Part shown: positions 1-64,000 of the stretch, one piece after another
Numbering within the stretch: position 1 is the first letter of the stretch
How the letters are laid out: each line of letters starts with the position of its first letter
From: a virus
Lineage: Duplodnaviria > Caudoviricetes
Length of the DNA: 64,000 bases
Strand: one strand, 5' to 3'
IMG/VR virus record: IMGVR_UViG_3300033076_001145
Span: 144,635 to 208,634 of that record
The notes under the pieces: generated by a model
The model's database searches: none
What the model saw: only the letters and a program-made list of their open reading frames with translations
What the model was told of the DNA's origin: nothing
Made by a program: the position numbers and the translations under genes

Positions 1-693
1 TTTACCTCTTAGGTTAAACGGCATAACAGCTTTAATTCCGTCACCATAGATATATTTTTTATCAAAGTCGTCACCCATTTTGTATGACTTTTTATATTTT
101 TTCCAATACTTGTCAAACTCTTTTTTATCGTAGTCCTCAACAACTGGATTATAATCTTCTTCAAACAATCTATCACCAATCTTGAATGTTGCACCTCCAC
201 GATGAGTGTAGCCATAGTATCCAACAACATCATTATCCGGAACTAAATCAATTGAATGATATTTTATACCATACCTTTTGAAGTAGTTATTTTCTTTTAG
301 TTGGATTGCCGCTCCATGTGGGTAGTCCTCACATACAACAAGATTATTATTGTAATACCACCAAGCGGTTTTAATGTCCCCAATATAAAGTCCATCCTCT
401 GTCAAAAAAGAGTTCTCCAAAGTATATTCACCCTCGTTACCAAATTTATGAGTTCCAATAACACCGCCTGTGTATTTTTCAATCAGTTCAATCTTCTTGG
501 GGTCAATGTTACTTGGTCCTCCTTCCATTACCTGTCTTGGTATCATACGAGACACCAACTTGGTAAATCCAAGATTGAGATGAACTTTATTTAATACGCC
601 GCTTTGACTACCTGAATAGTACGGGTATTTCTCAAACTTGAGAATTAATTTACCAAGATATGGTGTTGTGTTTTTAATTAACTTTTCTATCAT
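1..693 (-). CDS. hypothetical protein, 3' end outside window
   Basis: Open minus frame from ATG at 693 (MIEKLIKNTTPYLGK...) to the window edge; missing from the ORF track because it has no stop. Confidence 0.7.
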   Translation of the reverse strand, partial: MIEKLIKNTTPYLGKLILKFEKYPYYSGSQSGVLNKVHLNLGFTKLVSRMIPRQVMEGGPSNIDPKKIELIEKYTGGVIGTHKFGNEGEYTLENSFLTEDGLYIGDIKTAWWYYNNNLVVCEDYPHGAAIQLKENNYFKRYGIKYHSIDLVPDNDVVGYYGYTHRGGATFKIGDRLFEEDYNPVVEDYDKKEFDKYWKKYKKSYKMGDDFDKKYIYGDGIKAVMPFNLRGK

Positions 694-932
694 TATCGTA
701 TGTTTCTTAAACTCATTATTTTTGTCTCCGAGAATGGGTAATACTCTGCCGAAATTATCTGACCAGTAGTATCAATCACTATAAAGTCATACCCTTGTTG
801 TTGTATTAGCCCTGTCGCCGGCTCAATCTTACAATTAGGATAAACCGATTGTAGATGTGATTGTCGTTTAGTTTGGTCCGCACAACTCATAAGTCCTATT
901 GAAAGTGCGAGTATTAATAGTTTGTTTTTCAT
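693..932 (-). CDS. putative lipoprotein
   Basis: Signal peptide with lipobox-like LMSC. Confidence 0.6.
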   Translation of the reverse strand: MKNKLLILALSIGLMSCADQTKRQSHLQSVYPNCKIEPATGLIQQQGYDFIVIDTTGQIISAEYYPFSETKIMSLRNIR

Positions 933-933
933 A

Positions 934-1632
934 TTATTTATCAGAGTTTAATAATCTTTCAAGGTGGTGGTCGTCAGGCATATCTGACAACAGCTCACGA
1001 TTTTTCATTAGTGGGACAATCTCCCTCAACAAATTATAAGGGCGAAATTCAGGATGTCCATCAAATCCCACATCCATTTTCTTTCCATTACCAAACTTTC
1101 TTTCATTTGGTAAATGAACATGCCCGTGTAAGTGAATTACACCTTTATTCATACCATCCCAACTTTGGATTGGGTAGTGCATACATACGAACTCTTGTCT
1201 TTTGGTTTCACCTTTTTTGATTGGTTCCATCACCACAATCCGTAGGTATTCTGAAACAGAACTAAAGATTGATTGTATGTTCTCCCTGTTTCTCTCAATG
1301 TGGTGGTCGTGGTTACCCAAAACCAAATGGACATTCTTACACACAATTCTATCACGGAATTGTTTGATGAACTCAAATCCACCAAATGACCAGTCACCAA
1401 GACAAATCAATACATCATCCTGTCCGACATTCCAATTAATCCCATCAAGAATTGCTTGGTTCATTCTTTCAAGTGTATCAAAGTCACGAGTTTGGTCAAC
1501 AGGGACCTCACCATCAAGTGTTCTCCAGTTGGTAGTTCCACGACAAATGTTTTTGTGGTTGTAGTGCGGGTCAGAACATATCCAAATGTTTGGGAATACT
1601 CCTTTTATATCTTGTTCAATTTTTAATATCAT
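934..1632 (-). CDS. calcineurin-like metallophosphoesterase
   Basis: Motifs SDPH, LGD, GNHD, HGHVH. Confidence 0.85.
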   Translation of the reverse strand: MILKIEQDIKGVFPNIWICSDPHYNHKNICRGTTNWRTLDGEVPVDQTRDFDTLERMNQAILDGINWNVGQDDVLICLGDWSFGGFEFIKQFRDRIVCKNVHLVLGNHDHHIERNRENIQSIFSSVSEYLRIVVMEPIKKGETKRQEFVCMHYPIQSWDGMNKGVIHLHGHVHLPNERKFGNGKKMDVGFDGHPEFRPYNLLREIVPLMKNRELLSDMPDDHHLERLLNSDK

Positions 1633-1636
1633 AGTG

Positions 1637-1644
1637 CAAAGATA
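1637..1644 (-). promoter_or_regulatory. Bacteroidetes-type -7 promoter element TATCTTTG (representative of ~20 TAnnTTTG sites)
   Basis: TAnnTTTG on the minus strand upstream of genes, also near 2709, 9262, 17192, 20786, 22285, 25149, 32507, 34598, 43350, 58207, 58729. Confidence 0.7.
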
Positions 1645-1649
1645 ATGTA

Positions 1650-2042
1650 TTAAACCTCTTCTTCCTCAAAATATTTTATTAATTTACTTGCAGTCGCATA
1701 ATTTGTTGCGATTGGTGTGTCATGAACATTACAAAGTCTAAGTAACATCTGAACATCAACCTCATGTGGGTGTGATGACAACGGGTCCATAAAGAATATT
1801 ACACAATCAATTTCTTTGGTAACAATCTTTGACGCAATTTGAGCATCCCCACCCATTGGCCCTGACAAAAATCTTTCAACATTAAGTCCAGCAAACTCAA
1901 TATGTTTTCCTGTTGTTCCAGTTGCAAGAATGTGAGCGTTGTGTTTGAAGAAATCTAGTCGTTTCATAATGAAGGCAACCATGTCAGCCTTCTTGTTGTC
2001 GTGAGCGATTACCGCAATATTTAATTTATTAATCTTTTTCAT
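1650..2042 (-). CDS. mgsA: methylglyoxal synthase
   Basis: IAHDNKK, ATGTTG, SGPMGGDAQI, DPLSSHPHEVDV motifs. Confidence 0.95.
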   Translation of the reverse strand: MKKINKLNIAVIAHDNKKADMVAFIMKRLDFFKHNAHILATGTTGKHIEFAGLNVERFLSGPMGGDAQIASKIVTKEIDCVIFFMDPLSSHPHEVDVQMLLRLCNVHDTPIATNYATASKLIKYFEEEEV

Positions 2043-2075
2043 AATATTAAAAAGTTACAAGGGTTCCAATTTATT

Positions 2076-2462
2076 TTATCCCTTTAACAGGTCTTTATTT
2101 TTTTTGATATCAAAATAGGTATCAATTAATTTATCAATTCGTTTGTCAGTATATGAGTTGGACTCCTTAATAGAGTCGGAAACTTTGGTGTCCATACCTC
2201 TCCATATATCTACCAATTGTCTTTCCAATCTGTCATTATATTCCCTAAAATCAGATTGAATGTTTTGTCTTTCACTATCAATACGACGAGTAGTATATTC
2301 AATTTCCTGAGAAATTGTCCTCAATAATCCTTGAATATCTTCTCTCAGATTTCCAATTTCTGTTTGTTGTTTGTTAATCTTAAACATACCCCAAGTAATT
2401 ACCCCAATAAAAATTAGAGCAAAAACCGAGAGCATACCTAAAACAAAATAAGTTGTTTCCAT
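2076..2462 (-). CDS. membrane-anchored coiled-coil protein
   Basis: N-terminal hydrophobic helix followed by a heptad-like region. Confidence 0.65.
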   Translation of the reverse strand: METTYFVLGMLSVFALIFIGVITWGMFKINKQQTEIGNLREDIQGLLRTISQEIEYTTRRIDSERQNIQSDFREYNDRLERQLVDIWRGMDTKVSDSIKESNSYTDKRIDKLIDTYFDIKKNKDLLKG

Positions 2463-2720
2463 AATATTTTCTCCTTTATTTCAAAGAACCCTTGTAACTT
2501 CTAAGAAAATATAATAAAGGAATTTTAACTAATCAACCAGATTAATATATCAATAATACTCATTACGAAAAATGCAATCGTAAATTCACCAAAGAGACCA
2601 ATCAGTTCAATTTCAAAATCAATATAATAAACTTTTTTCTTATAATAATTCCAAAACCTAACAAAGAAAGTCACAAATAGACACTGAAGGATAAAGTTCG
2701 TCATTTTACAAATATAAACA

Positions 2721-2750
2721 AAAAACCCCACCTAATAAAGATGGGGTTTT
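2721..2750. terminator. intrinsic terminator (recurrent AAAAAACCCC-loop-GGGGTTT type)
   Basis: Hairpin with A/T tracts after dnaK; similar ones near 6397, 7417, 8195, 9296, 13621, 16086, 17680. Confidence 0.75.
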
Positions 2751-2769
2751 CAACAATTATGTTTTAGTA

Positions 2770-4641
2770 TTATTTAACTTCCTCAAAATCTACATCATTC
2801 ACCTCAGCGTCCTGACCATTCATATTCTCAGTCATTTCTTGTACTTGTGAGTAAATCTTTTCAGATACCTTTTGGAAAGATGTATTAACTTTCTCCATAC
2901 CTTCTTTGATTTTCTCAATGTCCTTTGATGAATGAGCTGACTTTAGTTCGTCAATTGCCGATGTCAATTCAGTCTTTTCTTCTTCTGACAACTTATCTTC
3001 CAAATCTTTCATTGTCTTTTCAGTTTGGAAAATTAATCCGTCAGCTTGGTTGATTACCTCAGCATCTTCTTTGGCTTTCTTGTCAGCATCTGCGTTCATT
3101 TCAGCTTCTTGTTTCATTCTTTCAATTTCGTCTTTTGAAAGTCCTGATGACGCTTCAATGCGAATGTTTTGTTGTTTGTTGGTTCCCTTATCAATTGCCG
3201 ATACATTAATAATACCATTAGCATCAATGTCAAACACAACTTCAATTTGTGGAACACCTCTCATTGCCGGTGGAAGACCATCCAAGTGGAAACGACCAAT
3301 GGTTCGGTTGTCTCTAGCCATTGCTCTTTCTCCCTGTAACACATGGATTTCAACTGATGGTTGGTTATCAACTGCGGTTGAGAATACTTGTGATTTCTTG
3401 GTTGGGATTGTCGTGTTTGATTCAATCAACTTTGTGAATACTCCACCCATTGTTTCAATACCAAGTGATAGTGGTGTAACATCTAACAACAATACATCCT
3501 TAACATCACCGGCCAATACTCCGCCTTGGATTGCCGCTCCAAGAGCAACTACCTCATCAGGATTAACACCCTTTGATGGTTCCTTACCAAAGAATTTCTT
3601 AACCGCTTCTTGGATTGCTGGAATACGAGTTGAACCTCCAACCAAAATGATTTCGTCAATTTCTCCAACTGTAAGGTTTGCGTTTGCCATAGCTTTCTTA
3701 CAAGGTTCAATTGTTCTTTGAACCAAACTATCAACAAGTTGTTCAAACTTTGCCTTTGTCAATGTTCTAACCAAGTGTTTTGGAACACCATCAACTGGCA
3801 TAATGTATGGTAAGTTGATTTCAGTTGAAGGTGAAGATGACAATTCAATCTTTGCCTTCTCAGCCCCTTCACGAAGTCTTTGTAACGCCATTGGGTCTTT
3901 GGTTAAATCCAATCCATTCTCGTCTTGGAATTCTTTTACTAACCAATCAACAATTGCTTGGTCAAAGTCATCACCACCCAAGTGAGTGTCTCCGTCTGTT
4001 GCCAGTACCTCAAACACACCGTCACCAAGTTCCAATACAGATACATCGTGAGTTCCACCACCACAGTCAAATACCACAACTTTTAAATCTTTTGATTGTT
4101 TGTCTAAACCATATGATAGACATGCTGCGGTTGGTTCGTTGATAAGTCTCAATACTTTAAGACCTGCAATTTCAGCAGCTTCCTTTGTTGCTTGTCTTTG
4201 TGAGTCATTGAAGTATGCTGGAACTGTAATAACAGCTTCAGTAACTTCACTTCCCAAATAATCTTCAGCCGTTTGTTTCATCTTTTGTAAAACCATTGCT
4301 GAGATTTCTTGTGGAGAATATTTTCTTCCCTCAATATCTACTCTTGGTGTATCTCCCTCACCTTTAACTACCTTATATGGAACACGCTTAACTTCACCTT
4401 TACTTTCGGTGAAACTTGTTCCCATAAATCGTTTGATTGAATAAATTGTTTTATCTGGGTTTGTAACCGCTTGTCTTTTCGCTGGGTCACCAACCTTTCT
4501 CTCACCATCTTTAACGAAACCCACAATTGAAGGTGTGGTTCTTTTACCTTCACTGTTTGTAATTACGATAGGCTCTGAGCCTTCCATGATTGCGACACAC
4601 GAATTTGTTGTGCCTAAATCCACGCCAATTATTTTTCCCAT
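2770..4641 (-). CDS. dnaK: Hsp70 chaperone DnaK
   Basis: [18 protein letters not shown]-like [15 protein letters not shown] signatures; 623 aa. Confidence 0.98.
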
Positions 4642-4715
4642 AGTTTAACTTAATTTTGTTTAATTATATAAAATTTATTTTATGGAGTCAAATCCGAAAC
4701 CCCATTATTAAACAA

Positions 4716-4751
4716 TGTGCCAATACAAAAAAACTGACATTCTGTCAGTTT
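4716..4751 (-). promoter_or_regulatory. palindromic operator plus TGGCAC element upstream of dnaK
   Basis: AAACTGACA-TTC-TGTCAGTTT at 4731-4751 followed on the minus strand by TTGGCAC. Confidence 0.5.
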
Positions 4752-4759
4752 ATTAGAAA

Positions 4760-5152
4760 TTAAAAATCAAAACTTTTTATATCAATGTCAGATAATTCAG
4801 GGAAATTGTGTTCAAACCACACTCTAAATGGGTCATGCCAAAGTGACCCAAAAGTACTAGTTAGTTCTCTACTATATGGTTTATAAAGAGAAATAAGTGG
4901 TGAGTTTTCAATTAAATCAACACCTTTATCCCAATAATTGGGTAAATAAATCCTAAAAATTAAACTATAATTACCATCATAAACACTTATCGCCGTAGTT
5001 TTGTTAGTTCTCTTGTCTCCATGGTATAAATCCCCATCTTCATCAGGGTCACTATATTCAACCCTTGTTTCTTCAGGCATTAAATCTTCAATATAATCAT
5101 AGATTAGATTAAACATTCTTGCTTCTTGGGAACTGTTTATTTTAATCTTCAT
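4760..5152 (-). CDS. hypothetical protein
   Basis: 130-aa ORF overlapping the upstream stop; weak resemblance to the DFIQI paralogue family. Confidence 0.65.
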   Translation of the reverse strand: MKIKINSSQEARMFNLIYDYIEDLMPEETRVEYSDPDEDGDLYHGDKRTNKTTAISVYDGNYSLIFRIYLPNYWDKGVDLIENSPLISLYKPYSRELTSTFGSLWHDPFRVWFEHNFPELSDIDIKSFDF

Positions 5153-6249
5153 ATTAAACCATATAATTTTGCAAGTTTAACATAATATTCTTTGGCTCTT
5201 TTTTTAAATACTCTCTCCCAATGTTCAAAGAATAATACCGGATTATCCAGTATTTTTTCACTAAGCCCTCTATATGGATTTACTGTTAAACCATTTTTAA
5301 TCATAAAGTCCCTTATTTTATCAGTCCATATATTCCAATCAGATATAGTGTCTCTACTATACTCCCATGACTGAGGAAGTCTGAAAATGTCATCAAGTCC
5401 CTTAATTTCTCTATAACTATTAATAATTTTTTCAGCCGAGAAATTTCTTAATCTTTTAATATCTTCCCAAGCATCAGTCTTTTTTAGAGCTTCAATAAAC
5501 TCCTGATTTGTTTTTGGGGATTTGGATTTTATAACTCTTAGAGCTTGTGGTATTCTAGCTTGGTGTTCAAATCTTAATGAAAGATACAAAACATGTAGAA
5601 ATTCATTGAACTCTTTACTAAAGTCTTCCCTTAAATGACTCGCCATAGTATTGGTAACATTTTCCTTACCAAATCCAATTTCACCAGATTTAATGTATTT
5701 TGCATAGAGTTGAAAGTCGTGGAACACCTCATGAGCAATTGTCGCTTCAACTTTAACTTTTAAATTATCAGTTCTGACAAAATCACTCTCACCCGTAATA
5801 ATACCAAACTCGAACTTACCAATATCAAAAACATTTCCCAATGTCTCCAAATTTCTTACCTCAAACTTACCAAGGTCAAAACTATGAGCCCCATTTACTA
5901 TTGGCATATTTTTAGAGACATGTTGAGCGGCTTCATCATCTACAACATCAACCGTAATTAAAACTTCGTTTTTATACATAGGAAATTTCTTCCACTCTTC
6001 CATATTGAACTTTGGGTGGTTTTTAACAAACTCCCATGATTCATCTTTTGAAACTAATGTTTCATATTTTTTAATTAGGGTTGGTCCATAATCGGTGATA
6101 CTCCCCGGCACTTCTTTATAAGAATTTGAAAGACGAAGAGCCTGAGCTTCTTGCATCACCATATCGGTGAAAATATCTGTAATCATCTCAATTTGAGATG
6201 GGACACCTAACGCCTCATTTAGTAGAACCTGAATCCTTTGGTCTATCAT
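5149..6249 (-). CDS. hypothetical protein with HExxH motif
   Basis: 366 aa; AHEVFH. Confidence 0.7.
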   Translation of the reverse strand: MIDQRIQVLLNEALGVPSQIEMITDIFTDMVMQEAQALRLSNSYKEVPGSITDYGPTLIKKYETLVSKDESWEFVKNHPKFNMEEWKKFPMYKNEVLITVDVVDDEAAQHVSKNMPIVNGAHSFDLGKFEVRNLETLGNVFDIGKFEFGIITGESDFVRTDNLKVKVEATIAHEVFHDFQLYAKYIKSGEIGFGKENVTNTMASHLREDFSKEFNEFLHVLYLSLRFEHQARIPQALRVIKSKSPKTNQEFIEALKKTDAWEDIKRLRNFSAEKIINSYREIKGLDDIFRLPQSWEYSRDTISDWNIWTDKIRDFMIKNGLTVNPYRGLSEKILDNPVLFFEHWERVFKKRAKEYYVKLAKLYGLI

Positions 6250-6428
6250 TATTTTTTGTTACCTTAATAAGATTATCAGTCATCCACTTCTGAGGGATGT
6301 CAGTCTTAGTTAATAATTCCATTAACTGTTTTTTGGTTAAATTTTCAAGTGGGGTTTTCATACCGCTAATATAGAAATAAATATTAACAAAAACAAAAAA
6401 CCCCTCCATAAAAGAAGGGGTTTAGTTG

Positions 6429-6711
6429 TAGCTGAGGCGGGGGTCGAACCCGCACGGGCGTTATGCCCACAAGATTTTCTTACCACTATAGTTTTCACTA
6501 CCCTTTCGGTTTGTAGTCTGGACTATACCTTAACCATATCATTTCTGATTTAGGTTCTCCGTGTCTAGTCTCTACACCTTCCCTTTCGGGCTTGGCTCGG
6601 GGTTCCCAGATTAAAGGGTTCACCGAATTTACGGAGTTCTACTTAAAGAGTTTCCTCTTTAGCACTCAAATAGTTAAAGTCTTGCATGTATACCTATTTC
6701 ATCACTCAGCC
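6429..6711 (-). tRNA. trnL: tRNA-Leu(TAA) interrupted by a group I intron
   Basis: Exons GGCTGAG...CAAGACTT and AAAATCTTG...GGTTCGACCCCCGCCTCAGCT join to give loop CT-TAA-AA and a long variable arm. Confidence 0.9.
6479..6676 (-). ncRNA. group I intron (198 nt) in the anticodon
   Basis: Inserted after U34, ends in G; P AAATTCGGTGAA, Q CCCCGAGCC, R GTAGAGACTAGA, S AAGGTATAGTCC. Confidence 0.9.
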
Positions 6712-6731
6712 ATTAAATAAAGAACATTTTG

Positions 6732-6805
6732 TGCGCCCTGCAGGACTCGAACCTGCGACCTCCTCTTTATGAGAGAGTTTTTCTAACCAACTGAAATAAG
6801 AGCGC
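6732..6805 (-). tRNA. tRNA with CAT anticodon (Met or Ile2)
   Basis: Cloverleaf, loop CTCATAA. Confidence 0.85.
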
Positions 6806-7360
6806 TTAATTCAACCATTTTCTAACAGTATTGTCAGTAACTCCGAACTTTCGTGCGACTGAACTATAACCTTCGTTAGCCACCATTTCAAATATAACTG
6901 ATTTTTCCGGTCTGTCAACCTTTCTTCTTGATTTGTGAGCACATTCTTTACATTTATTCCCCCACTTACTTATCTCACATCCACAATCAGAGCAGTTATA
7001 TTTTTTTGGTTCAGCTAAAGTAATCCATTTATCACTCTTTTCCAAATCATATTTTTCAATTTTTTTACTAACATTTTCAATCATTAAGTCAGGAGAATGA
7101 ACTTCTCTGTGACAATTTGCACACAAAACCATACATTTTTCAAATTCAGACATAATCCACTCCATATTTGAATTAGATAGTGTTCTTGAATCTAATTGAC
7201 TTTCTTTTGTATCTTTATCAATGTGGTGGAATTCTAAAGCCGCTAAATTTTTATTATATCCACAAATTTCACATCCACCTCCTTTTAAATTAATTAAATG
7301 AGTTTTTCTCTTCAAAGACCTCATTACCTGATATTCATAAGTGTTCCCTTGTTTTCTCAT
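6806..7360 (-). CDS. HNH endonuclease with zinc ribbon and C-terminal HTH
   Basis: CEICG..EFHH..LCANCHREVH; stop abuts the tRNA. Confidence 0.85.
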   Translation of the reverse strand: MRKQGNTYEYQVMRSLKRKTHLINLKGGGCEICGYNKNLAALEFHHIDKDTKESQLDSRTLSNSNMEWIMSEFEKCMVLCANCHREVHSPDLMIENVSKKIEKYDLEKSDKWITLAEPKKYNCSDCGCEISKWGNKCKECAHKSRRKVDRPEKSVIFEMVANEGYSSVARKFGVTDNTVRKWLN

Positions 7361-7465
7361 AACCTAACCTTTAACTATAAATATATGAATATGTTCATAA
7401 ATCTATATAATCAAATAAAAAACCCCTCATTTTTGGTGAGGGGTTCATATTATTTTTAATACCTA

Positions 7466-7726
7466 TCAAATATATGTATCCTCAATCCCCTCAATAAATC
7501 GTAACAATCGTTGTCTTTCACCTTCAGTTAATTCCCCATCACTTTCGATTTCTTCTCTTAACATTTCCAAACTCTGTAATGAACTTTGAATACATCCTGC
7601 CAATTCGTCATCAACATTTTGAATGTATTTACCATACATTTCATAGTTAGACTTTTCCCCTTCAGAGATTACTTTATTCACAATCTTTATTAATTCAGTT
7701 TCAGTAAGTTTTATTGTTTTACTCAT
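7466..7726 (-). CDS. hypothetical protein with KLTE leader
   Basis: MSKTIKLTETELIKIVNKVISE. Confidence 0.7.
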   Translation of the reverse strand: MSKTIKLTETELIKIVNKVISEGEKSNYEMYGKYIQNVDDELAGCIQSSLQSLEMLREEIESDGELTEGERQRLLRFIEGIEDTYI

Positions 7727-7760
7727 AATAAAATAAATATCATGTAAAATAAAAAAACCC

Positions 7761-8168
7761 TCACTTGGATGGTAGTCTCAACCTTCCTTCAAAAGGGTTA
7801 ATGTAAAATTTGATATTTGTAACTTTCTTTTTGAGGGTGTGCTCAACCCATTTACCAATAAATTCTTTAGAGTCATTGTGTCCCATAGAATAGAAAGAAG
7901 AAATTTCTTTGATTAAACCATCACCGATAAAACACGAACCGTCGTCTTTATCATATCTAATTTGAGCATATTTGTCACTTTTTGAATTGACAAAATAAAT
8001 TCTATTTTTTTCTTTAATCTGAATGAAGTCCTGATTGTTTAAGTATTCAAATACTGAATTATCTAATTCTGACTCTGACTGAGGAATTGTGTCTCCACCA
8101 CCTTTTTTAATAATTCTTTTTACTAGACTTAGTAAATCTGATTCTGTCAATCTAATTACCTTTTTCAT
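7761..8168 (-). CDS. DFIQI paralogue family member with degenerate repeat-spacer tail
   Basis: YLNNQDFIQI..FVNS..YAQIRYD..WVEHTLKKKVTN; also has the KKVIRLTESDL leader. Confidence 0.8.
   Translation of the reverse strand: MKKVIRLTESDLLSLVKRIIKKGGGDTIPQSESELDNSVFEYLNNQDFIQIKEKNRIYFVNSKSDKYAQIRYDKDDGSCFIGDGLIKEISSFYSMGHNDSKEFIGKWVEHTLKKKVTNIKFYINPFEGRLRLPSK
7771..7847 (+). CRISPR. degenerate CRISPR-like unit: partial repeat, 29-nt spacer, 36-nt repeat
   Basis: GGTAGTCTCAAC, spacer 7783-7811, GATATTTGTAACTTTCTTTTTGAGGGTGTGCTCAAC. Confidence 0.5.
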
Positions 8169-8225
8169 GTTATTATAAATACAGATAAAAACAAAAAACC
8201 CCTCAACAAGGAGGGGTTTAAGTTA

Positions 8226-9239
8226 TTATTTTACAATCTTCGTGGTATATAATTTACCTGAGTCATCATTAATTAGAATGACATAGGTTCCCTGACTTAG
8301 ATTTTCGGAATTAATTGTCATCATGTTTGTTGTGTATTTGTTTTGATAAACACATCGTCCATCAACTGACATAATCTTAATGTTTCCGTTATTAGATGGT
8401 GTAACCACATTAATATTATCCATCACAGGATTTGGACATACCTTAACATTATTGGTCATTGTTTCTTCAACACCAACAGTATAACTATCAACAACACTCA
8501 ATGTCCATTCAGTCATAATACCACCAGGATACCAACCTGTTGAGTCAATGGTGAATGTTAAACAAGTATCAGCAAAACATCCATCAAATGAATAAGCCCA
8601 TACACAGATTTGATATGTTCCAACACCTCCATAAGTTGTTGTTGGGAATGCAACATTTGCTGAGTCACCATTACCAAAATTCCAAGTATATCCAATGCAG
8701 TTTGAAGATTGGTTAATCAAAAAGATTACATTATCTTCGATTACAACTGAATCAGAAGAAACAAAAGACATATCCAAGTATGGGGTCGTTTCAAGTTGTC
8801 CGTCACAGTTATTATCAATACCATCACACATTTCCCATGCTCCGGGATATGTATTTGGGTTAAAAGCATCACAATCATATTCATCATTCCAACCATCATT
8901 ATCACTATCAATACCAGTAACCAAATCAATTGAGTATTCATTAACTGCTCCGAAGATAACAATACCACCATCGCATTGGGTCATCCCAACACAATTGGTC
9001 GCACATAGATTAACATAAACACTATTACCAACCACAGGAACCGATGTTGTGTAAACACCTGATGGGTCGGAAGTAAAAACCAATTCACCTGTTGTTTGGT
9101 TTAAGGAGTCAATATACATACCTGTAACGGTATATGGACAATTTGTATCACCAATAACGGTCAAGTTAATTGGGAATTGAGAAAACACATTAAGTGTTAG
9201 GATGCTCATAAGAGCGAAAAGAAAAGTTTTTAGTTTCAT
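8226..9239 (-). CDS. secreted protein with PKD-like domain and T9SS type A C-terminal sorting domain
   Basis: Signal peptide, CDGIDNNCDG metal-binding motif, WNFGNG, C-terminal PNP..G.Y....KIVK. Confidence 0.8.
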   Translation of the reverse strand: MKLKTFLFALMSILTLNVFSQFPINLTVIGDTNCPYTVTGMYIDSLNQTTGELVFTSDPSGVYTTSVPVVGNSVYVNLCATNCVGMTQCDGGIVIFGAVNEYSIDLVTGIDSDNDGWNDEYDCDAFNPNTYPGAWEMCDGIDNNCDGQLETTPYLDMSFVSSDSVVIEDNVIFLINQSSNCIGYTWNFGNGDSANVAFPTTTYGGVGTYQICVWAYSFDGCFADTCLTFTIDSTGWYPGGIMTEWTLSVVDSYTVGVEETMTNNVKVCPNPVMDNINVVTPSNNGNIKIMSVDGRCVYQNKYTTNMMTINSENLSQGTYVILINDDSGKLYTTKIVK

Positions 9240-9347
9240 AATTTGTTTTTTTAAAGTTTAGACAAAGGTAATACAAATTAAGTTGATTGTAAAATAAAAA
9301 CCCCCACATTTTCTGTGAGGGTTTAAGTGAAACCTTGTTATTATTTT

Positions 9348-10142
9348 TTAGAATTTTGTTCCGCAGTGTGGACAGAATTTATGATTATCTTTCTTTCTCT
9401 TACTTCCACAATTTGTGCAATAAAGAACATTCACCTCTTTTGCTTCAACTGGCTTTTCTGACATTGGCATTAGTCTCCAAGTTGAATATGACGATGGGAA
9501 AGAATTAAAATCCATATTCACTGATGTAAATTCCTGATTTGAACTTCCACCTTTTTCAACACGACCTGTTTCTTTAAACCTGTCAGTTGATAATGACTTC
9601 TTTAGATTTTGAGAAGTGTTATAATCAACATTATTATTTAAGTTATAGGATGTGTTGGTGAAATAACTATTATTTCCCGATGTTAAGTTTGTTGTGGTGT
9701 TATAGAGTTTAATATTACCACCAGTAGTATTGTAACCACCATAATATCCATAATCACCGTGTTCATTTGTAAAAGTTATACTTCCACCATAAGGATTTTC
9801 TTCATAGAACTCAACCTCAACAACTCCGTTGTTTTTGATTGCCTCTTGAACCTCTTTGGATTTGGCATTGACCTCATAGGTTTCAAACTTGAACTTTCTT
9901 GCTTCGTCCAAATACCTTTCAAGAAAAACCCTTTGACCTGGTCTTAATACAACTCCACCACCACCGATGTAGTTTCCGTTAATTTTAAGTTTTGCTAAAA
10001 CTGAATTTTGTTGGGGGTTGAAGATTTCAACTTCAAATTCATCCCCATCTTTTAGATAAACGACACTTCCATTTTGTTTTAGTCGTTGTTTCCCTACTGT
10101 AATGAAAGCAGTAGGATTCTTTTTAAATGATTTGTAATACAT
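9348..10142 (-). CDS. hypothetical protein with C-terminal zinc ribbon
   Basis: CTNCG...FCPHCG. Confidence 0.75.
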   Translation of the reverse strand: MYYKSFKKNPTAFITVGKQRLKQNGSVVYLKDGDEFEVEIFNPQQNSVLAKLKINGNYIGGGGVVLRPGQRVFLERYLDEARKFKFETYEVNAKSKEVQEAIKNNGVVEVEFYEENPYGGSITFTNEHGDYGYYGGYNTTGGNIKLYNTTTNLTSGNNSYFTNTSYNLNNNVDYNTSQNLKKSLSTDRFKETGRVEKGGSSNQEFTSVNMDFNSFPSSYSTWRLMPMSEKPVEAKEVNVLYCTNCGSKRKKDNHKFCPHCGTKF

Positions 10143-10254
10143 TTTTTTACCTTATTTTATTGTTTATGTTTATTGAACCCCACTTCGTTGGTATTTCTCC
10201 AACTCAACTGTCTCAAAGGACAGGTGGACCTCAGCAACAAGGTTTCATTAATAA

Positions 10255-10605
10255 TTATAAGGTAATTTGTTTTTGTGTAAAGATTAATTGGGGGGTATTC
10301 TCAACCATCAGCTCCTTTGTTGGAAATGATATCGGGGTATTTGTAACCTTCATTTGGGTGGTATTCTCAACCCATCGTCCAATAACTTTTTCAGAATCAG
10401 AGCGTTGTAAAGAAAAGTAGGAATAAATTTCGTTAGTTAAATTAAAATCAATAAAACACCAACCATCATCTTTATCAAATCTTATTCGAGCGTATTTATC
10501 ATTCTCTGAATTTACAAAACAAATTTTATCATTACCCATATCAATCTGAATGAAGTCCTGACTATCCAAATAAGAAAATATTACTCTTTCTAAATGTTTG
10601 TCCAT
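10255..10605 (-). CDS. DFIQI paralogue family member with repeat-spacer tail
   Basis: MDKHLERVIFSYLDSQDFIQI...WVENTTQMKVTNT. Confidence 0.85.
   Translation of the reverse strand: MDKHLERVIFSYLDSQDFIQIDMGNDKICFVNSENDKYARIRFDKDDGWCFIDFNLTNEIYSYFSLQRSDSEKVIGRWVENTTQMKVTNTPISFPTKELMVENTPQLIFTQKQITL
10288..10371 (+). CRISPR. CRISPR-like unit: partial repeat, 30-nt spacer, 36-nt repeat
   Basis: ...GGGTATTCTCAAC, spacer 10306-10335, GGTATTTGTAACCTTCATTTGGGTGGTATTCTCAAC. Confidence 0.65.
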
Positions 10606-10619
10606 GATTATAAATATGA

Positions 10620-10916
10620 TTAATAACCAACAATTGGACTAGCAACCTCCACATTAATAGATTCAATTCCGAGTTTATCTTCAATCCATTTATTGATTAC
10701 ACTAATGGAATCCCCATAATCTAAAGAAAAGAATTTGCTGACTTCTTCGGCCAAATCATAGTGTATTGTGCACCATCGGTCTTTTGGGAGGTATTTAATC
10801 TGAGCAAATTCATCATCTTCTGAATTAACAAAATATATCCTATACTTCATTTTAATTACAACAAAGTCCTGTCCATCCAAATAAGAAAATATTACTCGTT
10901 CTAAATGTTTGTCCAT
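10620..10916 (-). CDS. DFIQI paralogue family member without repeat
   Basis: MDKHLERVIFSYLDGQDF; divergent C-terminus. Confidence 0.85.
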   Translation of the reverse strand: MDKHLERVIFSYLDGQDFVVIKMKYRIYFVNSEDDEFAQIKYLPKDRWCTIHYDLAEEVSKFFSLDYGDSISVINKWIEDKLGIESINVEVASPIVGY

Positions 10917-10936
10917 GATTATAAATACATTAGTTA

Positions 10937-11080
10937 GGTATTCTCAACAGAGCAGTGGAAACGTTTTCAGAACTATAGGTGTTTGTGACCTTCATTTGGA
11001 GGGTATTCTCAACAAGAGATGAATAGCGAATACCTTCCCGCTTGGGTGTTTGTGACCTTCATTTGGAGGGTATTCTCAAC
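10937..11080 (+). CRISPR. CRISPR-like mini-array: partial repeat plus two identical 36-nt repeats and two spacers
   Basis: GGTGTTTGTGACCTTCATTTGGAGGGTATTCTCAAC at 10978-11013 and 11045-11080; spacers 10949-10977 (29 nt) and 11014-11044 (31 nt). Confidence 0.75.
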
Positions 11081-11317
11081 CCATTTACCAATAACTTGTT
11101 CAGAATCAGAGCTTTGCAAAGAAAAGAAAGAAGAAATTTCTTTAACTAAATTAGTATGAATAAAACACCATCCATCATCTTCGTCATATCTAATTTGAGC
11201 GTATTCGTCACCTTCTGAACTAACAAAAAAAATTTTATCATTACCCATATCAATCTGAATGAAGTCTTGGCTATCCAAATAAGAAAATATTACTCGTTCT
11301 AAATCTTTGTCCATCAT
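11009..11317 (-). CDS. DFIQI paralogue family member with repeat-spacer tail
   Basis: MDKDLERVIFSYLDSQDFIQI...WVENTLQMKVTNT. Confidence 0.85.
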   Translation of the reverse strand: MMDKDLERVIFSYLDSQDFIQIDMGNDKIFFVSSEGDEYAQIRYDEDDGWCFIHTNLVKEISSFFSLQSSDSEQVIGKWVENTLQMKVTNTQAGRYSLFISC

Positions 11318-11832
11318 AACTTAATCCCAGTATTATATATGGTTTCCCAATTATTTTTCTCACAATAATCCAAAAAGTCCTTTGGTGAATATCTATATGA
11401 CTCCTCAATCCCATATACCCATGAAACAAACTCAGAGCAATACATCTTATCCTGTTCATGGTTCAATGGTTTTTTATTCCACTTACCAGTTAATAATTCA
11501 ATCGGTTGTTTGATAATTAATCCCTCAAAGTCATAAGCCGTTAATCCAACTTTGCTCATGGCTTTAACCGCAATTTTCTTTTCAGCAATTACCTTTGGTC
11601 TTCTTTGGATGATGAAGTTATATTGGTATTCTTTAAGCCAGTTTTCAAATGGTTTAACATTAACTCCATTATCCTGAGCATCAATGATATATGGTTCACC
11701 CCATATCCAAATGAAAAGAGCTGTGTGATTTATTTCAGACTTTGTTGCCCATCTTATGGCTCTACTCAACCAACTTTTTCCACGACAATGTAACACATCA
11801 CCGGTTTTTAATTCATCTATATTCAAACTCAT
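11314..11832 (-). CDS. permuted papain-like NlpC/P60 (YiiX/YebB-like) enzyme
   Basis: LKTGDVL..NHTAL..YD..YCSEFV (His before Cys). Confidence 0.75.
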   Translation of the reverse strand: MSLNIDELKTGDVLHCRGKSWLSRAIRWATKSEINHTALFIWIWGEPYIIDAQDNGVNVKPFENWLKEYQYNFIIQRRPKVIAEKKIAVKAMSKVGLTAYDFEGLIIKQPIELLTGKWNKKPLNHEQDKMYCSEFVSWVYGIEESYRYSPKDFLDYCEKNNWETIYNTGIKL

Positions 11833-11914
11833 AATGATAAATATTGGAATATATAATAAAAAAGTCTTTCCATTTATTCAAACATAATATATTTATTTAT
11901 TAAACAATTAAATT

Positions 11915-12526
11915 TTGGAAATTTCATCAGAAGTTATAGTTGCGTTTATTACAGGTGTAGTTGGGCCAACATCTATCATGTTTTTAAAACATTACCTAAC
12001 CGCAAAGAAAAAGAAACCAGATTTGGTTCATGAGACCTTAAAGGTTAGCGAACTTGTCAATTCAAAGATTGAACACATTAAAGAAGAATTCAATGCCGAT
12101 AGAGTATGGATAACTCAATTCCATAATGGTGGGAACTTCTATCCAACAGGAAAATCAATGGCAAAGTTCAGTATCATTTATGAAACAGTTCATCCCGGTG
12201 TTAATTCAATTCAATCAAACTTCCATAACATTCCAGTTAATTTGTTTTCAAAGTCAATCAATGAATTATTACAAAATGATATAATTGAAATCCCTGATTT
12301 TAAAGATGAAAAAATTTCCACATTTGGTTTAAAATATGTCGCAGAAGAGAACGGATGTAAGTCAGGTTACCTTTTCGCAATTAAAACAATTGATGGAAGA
12401 TTTATTGGAACCTTAGGTTTGGACTATACAAAGAGAAAGACAAACTTAGATATGGAATCAATTAATCATTTACAAGTCCACGCATCTTCTTTGGGTGGAG
12501 TTTTAATGACTCACTTAAATCAATAA
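11915..12526 (+). CDS. N-terminal TM plus GAF-like domain protein (holin T-like candidate)
   Basis: Hydrophobic N-terminus; ADRVWITQFHNG...FIGTLGLDY. Confidence 0.55.
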   Translation: MEISSEVIVAFITGVVGPTSIMFLKHYLTAKKKKPDLVHETLKVSELVNSKIEHIKEEFNADRVWITQFHNGGNFYPTGKSMAKFSIIYETVHPGVNSIQSNFHNIPVNLFSKSINELLQNDIIEIPDFKDEKISTFGLKYVAEENGCKSGYLFAIKTIDGRFIGTLGLDYTKRKTNLDMESINHLQVHASSLGGVLMTHLNQ

Positions 12527-12532
12527 GATTAA

Positions 12533-12886
12533 TTAGAAACTCTTTTTCCACTTTAATAAGTAGAGACCTCTTTCTTTGTTGAGAGGTTCAAAACTTATTC
12601 TAAAGTTGTCGTTTAACTGAGCATAAACAGGATAAATTGGAAATTTCCATCCTTCGGTTTCTATATGGAATCCCGCCATTCCAACAGGACTATTTTTAAT
12701 TTTATCTATAAAACTTTTTGGAGTCTCCTCTTTACCGAAATTAACTTTAAGTTGGGTTTTAAAATCGTCAGGGATTTGAATAGTTGAAATTTTATTAATA
12801 GGTCCCTTATCAGTTATTTGTTCTTCAATAACTCGTTTAACAATCTTAACCAAATCTGATTCTGTCAATTTAATAACCTTTTTCAT
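12533..12886 (-). CDS. hypothetical protein with KLTES leader
   Basis: MKKVIKLTESDLVKIVKRVIEE. Confidence 0.7.
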   Translation of the reverse strand: MKKVIKLTESDLVKIVKRVIEEQITDKGPINKISTIQIPDDFKTQLKVNFGKEETPKSFIDKIKNSPVGMAGFHIETEGWKFPIYPVYAQLNDNFRISFEPLNKERGLYLLKWKKSF

Positions 12887-12955
12887 ATTAAATAAATATA
12901 TCAATGTTTTTCTTTTTTATTCCATAAATTTTATATCTTAGCCAAAATTATAACA

Positions 12956-13621
12956 ATGGAACTAAACTATCCCAACTTAACGGAAGACCAAAAATCAAAG
13001 ATTGACAAGTTCGTTTCTGACTTGGAAAAGAAATGTGCTGAAAACAATGTTGAGTTGTTTCTTCCCAACACACCTGGCGTTCAATACCCAGGTTTGGACA
13101 CCCAAACCAATGGTTATTTTGATTCAAGAAAACCACTTCTTGCTTGTGCAACAGGTAAGGAACTTGATAAGTGGTTGTTAATCTTAATTCACGAGTCATC
13201 ACATATGGACCAGTTTTTAGAAAAGGTTTCAGTATTTGATGAGTCAATTGGATTAGATGAAACATTTCAATGGATTGGTGGTCTTGAAACTCCTGACTTT
13301 GACAAGATTGATAGAGAAATCACATCAGGTATTGCCGTTGAGGTTGATTGTGAGAAAAGAACCGTTGAGAAGATTAAAGAATACGGATTGGAGTTTGTGG
13401 TTGGGATTGATGAATACATTCAAAAATCAAACGCATATGCTCTCTTTTACCTATGGATGAGAAAGAACAGAAGTTGGTATAAGATTGGATTTGAGCCATA
13501 CAATGTTAAATCCATTTATTCCAAGATGCCAAAAACATTTGATGTTGATTATTCAACATTGACAGAAGATATGACTGAAGCATTTGACGAGTTGTTAGTA
13601 ATGTCGGATGGGGTTAAATAA
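12956..13621 (+). CDS. hypothetical metallopeptidase-like protein
   Basis: IHESSH plus downstream EVDCE. Confidence 0.65.
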   Translation: MELNYPNLTEDQKSKIDKFVSDLEKKCAENNVELFLPNTPGVQYPGLDTQTNGYFDSRKPLLACATGKELDKWLLILIHESSHMDQFLEKVSVFDESIGLDETFQWIGGLETPDFDKIDREITSGIAVEVDCEKRTVEKIKEYGLEFVVGIDEYIQKSNAYALFYLWMRKNRSWYKIGFEPYNVKSIYSKMPKTFDVDYSTLTEDMTEAFDELLVMSDGVK

Positions 13622-13668
13622 AAAACCCCATCCTTTAGGGATAGGGTAAATCTCTTTTTTAGATTTGA

Positions 13669-14022
13669 TTACTTGGTGTAAGTTCTTAGACAATGTGCCG
13701 CCCAAGCCGCCGCTCCAAGAAAGATTGGCATCAATAGACCTGCTCCACCGAACATTGCAATATGAACCGCAACCGCTCCTGACATTACAGATGAAAGAAC
13801 CAACGCTCCATAAACAGATGTTCTTGGGATACAAAGGGCAATTACACCAGCAACTTCCATAACTCCAACAAGTGCCATGTAAGGTAACATGTTCATTGCA
13901 GTAAAGTTAGTGGTCATAGCCTCGCTTCCCATAATCTTTGACAATCCGCCCATTCCGAGCATAAAGGTTACGATTACTGTAAGCAACCAACCTAAGTTTT
14001 TAAGTGTTAAATAATTTTTCAT
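13669..14022 (-). CDS. DoxX-like membrane protein
   Basis: Four hydrophobic helices, GLSK..GVMEVAG..PRT..GAVAVH. Confidence 0.8.
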   Translation of the reverse strand: MKNYLTLKNLGWLLTVIVTFMLGMGGLSKIMGSEAMTTNFTAMNMLPYMALVGVMEVAGVIALCIPRTSVYGALVLSSVMSGAVAVHIAMFGGAGLLMPIFLGAAAWAAHCLRTYTK

Positions 14023-14066
14023 ATTCCAAGTATAGGATATGAACTTTACAATGTCAATTGATTTTT

Positions 14067-14153
14067 ATTTGGAGGGTATTATCAACGGATTGAAAAATTG
14101 CCTTTGCTCAATGCCATGGTGTTTGTGACCTTCATTTGTAAGGTATTCTCAAC
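14067..14153 (+). CRISPR. CRISPR-like unit: partial repeat, 31-nt spacer, 36-nt repeat
   Basis: ATTTGGAGGGTATTATCAAC, spacer 14087-14117, GGTGTTTGTGACCTTCATTTGTAAGGTATTCTCAAC. Confidence 0.7.
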
Positions 14154-14378
14154 CCACCTACTGATAACTTGTTCAGAATCAGAGCGTTGCAAAGAAAAGT
14201 AATAAGAAATTTCTTTAATTAAATCCAAACCAATATAACACAAACCATCATCATATCTAATTTGAGCAAATTCATCATTCTCTGAATAGGCAAAATAGAT
14301 ACTATCATATTTTTTAATCTGAATAAAGTCCTGACTATCCAAATAAGAAAATAATACTCTTTCAAAATCTTTGTACAT
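14082..14378 (-). CDS. DFIQI paralogue family member with repeat-spacer tail
   Basis: FSYLDSQDFIQI...WVENTLQMKVTNT. Confidence 0.85.
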   Translation of the reverse strand: MYKDFERVLFSYLDSQDFIQIKKYDSIYFAYSENDEFAQIRYDDGLCYIGLDLIKEISYYFSLQRSDSEQVISRWVENTLQMKVTNTMALSKGNFSIR

Positions 14379-14391
14379 GATTATAAATATA

Positions 14392-14721
14392 TTAGTTGGG
14401 TATTCTCAACCACTTGTCAATATTCATATACGCATCGGTGGTTTTTGTAACTTTCATTTTTAAGGTATTCTCAACCCACCTACTGATGACTCTTTGGGAT
14501 TCGTCTCGTCCTAAATTAAAGAAAGAAGAAATTTCTCTATTTAAATCGATATTAATAAAACAAACACCTCTATCTTCATCATATCTAATTTGAGCAAGGT
14601 CGTCACTTTCTGAATTAATAAAGAATAAACTTGTGTCATTACCTGTAATAATAAAATCCTGATTGTCAAGATACTTAAATATTACTTTATCAAATTGTGA
14701 TTCGGTTATAAGGTATTTCAT
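14392..14721 (-). CDS. DFIQI paralogue family member with repeat-spacer tail
   Basis: MKYLITESQ leader; YLDNQDF...WVENTLKMKVTKT. Confidence 0.85.
   Translation of the reverse strand: MKYLITESQFDKVIFKYLDNQDFIITGNDTSLFFINSESDDLAQIRYDEDRGVCFINIDLNREISSFFNLGRDESQRVISRWVENTLKMKVTKTTDAYMNIDKWLRIPN
14398..14475 (+). CRISPR. CRISPR-like unit: partial repeat, 29-nt spacer, 36-nt repeat
   Basis: GGGTATTCTCAAC, spacer 14411-14439, GGTTTTTGTAACTTTCATTTTTAAGGTATTCTCAAC. Confidence 0.6.
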
Positions 14722-14733
14722 ATAAGATAAATA

Positions 14734-15051
14734 TTAATAAGGAACCATTAATATGGGTACCTCATTTCTTAAATAACTTTGAACAACCATTACATCACTT
14801 ATTTTAAATTTGTGTTTAATCCACAAACCTATAATTTTTTGAGAATCTTCTTTAGATATAGAAAAGAAAGAAGAGACTTCCTTACACAAATTATCAGACA
14901 TCCCAACCCAAGGGATATCATAATCAAATCTAATTTGAGCATATTCATCACCTTCTGAATTAACGAAGTATATTTCCTCCTCCCCATCAATCTGAATGAA
15001 GTCCTGACTATCTAAATAAGAAAATATTACTCTTTCTAAATCTTTGTCCAT
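14734..15051 (-). CDS. DFIQI paralogue family member without repeat
   Basis: MDKDLERVIFSYLDSQDFIQI; divergent C-terminus. Confidence 0.85.
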   Translation of the reverse strand: MDKDLERVIFSYLDSQDFIQIDGEEEIYFVNSEGDEYAQIRFDYDIPWVGMSDNLCKEVSSFFSISKEDSQKIIGLWIKHKFKISDVMVVQSYLRNEVPILMVPY

Positions 15052-15066
15052 GAAATTTAATGGGTA

Positions 15067-16059
15067 TTATCCTTTAACATCCTCTTCTTCATCATCATAT
15101 TCCTCAAAGTCGTAATCACTGTATTCGTCATCATCATATTCATCTTCATCATATTCATCCCCCTCTGAATCTACTTCAACTCCTTTGGTAACATATCCGA
15201 TTTTTTGGAATGGTTCTCTATCTTCATGTCTTGCTTTATAAAACCAATCATTCAACATAGATAATAGATTATCCTTACCAATTAACTTTTGTAATTTACT
15301 ACTGACAAGGATGGTTTTACCCAATATTAGTTTTCTAGATGAATTAACACTATACCATTCATATAAACTTTCATTAATAATTTCAATTACCTTTTCCTTA
15401 GGAACTCCATCCTCAATTAACAATATACGGTCTTTATAGACAATTGCGTTAATATCAGGAGCTTGCATTAACTTACGATAAACCTCTTGGACATCCTTTG
15501 AAGCGTTGTCCTTAGACTGAATGAATTTAATTCTATTAAGAAGTTTTCTGTATATCTTATAACCCAAGTTATATCCCAGTAACGACTTTGGAAGTCCCTC
15601 AGGGAAGTGAGTTCTGTTTCTTGGATAATCAATATATAAATAAATGTGTTCGTTATAAATAAATTTGTCATAGTCTGAACACATTTGTTTAATTCTATCT
15701 ATTGGAGCAAGTCCTGACAAATATTTATTTACATCAAGTTCATGATAAGCCTCACACATTTGAAACATTTTAGTCCTAATCTTAGCAGGTAACATAAAAT
15801 AGAAAAACTTATCATATTCAACCAAAATAACATCCTCCCACTTCATATTCTTTAATTCGTTAGATATTTCTGAATAAAGTTTGTTACACTTTTGAGTTAG
15901 TTTCTTCATGTCACTTTTAAATCCAGCAGTTTTTTCTCTGTCTTTCAAAGATTTAACAAGATAGTTCTTAGGTTGGGCAGCCTTTAATTTACTTAAACTA
16001 AGTCCCATTTCCTTAACCTCAGCTTCTTCTCTTAAAATTTGCTTAATGAGCTCTTTCAT
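15067..16059 (-). CDS. hypothetical protein with acidic tail
   Basis: 330 aa; MKELIKQILREE leader; D/E/Y-rich C-terminus. Confidence 0.75.
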   Translation of the reverse strand: MKELIKQILREEAEVKEMGLSLSKLKAAQPKNYLVKSLKDREKTAGFKSDMKKLTQKCNKLYSEISNELKNMKWEDVILVEYDKFFYFMLPAKIRTKMFQMCEAYHELDVNKYLSGLAPIDRIKQMCSDYDKFIYNEHIYLYIDYPRNRTHFPEGLPKSLLGYNLGYKIYRKLLNRIKFIQSKDNASKDVQEVYRKLMQAPDINAIVYKDRILLIEDGVPKEKVIEIINESLYEWYSVNSSRKLILGKTILVSSKLQKLIGKDNLLSMLNDWFYKARHEDREPFQKIGYVTKGVEVDSEGDEYDEDEYDDDEYSDYDFEEYDDEEEDVKG

Positions 16060-16133
16060 ATTACTAATAAATATATTAAAAAATAAAAAAACCCCACCTG
16101 TTATAGATGGGGTTTAATCTTATTACTAAATCC

Positions 16134-17165
16134 TTATTTAATAATTCTTGTGGTATAAACCTTACCTGAGTCATCGGTCATAACAATTACATATGAACCA
16201 TTACTCAATAGATTACCATCAATCTGAATTTGTTTTTGGTTGAAGTTCTGACTAAACACAACCTTACCATCAACTGACATAATCTTTACATTAGTATTAT
16301 TAGATGGCGCAGAAATGTTAATTACCTCACCGATTGGATTTGGCCAAACCTTAATGTTGTTGGTCAATACCTCAACACCTGTTGTATAATCAGGCACAAT
16401 ATTCAAAGTATATTCTGACATAATTCCACCAGGGAACCATCCTGTTGAGTCAATTGTGAATGTCAAACAAGAGTCAGTCATACATCCATTAGGTGAAAAA
16501 GCATACAAACAAGGTGTATATGTCCCAGGTGAATCGTAGATAAATGATGTATATAACGATAGGCTATCTACACCGCTCGCCAATCCCCAGTCCCATCCCC
16601 AGAAATTTGCGCCAGTCGTTTCACAAACAACATAGATTGTGTTTGGTTCAGATACCAATGAGTCAGGAACAAAATACATACTGATTGTTGGTGGGGTGTT
16701 CAATACTCCATCGCAGTTATTATCAACACCATCACAAGCCTCGAGAGCACCGGGGTAGGTAAATGGGTCATAATCGTTACAGTCATTACCTCCAGATTCA
16801 ATTGATAGGTATCCATCATCATCCATATCATCAAAAATAGGCATTACAATATCAAATGTGGTAACCGCACCAGGTGTTACAATACCACCGATACATTGTG
16901 CCGTTCCCTGACAATCAATCGCACATATTGAAACATATACATCGGTACTATCAATAGGTGGCGCCGAAGCAATCCAAACCCCATTTGGACTATAAGAAAA
17001 CATCAAAGGTCCTGTCCAAGTACTATCATCCAATGAGTAATCCCCAACTACGGTAACCGGACAATTTGGATTTTCACCAACAACATAAACATTGATTGGG
17101 AATTGAGAGAACACATTAAGTGTTAGAATGCTCAATAGAGCAAAAAGAAAAGTTTTTAATTTCAT
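16134..17165 (-). CDS. T9SS type A sorting-domain protein, paralogue of 8226-9239
   Basis: Near-identical signal peptide MKLKTFLFAL, CDGVDNNCDG, WPNP..G.Y..RIIK. Confidence 0.8.
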   Translation of the reverse strand: MKLKTFLFALLSILTLNVFSQFPINVYVVGENPNCPVTVVGDYSLDDSTWTGPLMFSYSPNGVWIASAPPIDSTDVYVSICAIDCQGTAQCIGGIVTPGAVTTFDIVMPIFDDMDDDGYLSIESGGNDCNDYDPFTYPGALEACDGVDNNCDGVLNTPPTISMYFVPDSLVSEPNTIYVVCETTGANFWGWDWGLASGVDSLSLYTSFIYDSPGTYTPCLYAFSPNGCMTDSCLTFTIDSTGWFPGGIMSEYTLNIVPDYTTGVEVLTNNIKVWPNPIGEVINISAPSNNTNVKIMSVDGKVVFSQNFNQKQIQIDGNLLSNGSYVIVMTDDSGKVYTTRIIK

Positions 17166-17246
17166 AATTTTTTGTTTTTTAATTAGTGATACAAAGATAG
17201 TATAAAAATCGTTAGATGTAAAATAAAAAACCCCACTCTTTTGGAG

Positions 17247-17627
17247 TCACCTTCCCTCATTTTTCCATCTATCAGACCTAAAAACACGATATTGTTCTTT
17301 ACATATTTCACAACGACATTTTTGATTAATATATCCAGATACCCCGTGTTCCCAACTTTTTCTATTTATCAAATAGTCCCCTTCATTAATTGATTTTTCA
17401 ATATGACAATCAGAACAAAGTAATTGGCATTTTTTTACTTCATTTAGAAATATGTCAATATTTGAAGTAAACATTGATGATATTTCATTAACCTTATTTT
17501 CAGGAGTTATGTGGTCAAAATGAAGATTGTCTTCAGTCCCACAAACTACACACTTTCCCCCTAACATATCTAACGCTAGTTGTTTTCTTTTTTTACGATA
17601 TTCTCTAATATATTCTTTTGTCGGCAT
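17247..17627 (-). CDS. HNH endonuclease
   Basis: CVVCG..HFDH..LLCSDCH. Confidence 0.85.
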   Translation of the reverse strand: MPTKEYIREYRKKRKQLALDMLGGKCVVCGTEDNLHFDHITPENKVNEISSMFTSNIDIFLNEVKKCQLLCSDCHIEKSINEGDYLINRKSWEHGVSGYINQKCRCEICKEQYRVFRSDRWKNEGR

Positions 17628-17719
17628 ACTCTTTTATAATAAATATATTAAAGTTTACAAAAAGTAAATTGCCGTAAATAAAAAACCCCACTATTTTACA
17701 AGTGGGGTTTCAATTTTAA

Positions 17720-17910
17720 CAAACCATCTACGCTAACCGTAGTTGTAGATTTTACTGATGGTTGGTTCCCCATCACCTGTTATGTGTGCACCATAGAGCA
17801 GGGTCCATCACAGTATACCTTGGGTCATTTTACACTTCATTTGTGGTAGCTACTCCACGGTGAAGCCAAGGTCTCTTTCAACGGTGCTAATCCGTCTTCT
17901 GTAAGGTTTG
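17720..17910 (-). ncRNA. unidentified structured RNA downstream of tRNA-Tyr
   Basis: Nested helices ACCTTGG/CCAAGGT, CTTCA/TGAAG, GTGG/CCAC, TGATGG/CCATCA, CTACG/CGTAG; terminator follows. Confidence 0.45.
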
Positions 17911-17914
17911 TTTG

Positions 17915-17995
17915 TTGTGGTGGACGGACTCGAACCGCCAAGCCCGAAGGACCTGATTTACAGTCAGGCGAGCCAACCAATTGCTCAACACCACA
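17915..17995 (-). tRNA. trnY: tRNA-Tyr(GTA)
   Basis: CCTGA-CTGTAAA-TCAGG. Confidence 0.92.
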
Positions 17996-18001
17996 ATGTA
18001 G

Positions 18002-18076
18002 TATCGCGTATCGGATTCGAACCGATGGTCTTTGCCGTGAAAAGGCAACGATTTAAACCAGCTAATCTAACGCGAC
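18002..18076 (-). tRNA. trnE: tRNA-Glu(TTC)
   Basis: TTGCC-TTTTCAC-GGCAA. Confidence 0.9.
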
Positions 18077-18194
18077 ATTTAAAAAAGAAAGCTTATAGTG
18101 TCCACATTTTCCACTATAAGAAGTAACGACCAGTCAAGTTGTGAATCTTACTTTATGTCGCCTGCAACAGGTGAAACTTACTTCTATCTTTTAG

Positions 18195-18341
18195 TTGACT
18201 AATAAGGAATTGAACCTTAATCCTGTTTTACCTTTCCCCGTCCTCATGCGGACTGTCAGTACTCCGTTCTACCGTGCACCATTACACCATAATCAAGCGA
18301 GAGTTTCGAACCTCTCAGGTTTCAGGTTAATTACTCCTGAA
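18195..18341 (-). ncRNA. family B tRNA-like RNA with two upstream hairpins, copy 1
   Basis: Homologous to 30530-30676 with compensatory changes in the stems. Confidence 0.7.
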
Positions 18342-18346
18342 CTTTG

Positions 18347-18427
18347 ATGCGGGAGGAGGACTCGAACCTCCGAGGCTTTCGCTGAGGCTTATGAGACCTC
18401 CCAGATACCAACTTCTGACACCCCGCA
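18347..18427 (-). tRNA. tRNA with CAT anticodon (Met) and enlarged variable region
   Basis: GAGGT-CTCATAA-GCCTC then AGCGAAAGCCTC. Confidence 0.85.
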
Positions 18428-18511
18428 ATTTAATATTTCAATTTAACATTCAGTCGTTCCTGAATTGTTTTACAAATGTAAGTAATAAATACTCTCGTGT
18501 CAAGAAAAATT

Positions 18512-18868
18512 TTATTTATATACTCTCACTACTCCATTTTTACCTATAATTGAGTCCTGATGTGGTTCTAATGTGAAATGTACTGTGTGACCTAAACAAG
18601 GATAGTATCTATGTTTAACACACTCTTCCCACTCTCTACGAAATTTACCATTATTACCATTAGTATATGTCTTCCATTTAACACATTCTTGACATTCACT
18701 ATTGTAATAAACAAAATACGATGTTTTGAAGATAGTAAAGACCACTAATCCTATTATCAAAAAAGTGAATAAGATGTATAGTTCCCCGTCCTTATTCCAC
18801 TTATCGTATGTTTTTCTCCAGTTACTTTTCATAATTATTTTTTTGTAGTGCGCTTTCTCATTACGCAA
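18512..18868 (-). CDS. hypothetical membrane protein
   Basis: One hydrophobic helix; Cys-containing C-terminus. Confidence 0.55.
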   Translation of the reverse strand: MRNEKAHYKKIIMKSNWRKTYDKWNKDGELYILFTFLIIGLVVFTIFKTSYFVYYNSECQECVKWKTYTNGNNGKFRREWEECVKHRYYPCLGHTVHFTLEPHQDSIIGKNGVVRVYK

Positions 18869-18875
18869 TACCTAA

Positions 18876-19100
18876 CTATTTTATTTTTACAGTTGACTTA
18901 ATCTCTCCCGATAAATTAACACGAATATCTAAAGCGTGTAACGAATCAATAACTATATATCTTTCGCTGTCTATCTTATACACAACACCATTAGGGTACT
19001 TTGTTTGTAACATCTCTATGTCTTGAGATATGGTGGTTGTACTTGTGTCACATCCAGTTAAAAACATCCCTATGCTTAATATCGCAATTATTCTTTTCAT
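18876..19100 (-). CDS. putative lipoprotein
   Basis: Lipobox LTGC. Confidence 0.65.
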   Translation of the reverse strand: MKRIIAILSIGMFLTGCDTSTTTISQDIEMLQTKYPNGVVYKIDSERYIVIDSLHALDIRVNLSGEIKSTVKIK

Positions 19101-19105
19101 ATTTT

Positions 19106-19303
19106 TTATTCTTCTTCGTCTTTGGTTAATTCAGTATACTCTAATGCAAATTGTATTAACCCATTAAGGTATTGCCACTTTTGACATCCGTTTGGGTAAC
19201 TTGGGAATATCTCTTTAAGTTTTTGTTCTTGCCATTCTCTTTCAGAAGGGGTGGGCGATAGCCATTGACCATCAACATCATCTGGTTTTATGTACCAACT
19301 CAT
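19106..19303 (-). CDS. hypothetical protein
   Basis: 65-aa ORF with A-rich upstream region. Confidence 0.55.
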   Translation of the reverse strand: MSWYIKPDDVDGQWLSPTPSEREWQEQKLKEIFPSYPNGCQKWQYLNGLIQFALEYTELTKDEEE

Positions 19304-19316
19304 ATCTTTATTTTTT

Positions 19317-19516
19317 GTAGTCAGGACAGGATTCGAACCTGTACGTTCAATGTGGCAGACTATCCTACCTGCGACCTGTACACTGAATTAAACAGTGACA
19401 CATTGAACTCACTTAGCGTCTACCAAAATTACTCATTGACCCCGTAATGGATTCGAACCACATTTAGTAATTTCCCACTTGAACGGGGTTGAAGTAATTA
19501 TTCCGCCACCTGACTA
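19317..19516 (-). ncRNA. family A tRNA-like scaffold 1 (inserts in both the D-loop and the anticodon position)
   Basis: AGTCAGG TGGCGGAA..GGTAGACG [insert] ACAGGTTCGAATCCTGT CCTGACT. Confidence 0.8.
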
Positions 19517-19712
19517 TTTGTTTTAATAATGATATTTTATTGTTGTTTTTAAACAACCATCAACAACTTTAGTTGTAATTAAATGAATTACACATTTACC
19601 ATTAACTTTCATTCTTCCAATTACTTCTTGAGCAATATCAAAAGGTAATGTTAAATACATATCTTCTGATTTTTGGTTAATAAATGTTTTCATACTTTTA
19701 TTTTTTAGTTTA

Positions 19713-19832
19713 GTAGTCAGGACAGGAATTGAACCTGTAAGTAATGGAAGTTCCTCAACCTCTCCCTAAGTTCAGTGTCTTTGTGCCCTGCCCTTTGTTT
19801 TATACTTTGGCTACCATTCCGCCACCTGACTA
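19713..19832 (-). ncRNA. family A tRNA-like scaffold 2
   Basis: Same acceptor/D/T frame, unique insert. Confidence 0.8.
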
Positions 19833-19988
19833 TGTTACCAGTCTTTCCTGGTCGTCACCTTGCTCCGCAGGTATGAACCCGCATTGCCCTTGGTTGGGTC
19901 TATTTGGAAAAGTCACGGTCGGCTCTGTTTCCAAATCATTTTTGTGGTTGACGGCTCAATCCGACACGACCGATTACTCCCACATTCG

Positions 19989-20094
19989 TACTCAGAGAAG
20001 GACTTGAACCTTCATGTCATTTCTGACTCGGTAAATTACCTTAGCGTCTTTCCATCGGGTTTAATGCATTTCACCTCGCTTCCGCCACCTGAGC
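19989..20094 (-). ncRNA. divergent tRNA-Leu-like RNA with D-loop insertion
   Basis: GCTCAGG TGGCGGAA [~25 nt] TGGAAAGACG ... GAAGGTTCAAGTCCTTC TCTGAGT; no canonical anticodon loop. Confidence 0.6.
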
Positions 20095-20098
20095 ATCT

Positions 20099-20332
20099 TT
20101 ATTTTCTAACATATTCCATCATCTCTCTCATTTTGGAAATCAATAGTTCCATTTCATCTACATTGAGGTACATACGAGAACTTTCTGAACCATCCAACTC
20201 TTTTGTTTCAACGATAATTCCATTATACGTCTCCGTTGGGTATACCTCAACTTCTTGTTCTTCTGTTGATATTGTTACTTTGTGCCAAACTTTATTCTTC
20301 ATGCTATAAAATATTAAATTGTTTAAGTTCAA
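20099..20332 (-). CDS. hypothetical protein
   Basis: 77-aa ORF in operon orientation. Confidence 0.55.
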   Translation of the reverse strand: MNLNNLIFYSMKNKVWHKVTISTEEQEVEVYPTETYNGIIVETKELDGSESSRMYLNVDEMELLISKMREMMEYVRK

Positions 20333-20535
20333 TTACTATACCGATTATGGATATCAAGAATAAGGATACCTTTATCATACTATCAGTGAAGGTATTGTTT
20401 GACCATCTAAAACACATCCATAGTGTGAAGATGATACAGTAAATTGTGAATATGTGTCCTAATAATTCCATTATTGTAATTTTTTAATTATTTCAACAAA
20501 TATATGGATATTTTTCTACCTTACCAAATTTATTT

Positions 20536-20781
20536 TTAAAAATCTAACATATTCAATTGTAATTTTGCAATCAAAGTATCTTCTTCGGGTCTTGAGTCCA
20601 ACCCTAATGAGATACTTCTTCCGTGACAAGAACAAGTTGGGTTACCATCTTTGTTTACACCGAAGGATATGAATCCAGCACTAATAGGTTTCCAATCACT
20701 GAAATCTGAATGTTGTATCATTTCAGGAAACACGATGATTTCTCTATTTCGTGTTATGATGTATTTTTGTTTTAAGTCCAT
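20536..20781 (-). CDS. hypothetical protein
   Basis: 81 aa, preceded by TATCTTTG. Confidence 0.65.
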   Translation of the reverse strand: MDLKQKYIITRNREIIVFPEMIQHSDFSDWKPISAGFISFGVNKDGNPTCSCHGRSISLGLDSRPEEDTLIAKLQLNMLDF

Positions 20782-20824
20782 ACGACAAAGATAATACTAA
20801 TTTTTTAAATAGACAATTTTTTTT

Positions 20825-20952
20825 GTAGTCAGGACAGGACTCGAACCTGTATGAGGTAACTGTTGTGACTTCATGATGCGGAGCAGTGTTATTTCCTTAC
20901 GCTTACTCTATTACTCACTCGCAATTCGCTATGCCAATTTGCCACCTGACTA
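20825..20952 (-). ncRNA. family A tRNA-like scaffold 3
   Basis: Same frame, unique insert. Confidence 0.75.
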
Positions 20953-21109
20953 TTTTTATATTTTAATCTTTAATCAATGCTTTGATTAGTTGGGTCGCTA
21001 TCATCATCACTATTACGGAGAAAAATATTTCCCTCCGTCATAACCACCCAAATCACAATCAATGTAAAAACAATAAGTCCTATCATAATATCAATTTTAA
21101 TTTATTTTT

Positions 21110-21236
21110 ATAGTCAGGACAGGATTCGAACCTGTAACAGAGTATTCTTAGTTGCGAACAACGACTTTCTCCTTTCTGACATTGTAAGCCTTATACCAAT
21201 GATATCAATAGCGTCTACCATTCCGCCACCTGACTA
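21110..21236 (-). ncRNA. family A tRNA-like scaffold 4
   Basis: Same frame, unique insert. Confidence 0.8.
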
Positions 21237-21350
21237 TTTTGTTTTTACAATAAATAATGCCGTATTAACATACCTAATATGAATGATAATATCGTCATTA
21301 AAATAAACATTGTTTTAGATATTTCCTTATGTTTCATATTTCTAATTTTA

Positions 21351-21507
21351 GTAGTCAGGACAGGAATCGAACCTGTATAGGTGTCAGTCATAAACTGATT
21401 GCTTCTACTGTTATAGAGTTCTTTTGCTCCACCGAACCTAAACATCTTACGTTCACTACCTCACCAGGTTTCCGATGTTACGTCTAACCAATTCCGCTAC
21501 CTGACTA
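21351..21507 (-). ncRNA. family A tRNA-like scaffold 5
   Basis: Same frame, ~105-nt insert. Confidence 0.8.
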
Positions 21508-21512
21508 TTTTG

Positions 21513-21725
21513 TTAAAACTTAAATGGGTCCCAACTAGCAATACTCCATTCAACCATTAGTTCTTTTCTAACCTGTTTTTTCTTTTTTCTCGGCAAGTTA
21601 CTAGACTCTCGGTATTTCTTAATAATCTTTTCCTTCCATATTTTACTTGTGTTTGAAAAGGTGTGCATTTCGTTAATTGCCATTTGGTAAAATAACTCAC
21701 CACCTCTACCGAATAAACTATCCAT
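21513..21725 (-). CDS. hypothetical protein
   Basis: 70 aa, basic LPRKKKK. Confidence 0.55.
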   Translation of the reverse strand: MDSLFGRGGELFYQMAINEMHTFSNTSKIWKEKIIKKYRESSNLPRKKKKQVRKELMVEWSIASWDPFKF

Positions 21726-21740
21726 AATTTTTATTTTTTA

Positions 21741-22280
21741 TTAATCATTAAAAAGATTTACTAAATAACTAAACATTTCATAATAAGGATGTGTGTTACT
21801 ATCATCCCAACCCATATTTACGATAAAGTCATCATTCTCCTTCTTATACTTCTCAAACATATGACCACCTGTCATTTTTGAGTATTGGACATTGGCAATA
21901 CGGTCACACAACTTAACGAACACCGCTCCGTGAGTATTTCTGATACCTTCATAATACTTGTCGTTCGCTCTTTCCTTACGGTTCTTACCTTTCTCGTTGG
22001 TAAGTGCGTAGATGATATCAGCGGCAACTATACCTAATTCTTCCTTTACATCGTTGTAAGATACACGAGTATCCTCAATCAAATCGTGACCCCATGCTCC
22101 AAGTAAGATATCCTCACCTGTCAATCCTGTTCCGTCATTACAAATATCAACAACCAAACTTCCAAATTGTTTTGCAACATTCACAACCATTCTCAAATGA
22201 AACTCATAGGGAAGATATGTGTCGTACATATGATTTGTACTCTTATGTTGTTCTAATACCCAATTAATCTTGTTTTCCAT
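21741..22280 (-). CDS. HD-domain protein, RelA/SpoT hydrolase-like (small alarmone hydrolase candidate)
   Basis: PYEFHL, GHDLIEDT, ALT, VKLCDRIAN. Confidence 0.75.
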   Translation of the reverse strand: MENKINWVLEQHKSTNHMYDTYLPYEFHLRMVVNVAKQFGSLVVDICNDGTGLTGEDILLGAWGHDLIEDTRVSYNDVKEELGIVAADIIYALTNEKGKNRKERANDKYYEGIRNTHGAVFVKLCDRIANVQYSKMTGGHMFEKYKKENDDFIVNMGWDDSNTHPYYEMFSYLVNLFND

Positions 22281-22292
22281 AGGACAAAGATA

Positions 22293-22661
22293 CTACAATT
22301 TCTCAAAGTAAAAAAATATTGGTGACTTTTTTTCAATCAATAACCCAAAATCTTTTGCTAACCTATAATTGGGGGTGTCCCTTTCCAATCTGTCAAGTGA
22401 TGTCTCAACAACCTTTCTAAACATTTCAAGAGAATAGGTTGATTTCCACTTATTACATCTAGCACAAGATGGATTTAAGTTTTCAATGTCGTGGGAACCT
22501 TTATTAAGACCAGCTCGTTTGGCTTCACTTTCAGTTAAAGTATGCCAATGTGGTTCAATGTGGTCCACTTGCATTTCTTTGTAGGTAATCTCCTTACCAC
22601 AATAAGCACAATGTCCCTCACACTTTTGATAAACTTGTTCCCTGATTTCTTTTTTCATCAA
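22293..22661 (-). CDS. HNH endonuclease
   Basis: CAYCG..VDHIEP..NLNPSCARCN. Confidence 0.88.
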   Translation of the reverse strand: MMKKEIREQVYQKCEGHCAYCGKEITYKEMQVDHIEPHWHTLTESEAKRAGLNKGSHDIENLNPSCARCNKWKSTYSLEMFRKVVETSLDRLERDTPNYRLAKDFGLLIEKKSPIFFYFEKL

Positions 22662-23384
22662 TTAGATATCCAACACTCTTTTCTTGTAATAGTCATCAAA
22701 ACCATCTAACATTTCGGTGATTGTCTTAGTGTCATCTCTTTTGATTACCTCATCAATCAATCCAAACTCTTTTGCTTCGTCTGAGTTATACCATCTGTCA
22801 CGAGTGGAGAATTCTAATACCTCATCAAATGTTTTTCCACAGTTCTCGGCCAACATTTTAAATAAAATGTAGTTATACTTCTCACCTTCCATTTGGTCAA
22901 TACGAGTATCTTGGATATTACCATGAGTTCCATGACTTACTTGGTGGGTCATAACCTTTGAATAGACAAGTGACGACCTCTTACCTTTGGTCCCTGAAGA
23001 TAATAATACCGAACCCATTGAAGCGCACATCCCGATATTGGTTGTTACAACATCTGATTTAATGTAGTTCATTAAATCAACAATACCAAGTCCGCACAAC
23101 ACCGAACCACCAGGTGAGTTAATATATAAAGTAATGTCTTTTTGTTCAACAGAATCCAAAAACAACATTTGAGCTTGGACAATATCTGACATTCGTTGAT
23201 TAACCGCCCCTGACACCCATAAGATACGCTCTCTCATCAACCTCGAGAAGATATCAATCTGTGTTGCTCTCATTTCTCTTTCCTCCAACACATATGGTGT
23301 TAATGAGTTTTCAAACGCATCAAGGTTCATAGATGAGATACCCTCACTTAATGCAAACTTTCTAAATTCTTTTCCGTAATTCAT
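22662..23384 (-). CDS. clpP: ATP-dependent Clp protease proteolytic subunit
   Basis: DIFSRL, YINSPGG, CASMG (Ser), MTHQ (His), RD (Asp). Confidence 0.95.
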   Translation of the reverse strand: MNYGKEFRKFALSEGISSMNLDAFENSLTPYVLEEREMRATQIDIFSRLMRERILWVSGAVNQRMSDIVQAQMLFLDSVEQKDITLYINSPGGSVLCGLGIVDLMNYIKSDVVTTNIGMCASMGSVLLSSGTKGKRSSLVYSKVMTHQVSHGTHGNIQDTRIDQMEGEKYNYILFKMLAENCGKTFDEVLEFSTRDRWYNSDEAKEFGLIDEVIKRDDTKTITEMLDGFDDYYKKRVLDI

Positions 23385-23561
23385 TTTTTATTTTAATTGT
23401 TTTATACCTCTACAAGTCTCTCTGTGATTAGTCGTGTCCCAAAGTTTGGGATTAACCATATGACAGGTATGTTTTCTACCTGTTCTTTCAACAAATTCTC
23501 GTAATTTTTTATTATGGTTGTTTTCAACCTTCCAAGGACATTCCTTACAACAAGACATAGT

Positions 23562-23786
23562 TTAAGACTCTTGGGTTAGTAATCTGTTGTATCTATTTTC
23601 ATCAATCGCAATTCTCATTCTTGACTCGGTTGAACGGTATAAATCCGAACCAACACCACCTAATTGTTTCTCATACATATTAAGGTAATTTCTAACTAAC
23701 TTACGACAAGCAATGTCTTGCATTGGGTGAGTACAAGAATCAATTACACTTATAACCCACAACATAGTTTCATACCATCCATTCAT
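23562..23786 (-). CDS. hypothetical protein
   Basis: Start reassigned to MNGWYET because the longer start lies inside the tRNA-like gene. Confidence 0.55.
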   Translation of the reverse strand: MNGWYETMLWVISVIDSCTHPMQDIACRKLVRNYLNMYEKQLGGVGSDLYRSTESRMRIAIDENRYNRLLTQES

Positions 23787-23809
23787 AGTTTTATGTATTA
23801 AAAAGTTTG

Positions 23810-23884
23810 TGAAGAAGACGGGAATCGAACCTCGTGGCACAAGGGATTTCTGTCCCTCTGCTCTACCGACTGAGCTACTTCTTC
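23810..23884 (-). tRNA. atypical or pseudo tRNA-Phe-like gene
   Basis: Good acceptor and D arms; anticodon loop CAGAAA is 6 nt; bulged T stem. Confidence 0.55.
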
Positions 23885-23892
23885 ATTTAAAA

Positions 23893-24430
23893 AGGTAAGT
23901 CCGACTTCCCTATCCGTGTGGTGTTTCACGAGTCGGACTTGTTTTTGTTAGATTCACCAATATAGTATTTCCTCGGATATGTCCCAAGAGATTGGGACCA
24001 TAGTAACCGTCCACCGAGGACCTATACTCTCACACTCCGTCCTGTCCCTACTCACTTAATCAAATTAGTCATAAGCTTCTCGGTCGAGGCGTTCAGTGTT
24101 ACCCTCAAGACATCTTCACCCTACCACCATAGTTACTTGGTTAGCCTCACTCGGAAGATGAGTGTGTATCGTAAGATTGTCTAGTTTTCTTACGACTTGT
24201 GGATTTCAACACGACTACTTAAAGCCCCTAACCCTTTTAATCCATAACGAGGGTATCTAATTCATTGTTCCCTATCATACTTGGTTGAACTTCCCCAAAC
24301 CAATTAACACCGATTAAGTAGTGCTATATGTATTTCACGTTCTGTGTAGCCTCCCCCATAGCCTTGGAGCCTTCAAGCCAGGTTCACACTGTCCAACCGC
24401 AGATAAACGGTATTGTGGGGTCTTCTTTAC
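23893..24430 (-). ncRNA. large (~540 nt) structured ncRNA candidate
   Basis: No ORF of 60 aa or more, GC-richer than flanks; helices AAGTCCGACT/AGTCGGACTT, CCTCGG/CCGAGG, GTCCCAA/TTGGGAC, TCGTAAGA/TCTTACGA, CACTC/GAGTG. Confidence 0.55.
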
Positions 24431-24433
24431 AAA

Positions 24434-24823
24434 TTAGATTACTCCGACTTCGGACATTGCTTCATCAGCATATTCCATGATGATGTCAGATTCAACTAAT
24501 TCAGTCGCTTCAGTGAAAACTTCTCTCAATTTGTCCTCATCAACGTAAGTGTTAATTTCACGACCATCAACATCAAAAGATACTACTTCATCTGAATCAA
24601 GGTTTGAGAATGCTTCGTCAAAGATAAACTGATTAACTTTGTTGGTGTATTCAATCAAGAAGTCCTCAAGTTGTTGTCTTGTGAAGACAATTTCACCTTC
24701 CTCAACACCAGCGTCGGATTTAACTTCATTTAATTGTGATTGGATTTCGTTAATACGCTCAATCAATTCGTTGTTTTGTTTTTTGTTTTTCTTACTCATA
24801 ATATTCATTTTTGGTGTTTTCAT
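24434..24823 (-). CDS. hypothetical acidic protein
   Basis: 129-aa ORF. Confidence 0.7.
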   Translation of the reverse strand: MKTPKMNIMSKKNKKQNNELIERINEIQSQLNEVKSDAGVEEGEIVFTRQQLEDFLIEYTNKVNQFIFDEAFSNLDSDEVVSFDVDGREINTYVDEDKLREVFTEATELVESDIIMEYADEAMSEVGVI

Positions 24824-24850
24824 TTCTTTTACAAATATACAACGAATTTT

Positions 24851-25048
24851 TTACTTGGACAAGGTGTAGATGTTATTTTCATCTAAAATAATTTCACCCT
24901 TATCACCAATCTGAATACCCAAACCTTCCATAACAATTTGGAAATTTGTTTCACTCATAACATTAGCCTTAACTAATTTTTTGTATCCTAAAATAAAATC
25001 CATCAATTCAGGTTCAGAAATAAATCCTTTTTCAATAACTGGTATCAT
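24851..25048 (-). CDS. hypothetical protein
   Basis: 65-aa ORF. Confidence 0.55.
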   Translation of the reverse strand: MIPVIEKGFISEPELMDFILGYKKLVKANVMSETNFQIVMEGLGIQIGDKGEIILDENNIYTLSK

Positions 25049-25063
25049 AGTTTAAAATTTTTG

Positions 25064-25135
25064 AGGTCGGAGTTGGATTCGAACCAACGTAAGAGCTTTT
25101 GCAGAGCTCCACTTAAACCACTCAGACATCCGACC
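25064..25135 (-). tRNA. trnC: tRNA-Cys(GCA)
   Basis: GAGCT-CTGCAAA-AGCTC, U73. Confidence 0.92.
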
Positions 25136-25204
25136 TTGTTTGTGAATACAAATATATAACATATATCTATTCAAAATCAAATTTTTTTCTTAATATTTAC
25201 TATT

Positions 25205-25864
25205 ATGGATATTGAATTTTTTTTAAAACAGTTTTTAGAACATAATTCTGAAATAGAATGTGATAATGGACTTAAATTAGTATGGAATGGCGAATTTGAG
25301 ACCACAAAATATAAAGATAATGAATATGAAATTCCAGTCTATAAAGTATCTAATCCTAACAATTCACCTTACACAAGGAGCGCCTTAGAATATTATGTTG
25401 AGAGTTCCCTTTACACATTTAGAAAAATGTTACCTATATTGGAAAACTCTATACCTAGCGTATTTTTATATATAGTAGATTCTTTAGATTTCTACATATC
25501 CCCTAAAACTGAAATGAGATTAACAAAATGTTTAGGTTCAATTAGTATTGAGGATGAGTCGTTTTCTATTGATGGTCAGAATGTTGTAATTTCAGGTAGT
25601 TTCACCGGTGATTATGAAATGGATTTAGATGATGTAACAGTAATTTGTATTTGCGATTTTCAAATTGATTCCGTAACCGTTGACGGAGAAGACATCTACT
25701 ACGACGAGGACGAATTTGATAGAATAAAAGACGAAATATATGACTATGATTCTGATTGGTTTGACATCCCCACTTGGGGTTGTTTATCACAATTATATAA
25801 CTCAAATAATTTTGTCAGCAAAGATGACATGGGGTGGAACACAGGTGTTCGTCTTATTATCTAA
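25205..25864 (+). CDS. hypothetical acidic protein
   Basis: 219 aa, ATATTTA motif upstream. Confidence 0.7.
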   Translation: MDIEFFLKQFLEHNSEIECDNGLKLVWNGEFETTKYKDNEYEIPVYKVSNPNNSPYTRSALEYYVESSLYTFRKMLPILENSIPSVFLYIVDSLDFYISPKTEMRLTKCLGSISIEDESFSIDGQNVVISGSFTGDYEMDLDDVTVICICDFQIDSVTVDGEDIYYDEDEFDRIKDEIYDYDSDWFDIPTWGCLSQLYNSNNFVSKDDMGWNTGVRLII

Positions 25865-27431
25865 TTAAAACAATGTGTCCTTTTTGGATGTGATTGAATC
25901 CTTTATCATCCTTATATGTCATAATCCAATTATAAACTCCATTTGGACAATAATATCCCGAACCATCAGTTCCGTTCCAAGTTTGAGTAATTGATTTAAT
26001 TTCATAAATAATCATCCCGTCTTTATTGAAGATTTTCATATTTGGTTCATATAAAGATTCCCCAACAATTTTAAATGCATCATTATGTCCATCTCCATTT
26101 GGTGTGAATGATATTGGAACAAACAATCTATGACAAGCCTCAACATCAATTCTTAAAAACCCAACCTCACTCTTACAACCAATGGTGTCAGTTCCATAAA
26201 CATCAATAACATGACTCATTGTCGAATCATACCAATTCTGATACAACTCAAAATCAGTGTCCGATTGTAACTCCCCATCAACATGCCAAGTGTATTCAAC
26301 CCCAACTTCATCATTAGCATAATAGAATTGCTCAGGAGAATTTTGACATAAATCAATATTCAATAATGTTGTGTTTATTATTGGAGCTGTATATAATTCT
26401 CTAACAAATACTTCAACTGAATCTGCAACAGGACATCCATGAATATTGACAAAATATGTTGGGTAATATGTTCCGGGTTCAAACGCTGTGAACACATCCC
26501 CAACCAAATTCTCACCCGACCAAAATCCACCTGATGGAATTGCAACCAATTGTGTTGTATCACCCAAACAAATTCCAGTTCTTGGTTGATTAAAAACTAT
26601 TAATGTGTCCGAAACATTGATTGTGGTATCTACCACATCTCCGATACATCCATCAACAGTTGTTTCAATAACCGATATAACATAATCACCCGGTACTCCA
26701 CCCCAATCAATATTAATAATATTTGTTCCATCTTCAGTTAATGTTCCACCACCTGAAAGGTTCCAATCATATGTTGAGCCAGGAGTATTCACAACAGAAT
26801 ATGTATCAGATAATCCAACACATACCGTATCCATCGGAACATCAATGGGTGAAGTATCAACATCTCCTCCAACAACCGTTCCATTGAATACTTGGAATGG
26901 TCCGTCGAAACATGCCTCGTTTCCCCAACTTCCCATCGTTCCATCCGCATATGGCGTAACCTCAATTAATAAAGATAAGGGGTCACATTCATCCGTTACT
27001 TGTAATAACACACAAAATGTCCATTGGCAATTCGTTCCAAAGTCACCCCAATCATTCCCAGGATTCCCATCAATAGGTCCTGTCGGTCCCTCATAAAAAT
27101 AACCCGGTCCAACAGTTAAAGTTCCTGAATTGTTAGTAACACTTTCCATCCATAACCATCCTTGTGGTGGTGTCGCACCTCCACAATCATCAGGTCCTGA
27201 TATAGGTGTATAAGATACCCAACCAGGTCCCAAGTTAATACTGAAACCTTCAAGCCAATTAGCCCCAAAACCTGTATCCCAACCATTCAAAGTGTAACAC
27301 ATAGTTACAACAGTTCCTGGTTCGTAATTACCATTAACAGGGGCAGGATTTAATGTGAAAGATGGAACCCCAGCACATTGTGCAAGTATAAGATTGGGGA
27401 TTAACAATAGGAGGAATAGGATTTGTCTCAT
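25857..27431 (-). CDS. secreted protein with T9SS type B (gliding motility-associated) C-terminal domain
   Basis: Signal peptide MRQILFLLLLIP; Ig/PKD-like repeats; PISFTPNGDGHNDAF..WNG..GVY..GHIVLIR. Confidence 0.85.
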   Translation of the reverse strand: MRQILFLLLLIPNLILAQCAGVPSFTLNPAPVNGNYEPGTVVTMCYTLNGWDTGFGANWLEGFSINLGPGWVSYTPISGPDDCGGATPPQGWLWMESVTNNSGTLTVGPGYFYEGPTGPIDGNPGNDWGDFGTNCQWTFCVLLQVTDECDPLSLLIEVTPYADGTMGSWGNEACFDGPFQVFNGTVVGGDVDTSPIDVPMDTVCVGLSDTYSVVNTPGSTYDWNLSGGGTLTEDGTNIINIDWGGVPGDYVISVIETTVDGCIGDVVDTTINVSDTLIVFNQPRTGICLGDTTQLVAIPSGGFWSGENLVGDVFTAFEPGTYYPTYFVNIHGCPVADSVEVFVRELYTAPIINTTLLNIDLCQNSPEQFYYANDEVGVEYTWHVDGELQSDTDFELYQNWYDSTMSHVIDVYGTDTIGCKSEVGFLRIDVEACHRLFVPISFTPNGDGHNDAFKIVGESLYEPNMKIFNKDGMIIYEIKSITQTWNGTDGSGYYCPNGVYNWIMTYKDDKGFNHIQKGHIVLIR

Positions 27432-27475
27432 GCTGATAAATATCTGATAAGACATATTGGAAAAATAAATAGTTG

Positions 27476-27548
27476 TACCCCCGGAGAGACTCGAACTCCC
27501 ACGTCTCTAAATCCGTATTTTAGTGTTTTTCCATTAAACTACAGGGGC
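27476..27548 (-). tRNA. trnR: tRNA-Arg(ACG)
   Basis: CTAAA-ATACGGA-TTTAG. Confidence 0.85.
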
Positions 27549-27554
27549 AAAAAG

Positions 27555-27642
27555 CGGAGAGCGGTGGAATCGAACCACGCACAACTTAATGAGATACTGT
27601 TTAGCAAACAGTCGGGGACACCATTTCCCTCCTTCACTCTCC
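27555..27642 (-). tRNA. trnS: tRNA-Ser(GCT)
   Basis: ACTGT-TTGCTAA-ACAGT, G73, long variable region. Confidence 0.8.
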
Positions 27643-27644
27643 AA

Positions 27645-27722
27645 TGGTGTGTCTAGCGGGATTCGAACCCGCGATGACCTGAGCCACAATCAGGCGACTT
27701 AAACCTCTTGTCAATAGACACC
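27645..27722 (-). tRNA. trnH: tRNA-His(GTG)
   Basis: CCTGA-TTGTGGC-TCAGG; G-1, A73, encoded CCA. Confidence 0.9.
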
Positions 27723-27727
27723 GTGTA

Positions 27728-27850
27728 GTAGTCAGGACAGGATTCGAACCTGTAAAATAACATTAATACCTGCACTTTGGAACAGCGGCATGGATAACCA
27801 AGAACTGTCTGTTTAATGTTAAGTGTCTAACCACTTTCACCACCTGACTA
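27728..27850 (-). ncRNA. family A tRNA-like scaffold 6
   Basis: Same frame; insert closed by TAACATTAA/TTAATGTTA. Confidence 0.78.
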
Positions 27851-27856
27851 TGTTTT

Positions 27857-28081
27857 TTATTTTACAAAAATTTCAGTTAATGGTAAAGAAGCAAATTTAT
27901 ACCCGTAAACTTCATTAGGTAGTGTTCCATCTAAACACTCAACAATATAGTTTGGAATTAAACCAGTTGAACTTTTACCTACAATTTTTCCTTCAAAATG
28001 AGTCTCACCAATTCTAACATTCACTAATGTTCCATCAGTTAAATCCTGTGATTTTACAATTTCTTCAAATGTTTTATTCAT
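27857..28081 (-). CDS. hypothetical protein
   Basis: 74-aa ORF between scaffolds. Confidence 0.6.
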   Translation of the reverse strand: MNKTFEEIVKSQDLTDGTLVNVRIGETHFEGKIVGKSSTGLIPNYIVECLDGTLPNEVYGYKFASLPLTEIFVK

Positions 28082-28098
28082 AATTTTTATTTTTTTTT

Positions 28099-28193
28099 GC
28101 AGTCAGAACAGGATTCGAACCTGTAAATTAGAAACCCTCTTCTAATTCCAAACCTCCGTGAATGGAGCGTTTACCAATTACGCCACCTGACTA
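28099..28193 (-). ncRNA. family A tRNA-like scaffold 7
   Basis: Same frame; hairpins CTCC/GGAG (6-nt loop) and AATTAGAA/TTCTAATT. Confidence 0.78.
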
Positions 28194-28198
28194 TATTT

Positions 28199-28288
28199 GA
28201 GGATGAGAAGTCCTCTGTGTTGTGAGCATACCGCATAATGCTTGTTCATACCCCATACATTAACTTCCTTTCTCAAAGGAACAACACA
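28199..28288 (-). ncRNA. family C structured motif, copy 1
   Basis: TGTGTTG TTCCTTTGAGAAAGGAA [variable hairpin] CAACACA GAGGACTTCTCATCCTC. Confidence 0.7.
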
Positions 28289-28291
28289 TTT

Positions 28292-28389
28292 GTAGTCAGG
28301 ACAGGATTCGAACCTGACCCTCAAGTATCCGTCTTTACCGTTAGGAATTACCCCACTGACTCGCGTAAAACCATTTTACTACCTGACTG
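28292..28389 (-). ncRNA. family A tRNA-like scaffold 8
   Basis: Same frame, D arm diverged. Confidence 0.72.
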
Positions 28390-28443
28390 TATGTGGGCTA
28401 CCCTCCTTTCGTCGCAACCGCCCACCCGTTGTGATTTCAGATT

Positions 28444-28555
28444 GTAGTCAGGACAGGATTCGAACCTGTATGAACTTGCTCCGCATGGCTAGGACTAGGG
28501 TTCACTATCTAATATCCATTTATAGCTGGCGTCTACCAATTCCGCCACCTGACTA
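28444..28555 (-). ncRNA. family A tRNA-like scaffold 9
   Basis: Same frame, unique insert. Confidence 0.8.
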
Positions 28556-28633
28556 TATTCGTGGTAAGTCACGACCTACATATCCCTGACATTTAGCTAG
28601 CATTTCAGCTCAGGTATTTGTTACACTGTATTT

Positions 28634-28723
28634 GAAGTCAGGACAGGATTCGAACCTGTATAAACCAGTTGTTGCTGATTGCTTCCCCATTGATTACGTC
28701 TAACCAATTCCGCCACCTGACTA
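28634..28723 (-). ncRNA. family A tRNA-like scaffold 10
   Basis: Same frame, unique insert. Confidence 0.8.
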
Positions 28724-28728
28724 TATTT

Positions 28729-28812
28729 GAGGATGAGAAGTCCTCTATGTTGTGAGACTCGAACACTTAGTCTCAGTTCTTTCTAATATTCCTTTCTCAA
28801 GGGAACAACACA
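28729..28812 (-). ncRNA. family C structured motif, copy 2
   Basis: Same constant arms; variable hairpin TGAGAC/GTCTCA. Confidence 0.7.
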
Positions 28813-28823
28813 ATATTTTATTG

Positions 28824-29057
28824 TCAAACATTTGGGGTGAAACGCTCTGCCGCCTCCTTGTAGATAGACATTTGAGTCATCATCAAGTGAGCATAAACAT
28901 TACCACCAACTATATCATTAACCATTTTACATTTCTCTCTAACAATACCTTCTGTACGGACAATACCTTGTGGTCCATCTTCTTTCATTTCTCTAACCGC
29001 TTGAGCCAATTCCAAGTCAGTCATATCAGAGAATACTTTTGTTACTGTGTTTTCCAT
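28824..29057 (-). CDS. hypothetical protein
   Basis: 77 aa, TAGATTTG promoter upstream. Confidence 0.65.
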   Translation of the reverse strand: MENTVTKVFSDMTDLELAQAVREMKEDGPQGIVRTEGIVREKCKMVNDIVGGNVYAHLMMTQMSIYKEAAERFTPNV

Positions 29058-29125
29058 AGTTTGTTATTTTGATTTGACAAATCTACGGCAAAAATCCTAT
29101 CAAACAAAATTTATTTTAAGAAAAG

Positions 29126-29203
29126 TACCCCCTGAGAGACTCGAACTCTCACCCTAAGACATCGTTCTAAGCGATGCGCGTCTGCCTATTCCGCCAAGGG
29201 GGT
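29126..29203 (-). tRNA. trnL: tRNA-Leu(TAG)
   Basis: CATCG-CTTAGAA-CGATG; D arm TGGCGGAATAGGCAGACG. Confidence 0.9.
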
Positions 29204-29210
29204 AAATAAG

Positions 29211-29297
29211 CGGAAGACGTAGGACTCGAACCTACACATCAGTTTCCCGATACCGGTTTTCAAGACCGGGGCGATACCAATTACGCTTTAGCCTTCC
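29211..29297 (-). tRNA. trnS: tRNA-Ser(TGA)
   Basis: CCGGT-CTTGAAA-ACCGG, long variable arm, G73. Confidence 0.92.
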
Positions 29298-29299
29298 AA

Positions 29300-29510
29300 G
29301 TTCCCCACCCTGAGATTCCAAGTGAGTAGTCATATCGGTTTTTCTCTTTCCAAAAACCTGCTGGGCATCCCCGTTGAAAAAAGTCACACTACGTAGGAGG
29401 AGTTGTGCTGTCTCCTTTATCCCCACGATGTCCCACTCGCGCCGTAGACATTCTGCGGAATCATTCTTTAGGTCTTGATTCGAAGACCGTTGAGTATCTC
29501 TTACTCATTA
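29300..29510 (-). ncRNA. unidentified structured RNA upstream of tRNA-Ser
   Basis: Hairpins TGAGTA/TACTCA, GGTCTT/AAGACC, AGGAG/CTCCT, GGTTTTT/AAAAACC. Confidence 0.4.
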
Positions 29511-29653
29511 TCGTTATAAATCCATTGATTGATGTGTTGGGTCACTATCATCATCTTTTTTTCTTAAAAAATGTTACCTTCCGTTATTATCACCCACGTA
29601 CCCAATAATATAAACAATAGAATCCCAATCATACTTTTTGTTTTTAAAAATTT

Positions 29654-29771
29654 GCAGTCAGGACAGGATTCGAACCTGTTATAAGAGAGGTCACTTACCG
29701 CTGATGGGACATATACCATCACCCTCTGTACTGCCGTACCACGTTGCGTCTACCATTCCGCCACCTGACTA
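29654..29771 (-). ncRNA. family A tRNA-like scaffold 11
   Basis: Same frame; insert with TGATGG/CCATCA. Confidence 0.8.
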
Positions 29772-29826
29772 TGGTGGAGGGATTGCTTTTTTTATAGAAG
29801 AGCTCGCCCACCTCAGAACTTCTTTT

Positions 29827-29937
29827 GTAGTCAGGACAGGGTTCGAACCTGTAATTTGAATATAGAGGATATAGTTTTCATACTAGTTCTATAACATGAT
29901 ACTCCATTTAATCGTCTACCATTCCGCCACCTGACTA
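29827..29937 (-). ncRNA. family A tRNA-like scaffold 12
   Basis: Same frame, unique insert. Confidence 0.8.
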
Positions 29938-30041
29938 TTTTGTATGTTATGGAGGGTTACCCATAAAGTTTACTAACACCCTACTTTCGTTTGTCCTGTT
30001 AGTACCACTCGGCCTCTCGTAGCCACTACTTCATACATTTT

Positions 30042-30145
30042 GTAGTCAGGACAGGATTCGAACCTGTAATACTCCGAAGAGCTTTCTCATATAGGCTATT
30101 TCACTATACTTTTGATATCGTATATCCAATTCCGATACCTGACTA
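30042..30145 (-). ncRNA. family A tRNA-like scaffold 13
   Basis: Same frame, unique insert. Confidence 0.75.
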
Positions 30146-30250
30146 TTTAGTGTTATTATTGAGTTTACTCCCTTATAAATTATAAGTGTTTGCAACCACC
30201 TATAGCATTCCTCATTTATTCCGTTCTTAGCTGTGAGTCTAATAACATTT

Positions 30251-30326
30251 GTAGTCAGGACAGGATTTGAACCTGCAATCTCTCCCACATACTGTAAGAG
30301 CGCATTACCAATTAGCCACCTGACTA
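30251..30326 (-). ncRNA. family A tRNA-like scaffold 14 (shortest, tRNA-sized)
   Basis: 76 nt; central hairpin lacks a 7-nt anticodon loop. Confidence 0.75.
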
Positions 30327-30529
30327 TATTCGGGACGGGATTAAGCATCTCCCATATGTCCCTACTTTTTTCCTATCGTTTGAGTTTTGGGTTTAGGTCT
30401 GAAAACTCCTTCGGTAAGGAAAAAGACCGCAGTTTCTGGAAACTTACAAAACCCCAACCTTGCACCCTTTGTTACTTTAACGTCTCAACAATAGCTCTCA
30501 CTTGGACGAGTGTCAAAAAAGACGGCTTG

Positions 30530-30676
30530 CTGAATAAAAAGGATTTGAACCTTAATCCTGTGTCCCCTTTCACCGTCCTCATGCGGACTGTCGTTACTCC
30601 GTTCTACTGTGCTCCTTTACACCATATTCAATCGGTAGTTTCGAACCTACCAGGTACCAAGTTAATTACTCTTGGA
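30530..30676 (-). ncRNA. family B tRNA-like RNA with two upstream hairpins, copy 2
   Basis: Homologous to 18195-18341. Confidence 0.7.
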
Positions 30677-30680
30677 CTTT

Positions 30681-30775
30681 GTAGTCAGAACAGGATTCGA
30701 ACCTATACGTTAGCTTTACATTTCGTTGACTAACCGCACCTTGAAGCGAGCGTCTTCCATTCCGCCACCTGACTA
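30681..30775 (-). ncRNA. family A tRNA-like scaffold 15
   Basis: Same frame; CGC-TTCAAGGT-GCG (8-nt loop) and GTTAG/CTAAC arm. Confidence 0.78.
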
Positions 30776-30779
30776 TGCC

Positions 30780-30855
30780 GAGGATGAGAAGTCCTCTGTG
30801 TTGTGTCATAACTGGATGACCTACCAACTAATTCCTTTCTCAAGGGAACAACACA
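30780..30855 (-). ncRNA. family C structured motif, copy 3
   Basis: Same constant arms; variable hairpin GTCAT/ATGAC. Confidence 0.7.
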
Positions 30856-31298
30856 ATATTGTTGATAGTGTTGGGATACCCGTCTCGTCCCAATCTTAAC
30901 AGCTTTGTTGAAGTTTTACAAGGCCTTGGCTGAGGGTGGTGATTCCCGATTCCACTCTGGATTGTCGACATCCGTTAAGTGGGGAAATCCACTATCAAAT
31001 ATTTTTAAAGTTACTCAACCCCTCACGTCCTTTTACTCTTGGGGTTAAAGGTCTTGCGGACCACCATAACGGGTTTATCATACTAGGAAGACGCTCAGTA
31101 TATAAACCTTGCACCTCTCTGAAGTAACTATTTAATTATCTGTTTCAAAGAACTTCTACAAATGTATGGTGTTTTTTTCAATTCACCAAATTTTATTTGT
31201 TAATTTTTGAAGTGTGATTTAATCTTCATCCAAACTATGTCGGGGTAATTAAAAACCCACCAAAAAAACCAATATATCTTTTTCATAATTTTAATTTG

Positions 31299-31386
31299 TG
31301 GATACATTGGGACTCGAACCCAAACCAACCAACGGGGCCATCAGTCATACGGTTACCCCAAATTTCCACCTTCCATAAGTGTACCC
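31299..31386 (-). ncRNA. tRNA-like RNA without canonical anticodon arm
   Basis: GGGTACA/TGTATCC acceptor; TTGGG-TTCGAGT-CCCAA T arm. Confidence 0.55.
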
Positions 31387-31392
31387 ATATTT

Positions 31393-31526
31393 GTAGTCAG
31401 GACAGGATTCGAACCTGTGATAGTCTCCATCAGCACATTGATTAAAGCAGAGACTCCGTTGTTTGAGGTTCATGGCGGAACCTATTTCAATGTTTCGGTG
31501 CGTGTTTCCATCTCGCCACCTGACTA
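31393..31526 (-). ncRNA. family A tRNA-like scaffold 16
   Basis: Same frame; AGGTTC/GAACCT and AGTCTC/GAGACT hairpins. Confidence 0.78.
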
Positions 31527-31532
31527 TATTTG

Positions 31533-31618
31533 ACCACTGGTGGGATTCGAACCCCAAAGACCTTACGTATCGGTCACCCTCCTGTTCGTCCTATCCTGTA
31601 GTAACTTTCAACAGTGGT
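31533..31618 (-). ncRNA. tRNA-like RNA (acceptor plus T arm only)
   Basis: ACCACTG/CAGTGGT; GGGTTCGAATCCC. Confidence 0.5.
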
Positions 31619-31675
31619 TTTTAATCAATAGGGGGATTACGAATCCCTAGAACAGGTACTCCTATTGAAGTTTTT

Positions 31676-31759
31676 GTAGTCAGGACAGGATTTGATACCT
31701 GTATAATTTCATCTCAAGTCTAAGACTCGGAATTACTGTAACTGCCCAGCGCCTGACTA
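31676..31759 (-). ncRNA. family A tRNA-like scaffold 17 (degenerate)
   Basis: AGTCAGG/CCTGACT and T stem intact; D arm and T loop decayed. Confidence 0.6.
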
Positions 31760-31914
31760 TATTAACTATGAGAGCACGTTGTTCTTCGCATCTCTTTGGT
31801 ATTTCCCGTGGTTAGTTAGACCAGATAGAGCGTTTCCCTATCAGAAGTTCCATATAGGTAATCAACCTACTTCTCATCGTATTGGACATACTATCTGATG
31901 ATTAGTCAGAACGT

Positions 31915-31999
31915 GTAGTCAGGAGAGGATTCGAACCCCCAACGATGCAACCTTTTTATCGGATGTGATGCCGTTTCCACATTACGCATTACCTGACTA
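31915..31999 (-). ncRNA. family A tRNA-like scaffold 18 (degenerate)
   Basis: AGTCAGG/CCTGACT with T arm GGGGG-TTCGAAT-CCTCT; TATATTTG promoter directly upstream. Confidence 0.65.
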
Positions 32000-32185
32000 A
32001 TTATTTTACAAATATACTAATTTTATTTCATAATCCCCTTCCCTTTCAGTTAAAAACTTTTTTGCCTCGTCAATGGTTGGGTGGGCTCTATACGGAAACC
32101 TTGGTAGTAATCCACTTTTTGGTCCGTATATATGAACAGATTTACTACAACTAAAAGTTACAATTTTTTCTTTATTTGTCATATC

Positions 32186-32485
32186 TTATCCATTTTTTAC
32201 CTCTTCATCCCATTCTGATATAACAAACTTTAAATCCATCCATCCACCTTCTTCATCTTCTCTATATTCAGCTAGAAATCCACCAGTTGATACGGTTGTC
32301 TTTTCCTCAATCGCCATTTTCAAAAGTCGTCTTGCTTCACTTCTTAATTCATATTTTTCAGGAACCTCAAGACTACCATTCCTATTTGCCCATTTCCAAT
32401 CAAGGAATACCATTACCTTATGAACTTGGTCAAAGTCAAAGCTATCCATTATGTTGTCAAGAGCGTCTTGTTGTTTTGGTGTCAT
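32186..32485 (-). CDS. hypothetical protein
   Basis: 99 aa with promoter motif upstream. Confidence 0.7.
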   Translation of the reverse strand: MTPKQQDALDNIMDSFDFDQVHKVMVFLDWKWANRNGSLEVPEKYELRSEARRLLKMAIEEKTTVSTGGFLAEYREDEEGGWMDLKFVISEWDEEVKNG

Positions 32486-32540
32486 ATTCTTATCGTTTTG
32501 TGATTACAAATATATGGCAAGATTTCTATCAGTCCAAATA

Positions 32541-32819
32541 TTATTTTGATTTTTCTTCAGATACAGTATCAATAATGGTCCATATTGTAAAAGTTAATCC
32601 AGCGACTACCCACAACCAATGTCTGAAACCCCAATGCCAACTTGGACCGTGAGTATCATGAGAATATAAACATCCTTCTCTAATCACATTATTATTGATG
32701 TATTCAACTTTACCACCATTACATTGCCAATCACCAAATAATTCGTGAGCATATTCTGGTACAAATGACATACAGAATATGACGGCAAACATTATTAAAA
32801 TTTTTAATTTATTTTTCAT
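32541..32819 (-). CDS. hypothetical membrane protein
   Basis: Two hydrophobic segments. Confidence 0.65.
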   Translation of the reverse strand: MKNKLKILIMFAVIFCMSFVPEYAHELFGDWQCNGGKVEYINNNVIREGCLYSHDTHGPSWHWGFRHWLWVVAGLTFTIWTIIDTVSEEKSK

Positions 32820-33075
32820 TTTGAATCCCTTTGATTTTATCTCTCATCCATTTTGCACCATCAATAAAACTTTCTTTGTTTTCATCTTGAGCATATTCCC
32901 ATTTACTGACTACATATCCATTAGCATCTTTTTCTATCTCCTCCTCCGTTGGTAGTTGTATTGGGGTAAATTCAGCAAGTATCTGTTCTCGTTTTAACAT
33001 TCTACCATCCGTCATATTTTCCCTAATTCTTTTGGCAAAATTAAACATTTGCTCTTCCGTATATAACTTATTCAT
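32809..33075 (-). CDS. hypothetical protein, paralogue of 33068-33304
   Basis: KLYTEEQ..LPTEEE..SFIDGAKWMRDKIKG. Confidence 0.7.
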   Translation of the reverse strand: MNKLYTEEQMFNFAKRIRENMTDGRMLKREQILAEFTPIQLPTEEEIEKDANGYVVSKWEYAQDENKESFIDGAKWMRDKIKGIQNEK

Positions 33076-33304
33076 TATTACCTCCTTTGATTTTATCTCT
33101 CATCCATTTAGCACCATCTATAAATGAAAATGGACTAATGTTTCTTTCTGCTCTTTCTTCCATCTCCTCATCAGTCGGTAAAGTAACCGGAGTTAATTCG
33201 TCAATAAGATTTTGTGCGGTCGGTTTATTCAAACTAAATTCGGCCAGGTTTTGCCGATATTTATAAATCAACTCGTGTAGTTGTTCTTCTGTGTAAAGTT
33301 TCAT
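33068..33304 (-). CDS. hypothetical protein, paralogue of 32809-33075
   Basis: KLYTEEQ..LPTDEE..SFIDGAKWMRDKIKG. Confidence 0.7.
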   Translation of the reverse strand: MKLYTEEQLHELIYKYRQNLAEFSLNKPTAQNLIDELTPVTLPTDEEMEERAERNISPFSFIDGAKWMRDKIKGGNNE

Positions 33305-33720
33305 TTTGTTTCTTCTAAATAAAGTTCATATAATTCTTCTTCGGTGTAGTATTCTTTATACTTGTTGAAAGTTTCGCGAGTTCTCTCATTCTGCCATTCC
33401 CACATCCATTTATCAACAACCCATATAGACATCCAGTCACTAGCTAACCATTTAGCAAAGTCAATTGCACCTTCCTTTCTTAACTCCTCCTCGTTGTTGT
33501 ATTGATGTACGTAAGCTCTCATATCATCAGAGTAGTCAGCATACAATCCGTTTTTAGCGTCCATATGCATTAATTCAATTAATGCTCCTTTTTGTCGCAT
33601 CTTATATAATATCTCTAATCCACGTCTAGATACTATAAAGTGAGCATCATTCATAAAGAAATTATCCCATACCGCTTTTAATACAAATGTGTTCCAAAAT
33701 CTTTTCCAAAGTGTTTTCAT
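33301..33720 (-). CDS. hypothetical protein
   Basis: 139 aa, coupled stop/start. Confidence 0.65.
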   Translation of the reverse strand: MKTLWKRFWNTFVLKAVWDNFFMNDAHFIVSRRGLEILYKMRQKGALIELMHMDAKNGLYADYSDDMRAYVHQYNNEEELRKEGAIDFAKWLASDWMSIWVVDKWMWEWQNERTRETFNKYKEYYTEEELYELYLEETK

Positions 33721-33920
33721 TTTACCTCATCAATTAAATTCAATATAATTTCTTTATTCAGGTTACACTGAGCTACCATATCTTTAATAAGTTGTCTCCC
33801 CTCTTCTGTGGAATTAAACTTAACCCATTTCTCATCATCCGACATTAACTCGGTCAATGTCCAAAATGGTGTAAGTTTGTTTCTTATTTTTGCGTTAAGG
33901 GGTTCCACATTATTTATCAT
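33717..33920 (-). CDS. hypothetical protein
   Basis: Start reassigned to MINNVEPL to minimise overlap. Confidence 0.55.
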   Translation of the reverse strand: MINNVEPLNAKIRNKLTPFWTLTELMSDDEKWVKFNSTEEGRQLIKDMVAQCNLNKEIILNLIDEVK

Positions 33921-34368
33921 TCTCTTGTTCTTTCTCAACGATTTCAATAAGCCTGATAAGACAAGCAAGTTCTGCTTCTTCGTAGGTCTTAAATTCAGGA
34001 CCATCATCCTCTACCTTTGTCTTTCCTCTTTTATTAAGAATCTCATAGTCAAAGCAACCTGGTCCAGAATTATCATCTTGGTAGTTAGTTGAATGGAATA
34101 ACCCATACTTCTCTCTAAACCATTTAAATGCCTGTGAGAATGTTGGTACTTGTAATTCTAACTCATCAAACCCTGATGAAGGATGTTTTTCAGGAATCGG
34201 ATATTCAAATTTAATATCGTGACCATTCATAGTAATGTGTGGTTTGTATGGCTCCTTTGTATGACGGTTTAGACTATTTAACCACCACACTCTTACAAAA
34301 CAAGGTTCATCAAATCCAAGAGCTTTAAGTCTTAGTGATAGTTCATAGGGCACAAATTCTTTGTTCAT
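33910..34368 (-). CDS. hypothetical phage protein
   Basis: MNKEFVPYELSLRLKALGFDEPC..PTFSQAFKWFREK..TYEEAE. Confidence 0.7.
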   Translation of the reverse strand: MNKEFVPYELSLRLKALGFDEPCFVRVWWLNSLNRHTKEPYKPHITMNGHDIKFEYPIPEKHPSSGFDELELQVPTFSQAFKWFREKYGLFHSTNYQDDNSGPGCFDYEILNKRGKTKVEDDGPEFKTYEEAELACLIRLIEIVEKEQENDK

Positions 34369-34369
34369 A

Positions 34370-34594
34370 TTACTTAATTTTGTTTAATGAATAAGCAGTA
34401 AGGATTGAATATTTATCTACTTCCTCGTCATCAGTGAAAGGAATAAATTTGGTCGTTGCCTCATTTGCCGCGGTTTTCAATGCTGCTTGAACATGAAGTT
34501 TAGCGAATTCAATCATCATTTCAGTTGATGTTGCTTCATCATTTTCTGAAATCATTTTATCAAATAACTCTTTTGCTGTTGGTATTGTATTCAT
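34370..34594 (-). CDS. hypothetical protein
   Basis: MIEFAKLHVQAAL. Confidence 0.65.
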   Translation of the reverse strand: MNTIPTAKELFDKMISENDEATSTEMMIEFAKLHVQAALKTAANEATTKFIPFTDDEEVDKYSILTAYSLNKIK

Positions 34595-34617
34595 ACAACA
34601 AAGATAAGGCGGAATTA

Positions 34618-35013
34618 TTATCCCGCCAAAACTTCTTTCACAATTTCTGAAACAATTTTGTTGTCAGCCTGTCCCTTGAAGTTCTTATTGAACTCACCCA
34701 TAATCTGCCCAACATTCAACAAACCATTTAACTTATAGTTTGAAACGATTTCACGGATTCTGTCAGGTCCCATCTGAGCTGGCAAATATGGTTTAATATA
34801 TTCCAACTCCTTTAATGAGTCAGGTGTGTTTGTTTGAGTCAAAGATTTTTCCATCTTCCTCAATATCGCAACAACAACCTCATCCGTTGCTGAACCACTG
34901 CGACCTTCTTCGTTTTGGATTTCTCCCTTAACAACCCCCAAAAAGTTTTTCTTTTCAGTTTCCTTGTTTTTAAATGCGGACATAAAGTCGGCATTGATTC
35001 TTTCTTTTAACAT
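34618..35013 (-). CDS. GatB/YqeY domain protein
   Basis: LKERINAD..A.K..YLP.Q..GQIMG..KGQAD.K.V..IVKE. Confidence 0.8.
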   Translation of the reverse strand: MLKERINADFMSAFKNKETEKKNFLGVVKGEIQNEEGRSGSATDEVVVAILRKMEKSLTQTNTPDSLKELEYIKPYLPAQMGPDRIREIVSNYKLNGLLNVGQIMGEFNKNFKGQADNKIVSEIVKEVLAG

Positions 35014-35035
35014 AGTTTTATTTATTAAAGTTTAG

Positions 35036-35106
35036 TTGTCCCTGATGGATTCGAACCACCATTATCTGAATCAAAATCAGATGTCCTGCCCTTAGACGAA
35101 GGGACA
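35036..35106 (-). tRNA. trnQ: tRNA-Gln(TTG)
   Basis: TCTGA-TTTTGAT-TCAGA. Confidence 0.92.
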
Positions 35107-35167
35107 AAATGGAGTGTAGTGGGGCTGCAGTCCCCTGAGGCACCTACACAAGTTATTCCTCTTTTTG

Positions 35168-35239
35168 CGGTCTATGAGGGAATCGAACCCTCATCCTCCG
35201 ATAGACAGTCGGATATCGTATCCTTTGGACCAATAGACC
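35168..35239 (-). tRNA. trnD: tRNA-Asp(GTC)
   Basis: TCCGA-CTGTCTA-TCGGA, G73. Confidence 0.9.
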
Positions 35240-35246
35240 GTATTTG

Positions 35247-35319
35247 AGCAGTGAAATGGAATCGAACCATCGTTTCTGAATTGGTAATCCATCGTAATAA
35301 ACCTCTATACGACCACTGC
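35247..35319 (-). tRNA. trnG: tRNA-Gly with ACC anticodon
   Basis: G1-C72, C2-G71, U73; loop TT-ACC-AA. Confidence 0.75.
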
Positions 35320-35397
35320 AGTTTGGGTGGAATCAGAGGCCTTCTGTCCACCGAGACCTCGTAGTTGACTTTCGTCAGAGCTTACCGAGACACTAGG

Positions 35398-35470
35398 AGC
35401 GGGTTGGGGTAATCGAAACCCCATCTTCACTTTGGAAGAGTGACATAATGAGCCGTTATACGAAACCCGC
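35398..35470 (-). tRNA. trnG: tRNA-Gly(TCC)
   Basis: TCACT-CTTCCAA-AGTGA, U73. Confidence 0.9.
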
Positions 35471-35552
35471 TTATAAAAAAACCCACTTCGTCAGATTAAC
35501 GGACTGACTGCCATTTCGGAGGTGGGGTTTGTCCTGTTAATTCAGGACCTCG

Positions 35553-35625
35553 TGGAACGGGAGAGAATCGAACTCTCATAAAACGATTTTCAGTCGTTCA
35601 CCTTGACCACGTTGGTAACCGTTCC
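35553..35625 (-). tRNA. trnF: tRNA-Phe(GAA)
   Basis: AACGA-CTGAAAA-TCGTT. Confidence 0.9.
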
Positions 35626-35660
35626 ATATTTCGTTTGCAAATATACAAACTTTTTCGTTG

Positions 35661-35732
35661 TCCCGGTAAAAAGAATTGAACTTTTGACAACTTGGATATG
35701 AATCAAGTACTCTACCACTGAGTTATACCGGG
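35661..35732 (-). tRNA. tRNA with CAT anticodon (Met or Ile2)
   Basis: Loop TTCATAT; A-C mismatch closing the stem. Confidence 0.75.
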
Positions 35733-35739
35733 TTAAAAG

Positions 35740-35813
35740 TAGCCCCTGTGTGAATCGAACACACGACCTATTGTTTGTAAGACAATCGCCCTAAACCACT
35801 GAGCCAAGGGGCT
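35740..35813 (-). tRNA. trnV: tRNA-Val(TAC)
   Basis: ATTGT-CTTACAA-ACAAT. Confidence 0.9.
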
Positions 35814-35833
35814 ATTTTAGTGGAAAATAATCT

Positions 35834-35897
35834 CCACCCATTTTTTCCGTGAAGAGTCGTTTTCCACCCATTTTTCACAAGTCCCACCCATTTTTTT
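35834..35897. repeat. three copies of CCACCCATTTTT
   Basis: Direct repeats in the Ile-Val intergenic spacer. Confidence 0.7.
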
Positions 35898-35899
35898 CG

Positions 35900-35973
35900 T
35901 ACTTCCGATTGGAATTGAACCAATGACCTTGACTGTATAAGAGTCCCGCTCTATACCCCTGAGCTACGGAAGC
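35900..35973 (-). tRNA. trnI: tRNA-Ile(TAT)
   Basis: GACT-CTTATAC-AGTC, A73. Confidence 0.85.
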
Positions 35974-35983
35974 ATTTGTGGAA

Positions 35984-36205
35984 TTACTTCCACTGATTTT
36001 TTCTGTTGTATTTCCAAGTTCTATACTCTCGTACTTTAGCCCAAGGAATTTTCTTGTTGGGGTTTTTATAACCTCTCTTATGGTATGGATAGAAATTTAA
36101 TCCTTCATCCCAATAAAGTGGATACCATTCGTTTAGAGAAATTAGGTGGTAATCCCGACCACATTCTGATTGTTTGAGCTTTGCTCTGTTTCTGTTTTTT
36201 GACAT
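35984..36205 (-). CDS. basic hypothetical protein within tRNA cluster
   Basis: 73 aa ending RTWKYNRKNQWK. Confidence 0.6.
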   Translation of the reverse strand: MSKNRNRAKLKQSECGRDYHLISLNEWYPLYWDEGLNFYPYHKRGYKNPNKKIPWAKVREYRTWKYNRKNQWK

Positions 36206-36274
36206 AGTTATTAGGGTTTACCTAATAGCCATAATAGTGCCCTGGTCTCATAATTTTTGGTTTTTAAAGTTTAG

Positions 36275-36347
36275 TGGACACGGTGGGGCTCGAACCCAAT
36301 CTTCCGCATTGCAAGTGCAGCGCTTTAGCCATTTAAGCTACCGGCCC
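36275..36347 (-). tRNA. trnA: tRNA-Ala(TGC)
   Basis: G3-U70; CTGCA-CTTGCAA-TGCGG. Confidence 0.88.
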
Positions 36348-36358
36348 ATTTTAAATTG

Positions 36359-36430
36359 TCGAAAATGTACGAATCGAACGTCTCCTGAATGCCCCAAACA
36401 TCCCATGCATACCATTACACCTCATTCTCG
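36359..36430 (-). tRNA. trnP: tRNA-Pro(TGG)
   Basis: C1-G72; GGATG-TTTGGGG-CATTC. Confidence 0.8.
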
Positions 36431-36437
36431 AATTAAG

Positions 36438-36512
36438 TTCTCACGGCTGGACTCGAACCAGCGACCGTTTGTGTATCAGACAAAAACTCTAAACCACCTG
36501 AGCTACGTGAGA
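36438..36512 (-). tRNA. trnI: tRNA-Ile(GAT)
   Basis: TTTGT-CTGATAC-ACAAA. Confidence 0.9.
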
Positions 36513-36519
36513 ATGTTAG

Positions 36520-36590
36520 AGCCCCTACTCGGAATCGAACCAAGAACAATTGATTACAAATCAATCGTTATACCTTTTAACTATAGAGGC
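36520..36590 (-). tRNA. trnT: tRNA-Thr(TGT)
   Basis: ATTGA-TTTGTAA-TCAAT. Confidence 0.9.
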
Positions 36591-36596
36591 TTGTTG

Positions 36597-36681
36597 CACG
36601 CCAGGAAGGATTCGAACCCTCATAGAACATAATAGTTCACGGTTTTGGAGACCGTTGCCTAAACCATTCGGCCACTGACGT
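36597..36681 (-). tRNA. trnW: tRNA-Trp(CCA) with long variable arm
   Basis: ACGGT-CTCCAAA-ACCGT, G73; extra arm GAAC-TATTAT-GTTC. Confidence 0.85.
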
Positions 36682-37402
36682 GTATTATTTTTTCAATTAT
36701 TTTATCAATATTGTTTTTAACTTCGTAATCGCTAAATCTTAAAATCTTCCACCCCATTTGGGATAAAATTCTATCTCTTTCAATATCAATTTTTTTAACA
36801 TTTTTTAAATTATGTGTAGAACCATCAATCTCAATGTTAATTTTTAAATCAACGAATGCGAAATCTAATGAATATCTTAAAATTGGGTATTCCTGCGTCC
36901 ACCCATCAATACCATTCTTAATTAACGACTCTCTAAATAACCTTTCAGGATAACTTTCTTTTGATGAGTGATTTAATAAGTAAGGTATTTTACCTGGATT
37001 TTCATCTAAGTATTTTTTCCTAGATTTTGATATTTTCAATTTCTGTTCATCACTCATTTTCCTACCCTTTCCGATTTTAGATAATTTTTCTTTCCTGTCG
37101 TTTAATTTAGGATTTAAATAACAATTAACCTTATGACCTCCGAGAGACCTTCCATCATCATATTCAACACCACAAAAACTACAGATATGTTTTTTAATCA
37201 CTTTATTTTTAATTTCAAGTGATTTAGTTCTTGGTTTTCGTTTATGAACTGACAGATGACCTTTTAATTTTGAGATATTCTCAAATGGTCCCTTACCACA
37301 TTCGTGACAATAAAAATCACCAACATTATGAACACTCATATGTCCAGATAATTGATTTGGTTTTTCAAATTCTTTTTCGCAGATATTACATTTATACTCC
37401 AT
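36659..37402 (-). CDS. C2H2 zinc-finger / NUMOD3-like / Vsr-DUF559 endonuclease (putative homing endonuclease)
   Basis: CNIC..H..H repeats, KMSDEQKLKIS, ESYPE..YSLDFA..IEIDGSTH..RD..GWKILRF. Confidence 0.8.
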   Translation of the reverse strand: MEYKCNICEKEFEKPNQLSGHMSVHNVGDFYCHECGKGPFENISKLKGHLSVHKRKPRTKSLEIKNKVIKKHICSFCGVEYDDGRSLGGHKVNCYLNPKLNDRKEKLSKIGKGRKMSDEQKLKISKSRKKYLDENPGKIPYLLNHSSKESYPERLFRESLIKNGIDGWTQEYPILRYSLDFAFVDLKINIEIDGSTHNLKNVKKIDIERDRILSQMGWKILRFSDYEVKNNIDKIIEKIIHVSGRMV

Positions 37403-37453
37403 AATTATAAATATTTCGTAGGTCATTTTTTTAAACCACCTAACTAAAAAAAG

Positions 37454-37541
37454 TGACCCCGGTGGGACTCGAACCCACAACGGCTATACAGCTTCCCTAC
37501 TGATTAAAAGTCAGTTGCGCTACCAATTGCGCCACGAGGTC
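37454..37541 (-). tRNA. trnK: tRNA-Lys(TTT) with enlarged variable region
   Basis: ACTGA-CTTTTAA-TCAGT then ~20 nt including GCT-GTAT-AGC. Confidence 0.85.
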
Positions 37542-37552
37542 ATTAAATTTTG

Positions 37553-37624
37553 CGGTGATGGGGAATTTCGAAATCCCGACCCTCTGATTAACAGTCAGAT
37601 GCTCTGCCTCTGAGCTACATCACC
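37553..37624 (-). tRNA. trnN: tRNA-Asn(GTT)
   Basis: TCTGA-CTGTTAA-TCAGA, G73. Confidence 0.9.
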
Positions 37625-37662
37625 ATTTTTCCCAATATGTCAAAGAACCTTTTTGTAACACC

Positions 37663-37698
37663 AAAAAAAAACCCCGAACTTTTTTGTAGTTCAGGGTT
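37663..37698 (-). terminator. intrinsic terminator between leader ORF and tRNA cluster
   Basis: AACCCTGAACT/AGTTCGGGGTT hairpin plus T tract. Confidence 0.8.
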
Positions 37699-37723
37699 CC
37701 CTTTTTTATATTTGATGATACGC

Positions 37724-37837
37724 TTACATCTCATTAAGAACCCTTACTACGCTAAAATCTTGTCCCTTAATCGCAGACCATGTTTGGCCTACGGTTGTCG
37801 GTAGATTATTTACGCTATGTATTGAGTTCTGTTTCAT
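37724..37837 (-). CDS. putative 37-aa leader peptide
   Basis: MKQNSIHSVNNLPTTVGQTWSAIKGQDFSVVRVLNEM*, between promoter and terminator. Confidence 0.55.
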   Translation of the reverse strand: MKQNSIHSVNNLPTTVGQTWSAIKGQDFSVVRVLNEM

Positions 37838-37868
37838 TGTCTTATTTATTAAATATGTAATTGTTTGA

Positions 37869-37899
37869 CAAAAGTATAACTATTTTTCAGTTATGTCAA
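37869..37899 (-). promoter_or_regulatory. promoter of the leader/tRNA operon
   Basis: TTGAC ... TACTTTTG. Confidence 0.65.
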
Positions 37900-37906
37900 G
37901 TTTTTT

Positions 37907-38383
37907 TTAAATTTTTATTTCAAAATGTATGAAATTATAGTCATCTTTGAAGTATTCTATGTTGTATTCCATTCCTTCCTTCACTCTTTTTCTTATTGAA
38001 AGGAGTCCAATACCTGCTCCTCCCTTTTCACTAAACCCTTCTTGTCCGAGTTTATTGATAATCTTTTCTTTAATTTCTTCTTCACTTGAAGTGGTTACAC
38101 ATTGTAACCTTTTCTCGAGTTCCTCAGTTTTTTCTTTAAGTAATAAGTTACCTGTTTTGATGGTGTATGACTCTTCATTTTTAAGTAATTCAAAGTATGC
38201 AAATGTTTCACCATTTGGTGTTTTATCTGAGTGATGAATTACATTTTGTAGAGCTTCAACAATTAGGAAAGATATTTTTCTAATTAATGTTGGTTTTTCG
38301 TCTAATTTACTAACAAACTCAATCACCCCATCAAGATATTCTTGGGTGATGTTGCCTGAGTGTTGAAGTAAAGAGTTTTCCAT
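37907..38383 (-). CDS. SiaB-like / histidine kinase-like ATPase fold protein
   Basis: VEALQNVIHH..TGN..SEKGGAGIGL. Confidence 0.7.
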   Translation of the reverse strand: MENSLLQHSGNITQEYLDGVIEFVSKLDEKPTLIRKISFLIVEALQNVIHHSDKTPNGETFAYFELLKNEESYTIKTGNLLLKEKTEELEKRLQCVTTSSEEEIKEKIINKLGQEGFSEKGGAGIGLLSIRKRVKEGMEYNIEYFKDDYNFIHFEIKI

Positions 38384-38459
38384 TTGATTTATGTCAGTAT
38401 GCTAATATACTATACATAAATAGTTTTGGTTACACCTTTGGGATTTATTTAACAATTAT

Positions 38460-38972
38460 TTACTCGACAATAAAATAATATCCTATCTTATTTCCGATTT
38501 CACTATTAAGTATTTCGTCAACTATATCTTTAATTTCGAGTCTAACTTCCCAATATGCATCACTATGATTTAAAACATCCTCAATATTCTCGTCTCCATT
38601 TCCAATATTAACAACCCCATCAACATAACTTAATTTAACATATACATCTGAATTTTCCATGTCAATATCAACAATATCAATTTCAAAAATAAAATCATAT
38701 GTTCCCATACTGATATTGGGATAGTCACTTGTATCAAATTGTTTTTTGGAATAATCCATAAGTAACTTATACGCAACAGTGTCTCCCAAGAATTCTCTTA
38801 ATAACCCTAACAACTCTTTATACTTAGGTCCGAATCTTTTGATGTTAAACATCTTTAGGTGTATATCATCAATACTTGGGTCTTCACCAGAACTTATTTG
38901 GTCTTTCCAAATAATGTTGAATATCTCAGATAATGAGTTATTGCGCTGCGACTCTGTGATGATATACCTCAT
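38460..38972 (-). CDS. hypothetical protein with ITESQ leader
   Basis: MRYIITESQ. Confidence 0.7.
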   Translation of the reverse strand: MRYIITESQRNNSLSEIFNIIWKDQISSGEDPSIDDIHLKMFNIKRFGPKYKELLGLLREFLGDTVAYKLLMDYSKKQFDTSDYPNISMGTYDFIFEIDIVDIDMENSDVYVKLSYVDGVVNIGNGDENIEDVLNHSDAYWEVRLEIKDIVDEILNSEIGNKIGYYFIVE

Positions 38973-39937
38973 AACTTTGTTGTAACCACCGATTCATGGT
39001 CCACATAAAATGAACCCCTTGGATTTGATGGGAATTGATTAACAGGAGTATCAACACATTTCATCCCAACAACTGTTACTGGCATGTATTTTTTAACAAG
39101 TAATATTTTCCCACTTGTTGTTACATAGGCCACCAAATTAATATCATTTGGTCTAATGAAAACTCCACCTCGAGAATAAACCAAATAACCACCAGGTCTT
39201 TGTTTATTTGTAAATTTGGTCCCATCTTCCTCACATGGAGTCTGACTAACCTCTTTAATTGAGCCAACAGTTTTAACCTGGATTTTGGCAATTCTTCCAT
39301 CCTTGGTTCTCATAATAATATCAATTCCAAGTTTGGTGTCGATTGGACTTCCTTCAGTTGCTTGGTAAATCAATTGCCAACTATATTTTTTTGTTAGTAA
39401 ATCAATAACATCTTGTTCGCTCTTGTCACCAACTTTTGTATTTCTTGTATTGTTTTCAGTATATCTATCAGTATTTGTTTCAAGATATTCTCGATAATAT
39501 TCCTCAGGATTGTTTTGAATTTTAACAGCAAGTTCTGATAACTTTGATTTGTCATTATTGTCTAACATTTCCAAAATCTCACAAGTATCTTCACCCTCAT
39601 TTAAAAGTATATCAATAACAAGTCTTGTAATGTCAGAATAATTTGTATTCAACTTATTAAGTCTTGTCCAATTTCCTTGGGAATCATAAACAAATTCCAT
39701 GTCAAGAATTGAGTCGAATTGAGAAGGGTCTTTTCCGATTAAAGTTAGAATTTCATTGTATTTCTCTCTATCCCCATTCCATTTTTGAATGTGGGGTTTA
39801 ATCATCTCCTCAACAGGTTTTCTAAAAGTCGTTAAAATTTGTCTGTTATTTAATTTGGCAAATAAATCCTTCTCACAAAGATTTTCATTCTCTTTGATTA
39901 CTTTTTTTAACTGACTCTCCGTTAATATTACTTTCAT
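38969..39937 (-). CDS. protein with LTESQ leader and PD-(D/E)xK-like motif
   Basis: MKVILTESQL; GDKSE..GIDII..IQVK. Confidence 0.65.
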   Translation of the reverse strand: MKVILTESQLKKVIKENENLCEKDLFAKLNNRQILTTFRKPVEEMIKPHIQKWNGDREKYNEILTLIGKDPSQFDSILDMEFVYDSQGNWTRLNKLNTNYSDITRLVIDILLNEGEDTCEILEMLDNNDKSKLSELAVKIQNNPEEYYREYLETNTDRYTENNTRNTKVGDKSEQDVIDLLTKKYSWQLIYQATEGSPIDTKLGIDIIMRTKDGRIAKIQVKTVGSIKEVSQTPCEEDGTKFTNKQRPGGYLVYSRGGVFIRPNDINLVAYVTTSGKILLVKKYMPVTVVGMKCVDTPVNQFPSNPRGSFYVDHESVVTTKL

Positions 39938-40263
39938 TTTCTATCTCGGTAAATTCTAAATGTGGTAACCCACGGTTTTATGTTATCCTCAACTTCAAAA
40001 CCGTATTTTTGGATAAACCACTTTTCTATTAAATAGTCAGCATCAGCGTACCTTAATCTGAAATATTTTTTCAGTTCCCTAATTACATTATCATGAAACT
40101 CAAGTGTTTTCTTTTCAAAATTATATCTGAAATCAAAATAGTCAGGGTCTTTTTGATTAACCAAAAAGAAATCATACTTATCTTGAAAGGTGTCATAATC
40201 ATTCCCATCTAAATAGGAAAATACAATTGATTCTATTTCTTTATCGTATGCCATAATTACCAA
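39934..40263 (-). CDS. distant DFIQI family member
   Basis: DKEIESIVFSYLDG..IEKWF. Confidence 0.65.
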   Translation of the reverse strand: MVIMAYDKEIESIVFSYLDGNDYDTFQDKYDFFLVNQKDPDYFDFRYNFEKKTLEFHDNVIRELKKYFRLRYADADYLIEKWFIQKYGFEVEDNIKPWVTTFRIYRDRK

Positions 40264-40628
40264 TCAATACCGGGGCCAGATGTCCTTTCATCTATTATTT
40301 CATTTTCAATAAAATTAATTTTTGGGAAATGTGTTTTGCTGAGTCTATATCCAATTTCATTTAAAGTATTTTCAAAATCGTATCTTGGGTAATTTAAATA
40401 TATATTAACATAAACATTTAATACTTCATCGTTTTCAATCCTGTCAATTTTAATTTTATCTATCGCCTCAATTTCATGTAATTCATCCATTTCACCCATT
40501 CCCCATTCCTCAGATTCATCCCTAATCTTATCCAAAGTAAAATCAACATAATATTGAATAACCTCAGTTAAATCGTTTTCATAATTCTTTAACTTTTGAT
40601 GTTGTGACTCTGTGATGATGTATTTCAT
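40257..40628 (-). CDS. hypothetical protein with ITESQ leader
   Basis: MKYIITESQ. Confidence 0.7.
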   Translation of the reverse strand: MKYIITESQHQKLKNYENDLTEVIQYYVDFTLDKIRDESEEWGMGEMDELHEIEAIDKIKIDRIENDEVLNVYVNIYLNYPRYDFENTLNEIGYRLSKTHFPKINFIENEIIDERTSGPGIDW

Positions 40629-40640
40629 TAATAATAAATA

Positions 40641-41213
40641 TTACCCTTCCAAGAAAGATATTACCTTTTCTTTAACCCCAACTTGTTTGATACCTTCATT
40701 ACGCATTGGTGTTAAAACAAAGTTGTCCAATCCCCATTCATGTTCAAATTCCATTCCATAATGAAGTCCGGTCTTTGCCATATTCAAATCATCAATCGCA
40801 ACCCAATGTGTAACTTCGGGATGGCCATTTAACCACTCTGTAATTTCTAAACTTCTTGTTCCTTCCAAATCCCAATTTCGGTACCAAGTAACTTTACCGC
40901 CATCAATCATGTTTCCTGTAAAATCAATTGGTCGTTTGATGATACCCTGTCTTTCGTAGTAATCACCCATTTCTTCAACTGAACACCAATTTTTCCAATC
41001 AGAGGATACAACAATCTCAGCACCAGTCTTTTCCAAGATTTCGTTTAATACCTTAATTGCCTTCTTGTCAAAATTATCAAAACGAGCATCAACCGGCATT
41101 GACATAACATCCTGACTCAACTTCTTTCTCTCCTTTTGCTGTTTCTTAAATCGTGACCCCCAATTACCTGATAAACAGATAACTCCATCGTGGTCAAGTA
41201 GTATAATGCGCAT
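40641..41213 (-). CDS. HAD-superfamily protein (Swiss-army-knife RNA-repair type HAD)
   Basis: LDHDGV, VSSDW, R..EI..WL, WVAIDD. Confidence 0.75.
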   Translation of the reverse strand: MRIILLDHDGVICLSGNWGSRFKKQQKERKKLSQDVMSMPVDARFDNFDKKAIKVLNEILEKTGAEIVVSSDWKNWCSVEEMGDYYERQGIIKRPIDFTGNMIDGGKVTWYRNWDLEGTRSLEITEWLNGHPEVTHWVAIDDLNMAKTGLHYGMEFEHEWGLDNFVLTPMRNEGIKQVGVKEKVISFLEG

Positions 41214-41956
41214 TATATTATATGTTTTTCTTTAATATAGTTTTTAATTTCATTCAAATATACATCATCAACATCACTCATCCAAAAATTTCTTTTTTTA
41301 TTATTTTCACTTTTAGTCAATAACTGTAAATTTCTAAAATCATTAACCACAGATGCCGGTGTATCTTCTTTAAACCACGTTATTGGTATTTTATGGTCAA
41401 TTTCATACTTAACCCAATCCGAAGATAAAGTTTCTAAGTATTTTTTAAGTTCTTCAGGGGAATATCCTAATAAAACTATTGTTCTATCATCTTTATCTTT
41501 TTTTATTTTTTTCAAAGTTTCCTTTAATAGATATCTCCATCGGTGTTTTTCAGGATTTTCCTTTCTACTTTTCTGAGCAGATTTTCTATTATATTCTTTG
41601 TGTTTTTCAATATTTTCTTCCCTCCATTTTTTATTTTTTTCACCAACTTTTTCATTATTTTCAGAGTAATATTCTTTATATCTATCCCTAATGTATTCTT
41701 TATTATCATCCCTATATTTTTGAAAATACTCTTTATTTTTTTCCCTATACTCTTTTGATTTTTGTCGGTAATATTCTTTATTCTTTTCCCAATTTTCTTT
41801 TGATTTTTTCCTGAAGTAATCTTTACCTCTCAAATCATTAAGTTTTTTTGAGCACATCTTACATAATGAACTACCCTTATAAAATTCATTAACCGTTTTT
41901 TCAATTCCACACGCTGTAAAATTGACTCGTTTAGTTTTACATATTTTTGTCTCCAT
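41213..41956 (-). CDS. HNH homing-endonuclease-like protein
   Basis: CK.C, K/E-rich helical repeats, LLGYS..EIDHKIP..NLQLL..EN.KK. Confidence 0.8.
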   Translation of the reverse strand: METKICKTKRVNFTACGIEKTVNEFYKGSSLCKMCSKKLNDLRGKDYFRKKSKENWEKNKEYYRQKSKEYREKNKEYFQKYRDDNKEYIRDRYKEYYSENNEKVGEKNKKWREENIEKHKEYNRKSAQKSRKENPEKHRWRYLLKETLKKIKKDKDDRTIVLLGYSPEELKKYLETLSSDWVKYEIDHKIPITWFKEDTPASVVNDFRNLQLLTKSENNKKRNFWMSDVDDVYLNEIKNYIKEKHII

Positions 41957-42185
41957 ATATATAAATATATGTGTAGGTCAAAAAAAATTACTTTTACTTC
42001 TTCTTTGAGAATTTCTCTCGGTTTGTTTGTTTCTTTTCGGGCGGGTGTTTATACTTAATCTCAACTGAGATTGGCCCGTTTTTGAATTTGGTTAAATCAT
42101 AAGTCCAGATTGTAACCGCTTCGTCATCTTCATAAACTTGTTGGTATTGTTCCTTTTTACTCATAATGGGAACAAAGATACGACA

Positions 42186-42671
42186 TTATTTGTTATTTTC
42201 CAAATCTTTTATAAGGGGGACAAAATCTTCAGATGGTGAAAATTCAAAGTTATCAATAACGATAGGTATCGTTATATTGAATAATTTTAAATAATCCTCA
42301 ATGTCTTGCCTTGTTTGAACATAAAATTCAAACCATTGATTGGCAACATTTTGTCTTCCGGTCGTCTTATGTTTGTGACCAAAATGTGATAAGTATAAAT
42401 TAATCATACCTTCACCATTAACTAATTTAACTGAAACAAAAAGGTGGTCAATATCTTCACCAACACTTCTTAATTTTCCAACACCATCAATATGGAATTG
42501 GTAATATGCTTTAGCAGTTTGACTATCATTAAAAGAAACTTTATGTTCATACTCAAAAGTCTGACCCTCTATAAAATTATTAATACTCGATATCTGCTCC
42601 TTAGAAATTGTTTCATTAAGAGACATTCTTATCTTTTTTAATTGTTGTTCAGATACTATGATATTCATCAC
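42186..42671 (-). CDS. hypothetical protein with VSEQQ leader
   Basis: MNIIVSEQQLKKI. Confidence 0.7.
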   Translation of the reverse strand: MMNIIVSEQQLKKIRMSLNETISKEQISSINNFIEGQTFEYEHKVSFNDSQTAKAYYQFHIDGVGKLRSVGEDIDHLFVSVKLVNGEGMINLYLSHFGHKHKTTGRQNVANQWFEFYVQTRQDIEDYLKLFNITIPIVIDNFEFSPSEDFVPLIKDLENNK

Positions 42672-42982
42672 TTACCAATTACTAATTCGTCATAACTTAG
42701 ATTATCCATACCCTTACCCATCTCATCTTCCATTTCTTCATAAAAGTATGATTTTGCCACGGATGTTATTGATTGTTCAGATTGAGCGATTTTACTTTCC
42801 ATCCAATCCTCTAACTGAGCACCTTCCTCTAAATTTTGCCACATCTCATAAGCCAAAGTTGCAATAATAAAAAGTTGTTGCTTTGCCATATAACTACCTT
42901 CAGGTTTTTTTCCACCTGTTTCGTTATTTAAATTTTCTTTGATTTTCTGTAGTTGAGCTTCGCTTAATTTATATTTAGCCAT
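42668..42982 (-). CDS. hypothetical protein with LSEAQ leader
   Basis: MAKYKLSEAQL..EGSYMAKQQL..LEDWMESKI. Confidence 0.7.
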   Translation of the reverse strand: MAKYKLSEAQLQKIKENLNNETGGKKPEGSYMAKQQLFIIATLAYEMWQNLEEGAQLEDWMESKIAQSEQSITSVAKSYFYEEMEDEMGKGMDNLSYDELVIGK

Positions 42983-43088
42983 GATAGTTTTTATTATAAA
43001 TATTATGTAAATAAAAAAAAGGGAACTTTCGTTCCCTTTTGAGCCCGATTCGGATTGAATCAGTCCACCACTTTGGGTTTTCCAAAGA

Positions 43089-43346
43089 TTATTTAGAGAC
43101 CTTTGCCAAGACTTGCTCAGTGTAGGTAACAGTTTCGTTTTTAGTGAATATAATACAGTTTTTCAAAATATTACTCGGAATTTGAATCAATGTGTCTGTC
43201 ACATTGAAGTATTTGAATGTCTCACCGTACTCGATTGAATCATTAACCAATTTCAAAAATAATTTACACTGAACTTCATCTGTGAATGAAATTGATAATA
43301 CATTTCCGATTACTTCGTGGTATATGTTTAATGTTGTCTGTTTCAT
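43089..43346 (-). CDS. hypothetical protein
   Basis: 85 aa after TATCTTTG. Confidence 0.65.
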   Translation of the reverse strand: MKQTTLNIYHEVIGNVLSISFTDEVQCKLFLKLVNDSIEYGETFKYFNVTDTLIQIPSNILKNCIIFTKNETVTYTEQVLAKVSK

Positions 43347-43372
43347 ACCACAAAGATAATTATATTTTCTTA

Positions 43373-44332
43373 CTATCCAAACTTTTTTAAATAATAATCA
43401 ATAGTTTTTTCAATCCCTTCATCAATACCTACTTTAGGTTTCCATCCTAATTCATTATTAATTTTACTATAATTAATTGAGTACCTGAAGTCATGTCCTT
43501 TTCTATCTTCAACAAAGGTGATTAAGTTCTTAGAATCTCTTCCCCATTTTTTTAACTTATCAATCTTTTCACAAATCAATTTTGTCATTTCTAAATTTGT
43601 GATTTCATTATCTCCACCAATACAATAAGTCTCACCAATTTTCCCATTATGAAAAATCATATCAATCGCATCAACATGGTCCATAACATATAACCAGTCT
43701 CTAACATTTGAACCATTACCGTAGATTGGTATTTTTTTACCCTCCAAAATATTTTTTATCGCCTTTGGAATTAACTTTTCGTTGTGTTGATTGGGTCCGT
43801 AGTTATTTGAACAATTTGAAATTACAACGGGTAAATTATATGTGTGGTGATAAGCCCTAACGAAATGGTCTGAAGATGCTTTAGATGCCGAATAGGGACT
43901 TCTTGGGTCATATGGAGTTTCTTCATTAAATGACCCTTCATTACCTAATTGTCCAAAAACCTCATCTGTCGATATGTGGTAAAACAATTCAATACCATAT
44001 TTAACACAAGCATCCAATAAATTAGCAGTTCCAATAACATTTGTATAAATGAACTCCATAGGATTTTCAATTGAATTATCAACATGTGACTCCGCAGCAA
44101 AATGAATAACCTTATTAAATTTATACAAATCAAATAAAGAGAATAATCTATCCCTATCAGTTATACTAAATTTAATTATTCTTGCGTGTTTATGGTCTTC
44201 AATATTATTAATATTGGATGCGTAAGTACCAGAATCTAATATTGTTATATTATAATTCGGATACTTTGTTTTAAAATAATTGTAGAAATTGGACCCAATA
44301 AATCCCAATCCACCTGTGATTAATAAATTCAT
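43373..44332 (-). CDS. rfbB: dTDP-glucose 4,6-dehydratase
   Basis: TGGLGFIGS, HFAAESHVD, STDEV, YSASK, NCSNNYGP, DRKGHD. Confidence 0.93.
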   Translation of the reverse strand: MNLLITGGLGFIGSNFYNYFKTKYPNYNITILDSGTYASNINNIEDHKHARIIKFSITDRDRLFSLFDLYKFNKVIHFAAESHVDNSIENPMEFIYTNVIGTANLLDACVKYGIELFYHISTDEVFGQLGNEGSFNEETPYDPRSPYSASKASSDHFVRAYHHTYNLPVVISNCSNNYGPNQHNEKLIPKAIKNILEGKKIPIYGNGSNVRDWLYVMDHVDAIDMIFHNGKIGETYCIGGDNEITNLEMTKLICEKIDKLKKWGRDSKNLITFVEDRKGHDFRYSINYSKINNELGWKPKVGIDEGIEKTIDYYLKKFG

Positions 44333-44592
44333 TTTTCGATTTTCAAAATAAATTCTGACTTTGTTTTGTCGAACTCTTCCTTTTCAATTTCATTCCAAGA
44401 AAGTTCATTTAAGAACCTCTTAAATTCCTTATCTTTTATTTTTTTCAAATACTTCAATAAGTCTTCTTCAGTTGCAGTTGGATTAACTTCCATGAATTGT
44501 TTAATTAATGGAAACTTTTCCAAGTCTATATCTTCCAGTTGTCTTACACCTGTATAGTAGTGTTTCTCAACAACTCCTATTTTTACTTTCAT
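44329..44592 (-). CDS. hypothetical protein
   Basis: 87 aa, coupled to rfbB. Confidence 0.6.
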   Translation of the reverse strand: MKVKIGVVEKHYYTGVRQLEDIDLEKFPLIKQFMEVNPTATEEDLLKYLKKIKDKEFKRFLNELSWNEIEKEEFDKTKSEFILKIEK

Positions 44593-44624
44593 AAGATAAG
44601 TTTAGTAAAAATTATTTTAATTGT

Positions 44625-45038
44625 CTATACGTATTCAACAGATATTGTTTTTGTATCAATACCATAAGAGGTAAGTAGAGGATGTAATCCGTATCTGATT
44701 AAAAATGCCCACGGTTGGAAGAATTTATTAATGTAGTTACTAATCTTTCCACTTGAATCCGGTAGATACTCTTCCTTCTCAAAATCATAGAATTCAGATT
44801 GCTCTTTTTTAACTTCTTCTTCAAAAGATTTATCAATATATAAAGTTAGAGTAACATTTTGGGGTTTCCAAACAAGTTTTCTGACAAAAGGGGTTGAATA
44901 CAAATATTTCATATCCCCTTCTAGTTTAATATCTTTAATATATGGAAATACCTCTTGTAATTCATCTAACATTATTTTACCAATTTCATCAGGTAAAATC
45001 ATTTTTTTAGTATCTCCCAAGTAATGAGTTTCTTCCAT
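44625..45038 (-). CDS. hypothetical protein
   Basis: 137 aa, coupled to the lysin stop. Confidence 0.65.
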   Translation of the reverse strand: MEETHYLGDTKKMILPDEIGKIMLDELQEVFPYIKDIKLEGDMKYLYSTPFVRKLVWKPQNVTLTLYIDKSFEEEVKKEQSEFYDFEKEEYLPDSSGKISNYINKFFQPWAFLIRYGLHPLLTSYGIDTKTISVEYV

Positions 45039-45874
45039 TATTTAAGTAAGTTGTAGTATTCTTTGAAGTGTTTGATTCTATCAGGTAATCCAATTGTTCC
45101 TCCGTTTACTCTTTTAGTTACCGCAGTTACCGTAGCGTCATCAGCACCCTTATCACAAATAGACCAAAGTTTATTTGAGTCAAAGAAAAATGCCGCAGAT
45201 GCTAATGGATATTTGGTAGCAACTAAATCAGGGTTAGATACAGTATCTTCTCCGATAAACTTTGCGAAGTTAGTATAATTTTGCTTACCAGTCAACTGAA
45301 TATACCCTCTTCCGCGAAATTTAAACCCTTCACCTGTTGATTCATCACCATTACCCATTCTTCCACCATACACTTTAGATGCAATCTTTTCAGGGTTTCT
45401 AGCATATCCTTCAGCTAAATTACCAGGGAAATACTTTGGGAAGATTTTCTTTAGTCCGTCAGCAGAATAATTTAAATTCTCCTGAACTGCCTTAAAACCT
45501 CCTGATTCGTGACCACACTGAGCCAAGAAATGAGCAAGTCTTAATGGATTTGTAATATTAAATTTCTTAGCAGTGTCAGGAATTTGAGCAATTACACTAT
45601 CAGGAATATGTCCTTTCAAATTTTGTAATTTAAATTCTGAACTTACAGGAATTACAACATCTTCTTTTATCACTTGAGCTGGTTGGGTAGGAGCCCCAAA
45701 CATTTTTGACCAAGTCCCATCACCAACAATTCCGTCAGCAGTTAATCCGTTTGCCGCTTGCCATTCTTTTACTTTAGCTGCAGTTCCGTTACCGAATATT
45801 CCATCAGCAGTTAATCCTAATTTTGCTTGGAGTTTTTTAACATCTTCTCCGTTTGAACCAATTTTTAATAACAT
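45038..45874 (-). CDS. endolysin: peptidoglycan-binding domain plus glycoside hydrolase family 19
   Basis: GS.GEDVK.LQ..ADGIFG..T; AHFLAQCGHES, FRGRGYIQLTG, VNGG. Confidence 0.9.
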   Translation of the reverse strand: MLLKIGSNGEDVKKLQAKLGLTADGIFGNGTAAKVKEWQAANGLTADGIVGDGTWSKMFGAPTQPAQVIKEDVVIPVSSEFKLQNLKGHIPDSVIAQIPDTAKKFNITNPLRLAHFLAQCGHESGGFKAVQENLNYSADGLKKIFPKYFPGNLAEGYARNPEKIASKVYGGRMGNGDESTGEGFKFRGRGYIQLTGKQNYTNFAKFIGEDTVSNPDLVATKYPLASAAFFFDSNKLWSICDKGADDATVTAVTKRVNGGTIGLPDRIKHFKEYYNLLK

Positions 45875-45911
45875 AATTTTATAGTTTTAACTATAAATAT
45901 TTTAAAATTGA

Positions 45912-46136
45912 TTACTTTTTGGTGTAAATGTAAAAATGTTCTCCGATTTCTTTCGTATATCTTTCAATATACTTACCCTCACAAGCTTTTTTTAGGTCAC
46001 TGGTCAATGCAAAATGTTCATCCTCATCTAAGGTAGGTTGTATTTTTATTTCATATTCCATCTTATTTGGTAATTCTTTTTCTTTCACCTCAGCCCAAGA
46101 TGGAAGAACTTCTTTTAAGTTTTCTAGTATTGACAT
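45912..46136 (-). CDS. hypothetical protein
   Basis: 74-aa ORF. Confidence 0.6.
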   Translation of the reverse strand: MSILENLKEVLPSWAEVKEKELPNKMEYEIKIQPTLDEDEHFALTSDLKKACEGKYIERYTKEIGEHFYIYTKK

Positions 46137-46193
46137 ATTAGTAATTATCTACTTATAACAAAAAAACCCATCAGAACGACGGGTCAAATAAAC

Positions 46194-47085
46194 GAAGCCT
46201 GAGATTACAGCTTTGATTGAGAACCTTTGGAAGGATTATTGTTTCCCTTCGTATCCACTTCCTTTTGAGAAGTATTTCTCAGTGACGGTCTTTTAAGTTT
46301 ACCACTCTTTGAGGTTTGAATTACTCTATCAGTACTCAACTCTTTCCGAGGTTGCCACCCCAGTTCGTCCTTGCGGGATTAAAGGTCTTTCGTAACAATA
46401 CACATTGACTTGGGGTCTTTGTGTGCAATGAACGGCTCATTACTATGTAGTCACCTTTCACTCAAACCTGATGGACACTTTTCCTTAATGTATTTTAATT
46501 AATTGGATAATTTAAATTCCATTTAGTTTTGTGTCGTAGATGTGTCAGAGTAGTGGTCCACCGTAAGCTCCGTTTCCTTTTGAGAAACGAAATACTAAAC
46601 TACTCCGTGAAGTGTCCCCACCTCCATATTCCAAGATTACTTCATAAAGAGACCTTGGTAGGTCTGACTTTAGGGGTAGTAGCGACACCACTCGTTCTCC
46701 ACCTTACCTTTCGGTTTTAAGTCCTCTATCATATTGGGACCCGCAATAGTGTGATTGGATAATCACATTTCTTACAGAGTTCCTATGGGTTATTCTTATT
46801 ACTCTTCCGAGTTCAACCTGACAATCTACTTTGCCAGGTCACCCTACCATTTTCCCTACGAAGTTATCCTCGGTACCGAAGGTTTGGTGATATCCCACTT
46901 GTGTACTTGAGTTCAATTTCCCTTACGGGATTTCAAACCGCAGTCTCCTCAACACGGGGGAGACCACTTTATCCTACTTTCGTAGTTTATTTAAGGACCA
47001 TACACGGCCCATTATCGTTTATCAGATTAAATGTCTCATAATCAACCCGAAGGTCTCATAATCAACTACTGAATGGATAATCTAT
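46194..47085 (-). ncRNA. large (~890 nt) ornate ncRNA candidate
   Basis: No credible ORF, many GNRA/UUCG-capped hairpins, tandem promoters and boxA-like motif upstream, terminator at 46160-46184. Confidence 0.65.
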
Positions 47086-47088
47086 TTT

Positions 47089-47370
47089 TTCAAAGAACGT
47101 TTCGGACATTTCCGAATTGTTTTACAAATTTACGACATTTATTTCTATTTGTCAAGTTATTTGTTAACTTTTTTTTGAGATTTGGAAACTTTAATCGTTT
47201 TACCACTCTGTGAACCTTAATCTCAAATCCTTTACAAACTTACAACATCTTTTCCAATTTGTCAAACTTTTTGTAAAGTTTTTTTTAGTTTTGACTACCG
47301 AGTATCTTTCATTTCCTATAAGTGTCAAATCTTTTACAAACTTAAAGCAAATATTCGGTAGTGTCAAATA
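47089..47370 (-). promoter_or_regulatory. three tandem promoters plus boxA-like motif
   Basis: TTGACA...TAA(A/G)TTTGTAA near 47125-47156, 47234-47266, 47337-47367; GTTCTTTGAA at 47089-47098. Confidence 0.7.
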
Positions 47371-47374
47371 AATA

Positions 47375-47785
47375 TCACAAAAAATTCAAAAGTAGTTCTT
47401 TAATACCACTGGACATATATAAATTTTCAATTTCTTGTTTCCCAGCATACCCACATTCACTATGTTCATACCCGTCCATCGCATTTTCCAAGTCAGGAAT
47501 TATCCTTTCATTAGTTTCATAAAGAAAAACATGCAAAATACTTTTCTGAATTCCTTGTTTATTGAATCGATTTATTTTTCCAACAAACTCAATGTCTCCG
47601 TCTATATCGGCACCCATTTCTTCAATAAATTCACGATAAGCCGCCTCTTTTGGGTCTTCACCTGGTTCAATACCCCCCATAGGTATTGCCCATTTTTCCT
47701 CTTCACTATTTTCCTTTGACCTTTTACAAACCAAACATTTGTCTTTAACTTTTACTACAATTCCTGCAGATTCTTTCATAATCAA
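47375..47785 (-). CDS. NUDIX hydrolase
   Basis: GGIEPGEDPKEAAYREFIEEMG Nudix box. Confidence 0.9.
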   Translation of the reverse strand: MIMKESAGIVVKVKDKCLVCKRSKENSEEEKWAIPMGGIEPGEDPKEAAYREFIEEMGADIDGDIEFVGKINRFNKQGIQKSILHVFLYETNERIIPDLENAMDGYEHSECGYAGKQEIENLYMSSGIKELLLNFL

Positions 47786-47800
47786 TATTTATCTATAAGT

Positions 47801-48157
47801 ATGGTAGTAAAAATAAAAAATACCCCCTTTGATGTTAGAGTATGTAACTCTCGTAATGAAATTGAAAAAGGAATGATGGGTCAAAAATTCAAAGGATTTG
47901 ACGGTATGTTATTCTTTATGGGTACTGGAGAACATTCCTTTTGGATGAAGAACTGTATAATTCCTTTGGATATTATCTTTATTAATAGCAATTTAATAAT
48001 AACTGATATTCACCATAATTGTCCTCCATGTAAGGGTCCATTATGTGACAATTACGAAGGATATGGTAAATATGTTCTAGAATTACCAGGTGGTAAATGT
48101 AAAGAACTTAATATTGAAGAAGGTGACTCAGTTAAATTTAACTTTGGTTCTCATTAA
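47801..48157 (+). CDS. DUF192 family protein
   Basis: GMM..GMLF..FWMKN.IIPLDIIFI..YVLELPGG. Confidence 0.85.
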   Translation: MVVKIKNTPFDVRVCNSRNEIEKGMMGQKFKGFDGMLFFMGTGEHSFWMKNCIIPLDIIFINSNLIITDIHHNCPPCKGPLCDNYEGYGKYVLELPGGKCKELNIEEGDSVKFNFGSH

Positions 48158-49538
48158 TCTTTTCCTGTAGAATAGTTACAAATCTATTCTGTAACATCTT
48201 TAAGAATTTAATGTAAGGAGAATCATCTTTTTCAGAATCGTATTTATACTTCCCTTGTGGGGGTCTCTTACTTCTTCCAATATAATTTAATCCTGAAATG
48301 TTTGTGATACACTTGTGTCCTCCAGAATTTGCTTGGATAATGTCCCAAACAGGAACCTGAACTGAGTCTAACATTTGCCATTCCTCTTCTGTAAGTTCAG
48401 ATGATTGTTTTGACATTAGTTCTTTAATATCCATAAGTTCTTTGGCTCCGTCTTCTTTATCCAAATATTTTTCACCGTAGATTGCCGCAAAATCTTTGAA
48501 TGTAAATCCAACTGACTCAGGTCCAACTGAAGTCTCTGAAACCCATTTAATGGTTGAAAGTGGAACCATTTTTTCTTTTAGTTGTCCTTCCCACTTTGAT
48601 AACACCTCTTGGGCAATTTTACCCAAATTAACACCTTTTAATTCTCTTTCTTTTTTAAATGGATTACAAGACGCTTGTAAAAGTCCTAATGGCCAAGCAA
48701 TCACTAAGAAATCAGCTTCAGGGTTATTTCTAAATGGAGTGTATCTGTCATATGAACCAGGGTTCATCATATTTCCACCACCATATTGAACGATAATATT
48801 ACCTTTAATTTCAGGATAGTCTTTCATTTTTGAAACATATCCCGCTTTGTTCATTTCAAGTCTATTTAAATCAGCCCAGTTTTGTTGTTTCATTATCTTT
48901 CTAATCTTATTAAAAATTGAAAGTAATGATGGCTGACACTCCATAACAAGAGTTTCTAAAAATCCTTTTTTGTTTTTAAATGCCAGTAAAAGTTTGTTTG
49001 TAACAAGACCCAACATCATTCTATTTTGAGATGCCGATGTGTCTTTATCAAACTTATAGATATAACTCATCACCATTTCAGGTGTGATGTCATTTGCAGC
49101 ATAATTAGCACTATCCACCATTGATATGGTCTTTACATCATCTGAGGTGAATGATTCTGATGATGGGATAATTTGAGAAAGTGTTTCAACATTTGAACGA
49201 GCTTGTCTGAATGAAACTGAACCAGTTTCCTCTGCTCCGGCTTGTCTATCGTGGTGGTCAGTATGAATAACAAACATTGGTTTCCCATGTGCAAAATCAA
49301 CCAAAACTGGCATCACCTCTCCACGAGCATCTGCTTTTTTAACAGAAAATTCTTTATCACCATATTGGATGACTTCAGTATCAACAACTTCAATTCCGTT
49401 GTCCTCCAAGTATTTTTTCATGGCAATTGCCGATGTTACTCCATCTAAATCTTGGTGAAAATAAATTTTTGCTTTACTGTATCTATCAGATAATTCTCTG
49501 ATGTTTCTTAATCCACCTTCTGAAATAATTTTTCTCAT
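48138..49538 (-). CDS. DHH-superfamily phosphoesterase-like protein
   Basis: HQDLDG, LVDF, TDHH, GGH. Confidence 0.7.
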   Translation of the reverse strand: MRKIISEGGLRNIRELSDRYSKAKIYFHQDLDGVTSAIAMKKYLEDNGIEVVDTEVIQYGDKEFSVKKADARGEVMPVLVDFAHGKPMFVIHTDHHDRQAGAEETGSVSFRQARSNVETLSQIIPSSESFTSDDVKTISMVDSANYAANDITPEMVMSYIYKFDKDTSASQNRMMLGLVTNKLLLAFKNKKGFLETLVMECQPSLLSIFNKIRKIMKQQNWADLNRLEMNKAGYVSKMKDYPEIKGNIIVQYGGGNMMNPGSYDRYTPFRNNPEADFLVIAWPLGLLQASCNPFKKERELKGVNLGKIAQEVLSKWEGQLKEKMVPLSTIKWVSETSVGPESVGFTFKDFAAIYGEKYLDKEDGAKELMDIKELMSKQSSELTEEEWQMLDSVQVPVWDIIQANSGGHKCITNISGLNYIGRSKRPPQGKYKYDSEKDDSPYIKFLKMLQNRFVTILQEKINENQS

Positions 49539-49550
49539 ACTTAATAAATA

Positions 49551-49895
49551 TTACTCTTTCCAAAAAACTTGGACGAGAATAATAATCACTGATAGGGAGA
49601 GACATATTAATGTCTTAAATGTTATTTGTTCATTAAATAAATAATGAGCCATTGCAGCATATACCATAGTCCCGATAGAAAACCCTATAATTCTACTTGG
49701 CCATAACGCCCCATCATAATGTCTAATTAATAAATTAATCCCAACCATGAATATAACTGAAATTGGAATCCCGAGTAAAACAGAAAACCAATAGTTATGT
49801 TTAAAAAAGTCATACTTCATATGACCCTGTATTTGGAAAAATGTAAGGATTTGACCAACAATTAATAATATTATACCAAAAAAAAAGTTCATCAA
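49551..49895 (-). CDS. four-helix membrane protein (DMT/SMR-like)
   Basis: Four hydrophobic helices. Confidence 0.6.
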   Translation of the reverse strand: MMNFFFGIILLIVGQILTFFQIQGHMKYDFFKHNYWFSVLLGIPISVIFMVGINLLIRHYDGALWPSRIIGFSIGTMVYAAMAHYLFNEQITFKTLICLSLSVIIILVQVFWKE

Positions 49896-49937
49896 ATTAA
49901 TGATAAACTTTTCAAATTAAAATATCAATTTTTTATA

Positions 49938-50309
49938 TTAGTTAAGAGTAAGTAAGTATCTTAACTTGTTTAAGTCAGACAACATCTCATCTCTAATGTT
50001 TAATAAATCAGAATCTTTGGTCTCATCATAGACTTCATTGAATGAAAGTAAAAATCCTTCAACTTGTGTTAAAAATTCACCTAATTCAATTTCTTCCAAA
50101 TCTTCCCCATCAATTGTGTATCCACCTGAATATTTTGGTCTTCCGTGTTTTCCCATACAAGCCTCAACGAAATCGTCAATGTTACCATCTAAACTTTCAT
50201 AGATTTCACCGTATGCTTTATGTTGTGAGAACGATGTTGTTTGCCAGTGCATGAATCTGAACTGAACTTGTATTTTTACTAATGCTAAAACTATTTCTGA
50301 ATATTCCAT
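49938..50309 (-). CDS. ferritin/Dps-like phage protein
   Basis: HWQT..HKA...YE....D.FVE..NIRDEM...NKLRYLLTL. Confidence 0.7.
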   Translation of the reverse strand: MEYSEIVLALVKIQVQFRFMHWQTTSFSQHKAYGEIYESLDGNIDDFVEACMGKHGRPKYSGGYTIDGEDLEEIELGEFLTQVEGFLLSFNEVYDETKDSDLLNIRDEMLSDLNKLRYLLTLN

Positions 50310-50345
50310 ACTAATAAATATGTTATAAACTAAAAAAAACGGAGG

Positions 50346-51203
50346 TTATTGACCCCCGTTTTCAAATTCTAATTTTTGTTGTAGTTTTTGGTCGGCAAAA
50401 CCTTTTATCCTCTCCCTTGCAATATTTGCATAATTCTCAGATAATTCAATACCAATCCATCTTCTATCTAACACCTCAGCCGCCACACAACTTGTTCCAC
50501 TCCCATTGAAAGGGTCTAATACGATATCATTCTTATATGATAGTATTTTGATTGCTTTGGTCGGGATGTCCATTGAGAATGTCGCCTTTGTCATTGGTCG
50601 TGAGTCATTCAAATACTTCCACTGTCCAAACACCAACTCCATAAAATCCTTCTTGTCCTCATCCTGATAAACCATCTTAGTCTTACCTTCCTCAGTAATT
50701 GTTGGTTCTCCCTTCCATTGTGGAACACCCTTAACTTTCTTAATGTGGTGTTTCTTATAAGCCAAAATGATACATTCTTTCGGGTTATAGATATAAGGAC
50801 TCGACGGACTCATCCATGAACCCCACGCAGTTGTTTTACTTCTATGGGGGCTATCTTCCTCTAAATCAACCACACCAAAGAACTTAAACCCAATCTCCTT
50901 CATGACCTGATAAACTTCGGATACAAAGAAAATTCTACCACCCTTAGATTGTCGGTTAATTTCATAAGGAATATTCAAAGCAATTCTTCCGTCATCCTTT
51001 AAAACCTTATAAGCTTCAGTCATCCACTTACGAGTGAATTCCAAATACTCACTAATTTCCATATCATCATTATGGACATCATAAGCGATATTCACTCCAT
51101 AAGGTGGAGATGTCACAATCAAATCCACAGACCCCTCGGGCATTCCCTTCATTACCTCAGCACAGTCACCATTAATGACCTGATTTATATAATTTTCTAT
51201 CAT
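50346..51203 (-). CDS. N4-cytosine/N6-adenine DNA methyltransferase (beta class)
   Basis: TSPPY precedes DPFNGSGT. Confidence 0.9.
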   Translation of the reverse strand: MIENYINQVINGDCAEVMKGMPEGSVDLIVTSPPYGVNIAYDVHNDDMEISEYLEFTRKWMTEAYKVLKDDGRIALNIPYEINRQSKGGRIFFVSEVYQVMKEIGFKFFGVVDLEEDSPHRSKTTAWGSWMSPSSPYIYNPKECIILAYKKHHIKKVKGVPQWKGEPTITEEGKTKMVYQDEDKKDFMELVFGQWKYLNDSRPMTKATFSMDIPTKAIKILSYKNDIVLDPFNGSGTSCVAAEVLDRRWIGIELSENYANIARERIKGFADQKLQQKLEFENGGQ

Positions 51204-51451
51204 TTTTTCTCCAATGTTTCAATGTGATGTTGTAAATACCATAAAGCTTTCTTTAAATCCTGTAACTCAGCGTCACTATCTTTTTTACCAGCTCGTGAAA
51301 TGTATTTGACTGTGTTACCTAAACAGAACCCTAAGTCCCATGCATCAATAACTTTGATTGCTTCATAGACATTTGATTCTCCACCATAATGAGATGGGTG
51401 ATTAACCATTTCTATTTTTTCTCGTAAGTGTTTTAATAATTCTTGTTCCAT
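51200..51451 (-). CDS. DUF3310-like phage protein
   Basis: VNHPSHY..GNTVKYISRAGKK..DLKKALWYL. Confidence 0.85.
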   Translation of the reverse strand: MEQELLKHLREKIEMVNHPSHYGGESNVYEAIKVIDAWDLGFCLGNTVKYISRAGKKDSDAELQDLKKALWYLQHHIETLEKK

Positions 51452-51535
51452 AACTTTAAAATATATAGGGGTAAGTTTAAGCGGTGTGCTTTTGGACTAA
51501 TTTACACCATGGATTAACTTTGGCCTCCGCTCAAA

Positions 51536-51760
51536 CTATACTTTTACAAAATAATCTTTACCGTATTCACTTTCTTTGATTAGACCTTGCCCTAACAAAT
51601 CATCGATTTTTGTTCGACAGTCACCACTATTGGTTTTCAGAATATATTCACAGATATAAGTAATATGTAATGGTTGTCTTAACTTAGACAACAGTTGGTC
51701 TGTTGGTGTTGTAAATTTTCTCATATTCTCTAAATTTATTACTGATTTCTTGTGATTCAA
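51536..51760 (-). CDS. hypothetical protein
   Basis: Short ORF, start uncertain. Confidence 0.5.
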   Translation of the reverse strand: MNHKKSVINLENMRKFTTPTDQLLSKLRQPLHITYICEYILKTNSGDCRTKIDDLLGQGLIKESEYGKDYFVKV

Positions 51761-51846
51761 AGATTAAACAGTCTGATAAAATATAACGGTTAATTTTGGT
51801 AATATCAACCTCAATTTCTTTAATTTGTTCTTTTCCAACAATTCTT

Positions 51847-52590
51847 TTAGTGAATGACATCTGAATTTGTTTGATTAATAAATGAACTTTTGTGAATAAT
51901 ATGACTTAATATTTTCTTCTTAAAAATTGGTAACAAAGTAGGTTCTAATGGAAATTTTGTTAAAGTTGCAACTTCAAAAATTGGATAGTCCTGTCCTAAC
52001 AAATCTAACTTGTCTAAAAACCCTTCACTCTCCACCTTAGAGACCAAATTATGTCTGACTTTGTTATCTATTTTCAAAACTGAATTATTTTCAATAAAGT
52101 ATTCCCAAAGATAAGTAAAATTCTCATCAACATAATAAAAATATCCCTTTTCTTGTCTGTACTGTTCAGGGTTTTTTCTAATTGTTACAGAAATTGCATC
52201 ATATACAAGTGTTGATACGGATTTAACAATGTTGAAGTATTCAAATATTTTGGGTGCTGCAAATTGTAAAATCTTATTAAACTCCTCAAAATCGTTTTCT
52301 TTCTCTATTGGGACTGGTTTGAATTTAAGTTCAGATAAAAGAATTTCGTCATCGTCGCTTTTGAATGTCTTCTCGTGATATAGAGTTTTAAATTCAGAGT
52401 TAATTGCGTGAATATTCGCCAGTTGTAAGGACACTTCACTATAGAGTGGATAGAGTTCGAAATTCTCTATTTTCTTATCACACTTTTTTAGAAAATCTAA
52501 TAATAGATATTGTTTGTGTTCTAAATCAACTGGGTCGGAATATAACCACTCGGTGTTCTTCCTGAAGTCAATTTTCTTTTTTGATTTCAT
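51847..52590 (-). CDS. hypothetical protein
   Basis: 247 aa; PVDLEHKQYLLL. Confidence 0.75.
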   Translation of the reverse strand: MKSKKKIDFRKNTEWLYSDPVDLEHKQYLLLDFLKKCDKKIENFELYPLYSEVSLQLANIHAINSEFKTLYHEKTFKSDDDEILLSELKFKPVPIEKENDFEEFNKILQFAAPKIFEYFNIVKSVSTLVYDAISVTIRKNPEQYRQEKGYFYYVDENFTYLWEYFIENNSVLKIDNKVRHNLVSKVESEGFLDKLDLLGQDYPIFEVATLTKFPLEPTLLPIFKKKILSHIIHKSSFINQTNSDVIH

Positions 52591-53882
52591 TAATCAATTA
52601 TTTCAAAAATATAGTAAGTATCATTATCAAATTCAACACTATCTTCAGTCCCATCATAGTAATTTAATGAGTTACCATATCCGTCATCTCTAACTACCTG
52701 TTTGGCAACAGCATCTTCATCAATAAAGTTTGAAATGTCTAAACCATAATTTTTAATAGTCTCAATTGGGTCAGAAACCAAATCATTCAATAATTCCTCA
52801 ACCTTATCATCAATCATATGTTCAGGAATATCTTTATCACTGTCTCTTAGGTCTTCCAATTCCTCATTCAATTCATCCAATTCTTCTTGCGATAAATTTT
52901 CATGGTCTTCTAATCTCGCTTCAATTTCATCCATTCTATTTTGAACATCTTCGCTATATTCAAAATCATCCTCATCAAAATAACTTTCCAAATTCTCCCT
53001 CACATTATCATACTCACCGTCTCTGAAATAATCTTTTATATCCTCCTCATCAATATTGTCACGAATTACCCAATCAGAAACAGCATTTTCAACACCTCCA
53101 GCACCGTCAAATGAATCTTTAACATTCTCAATCGCACTAATTTCAGTATCATATTCGTCACCAACATAATAAATTGATTTACTTAATCCTTCAGGGTTTG
53201 CAACTCTAAACCCACGAAGTCTGTAATGCCTACCTTCAGGAATTAAATCATAAACATCAATTCTTTTTTCAATTTCTTCTATTTCAGTATTGATACTATT
53301 TAACTCACTCAAGTTTTCATCATCTTCAGTTTCAGCCTCAATTTGTTCTCGTCTTTCTTTTTCAGCGTATAACTGTGTTAATCTTTCTTGGTCACCAGGT
53401 TCTTTTTCTTCAAACTCAGTTCGAATTAGGTATTTAAAAAGAGCGTTTGCGCATTTTCCTAAATCATCTAAATTACCGTCTTCATCCCAATCACCTCTTT
53501 CTCTCATTTCTTCTTGTGTTCCTAATTTCTTTTGGAACTCTATATAATCTAATCTTTTTTGTAGTGGAGTGTTATATTTCCAAATGTATCCACTTACGGT
53601 GACCCCATCTAAAGTTTTAATCTGAGTATTACTAACATCTAATTTACCCTTTACAGTAATTGTTCCTAAATCTTGTAGATTACTTCTACCTATAATCAAA
53701 TCCCCATTAACAATCATTTTTTTTCCTCGATATTGTCTATCATCTTGGATGGCTTTAGCACTCCATCCATAATATGGTAACATTTCTTGGAATTCATCAG
53801 GAGTAAAAATTACTTGGTCGTCCGTAATCTCTTCTTCATTGATTAGTGACCTTAAAACTTTTTTAATAGATTCTCTTAACAT
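52590..53882 (-). CDS. acidic protein with short LRR-like repeat
   Basis: 430 aa; VNGDL..VKGKLDVSNTQIKTL; RSLINEE leader. Confidence 0.75.
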   Translation of the reverse strand: MLRESIKKVLRSLINEEEITDDQVIFTPDEFQEMLPYYGWSAKAIQDDRQYRGKKMIVNGDLIIGRSNLQDLGTITVKGKLDVSNTQIKTLDGVTVSGYIWKYNTPLQKRLDYIEFQKKLGTQEEMRERGDWDEDGNLDDLGKCANALFKYLIRTEFEEKEPGDQERLTQLYAEKERREQIEAETEDDENLSELNSINTEIEEIEKRIDVYDLIPEGRHYRLRGFRVANPEGLSKSIYYVGDEYDTEISAIENVKDSFDGAGGVENAVSDWVIRDNIDEEDIKDYFRDGEYDNVRENLESYFDEDDFEYSEDVQNRMDEIEARLEDHENLSQEELDELNEELEDLRDSDKDIPEHMIDDKVEELLNDLVSDPIETIKNYGLDISNFIDEDAVAKQVVRDDGYGNSLNYYDGTEDSVEFDNDTYYIFEIID

Positions 53883-53964
53883 ACTAAATAAATATAATTA
53901 GTATTTCCTTTTTAAACAACAAATCAAATATTTATAGGTAATAAACTGTTTAAACATAATTAAT

Positions 53965-54099
53965 ATGGGATGTGGATGTAAAAATAATAAAACACCTCAA
54001 CAAGTTCAGCAACAGAAAGTACAAGAACAAACTCAACAAAAACAAATTCAAAATGCAGTTAAGGATACAATAATGAAATACTATCAAAAAAACAAATAA
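53965..54099 (+). CDS. small MGCGCK protein (44 aa)
   Basis: MGCGCKNNKTPQQVQQQ...; ATATTTATA motif upstream; below ORF-track cutoff. Confidence 0.6.
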   Translation: MGCGCKNNKTPQQVQQQKVQEQTQQKQIQNAVKDTIMKYYQKNK

Positions 54100-54143
54100 G
54101 TTTTAGTATTTATAAGTAATAAACCTCTAATACCTTTAAAGAA

Positions 54144-54200
54144 ATGAAAAACAATGGTGGTGGTAACAACAACGGCGGTGGTTGTGGTTGTGGTAAATAA
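54144..54200 (+). CDS. micro-peptide MKNNGGGNNNGGGCGCGK (18 aa)
   Basis: TATTTATA motif upstream, terminator-like hairpin at ~54237-54262. Confidence 0.45.
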   Translation: MKNNGGGNNNGGGCGCGK

Positions 54201-54307
54201 ATAATTGGACATTTTTGGCCAAAAATGTTTATTTGAAAGGGACTCGTATGGTCCCTTTTTTTATTTTTATACTACAATGTTATTTTTTTTTCAAATAATA
54301 TTACAAC

Positions 54308-54898
54308 ATGAATAGAAAAACATTTTGTAATGACTTCTCAAAATTTTTAACCAATCTTTATTCTGAGAACGGTAAATTTATGACTCAGGTATCTGTGACA
54401 GATACAATAAATTTTTATATAATTAAAGTTGATACTGAGAATCAAAATAATATAGACTCCTCCAATTTAGTCGAACTTTTTTGGAAACATGATAACAAAT
54501 CTTTTGGTGATTTAGAGTACTCAAAATTTAATGTTATCAATCTAATAAAAACAAATCAAAAAGATGTTATGAAAAATGTTAAATATGTTGTCAATTTAAA
54601 CTCACCTGAGACCGACCATATGGAGTCATCAGACTCGGGAGTTGTCACATCAGATTTCTTTACTGGTGTATCGGATAAACAATACTATAGTTTATATGAG
54701 AAACTTAAAACTATTACTGAATTAGTTTCCCCATATTTTAAAATATCAAAAATAGAATATAATATTGAGAAGTTTGAAATCTTATCGATTGATACTGACT
54801 CTTATTACCCATCTGAAAAATTACTATCAATTATTTTAGATAATTTTGATTTATCAGAAGAAATTAATACAGAAAACTTATTTTTGAATGTGATTTAG
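54308..54898 (+). CDS. hypothetical protein
   Basis: 196-aa ORF. Confidence 0.7.
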   Translation: MNRKTFCNDFSKFLTNLYSENGKFMTQVSVTDTINFYIIKVDTENQNNIDSSNLVELFWKHDNKSFGDLEYSKFNVINLIKTNQKDVMKNVKYVVNLNSPETDHMESSDSGVVTSDFFTGVSDKQYYSLYEKLKTITELVSPYFKISKIEYNIEKFEILSIDTDSYYPSEKLLSIILDNFDLSEEINTENLFLNVI

Positions 54899-55170
54899 AG
54901 TATGTTACCCTTAACAATCTCTAACGCCTCATTCAAATCCTGATAGTCTCTGTCAGGTGCAAATAATTGAGCCGACTCATCATCAGTTTCAACAATCATA
55001 AAAGATGGAATTAAATCATTACTTGTTATTTCAACAAATAAGTCGTATTCCTCTTTATGTTTATCAATATCCCTATTAATAAATTTAATCTTATTTTCTT
55101 TAAGGATTTTTTTAAACTCTCCACACCATGGACATCCTTCCATTGTATATACTACAAGTTTTTTACTCAT
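54895..55170 (-). CDS. glutaredoxin-like protein
   Basis: VYTMEGCPWC, cis-Pro LIP. Confidence 0.85.
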   Translation of the reverse strand: MSKKLVVYTMEGCPWCGEFKKILKENKIKFINRDIDKHKEEYDLFVEITSNDLIPSFMIVETDDESAQLFAPDRDYQDLNEALEIVKGNIL

Positions 55171-55469
55171 ACCATACTTTCTAATATAAGATTATTAATC
55201 TCCTTGGCAGATTTTAAACCAATTGAGGTTGAGACCACTTCACCTTCTTTAATATACTTAATTGCCGGAACTGACCTAATACCCATTAGTTTAGACAATT
55301 CAACGTCCTCTTCAACATTTACTTTATAAATTGGGTATTCAGATTCAACCTTATTTAATTCTTCTGATAACATTTTACATGGTCCGCACCATGTGGCGTA
55401 AAAATCAACTACCATACTTTCTTTATTGTTGATTTTTTCTTTTAATTCAATTGCACTAATTTCTTTCAT
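55167..55469 (-). CDS. trxA: thioredoxin
   Basis: DFYATWCGPCK. Confidence 0.92.
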   Translation of the reverse strand: MKEISAIELKEKINNKESMVVDFYATWCGPCKMLSEELNKVESEYPIYKVNVEEDVELSKLMGIRSVPAIKYIKEGEVVSTSIGLKSAKEINNLILESMV

Positions 55470-55768
55470 AATTTAAAACTTTTAATTAATAGATTGACAA
55501 AATTTTTCTTGTCCTGATTATAATAAATCTTTAAAAACGGTTTATCGTCTAATGGTTTTTTTGATAAATACAAATAAAAATCGTTTGATGTCTTACAAAT
55601 TAAGTCAGTGACAATTTCCTTATTACTTACCATAACCGATTCTGTAAAGATGACTTCTACATTTTTCTTTCTAATTTCATCAATATTAATATTATGATAA
55701 TCACCACAATCAATTATTGATAGTAAATCTTTGTTCTCTAAAAACTTATTTTCGTATTTAAAAATCAT
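55466..55768 (-). CDS. hypothetical protein
   Basis: 100 aa, coupled. Confidence 0.6.
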   Translation of the reverse strand: MIFKYENKFLENKDLLSIIDCGDYHNINIDEIRKKNVEVIFTESVMVSNKEIVTDLICKTSNDFYLYLSKKPLDDKPFLKIYYNQDKKNFVNLLIKSFKL

Positions 55769-57431
55769 ATATCAAATTATAGTCGGTCATAAAGTCATTG
55801 TGAATATTTTCCCACGTCAATTGTCCGCTTTCCCCAAACTCAAACTTAATTTCCTTACTACCTGCACCTGTAATGAATTCCGCAGTAGGATTACCCCACA
55901 ACTTTTTATTCACTGTCTTTAATCTAACATCTAAGTAAAAAATTGCATCATCCCAACTTTCATCTAAAGTATTGTTAAATCTTCCAAGAGTTTGAACTCT
56001 TTTGAAAGCAACTGGTTTCATGTCCTCATTAATGTTTATCATACCAATCATAGGGCGATACTCAATTGACGCTCTATCACCATTTTCTTTACGAAGTGAT
56101 ATGATTAATGAACCTGGTCTATCCTGATAAGTCCTTACACAATTTGATTGATGAACGGACTCATCAACATACTCCTCACTCTTTTGGAGAATTACAGGTG
56201 TGAATATTGTTCCGTCTTTTAGTTCAATTGGTTTGGAAATCTTGTCAACAAATTCAGGTGAATAATGTCGGTTATATTTACCTTTAGTATAAAAATCAAC
56301 CTTGTCCGACCAAAGGGTATGCTCGGCTTGAAATTCTTTCAAGGTTTTAGAATTCCATCTAACGGGTTCATATTTAGATAATGTATCAAAAAATCTTATG
56401 TGGTCGTAAAAACTATGCACTGACAAATTCTCATCGGTTTTACAATCAAGATATGTCTTATAACAATTAATTAAATCCCGTTTTTTAAATTTGTCAAAGT
56501 ATCCTGGTGATGAGAATGGTGTTTCGTCATTTTTAACATTAAAAACAACACACAACTCTTCATCGGGTCTTTGTAAAATGAAATCTTTACCAAATACTTT
56601 AATAAGTTCCTTAATACTTTTAAAACAAGGAGTTTGAACTTTATGTAATATTTTTTTAACTTTTTCTGAATTTACATTATGTAATTTCATAAAAGTATCT
56701 ACGAACTTGAACCCATTCTTTTGATAATCTTTCTTAGTTGGTTTTGGGAACACATCATAAAATCCTCTCCAATTGTCGGATTTTTTAATACCCTGTTTAT
56801 CTAATAAACATCCAAACAAAGAAATAGGTAATTCCGTATATTTTTCAACTTTTTCCGCTCCGATTTTGGAAAGAAATACATTAACACCCTCAATTACATC
56901 ATTATTATATCTTCCCGTATCTTCAATACCATTCATAAATGAGTGAAAAAAATCCGTAGTTAAAGCCACAGGAAATGAATTTCTTCTAACCACACTTGCT
57001 TTACCTTTACCTCTTTTCTTATGGTATTCATTATTTCTACCAACAGTAAAGATATTGGTTTTCTTATTAAATGTGATGTAATTTAATTTAGTACTCTTAC
57101 GGAAAAATACCTCACCAACCTTTCTGTGTCTTCCACAATAGAATACCTTTAAACAAACCTTATCTTCACTCTCCTCAACAACAAAGGTACTTCTATATAA
57201 TGTCGCTTCACATAGTGGATTACCATAGTTTTTTAAAAATTCTTCTTCACTACCATTAACAGATTTATCAAAGGTATAAATGTAGTGTTTACCATCAAAA
57301 TAATCTTTATGAGGTACTATCTTCATCACCCCAAAATCCAAATTAGTGTCAGTCAACTCCCCTACCGGATTGTAGGGGAGATAGTAACCGACATAGAATT
57401 TTTTATTTACTATTTTGAACAGGTTTTCCAT
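55758..57431 (-). CDS. PcfJ-like domain protein
   Basis: C-terminal E...ES..Q.NCV.TY...IISLR...ASIE. Confidence 0.6.
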   Translation of the reverse strand: MENLFKIVNKKFYVGYYLPYNPVGELTDTNLDFGVMKIVPHKDYFDGKHYIYTFDKSVNGSEEEFLKNYGNPLCEATLYRSTFVVEESEDKVCLKVFYCGRHRKVGEVFFRKSTKLNYITFNKKTNIFTVGRNNEYHKKRGKGKASVVRRNSFPVALTTDFFHSFMNGIEDTGRYNNDVIEGVNVFLSKIGAEKVEKYTELPISLFGCLLDKQGIKKSDNWRGFYDVFPKPTKKDYQKNGFKFVDTFMKLHNVNSEKVKKILHKVQTPCFKSIKELIKVFGKDFILQRPDEELCVVFNVKNDETPFSSPGYFDKFKKRDLINCYKTYLDCKTDENLSVHSFYDHIRFFDTLSKYEPVRWNSKTLKEFQAEHTLWSDKVDFYTKGKYNRHYSPEFVDKISKPIELKDGTIFTPVILQKSEEYVDESVHQSNCVRTYQDRPGSLIISLRKENGDRASIEYRPMIGMININEDMKPVAFKRVQTLGRFNNTLDESWDDAIFYLDVRLKTVNKKLWGNPTAEFITGAGSKEIKFEFGESGQLTWENIHNDFMTDYNLIYDF

Positions 57432-58180
57432 TAACAGAAAGTTTCAGCAAGTTCCCAAAGTTTTGTATTAATCAAATTATCCATATTTAAGGATTGGATT
57501 CCCTTTACTGTACGAACATTACGACCTTGTTGTTTGATGAATCCACCACGAATCAACTTCTCTTGAACGACATTGAAGGTATTCCAAAGGTTGTCTTCCA
57601 TATCCCCGTCACGAAGTGGGTTGATGATGGTCTCCAAAGTTAAAGTTGAGATATCCTCAGTGTTCTTCCAACGAATATCAACCGCTTTAGATACGAAGTC
57701 AATTTTCTTATCCATATCCATTCTAACTTCCATCATACGGTCAACAGACTTTTGAATCTTTGGAGTGTTCAACACAAACTGTTCAGTAATCATTTCAACA
57801 TCACTCATACTCAAATTCAAGTGTGATTGTTTCATGTCACCGAATGTTGATACTGGAACGGTCAAACCGTTTGAACATACTAACCGGTATAAACCTGCTC
57901 CGATTTGTAGAGTGGAACCACCGTTATGTGAGTTTGTGATAACCGCTTCCAACAAAGAGTCTCCAACTTTTGGTAACTCTGAGTTACGAAGACGAACTTG
58001 GTGTTTAGCAAAAGATGTTTTACCAACTTGTTTTGCTGAACTAACTTCCCAACCATTTTGAATGAACTTATCAACCACTTCAATAGTGGGGACCATTGTG
58101 TAACGGTCAGACAATTTTGAAAGTTTCTCTGTTTGGAAAAGTGCTGGAACTGTTTGTCGAAGGTCTTGTAGGTTTATCAT
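57431..58180 (-). CDS. DUF932/DUF945 family protein
   Basis: SDRY..PT..KH.VRLR..NSHNG..GLYRLVCSNGL..LWNTFNVVQEKLIRGG..LW.LAE. Confidence 0.85.
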   Translation of the reverse strand: MINLQDLRQTVPALFQTEKLSKLSDRYTMVPTIEVVDKFIQNGWEVSSAKQVGKTSFAKHQVRLRNSELPKVGDSLLEAVITNSHNGGSTLQIGAGLYRLVCSNGLTVPVSTFGDMKQSHLNLSMSDVEMITEQFVLNTPKIQKSVDRMMEVRMDMDKKIDFVSKAVDIRWKNTEDISTLTLETIINPLRDGDMEDNLWNTFNVVQEKLIRGGFIKQQGRNVRTVKGIQSLNMDNLINTKLWELAETFC

Positions 58181-58417
58181 ATTATTTGGTGTTTTAATTA
58201 TGACTACAAAGATATGGTAATACCTCTTACAAACCAAATAAATTAATCAAACTTTTCAATAAAATAAATTACAGTTGATAATATAAAGAGTAATAAAACT
58301 GAACCCCATAGTGGTGAGAATACAATCCACCATGACCAATCAATATAATTAGTTAATTTCAATACAATAAATAAAAGGGTAATTAATCCAATAAAACTTA
58401 TTCTTGGTGGTTTCATA

Positions 58418-58720
58418 TTAATTTAGAATGATTTCTCCGTATTTTGTTTTAACATAAGGAACCAGTACCTCATAACTTATGGTTTTGGATTCTTTCTTTT
58501 TATTATTAATTTCCAATACAATATCTATCAATTGTTGATTAGTCAAAGTGATTTCCTCACCTTTCTTTAAATTCCCATAAACATATTGTCTAACCAACTG
58601 AAAGAAAATGTCTTTATTATCGTCACCAACCAAATCAATCAAATCATTTGGGTTCTTTTCAAAGAAGGTCACAAGTTGAGATATATAAATCTCGCAATCA
58701 ACATTCTTTTCCATATTCAT
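58418..58720 (-). CDS. hypothetical protein
   Basis: 100-aa ORF. Confidence 0.65.
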   Translation of the reverse strand: MNMEKNVDCEIYISQLVTFFEKNPNDLIDLVGDDNKDIFFQLVRQYVYGNLKKGEEITLTNQQLIDIVLEINNKKKESKTISYEVLVPYVKTKYGEIILN

Positions 58721-58767
58721 AAATTTTAGACAAAGGTACTAAAGTTTTCCCTTCTCATATAAATATT

Positions 58768-59607
58768 TTAATAATTCATAATAAGTAACTCTTCTCCCAT
58801 ATTTTGAGATTTTCCTTTCTTAGCCGCAGCAGCCTTTGCGAACTCTTTCTTCTCCCATTTATACTCCTCCTTTGGGAACCACTCATTAAGTAACTGAAAA
58901 TCATAATACGATAATGAAAACTTACCTTTAATATTTTTTAACACATTCGCAAGTCGTTCATGGTCATTTCGGTCAAAGTCATGATTTGAGTAATAATTCT
59001 CAGTTTTCCAGTATGGGGGGTCAACATAAAAATAAGTCGTAGGACTGTCAAACTCTTTAATAACATCCTCAAAATCACCCAATCTGAAATGACTAATCTT
59101 ATTGAAATGTTCCACCCATTCAGGTTTGGATAACTTATCTCTGAATGTAAGATATTTTGATTTATACTTCCCCTTCAAATCAATAAAAGACGATGTTTCA
59201 GGTTTGGACCCACTGAATACTTGTGTTAAAACATAGGCATATTTTGCAGCAACATCATAATCAGGGTAGTTAATGGTAAATCCTTCTCCGAATATCTCCT
59301 TTTGGAATGATTGAAATTGTTCTTTATATATTGATGGGGTAATTTCCTCCCCCTGTTCTTGGCAAGGTATTGAGTTAATTGCCGAAAGTAATATCTCAGG
59401 ATTCTGCAAACACATAAACAAGTTATAGTTTAATGGATTAAAGTCATTATAAACAACTCGTTTAAGATTTGGGTATTGTTTTAAATCCATATTAAAGAAA
59501 CACCAGAACATTCCTCCGAATGTTTCAACATATGTTTCCATGTCTTGTGGGTAGAATGGAACAATCCATTTACCAATTTTTGATTTTCCTCCGATATATG
59601 ATAACAT
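58768..59607 (-). CDS. Dam-family (D12 class) DNA adenine methyltransferase
   Basis: YIGGKS, YVETFGG, ND.N, YVDPPY. Confidence 0.9.
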   Translation of the reverse strand: MLSYIGGKSKIGKWIVPFYPQDMETYVETFGGMFWCFFNMDLKQYPNLKRVVYNDFNPLNYNLFMCLQNPEILLSAINSIPCQEQGEEITPSIYKEQFQSFQKEIFGEGFTINYPDYDVAAKYAYVLTQVFSGSKPETSSFIDLKGKYKSKYLTFRDKLSKPEWVEHFNKISHFRLGDFEDVIKEFDSPTTYFYVDPPYWKTENYYSNHDFDRNDHERLANVLKNIKGKFSLSYYDFQLLNEWFPKEEYKWEKKEFAKAAAAKKGKSQNMGEELLIMNY

Positions 59608-59621
59608 ATTCTAATTATAGT

Positions 59622-62045
59622 TTATTTTATTAAAAAACCAAGTTCATAAACCAACGGTCTCATTCTATCTTCCATTTGTTTATATAGATTTCTGAACTCT
59701 TTAAAATCTTCGGGTAAATATTCTTTCCACATAAGTTTAAGTTGAGCGTAACCTGAATCCCACGCTTTAAGATGATTCTCATCATTCGCAAACTCTTCTC
59801 TCATAACCATAGATTTTTTAACAAGGTCAGTCGCCTTATTTAATACAAGTTTAGCGTCAGATGATAATTTATCGTAAATTCCTTCTTCGCCAAAAAGTAA
59901 CTTATAAACATAACGTTCAGAATCAGTTCGAGCATCATTATACATACCATCATAATTGTACTCATTCGCAAGACCTAACATTTCTTCTTTAGACATCCAA
60001 AAAAATTCGTTTTTAATACTCCATATATTACCTTTATACATAAGTTGTCGTAATGAAGATTGTTCAGACGCATTATTAAATAAAGAATAAATAACTGAGT
60101 CAAATTTAAACTGCTCATAATTTTCATTATCTTTATTAGGTAATAAGTATTCATCCTTATCGTTCAACCAGTTTTGACCGACCGACTTCCTAGCATTAAA
60201 TAAAGAAATCGAATCATAGAAATTTTCTTTAGTGATTGGTTTACCCCCATTTGCGCTAACTTGACTACTAGCAATAAACACAACCCTTTGTTGCATAACA
60301 TTATTAGAGTCATTATTAATATATCCTAAAGCATTTTCAACTGAGAGTTTGTTTTTATTTAAATCTAATTTTAATGACGATTTTAAAACAGGTGAAATTA
60401 CAGTACTTTTATATTTTTTAAAAAACTCGTTAGCCTTTCTTCTATTATCACAATTATAAATTGTTTTCTCACCGTTTTTAAAAATACCATTAAAAGTATC
60501 AACATCCAAAATATCATGGGGATACTGATTGTCTATTTTTTCACCATTTATGAATGTTGAGAATGTAATCCCCCATTTATTTGACACGTCATTAAAATGC
60601 CCTGCATTAAATATAAAACCTTTGGTGAATAAGAATTTTTTATTAAATATTGTTCTTAATTCTTTAAATCCGTCACTTGACATATAATTAGGTTTATTAA
60701 AAATTGCAATATTAATATTATCTTTAGTATTTAATTTATAAACCTGATATAAAAACTGAGTAGATAATTGCGAAGATGATATACCTAACTTCAGTCCATT
60801 CATTTCTTTTCCAACTTTAGTATTAGAAATATCACTCTCATTATGTCCCTTATTTGGTGTAGATTTTTTATAAGGTGGGTTCACTAAAACAATAATTTCT
60901 CGACCATCTTCAATAACTTTTCGAAGTCCTTCTGGTAACAAAGAATAATCATCATTCAAAAAGTCATACTGAAATTTAATCGCTTCTGGGTTATAACCCA
61001 TCTGATTAGCCGTATCAATGTCAGATTGATTTAATGTTGAAACATATAGTTCTTTAAATTTATAATCTCTAGTCAGGTTACCTGTTCCCCAAGCCGGGTC
61101 CCATACAACATACTTCTCTTTCCAATCTTCACCAAACACAGAAGTTATATATTCATGAGCTTTATCAACCCAAATAGACGGGGTAAAAAATTCACCTTGT
61201 TTTCTTCTTGTAACATCCTCAACTAACCTATCTACAATAGATGTTAATACTTCTTTTTCTTTTGGCGAGTATTCCGATTTAAAGTGTCCAAAAAATGAAT
61301 TATAAACCTTTCTATTTTTAACAGGTATTTGACCTAAAGTTTTAGTAACGATACTACTAATTTTAGATAATGGATGTAAATAATTTTCAGTTGGGTTGAC
61401 CAAAATTTGGACAAATAGATTTGCCAACTCATTAGTTGATAGATTATTTTTACCAATAACATTTTTCATGAAATAATTAAATACCTCAGTTATATTATGG
61501 TTTGTAATTGGAATTAATCTTTTAACATTCTGAGTTAAATCTTTAATTTTCTCAATCACGTCATCTAATTGGTCAGGTGAAAAAATGAACGGATTAATCT
61601 TTTCATCCGCCATAACCATTTTAACAAACTCAAAGTTTTTCTCAACTACTGAAGATGGCGCAATGGACCAATCAAATTGCATTGATAGGTAATTAATTAC
61701 GTCATTTGTGTGAATAACAGTACATTCATCTCTATCCGCCAAAAATATTGTTGACGGTAATATTTTACCCTCTAACTCGAACTTTTTAATATAATATATT
61801 GCCTGACACAATACTGATGAAAGTCCTAATCGACTTTTTAAATCAACCTCTTCTTTGAATTCACAAAGTAATCGAATTTTTAGTTTTTCGTTCTCCCCAA
61901 AACCATCACACTTGTATGGTGATGTAAATGTAAGACCACTAATCTTTCTTGTTAGGAATTCACGGTAGTGGTGACTAACATCCATTTCATTAACCGCAAG
62001 AGTTAAATTATAAGCAGTTTGTCCTGATAGTTTCATATTATACAA
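59622..62045 (-). CDS. large N6-adenine methyltransferase with N-terminal PD-(D/E)xK-like region (type IIG/IIL-like R-M)
   Basis: CDG..CEFK..QA..Y; GEFFTP, DPAWGTG, NPPY. Confidence 0.7.
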   Translation of the reverse strand: MYNMKLSGQTAYNLTLAVNEMDVSHHYREFLTRKISGLTFTSPYKCDGFGENEKLKIRLLCEFKEEVDLKSRLGLSSVLCQAIYYIKKFELEGKILPSTIFLADRDECTVIHTNDVINYLSMQFDWSIAPSSVVEKNFEFVKMVMADEKINPFIFSPDQLDDVIEKIKDLTQNVKRLIPITNHNITEVFNYFMKNVIGKNNLSTNELANLFVQILVNPTENYLHPLSKISSIVTKTLGQIPVKNRKVYNSFFGHFKSEYSPKEKEVLTSIVDRLVEDVTRRKQGEFFTPSIWVDKAHEYITSVFGEDWKEKYVVWDPAWGTGNLTRDYKFKELYVSTLNQSDIDTANQMGYNPEAIKFQYDFLNDDYSLLPEGLRKVIEDGREIIVLVNPPYKKSTPNKGHNESDISNTKVGKEMNGLKLGISSSQLSTQFLYQVYKLNTKDNINIAIFNKPNYMSSDGFKELRTIFNKKFLFTKGFIFNAGHFNDVSNKWGITFSTFINGEKIDNQYPHDILDVDTFNGIFKNGEKTIYNCDNRRKANEFFKKYKSTVISPVLKSSLKLDLNKNKLSVENALGYINNDSNNVMQQRVVFIASSQVSANGGKPITKENFYDSISLFNARKSVGQNWLNDKDEYLLPNKDNENYEQFKFDSVIYSLFNNASEQSSLRQLMYKGNIWSIKNEFFWMSKEEMLGLANEYNYDGMYNDARTDSERYVYKLLFGEEGIYDKLSSDAKLVLNKATDLVKKSMVMREEFANDENHLKAWDSGYAQLKLMWKEYLPEDFKEFRNLYKQMEDRMRPLVYELGFLIK

Positions 62046-62149
62046 TATTAAATAGGGTTAGTGTTAAAATCAATTGCGATGCTAATATACGATAAAAAAA
62101 ATAAAAAAAATTTGTTTTTACTATTAAAATATACTTATCTTTGTAGAAC

Positions 62150-62283
62150 AATAAGGGAAGGTTCGGTATCCCTTTCAAAACGCGAACCGTCGGTATCCTA
62201 GCGGTAATGGGGATAGGGTTGAAATACCTCTCGGCCATAAAAGGAAAATTTCAAAAAAGGGGGAAGTAATTCTCCCTTTTTTT
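62150..62283 (+). ncRNA. small structured RNA candidate with pseudoknot
   Basis: TATCTTTG promoter at 62136-62143; AAGGGA/TCCCTT with loop GGTTCG pairing CGAACC; terminator 62256-62283. Confidence 0.5.
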
Positions 62284-62296
62284 ATATTTATATATT

Positions 62297-62821
62297 ATGA
62301 AGTTACTTTCACTATTATCAAATCTTATTTTAGAGTCCGACTTAAAAAGAAAATTTTTAGGTAAGACTGTGGTTGGTGGTGATGAAATAAAATTTTTCAC
62401 ATCTCCACACCAGTATTCTGACAGATTTGGTCAAAATAGTTTTGATGAGGTTCGTAACTATTATTTCACTATATTAGATAAGGGCACAATAGATGAAGAT
62501 GACATTAGATTTGCAGTTCCTGATAATATTTTAAGACAGTTGTTACCTGAAAAGATAGAACAAATTAAGGACGCATTCATTAATAATCCAAATTCATATA
62601 AAATTAGATTTGTTTTTAGAGACGAGAATAATGAATTTGAGGAGAAGTTTGACTACATTGAATTTGTATTAACAAAAAGTAAGGATATGAAATCTTTTAC
62701 AGTTGTTACTTCAGCATACTCAGATAATGGTGAATATCTAAGAAGAATGGGTAGATATGCTGAGCAAGACCCAAAAGTAATTTTAGAAAGATTTGATTTA
62801 CTTCTAACGATTTATTTATAA
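62297..62821 (+). CDS. hypothetical protein with ILES leader
   Basis: MKLLSLLSNLILES. Confidence 0.7.
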   Translation: MKLLSLLSNLILESDLKRKFLGKTVVGGDEIKFFTSPHQYSDRFGQNSFDEVRNYYFTILDKGTIDEDDIRFAVPDNILRQLLPEKIEQIKDAFINNPNSYKIRFVFRDENNEFEEKFDYIEFVLTKSKDMKSFTVVTSAYSDNGEYLRRMGRYAEQDPKVILERFDLLLTIYL

Positions 62822-62830
62822 TATTTCCTC

Positions 62831-63061
62831 ATGGAAAACATTGATAATATTATAGAAACTGAACCTGTATTAATTCAGGAACCGTCTAAAACATGTAGTA
62901 AATGTAATGAAAAGAAATCAAAAGAAAAAAAGACCTGTTCTAAGTGTAATAAGACTCGTCAAATCTTTTGGAAAACCGCAGTGATTGGTCTAACAACAAT
63001 CGCATTATCAATTTACGGATTAGTTCATTTAATAAGAAATATTATTGAATCTTTATCCTAA
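62831..63061 (+). CDS. small CSKC-repeat membrane protein
   Basis: KTCSKCN twice, C-terminal hydrophobic helix. Confidence 0.6.
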   Translation: MENIDNIIETEPVLIQEPSKTCSKCNEKKSKEKKTCSKCNKTRQIFWKTAVIGLTTIALSIYGLVHLIRNIIESLS

Positions 63062-63559
63062 AAGTCTTTTAAGGATTTCTTCTTTGGTAAGAGTGTTTGG
63101 GTTTCTTTTAACCTCTTTTTTCTTAGTTTCAGTCACAGTTGGTTCGACAGATTTTTTAACTTCCGCAACTTTAACTTTTTCTTCAACTTTTGGGGTTTCC
63201 TCGATTTGCTCAACAACCTGAACTTTCATTTTTGGTTTTTCTTCAATTTGTTCAGCAACTACCACATTAACCTTTTTGTTTGTTTTAACACTAAAGTCAG
63301 ATGACCACGGCTCAAAATATACATCATCAGCAATAACCTCAAGTCTCATATTACCAATTGTTCCTTCAGGTAAAAAATGTTTTGTTTTTGGTATATTAAC
63401 CTCACAAACACCTGTATTTTCAATATTACCATTAAACATATAAGACATTTCATCTGTCTCAACAACCAATCTTACTTTTGACTTGGATAATGATGTTCCC
63501 TCAATTTCAATGTTACAACTGAATTTATTGGGTTTGTCGGTATATAAACTGTATGCCAT
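63053..63559 (-). CDS. hypothetical protein
   Basis: 168 aa; beta-rich N-half, K/E/V-rich tail. Confidence 0.7.
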   Translation of the reverse strand: MAYSLYTDKPNKFSCNIEIEGTSLSKSKVRLVVETDEMSYMFNGNIENTGVCEVNIPKTKHFLPEGTIGNMRLEVIADDVYFEPWSSDFSVKTNKKVNVVVAEQIEEKPKMKVQVVEQIEETPKVEEKVKVAEVKKSVEPTVTETKKKEVKRNPNTLTKEEILKRLLG

Positions 63560-63573
63560 ATCTCATAAATATA

Positions 63574-63906
63574 TCAATTATTTAAATTTACATTAACTTT
63601 TATAGTCCTTTGTTCTTTTAATGATAATTCAACATCTTTTAGTTTAATTTTAACCTTTGTATTTTTGTTTTTATTGACCTTTTTTTCAAATTCAATCTCA
63701 TCAACATCGAGTCTCAAAAATAACTTAATAAGAACTTCCTTATCTTCCTCAGGTAAAGCATCGAGTCTTTCTCGTATCTTAAATGATGAAATTGCACCTC
63801 CACCACCTCCGATGACTTTTTCAATAACACAACCTTCCGCCCAAGTAAAAGGTGTATCAATCCAAGCAAAAGGTGCGTCATTCCACGCATAACAAATGGT
63901 AGCCAT
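63574..63906 (-). CDS. hypothetical protein
   Basis: 110 aa; W-x6 repeat N-terminus; TATTTATA upstream. Confidence 0.7.
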   Translation of the reverse strand: MATICYAWNDAPFAWIDTPFTWAEGCVIEKVIGGGGGAISSFKIRERLDALPEEDKEVLIKLFLRLDVDEIEFEKKVNKNKNTKVKIKLKDVELSLKEQRTIKVNVNLNN

Positions 63907-64000
63907 ACTATTTATAAATAACTTAAAATTTGTAAAATTAAAGCATGGCCGATATTAAAGACCAATTAATTAAGGATTCTTATAATTACGTATTACAATC

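Follow-up and report, generated by a model that had tools for sequence, protein, structure and literature searches.

The window analysed here is a 64,000-nucleotide stretch from the 208-kb record of a giant lake phage of Bacteroidota. Between positions 7761 and 15051 it carries seven minus-strand paralogous genes, five of which close in a 36-nt unit that is followed by a unique segment of 29–31 nt and then by a cut-off copy of the repeat. The repeat occupies the last 12 codons (36 bp) of the gene, directly after a conserved Trp codon; the unit is coding, forms part of an operon and has spacers behind it, and it is not a solitary non-coding repeat behind its own promoter. Two exact copies of the 36-mer (10978–11013 and 11045–11080) and one copy with two mismatches (14118–14153) were found, with a chance expectation of 0. 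The 3′ 18-mer of the repeat, with up to four mismatches allowed, occurs 11 times on the plus strand in groups spaced by 65–67 nt (at 7765/7830, 10288/10354, 10931/10996/11063, 14069/14136 and 14393/14458). Two further genes with the same kind of array lie outside the window (G000, 102280 and 102625). The genes and terminators surrounding the arrays are all on the minus strand, and no plus-strand promoter stands out around them.

All features described in this paragraph are on the minus strand. Paralogue 1 (7761–8168, 135 aa) opens with a leader-like N-terminal part, continues with the DFIQI domain and has KFYINPFEGR+LRLPSK as its tail. Its full repeat (7812–7847) codes for VEHTLKKKVTNI, and the translated 29-nt spacer (7783–7811) shifts the next repeat copy, a cut-off terminal one (7765–7782), into the +1 frame, where it reads LRLPSK and a stop. 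Paralogue 2 (10255–10605, 116 aa) has a full repeat (10336–10371, VENTTQMKVTNT), an in-frame 30-nt spacer reading PISFPTKELM (10306–10335) and a cut-off terminal copy (10288–10305). Paralogue 3 (10620–10916) shows no recognisable repeat. An array of two spacers is found in paralogue 4 (11009–11317, 102 aa): the gene-proximal full repeat (11045–11080, VENTLQMKVTNT) is followed by the newest spacer (11014–11044, 31 nt), after which the protein stops at the TGA opening the next repeat. This second full repeat (10978–11013) is untranslated and identical to the gene-proximal one, and the older spacer (10949–10977, 29 nt) and a cut-off terminal repeat with 12 nt kept (10937–10948) lie beyond it, the latter just upstream of the start codon of the next gene. 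The stretch 10978–11080, with identical 36-bp copies around 31 nt, has the form of an insert of spacer length lying between two copies of a duplicated target repeat. Paralogue 5 (14082–14378, 98 aa) has a full repeat (14118–14153), a 31-nt spacer (14087–14117) and a cut-off terminal copy (14069–14086). In paralogue 6 (14392–14721, 109 aa, tail TDAYMNIDKW+LRIPN), the full repeat (14440–14475) and a 29-nt spacer (14411–14439) precede a cut-off terminal repeat (14399–14410) that reads LRIPN and a stop. Paralogue 7 (14734–15051) is without a repeat, yet retains a ...LMVPY end. The six spacers (29, 30, 29, 31, 31 and 29 nt) are mutually unrelated. The initial annotation had described the repeats, the truncated copies, the six spacer lengths, the two-repeat gene starting at 11009 and the two unit-free paralogues, and this description proved correct to the base.

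The same unit was found with different spacers in a comparison set of 74 related viral and lake-metagenome contigs. These contigs hold 85 distinct arrays with 116 distinct spacers and up to five repeats per array. The repeats are uniform within an array (34.5/36 identical) and differ between arrays (29.9/36), even for arrays sharing one contig. The spacers are all different and mostly 28–33 nt long (3/116 are shorter), so that unique spacers of about 30 nt alternate with uniform repeats as in VI-B arrays, with a modal length of 29 nt and not 30. In two comparisons (L029 with L046/L071, and L042 with L064) the spacer beside the cut-off copy is held in common and the gene side differs. This pattern, seen in a few contig pairs, indicates that the arrays grow at the gene end, opposite the cut-off repeat. 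Arrays also recombine with one another (L043 compared with L029), and some spacers are old and inherited, for example that at 14411–14439, which has an 86%-identical copy in the related contig L016.

The repeat was compared with real type VI-B arrays, using 93 Bacteroidota loci, a profile of 54 real Cas13b-array repeats and 48 complete arrays. The VI-B features given in the initial annotation (36-nt GTTG...CAAC repeats and spacers of about 30 nt) were confirmed by the 93 loci, in which Cas13b lies beside the arrays and 84% of the spacers are 30 nt long. When every 36-mer on both strands of the 208-kb phage was scanned with the profile, the phage units ranked at the top in exact register, scoring 23.5/36 where the background is 9.6 (sd 2.3), and a second repeat type of the same gene family ranked next. 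The unit is exactly 36 nt long, with the ends GTTG...CACC in the sense of the gene and GGTG...CAAC in the antisense. Identity to known repeats is only about 65% (23.5/36 antisense to the gene and 21.6/36 in sense). No bacterial array with the 3′ 13-mer of this repeat at array spacing was detected in 185,579 species genomes, and the 62 metagenome matches all have the phage layout. Neither cas13b nor cas1 was found in the phage record. For cas13b, tblastn and an NCBIfam profile gave no match in G000, G001 and G002, records that are 31–76% complete and for which the profile was blank as it also was in control genomes.

The orientation of the arrays was considered from both layout and folding. Seven of the 48 complete real arrays have a terminal repeat that keeps just its first 20–25 nt, and the phage terminal copies keep just the first 12–22 nt when read in the sense of the gene. 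Because of this layout, the arrays are taken to run in the sense of the gene; only this reading, opposite to the strand chosen in the initial annotation, fits the layout of VI-B arrays. The slightly higher antisense identity and the better antisense stem pairing count against the gene-sense reading. The ACCTTC/GAGGGT stem pairs fully on the plus strand only, as had been noted, and across variants the central stem keeps 5.17 of 6 pairs there, through G-U, compared with 4.73 on the other strand. The changes in this stem are one-sided K/R codon changes, and compensatory pairs are not significant. For real VI-B repeats the folding energy is −9 to −11 kcal/mol (z −2.5 to −3.4), and they form a closing terminal stem. 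The plus-strand RNA of the phage unit folds at −6.9 kcal/mol (z −0.4), no better than shuffles and with the central stem only, and the gene-sense RNA at −2.5 kcal/mol (z +0.6). The closed repeat hairpin to which Cas13b binds is found on neither strand, and the sister repeat type of the same family has no hairpin, yet forms arrays.

The origin of the spacers was examined by composition and by database searches. GC content averages 42.8% over all 128 spacers, both repeat types included, compared with 32% in the phage (p = 1e-28). For the 116 spacers belonging to this repeat type it is 42.4%, and they show 3.38 open frames out of 5, compared with 2.89 in shuffles (z 5.6). Judged by these properties, the spacers look like protein-coding, non-phage DNA. 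No spacer copies were found within the phage itself, INPHARED gave no hit for any window spacer, and an exact core match in IMG/VR was absent for five of the six. The window spacers also gave no hit in the related contigs that would indicate targeting of related viruses. No spacer matched any of the viruses searched, and the spacers of this repeat type yielded no protospacer; the best hit of any window spacer, 25/30, is not significant. Among the sister arrays of this genome, one spacer codes for VRASFANQG, the active-site motif of aldehyde dehydrogenase, and matches a bacterial aldehyde dehydrogenase gene at 26/30.

The reading frames show that selection keeps the tail readable. In the 29-nt class, the translated frame runs without a stop through 47 of 48 spacers and closes in L(R/K)IPxK (p = 1.3e-6 at a null rate of 71%), and 29-nt spacers make up 48% here compared with 10% in real arrays (p = 2e-25). 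The outcome depends on insert length: 29 nt leads to LRIPxK and a stop in the +1 frame, 30 nt to a second VENT... module, and 31 nt to an immediate TGA. In array-less paralogues the protein layout is the same, with 12 residues, some 10 variable ones and an L-x-[LIV]-P end. Codons that are rare in the genome are nearly fixed in the repeat (GTC 59%, AAC 84% and ACC 95%, compared with 8%, 27% and 15% genome-wide), and this extends to repeat codons 8–12, which lie beyond the +1 reading frame.

The initial annotation favoured plus-strand spacer–repeat RNAs that hijack or poison Cas13b of the host. The plus strand would then be transcribed, and a spacer with its 3′ full repeat would act as a Cas13b-type crRNA that retargets or saturates the host enzyme. 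On that strand a full repeat does lie 3′ of every spacer, including those of one-spacer arrays, as Cas13b needs (PMC13187072), and its slightly higher identity to real repeats and its G-U-preserved stem agree with this idea. However, the layout, the fold, the minus-strand context and the lack of viral matches leave it without support, and we consider it unlikely: a VI-B array read this way would have its cut-off copy at the opposite end, the RNA without a closing terminal stem is shuffle-like, the stem shows no significant compensation, the hairpin-less sister type also builds arrays, and the selection on the translated tail is left unaccounted for. As the newest insert is read as a protein tail, the unit has the look of a spacer-insertion target, not of a guide RNA made by the phage. 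A decoy on the sense strand is also improbable in our judgement. Here the mRNA would present a full repeat that lacks the inhibitory leader hairpin of real arrays, and host Cas13b would be tied up on it in unproductive "extraneous crRNA" complexes, much as by an RNA anti-CRISPR; this mimicry could have brought about the arrays as a by-product. Cas13b is subject to competition from extraneous crRNAs, and defence fell about 1000-fold when one of them was overexpressed (PMC13187072); the phage has at least seven copies per genome in co-directional operons, and the unit is conserved at the nucleotide level beyond coding need. Nevertheless, the sense RNA hardly folds, roughly half of the variants have a stem disrupted by a C-A mismatch, and sense identity to real repeats is about 60%.

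The arrays might also have arisen without CRISPR machinery, as a hypervariable linker between two conserved protein motifs that is reshuffled when paralogues recombine or undergo gene conversion, with the likeness to VI-B due to convergence or an old capture. The common protein layout of the array-less paralogues, the inter-array recombinants and the inherited spacers speak for this, but we regard it as very unlikely. The downstream repeat copies remain identical to the translated one although they are untranslated, the units are the best VI-B look-alikes of the whole genome, and the inserts of 28–33 nt are mutually unrelated, coding-like and above the phage in GC; such foreign DNA cannot come from recombination among paralogues.

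We therefore favour, with a probability of roughly 60%, the reading that genuine CRISPR-type arrays grow from the 3′ ends of this phage gene family through insertion by an integrase, most likely a CRISPR integrase that inserts DNA at the gene ends and is probably that of the host. The second option of the initial annotation, genes serving as a Cas1-Cas2 integration substrate, fits these data through the exact repeat duplication, the foreign coding-like spacers, the shared terminal spacers and the VI-B-like cut-off repeat. In this mechanism, the gene body would take the place of the leader and the last 12 codons would act as the repeat. A Cas1-Cas2-type integrase would insert 28–33 bp of non-phage coding DNA, possibly from the host chromosome, at the repeat and duplicate it; the latest insert would become the tail of the protein, and the following repeat copy would close the reading frame, depending on the insert length. 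Selection would retain inserts that preserve the tail and also the acceptor sequence itself. The absence of leader likeness counts against this reading, which involves an insertion preference on the gene side: the 3′ region of the gene does not resemble real VI-B leaders, which are AT-rich and have conserved boxes, and coding sequence (...VIGRW) abuts the repeat. The missing protospacers, the lack of a bacterial array with this repeat, the modest repeat identity, the small number of contig pairs that show polarity, the recombination between arrays and the inherited spacers also count against it. The integrase may resemble the one that supplies Cas1-less type VI-B arrays of Flavobacterium with spacers in trans. 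F. columnare VI-B arrays gain spacers via type II-C Cas1-Cas2, and the targets of the new spacers were split fairly evenly between bacterial genome and phage (Hoikkala et al. 2021, PMC8092290).

The phage arrays share with VI-B arrays of Bacteroidota a repeat of 36 nt that has GTTG/CAAC-like ends and a central stem, a spacer length of about 30 nt, repeat uniformity within arrays, a cut-off terminal repeat keeping the first ~20 nt, and some spacers beside the cut-off copy that are common to several contigs. They differ in being located in a phage, with a coding gene in place of the leader, no cas genes found, no closed hairpin, predominantly 29-nt spacers and a translated newest spacer. Nivala, Shipman and Church reportedly described in 2018 off-target "neo-CRISPR" integration by Cas1-Cas2 as a rare event in E. 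coli chromosomes under overexpression. Such events have a spacer-sized insert and a duplicated repeat-like flank, as here, whereas the phage sites are recurrent, conserved across many phages and seemingly maintained by selection. Many new spacers in F. columnare VI-B arrays derive from the bacterial chromosome (PMC8092290), and those of the phage resemble non-phage coding DNA. Virus-borne mini-arrays, which are likewise short and cas-less with 1–4 spacers, have host-identical repeats and mostly target related viruses (reviewed in PMC11656645). Solitary repeat units acting as RNA anti-CRISPRs are non-coding and preceded by a promoter, and no type VI example was found (Camara-Wilpert et al. 2023, PMC10651486; PMC11656645). 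In contrast to both, the phage repeat is coding, was found in no bacterial array, and has spacers without virus matches. No published description of such gene-end arrays was found in the literature.

The phage may in addition have turned CRISPR spacer capture into peptide writing, as a diversity generator driven by Cas1-Cas2; we propose this tentatively and at less than even odds. The 36-bp repeat would be tuned for three frames, with frame 0 giving the domain end, +1 the LRIPxK-stop and +2 an immediate stop, and each capture of host DNA would give one paralogue a new 10-residue segment between constant motifs.

CRISPR arrays are usually seen as the non-coding memory banks of cells. Here, CRISPR insertion chemistry seems to act on viral protein genes, with inserts that are read as protein under selection, and phage look-alikes of CRISPR repeats need not be RNA decoys. 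If host Cas1-Cas2 is responsible, phage genomes can accept spacers, which bears on the birth of new arrays and on the target choice of the adaptation machinery. If the phage exploits the insertion, proteins could become hypervariable by a new route, in addition to that of diversity-generating retroelements.

Rechecking of coordinates, spacing and segment lengths showed that the initial annotation had described the units, the 36-nt repeats that form the 3' ends of ~100-aa DFIQI paralogue genes, correctly throughout. The 36-mer is present without mismatch at 10978-11013 and 11045-11080 and with two mismatches at 14118-14153. Its 3' half was found at 11 places on the + strand, grouped at 65-67 nt spacing. 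The six segments between repeats (29, 30, 29, 31, 31 and 29 nt) have no mutual relatedness. The seven minus-strand genes are a single family, and the family HMM found 15 members in the phage record (G000); the same order of repeat, spacer and cut-off repeat was found in two members beyond the window (G000 102034-102696). All genes and terminators flanking the arrays are on the minus strand. A gene for a small four-helix membrane protein (13669-14022, minus strand) lies between paralogues, and the operon ends there at a terminator (13625-13647). A segment beginning MKKVI(K/R)LTESDL is N-terminal in unrelated small proteins (8103-8172, 12821-12890 and also 7466-7726; DNA 79% identical), and it is fused ahead of the DFIQI domain in the gene at 7761-8168.

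The repeat was compared with the Cas13b repeats it had been proposed to resemble. A degenerate pattern was made from the 3' half of the unit, two occurrences at array spacing were demanded, and species genomes were searched. The search returned 93 loci, nearly all in Bacteroidota, which are true arrays with a 66-nt period, and most adjoin an ORF that is 1100-1230 aa long and contains HEPN motifs. In Bergeyella zoohelcum and Flavobacterium columnare this ORF matched the Cas13b model of NCBIfam, with E values no worse than 1e-235. We then scored all phage 36-mers on both strands with a profile of 54 distinct real repeats, and the window units ranked first, in the exact register (23.5/36; background 9.6, sd 2.3). 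Next in the ranking came the gene family's second repeat type (G000 105673-107023), which had no role in the choice of the pattern, so the resemblance to VI-B repeats is real.

The initial annotation favored crRNAs from the + strand, antisense to the genes, and the orientation of the arrays bears on this idea. In the GTTG-to-CAAC orientation, the degenerate end of real VI-B arrays is on the 3' side, and 7 of 48 complete real arrays were scored as having a terminal repeat that keeps just its first 20-25 nt. The phage arrays run from the gene body through full repeats to a terminal copy of which 12-22 nt are kept, and this is the VI-B layout in the gene's sense only; the gene takes the leader's place when the arrays are read in this direction. 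Identity to real repeats (23.5 antisense vs 21.6 sense) does not decide the orientation, as a real repeat itself shares ~55% identity with its reverse complement. Folding of real repeats yields a closed hairpin at -9 to -11 kcal/mol (z -2.5 to -3.4). For the phage unit, folding yields just the central stem when the + strand is used (-6.9, z -0.4) and nearly no structure when the sense strand is used (-2.5), and in the second repeat type there is no stem whatsoever. The G-U pairing that had been put forward for the + strand does exist, but it is based on one-sided Lys/Arg codon changes. When the hairpin was examined for covariation, the changes were one-sided, with few compensatory pairs.

Unit-bearing arrays were analyzed in 12 viral and 62 lake-metagenome contigs. 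These gave 85 distinct arrays with 116 distinct spacers, and an array has at most five repeats. Repeats within one array are identical at 34.5/36 positions (26 of 46 pairs fully identical), and repeats of different arrays, including those in the same contig, at 29.9/36. This uniformity within arrays is the signature of duplication of the neighboring repeat at every insertion. Some related contigs have a common spacer beside the cut-off copy but different ones towards the gene (L029 vs L046/L071; L042 vs L064), and in contig L030 the repeat variants are graded with distance from the gene. There are also spacers inherited with divergence, such as that at 14411-14439, which is 86% identical in L016. 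Comparison of L043 with L029/L054 showed the array spacer of one paralogue joined directly to that of the neighboring paralogue, implying a deletion through recombination between repeats of different genes.

The domain was predicted with high confidence as three helices and a four-stranded sheet (pLDDT 94.5), and in this model the final part of the third helix, together with a short tail, is encoded by the repeat. Neither Pfam nor PHROG has a family for the protein, Foldseek gave no match in the PDB (best E 0.58), a wide VIA structure search returned only Z below 5, and ESM Atlas only clusters of viral hypothetical proteins. All three frames of the repeat are readable: translation yields VENTLQMKVTNT in frame 0, LRIPSK-stop in frame +1 and an immediate TGA in frame +2, so the length of the newest spacer sets the protein end. 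Gene-side spacers of the 29-nt class are stop-free in 47 of 48 arrays, ending L(R/K)IPxK, against a null rate of 71% from other frames (p 1.3e-6); the 30-nt class (15/25) is without such enrichment. Spacers of 29 nt make up 48% in phage arrays vs 10% in real arrays (p 2e-25). Paralogues without a recognizable repeat still have an L-x-[LIV]-P end about ten residues past the domain. The repeat has rare codons close to fixation, also at codons 8-12, outside the reach of the +1 frame (GTC 59%, AAC 84% and ACC 95%, vs 8%, 27% and 15% genome-wide), and this indicates selection on the nucleotide sequence too. Sigma-70-like sites (TTGAGA-18-TATAAT, 11/12 match) occur on the minus strand in two cut-off repeats, each taken with the AT-rich stretch ahead of the next gene (10918-10947, 14380-14409). 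They were not counted as promoters, and nothing was drawn from them, because the -10 box is 1 nt from the next start codon and Bacteroidota promoters are of another type.

The second repeat type reads GGTGGAAGAGGTCTTAAATCATAAGGTATCTACAAC in the gene's sense. It forms two sister arrays of ~8 repeats each about 38 kb before the window (G000:C1:105673-107023, L195), and each of their spacers has a length of exactly 30 nt, with read-through giving 12+10-residue modules.

The 128 spacers of both repeat types have a mean GC of 42.8%, compared with 32% for the phage (p 1e-28); the value for the 116 spacers of the window's repeat type is 42.4%. The number of open frames per spacer, 3.38/5 vs 2.89 in composition-matched shuffles (z 5.6), is that expected of pieces of protein-coding DNA. 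Apart from self matches, no second copy of a spacer was found in the phage or the 74 related contigs. The search of phage and Bacteroidetes sequences suggested in the initial annotation yielded no viral match and no significant bacterial match for the window spacers: the six matched nothing in the cultured phages of INPHARED or the plasmids of PLSDB, and the cores of five had no exact match in the 2.9 million viral contigs of IMG/VR. Among 401 Flavobacteriales genomes, 301 of Flavobacterium, 301 of the family of a Brumimicrobium MAG and 16 of one genus, no donor was found for spacers of the window's repeat type, and there were only two near matches, one of them to a sister-array spacer. A porin-like gene matching the window spacer at 10306-10335 (25/30, the best bacterial match for this repeat type) was rejected as a donor, as the match is not significant (~0.2 such matches expected by chance). 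The sister-array spacer, in G000, codes for VRASFANQG, the catalytic-site motif of aldehyde dehydrogenase, and matches a bacterial gene for this enzyme at 26/30, with differences that include one synonymous and one conservative codon change.

The 208.6-kb IMG/VR record (CheckV completeness 71%), of which the window is the final 64 kb, belongs to a large lake phage, judging from its size, its 28 tRNA genes and two minus-strand RNAs, a full-length GOLLD RNA (46196-46607, 326 bits) and a freshwater-1 RNA (17750-17812). Over-long or odd-anticodon-loop tRNA-like genes at 21111-21506, 28099-28192, 29828-29936 and 30681-30774 (minus strand) are interspersed with the 28 tRNA genes; ARAGORN gives them as 'tRNA-???', and their Rfam tRNA matches are weak (93-155 nt). 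Two secreted paralogues (8226-9239 and 16134-17165, minus strand) have an identical signal peptide and a C-terminal sorting tail of Bacteroidota type, and these tails support Bacteroidota as the probable host. Attempts to identify the host otherwise gave no match of the phage by spacers of the 93 real VI-B loci, and the protein family is absent from cultured phages. Searches of three related phage records (31-76% complete) turned up neither cas13b nor cas1.

In the simplest account, a CRISPR integrase would insert foreign DNA into the 36-bp gene end. F. columnare is the known model, in which type II-C Cas1-Cas2 supplies the spacers of a Cas1-less VI-B array and the new VI-B spacers targeted the bacterial genome and phage relatively evenly (PMC8092290). 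The crRNAs of the + strand proposed initially are possible but lack support, and the same grade applies to a sense-strand decoy for Cas13b, an idea based on the titration of Cas13b by extraneous crRNAs (PMC13187072). A survey of solitary repeats in viruses lists none of type VI (PMC10651486), viral mini-arrays are reviewed as having repeats identical to the host's and mostly virus-targeting spacers (PMC11656645), and our literature search returned no description of arrays within phage genes. Returning to integration into the gene end, the maintained acceptor and the design for three frames point to a phage that tolerates it or exploits it.

Follow-up and report, generated by a model that had tools for sequence, protein, structure and literature searches.

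Phage tRNAs are currently viewed as an aid to codon usage and as a countermeasure against defences that cleave tRNAs, and how phages regulate the genes for them is, to our knowledge, largely unknown. The locus described here raises this question, as the main tRNA array of a phage is preceded, on the minus strand, by a promoter, a short open reading frame (ORF), a terminator and a boxA-like motif. A first-pass annotation of the DNA had listed these elements together with the first gene of the array, tRNA-Asn, and we found all of them again at the same places or within 3 nt of them. What, then, does a terminator do between a promoter and its tRNA genes? The DNA analysed, a stretch of 64,000 nucleotides referred to here as the window, comes from an IMG/VR virus record of 208 kb. 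The answer that we consider probable is that a ribosome-mediated, i.e. leader-peptide, transcription attenuator gates the array. This answer was obtained from sequence, without any experiment or RNA data; translation of the leader, the control of read-through and the dependence of the switch on translation are inferred and have not been shown. The attenuator interpretation, which had been put forward in the first-pass annotation, is supported by the analysis, in that every prediction of it that can be tested computationally came out as such an attenuator requires. The positions of all elements are collected in Table 1.

Table 1. Elements of the putative attenuator and of the tRNA array behind it, in the order of transcription (positions are those of the window).
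Feature	Position	Strand	Remarks
Promoter of the Bacteroidota type, TTGACA-N17-TACTTTTG	37869–37899	-	kept in all relatives
A/U-rich 5' leader, A at -3 of the ATG, without Shine-Dalgarno sequence	37838–37863	-	alignment columns 1–37, unpaired in the consensus fold
Leader ORF, 37 codons (MKQNSIHSVNNLPTTVGQTWSAIKGQDFSVVRVLNEM), start ATG at 37837	37724–37837	-	open and free of indels in 34 distinct relatives
Region 1, AGAACUC	37824–37830	-	pairs with GGGUUCU (37743–37737) as helix P1; invariant in 34 sequences
Helix P2	37807–37800 with 37765–37756	-	inside the ORF; one UA-to-CG exchange
Helix P3 (hairpin)	37793–37785 with 37780–37772	-	inside the ORF; CG/UG/UA, GU/AU and GU/GC exchanges
Region 2, AGGGUUCU, codons 32–34, putative 5' strand of the antiterminator	37737–37744	-	conserved
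Small hairpin, GAUG/CAUC	37714–37730	-	stop codon (37726–37724) in the loop; paired in 33 of 34
Region 3, 5' arm of the terminator	37688–37701	-	GGAACCCU at 37700–37693 pairs with region 2
Region 4, 3' arm of the terminator (37680–37667) plus U-run to 37663	37663–37680	-	100% of cells paired in 34 sequences
boxA, GTTCTTTGACATATTGG	37632–37648	-	identical to the 16S-23S spacer boxA of Bacteroidota rRNA operons
tRNA-Asn	37552–37624	-	first tRNA after boxA
tRNA array, putatively regulated	35035–37624	-	14 tRNAs and an endonuclease ORF; ARAGORN and Rfam

The phage is a large one from a lake, and its sequence points to a host among the Bacteroidota, because Shine-Dalgarno motifs are missing and the TAnnTTTG promoter element is present. 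Hereby, a Shine-Dalgarno-like motif stands before 3 of 51 phage genes, and an A is found at position -3 in 73%. Sites of the form TTGACA-N16-18-TAnnTTTG occur six times in the window compared to 0.2 expected, all of them on the minus strand (6889–6918, 18473–18503, 37869–37899 and 47125–47367), and RNA genes lie downstream of five of the six. The exception is a promoter-like site at 6918, which seems to lie within coding-looking sequence. The six TTGACA-N17-TAnnTTTG promoters form a distinct class, and at least three of them are followed by identical first transcribed bases, TAAAACAAT. For the leader we estimate that transcription starts near 37863. Immediately 5' of its promoter lies a gene (37907–38383, minus strand) for a 158-residue DUF6272 protein with a GHKL/HATPase-like fold (E = 3.5e-24).

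A blastn search of deposited phages (INPHARED) with a 3-kb query returned no relative of the leader, its matches being confined to the tRNA-Asn, and no related loci were found via the upstream DUF6272 protein. Pattern scans of viral and metagenome contigs yielded 58 loci with 34 distinct leader sequences. As the anchors of the metagenome scan were confined to bases close to the promoter and bases behind the stop codon, the ORF was not part of the selection. One candidate (L036) was discarded as a chance match in coding DNA. A DUF6272 gene precedes the module in one further locus (L004), the upstream genes are different in the other relatives, and the module is followed first by a tRNA for Asn, Trp or Lys; given these differences on both sides, the module travels as a unit that heads tRNA arrays.

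Throughout the 34 distinct sequences the leader ORF keeps its 37 codons without a single indel (34 of 34), while the flanks carry several indels. The first-pass annotation had named conservation of the ORF length in related phages as a check on its proposal, and the proposal passes it. Start, frame and stop of the ORF are intact in each of the 59 alternative alleles, although 8.2% of random single substitutions would destroy one of them (p ~0.006). In the ORF frame, pN/pS against the consensus amounts to 0.23–0.47 in all seven divergent members tested, compared to 0.84 or more in the other two frames. Moreover, 23 synonymous alleles are observed in the ORF versus 14.7 expected (z = 2.6), and the third position is variable in 21 of the 37 codons. 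From this indirect, comparative evidence we infer that the leader ORF is translated. The earlier count of 28 different codons and 18 amino acids was reproduced exactly; hereby, the number of codons falls in the top 3.5%, and that of amino acids in the top 7.4%, of 37-codon windows taken from the phage's own genes. With 28 distinct codons among 37, the leader ORF contains no run of one regulatory codon.

To what extent does the RNA provide the alternative folds of an attenuator? Consensus folding of the leader alignment with RNAalifold revealed a conserved three-helix domain inside the ORF that is closed by helix P1, a pairing absent from the first-pass annotation and likely to act as an anti-antiterminator or pause helix. 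In the 34-sequence alignment, more than 98% of the cells are paired in P1, P2, P3 and the terminator. Regions 1 and 2 show no variation whatsoever in these sequences, third codon positions included, and region 2 ends 11 nt ahead of the stop codon. The terminator hairpin, which has 14 pairs on the alignment, 10 of them contiguous in its core, and a U9 run, reaches -18.7 kcal/mol when folded alone; seven of its pairs vary on one side only and none is broken in any of the 34 sequences. An A-run on its 5' side (37701–37711) faces the U-run on its 3' side (37663–37671), and with such flanks it could also stop transcription arriving from the other direction. The annotation had seen no promoter after the terminator, and indeed none fits into the 38 nt between the U-run and the tRNA. 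A second promoter based on a TTGACA inside the boxA was considered and rejected, as its downstream element would fall in the tRNA, where there is no match.

According to the annotation, AGGGTTCT in the last ORF codons (37744–37737) can pair with GGAACCCT (37700–37693). We confirm this pairing as a helix of 8 bp, including one G-U pair, and find it kept in the relatives, in most of them in a stronger form than in the window. In 29 of the 34 sequences the antiterminator comprises 11 bp, the end of the ORF carrying AGTTCAGGGTT, an exact copy of the 3' arm of the terminator. Five window-like sequences have lost four antiterminator pairs and possess a C-G pair at alignment columns 130–169 that is absent in the other 29, so that 8 contiguous bp remain. 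Folding of successively longer transcripts predicts that P1 is part of the minimum-energy fold in 34 of 34 sequences when the transcript reaches only region 2, that 33 of 34 prefer the antiterminator (median advantage 8.5 kcal/mol) once region 3, and not yet region 4, has been made, and that P1 together with the terminator is favoured in the full transcript (-53.1 versus -42.9 in the window). In terms of these computed energies, the order is the one expected of an attenuator. Which of P1 and the antiterminator prevails without a ribosome is a kinetic question that lies beyond folding energies. When a ribosome footprint is masked in equilibrium folding of the whole transcript, the terminator wins at nearly every position, a result that is uninformative on kinetic control. 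It counts against the attenuator reading that the antiterminator of the window itself has only 8 bp and is favoured by only 3.1 kcal/mol, that the diversity of the window family is low (92% mean column identity) and that only two pairs of this family have changed on both sides.

Based on these folds, the switch can be envisaged as follows. RNA polymerase would start at a strong promoter of the kind used for RNA genes and transcribe the 37-codon ORF. On its emergence, region 2 would pair first with region 1 to give helix P1, and as soon as region 3 emerges, the antiterminator between regions 2 and 3 would be the more stable fold. Its formation would block the terminator, and the polymerase would read on, pass the host-rRNA-type boxA, take up Nus factors and transcribe the array. 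A ribosome that stands at the last codons before region 3 is made would cover region 2; region 3 would then pair with region 4, transcription would stop at the U-run and the array would remain off. If the ribosome is delayed at any of the first ~25 codons, region 2 would stay free and read-through would be favoured. Shortage of any array tRNA would in this manner increase transcription of the array and plenty of it would lead to shut-down and, as the leader is written in the codons that the array tRNAs read, the supply of these tRNAs would be placed under feedback. The array tRNAs would probably be made mainly when the matching codons are read slowly. A role against tRNA-cleaving defences is possible and rests on nothing in the data. 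We know of no demonstration of close transcription-translation coupling in these hosts, which counts against the attenuator reading.

The boxA downstream of the terminator allows the host connection to be examined. The 17-mer is identical to the one in the 16S-23S spacer in all three Bacteroidota rRNA operons examined, where it is located, on each of the three contigs, between the spacer tRNAs and the 23S rRNA. Among bacteria it occurs almost only in Bacteroidota, including Pedobacter, Mucilaginibacter, Chitinophagaceae and Bacteroidales. This restriction, together with the location in the rRNA spacer, identifies the 17-mer as the host's rrn spacer boxA. Presumably it recruits NusB/S10 and renders the polymerase processive through the structured array; both the binding and the resistance to termination are inferred. 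The 208-kb record holds one other boxA only, GTTCTTTGAAAAAATAG (47082–47110, minus strand), which follows a small hairpin directly behind three tandem promoters, resembling an rRNA leader, and heads a long structured RNA without an ORF-terminator unit. In five relatives (L015, L016, L020, L022 and L026) an insert of ~90 nt, ending in a T-arm-like GGTTCGAATCC hairpin, lies between the U-run and the boxA, and in several phages (among them L107, L119, L125, L140, L144, L147, L154, L160, L171 and L175) one or two tRNA genes lie between terminator and boxA, so that the boxA need not come first behind the attenuator.

The switch is supported most strongly by the recurrence of the same plan in unrelated leaders, because this evidence is independent of a single, slowly evolving family. 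A scan for a U-run followed by the boxA uncovered a second leader family (L062, L064, L068 and L070) without any sequence likeness to the leader of the window. In the ~300 nt upstream of the boxA, this family has a promoter of the Bacteroidota type and an ORF of 32 codons, MMATYLTYSLFSLPQQLCEELFYALKEGKYSG, which is rich in Tyr, Leu and Glu; near the end of the ORF lies GGAGGG, a copy of the 3' arm of the terminator, and the same boxA follows, with a tRNA-like gene after it in L070. The array behind this second family holds Cys, Thr, Gln, Pro, Leu, Glu, Tyr and Phe tRNAs. Seven other matches of the scan were rejected as leaders, being chance matches in coding DNA.

The boxA 17-mer in turn led to a larger collection, with more than 115 viral contigs among the matches listed. 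A terminator is present at most 220 nt upstream of the boxA in 93 of 162 viral loci, and these 93 fall into 25 sequence-unrelated clusters. In each of the 25 clusters, an ORF of at least 18 codons ends 21–36 nt before the 5' arm of the terminator, compared to 2.8 of 25 expected from dinucleotide shuffles (p ~2e-24). An upstream complement of this arm that is significant against shuffles exists in 15 of the 25 clusters (1.25 expected) and lies within the last codons or at the stop in 14 of those 15. Across clusters, the complement changes together with the terminator (AGTTCGGGT, GTTCGGG, GGAGATGG, AAGAGGG, GGAGGG). In the remaining 10 of 25 clusters no significant complement of the terminator arm was detected, which counts against the attenuator reading. 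Among bacterial loci, a hairpin upstream of the boxA was found in 2 of 111, only one of them with a short ORF; we judge both matches to be spurious, and one is probably part of a tRNA. A host origin of the whole module was dismissed on the basis of the same 111 bacterial 17-mer loci, which are without the ORF-terminator unit. As far as these loci show, the ORF-terminator module before the boxA is specific to phages.

If the leader meters the tRNAs behind it, its codons should correspond to the array. The array of the window runs in the order Asn, Lys, (endonuclease ORF), Trp, Thr, Ile, Ala, Ile(TAT), Val, Met, Phe, Gly, Gly, Asp, Gln. It is interrupted, after tRNA-Lys and before tRNA-Trp, by an ORF (36659–37399, minus strand; 246–273 residues) with zinc fingers of the C2H2 type and, at a Pfam E-value of 1e-15, a DUF559 / REase_MTES_1575 endonuclease domain. 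This ORF looks like a homing endonuclease inserted in the array; the gap is missing in relatives. The annotation had stated that the leader contains every amino acid served by 15 downstream tRNAs as well as the ATA codon. The tRNA count has to be lowered to 14 according to ARAGORN and Rfam; the remainder of the statement stands, as the leader peptide holds all 12 amino acids of the array, including ATA for tRNA-Ile(TAT). The 11 array amino acids without Met are all present in only 4.5% of the equal-length windows of phage proteins. Taken alone, the match in the window is weak evidence, and for this reason it was tested across 14 leader families with at least five kinds of tRNA behind them, Met being left out.

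In these families the leaders contain the amino acids of their own array with a mean recall of 0.978, and 12 of the 14 families reach 1.00. Swapped leader-array pairings yield 0.835 ± 0.025 (a value as high as the observed one arose in 0 of 20,000 permutations), random peptides of the pooled leader composition 0.771, and equal-length windows of proteins from the same locus 0.742 ± 0.037 (0 of 50,000 reach the observed value). The same-locus protein windows thereby rule out that shared genome composition explains the match. With related families merged to 11 and the per-family p-values combined by Fisher's method, p is still ~1e-5. The correspondence extends to codons: for amino acids with several codon boxes, to which this test was restricted, 76% of the codons are readable by anticodons of the own array versus 65 ± 3.6% for swapped pairings (p = 0.0004). 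Furthermore, array-served residues make up 66% of the zone in which a stalled ribosome would free region 2 versus 48% of the zone in which it would mask region 2 (Fisher p = 1.3e-4). The codon-sampling idea of the annotation is thereby borne out at the family level, with leaders that carry the amino acids and, preferentially, the codons of their own array. Within the window family the picture is mixed: the ATA and Ala codons do not consistently track the second Ile tRNA or the Ala tRNA, a result that favours neither side and has to be listed among the points against the attenuator reading, and the leader barely changes while the arrays gain or lose members. In addition, 10 of the 37 leader residues (Ser, His, Leu, Pro, Arg and Glu) have no tRNA in the adjacent array, which counts against the attenuator reading.

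These data bear on the alternative that survives best, namely that the attenuator is real and senses general translation capacity, i.e. ribosome availability, elongation rate or a stress or defence directed at the ribosome, and not particular tRNAs. The lack of codon runs would agree with it, as would the flat composition of the leaders, in which the rare amino acids C, H, W, Q and M are over-represented 1.4–2 fold, and the near-constancy of the window-family leader in front of different first tRNAs (Asn, Trp, Lys). However, leaders match their own arrays better than they match other arrays, and better than the phage's own proteins do, down to the level of codons, and the array-matching residues lie in the sensor zone. 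We therefore regard general sensing as unlikely, without being able to discard it.

The leader peptides themselves deserve a separate look. In many clusters with unrelated DNA they begin with MK(N/T/Q) and have a His near position 7 and, near positions 17–21, a Trp followed by Phe or Ser. Such motifs, common to several leader families, could reflect either conserved codon sampling or a function of the peptide, and a function of its own could count against the attenuator reading. Carried further, the ORF would be a separate small gene with a terminator of its own that encodes a 37-residue peptide, or else its transcript would be a small RNA; constitutive leak-through, helped by the boxA, would yield the tRNAs, and the complementarity would have no regulatory role. 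Besides the motifs, the pN/pS values below 1 fit a functional peptide, and the terminator is strong with its -18.7 kcal/mol. It is difficult to reconcile with a separate gene, however, that unrelated sequences, too, carry in their last codons a copy of the terminator arm which varies along with the terminator, that the distance from stop codon to terminator is held at 21–36 nt in 25 of 25 clusters and that the leader matches the array. No Pfam domain was found in the 37-residue peptide, and the composition of the leader peptides is unlike that of proteins, Asp and Glu being depleted to 0.3–0.4 of background. Taking both sides together, we consider a separate small gene improbable. Slightly less credible still is a translation-independent RNA switch, in which a ligand, a protein or a tRNA bound by the P1-P2-P3 domain would decide between terminator and antiterminator and the ORF would be incidental, since the conserved hairpins P2 and P3 with their pair-preserving changes and the RNA-level constraint on regions 1 and 2, which speak for it, are outweighed by the preservation of the ORF, the selection specific to one frame, the presence of an ORF in 25 of 25 unrelated leaders, the match with the array at the amino-acid level and the lack of any Rfam family or T-box match.

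Leader-peptide attenuation as such is a textbook mechanism, and the attenuator proposed here can be compared with the known examples. In the enterobacterial attenuators (ilvGMEDA with Leu, Val and Ile codons, thr with Thr and Ile codons, as well as trpL, hisL, pheL and leuL) promoter, ORF and terminator follow in the same order, the helices 1:2, 2:3 and 3:4 exclude each other ahead of an intrinsic terminator, region 2 is masked once a ribosome has arrived at the ORF end, and the codons serve as a readout of charged-tRNA supply. Among these known cases, the multivalent leaders of ilv and thr come closest. In contrast to all of these, the phage element would regulate tRNA genes and not biosynthetic enzymes, and its leader is without codon runs, the 28 codons sampling about a dozen or more tRNA species, each of them mostly one to five times. 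Its stop codon comes after region 2, not before, a boxA follows the terminator, and the host is one without Shine-Dalgarno sequence. No Rfam leader model matched; the Thr_leader model (RF00506) scored 23.5 bits over 37663–37737, well under its gathering threshold of 55 (E = 0.29).

T-box riboswitches likewise let the status of tRNA control termination through competition between antiterminator and terminator. Unlike the element proposed here, however, a T-box, characterised by the specifier loop of its Stem I and by a conserved T-box bulge, binds uncharged tRNA directly, without translation; its targets are genes for aminoacyl-tRNA synthetases and amino-acid genes. None of these traits is seen in the phage element: an Rfam search at E up to 1 gave no T-box match, and the antiterminator is a plain helix. 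With the rrn-type boxA/Nus antitermination of rRNA leaders and spacers and of the lambda nut sites, the phage shares a 17-mer identical to that of the host spacer. Here, however, the boxA is placed downstream of a regulated intrinsic terminator, heads a tRNA array and not rRNA, and, owing to this position, cannot act on that terminator itself. Drug-sensing attenuators of the erm, vmlR and lmo0919 type show that stalling of a ribosome on a short ORF can relieve a terminator without any codon run; whereas these answer to an antibiotic-bound ribosome and control resistance genes, the phage leader tracks the tRNAs downstream.

The mechanism is therefore known, and its application to phage tRNA genes is undescribed in the literature searched: full-text searches, with most subscription journals outside their coverage, returned no account of a leader-peptide attenuator before tRNA genes. 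Nor are we aware of any earlier case in which the speed of decoding governs tRNA transcription. If true, an attenuator in front of tRNA genes would constitute a direct feedback from decoding speed to tRNA transcription and would extend the principle of the trp operon from a single amino acid to a dozen or more simultaneously, the phages combining an attenuator of their own with the rRNA boxA of the host. The rule that the content of a leader predicts the content of its array is checkable in thousands of metagenomic phages. A compact natural sensor of tRNA supply would also become available for the Bacteroidota, a group with few genetic tools. Whether these leaders are widespread, so far undescribed multi-codon 'tRNA supply meters' of Bacteroidota phages is in our estimate an evenly balanced matter; each leader would sample the tRNA species of its own array, and the whole array would come on when any one of them is depleted, be it through a mismatch in codon usage or through a host defence that cleaves tRNAs, and go off again once supply is restored.
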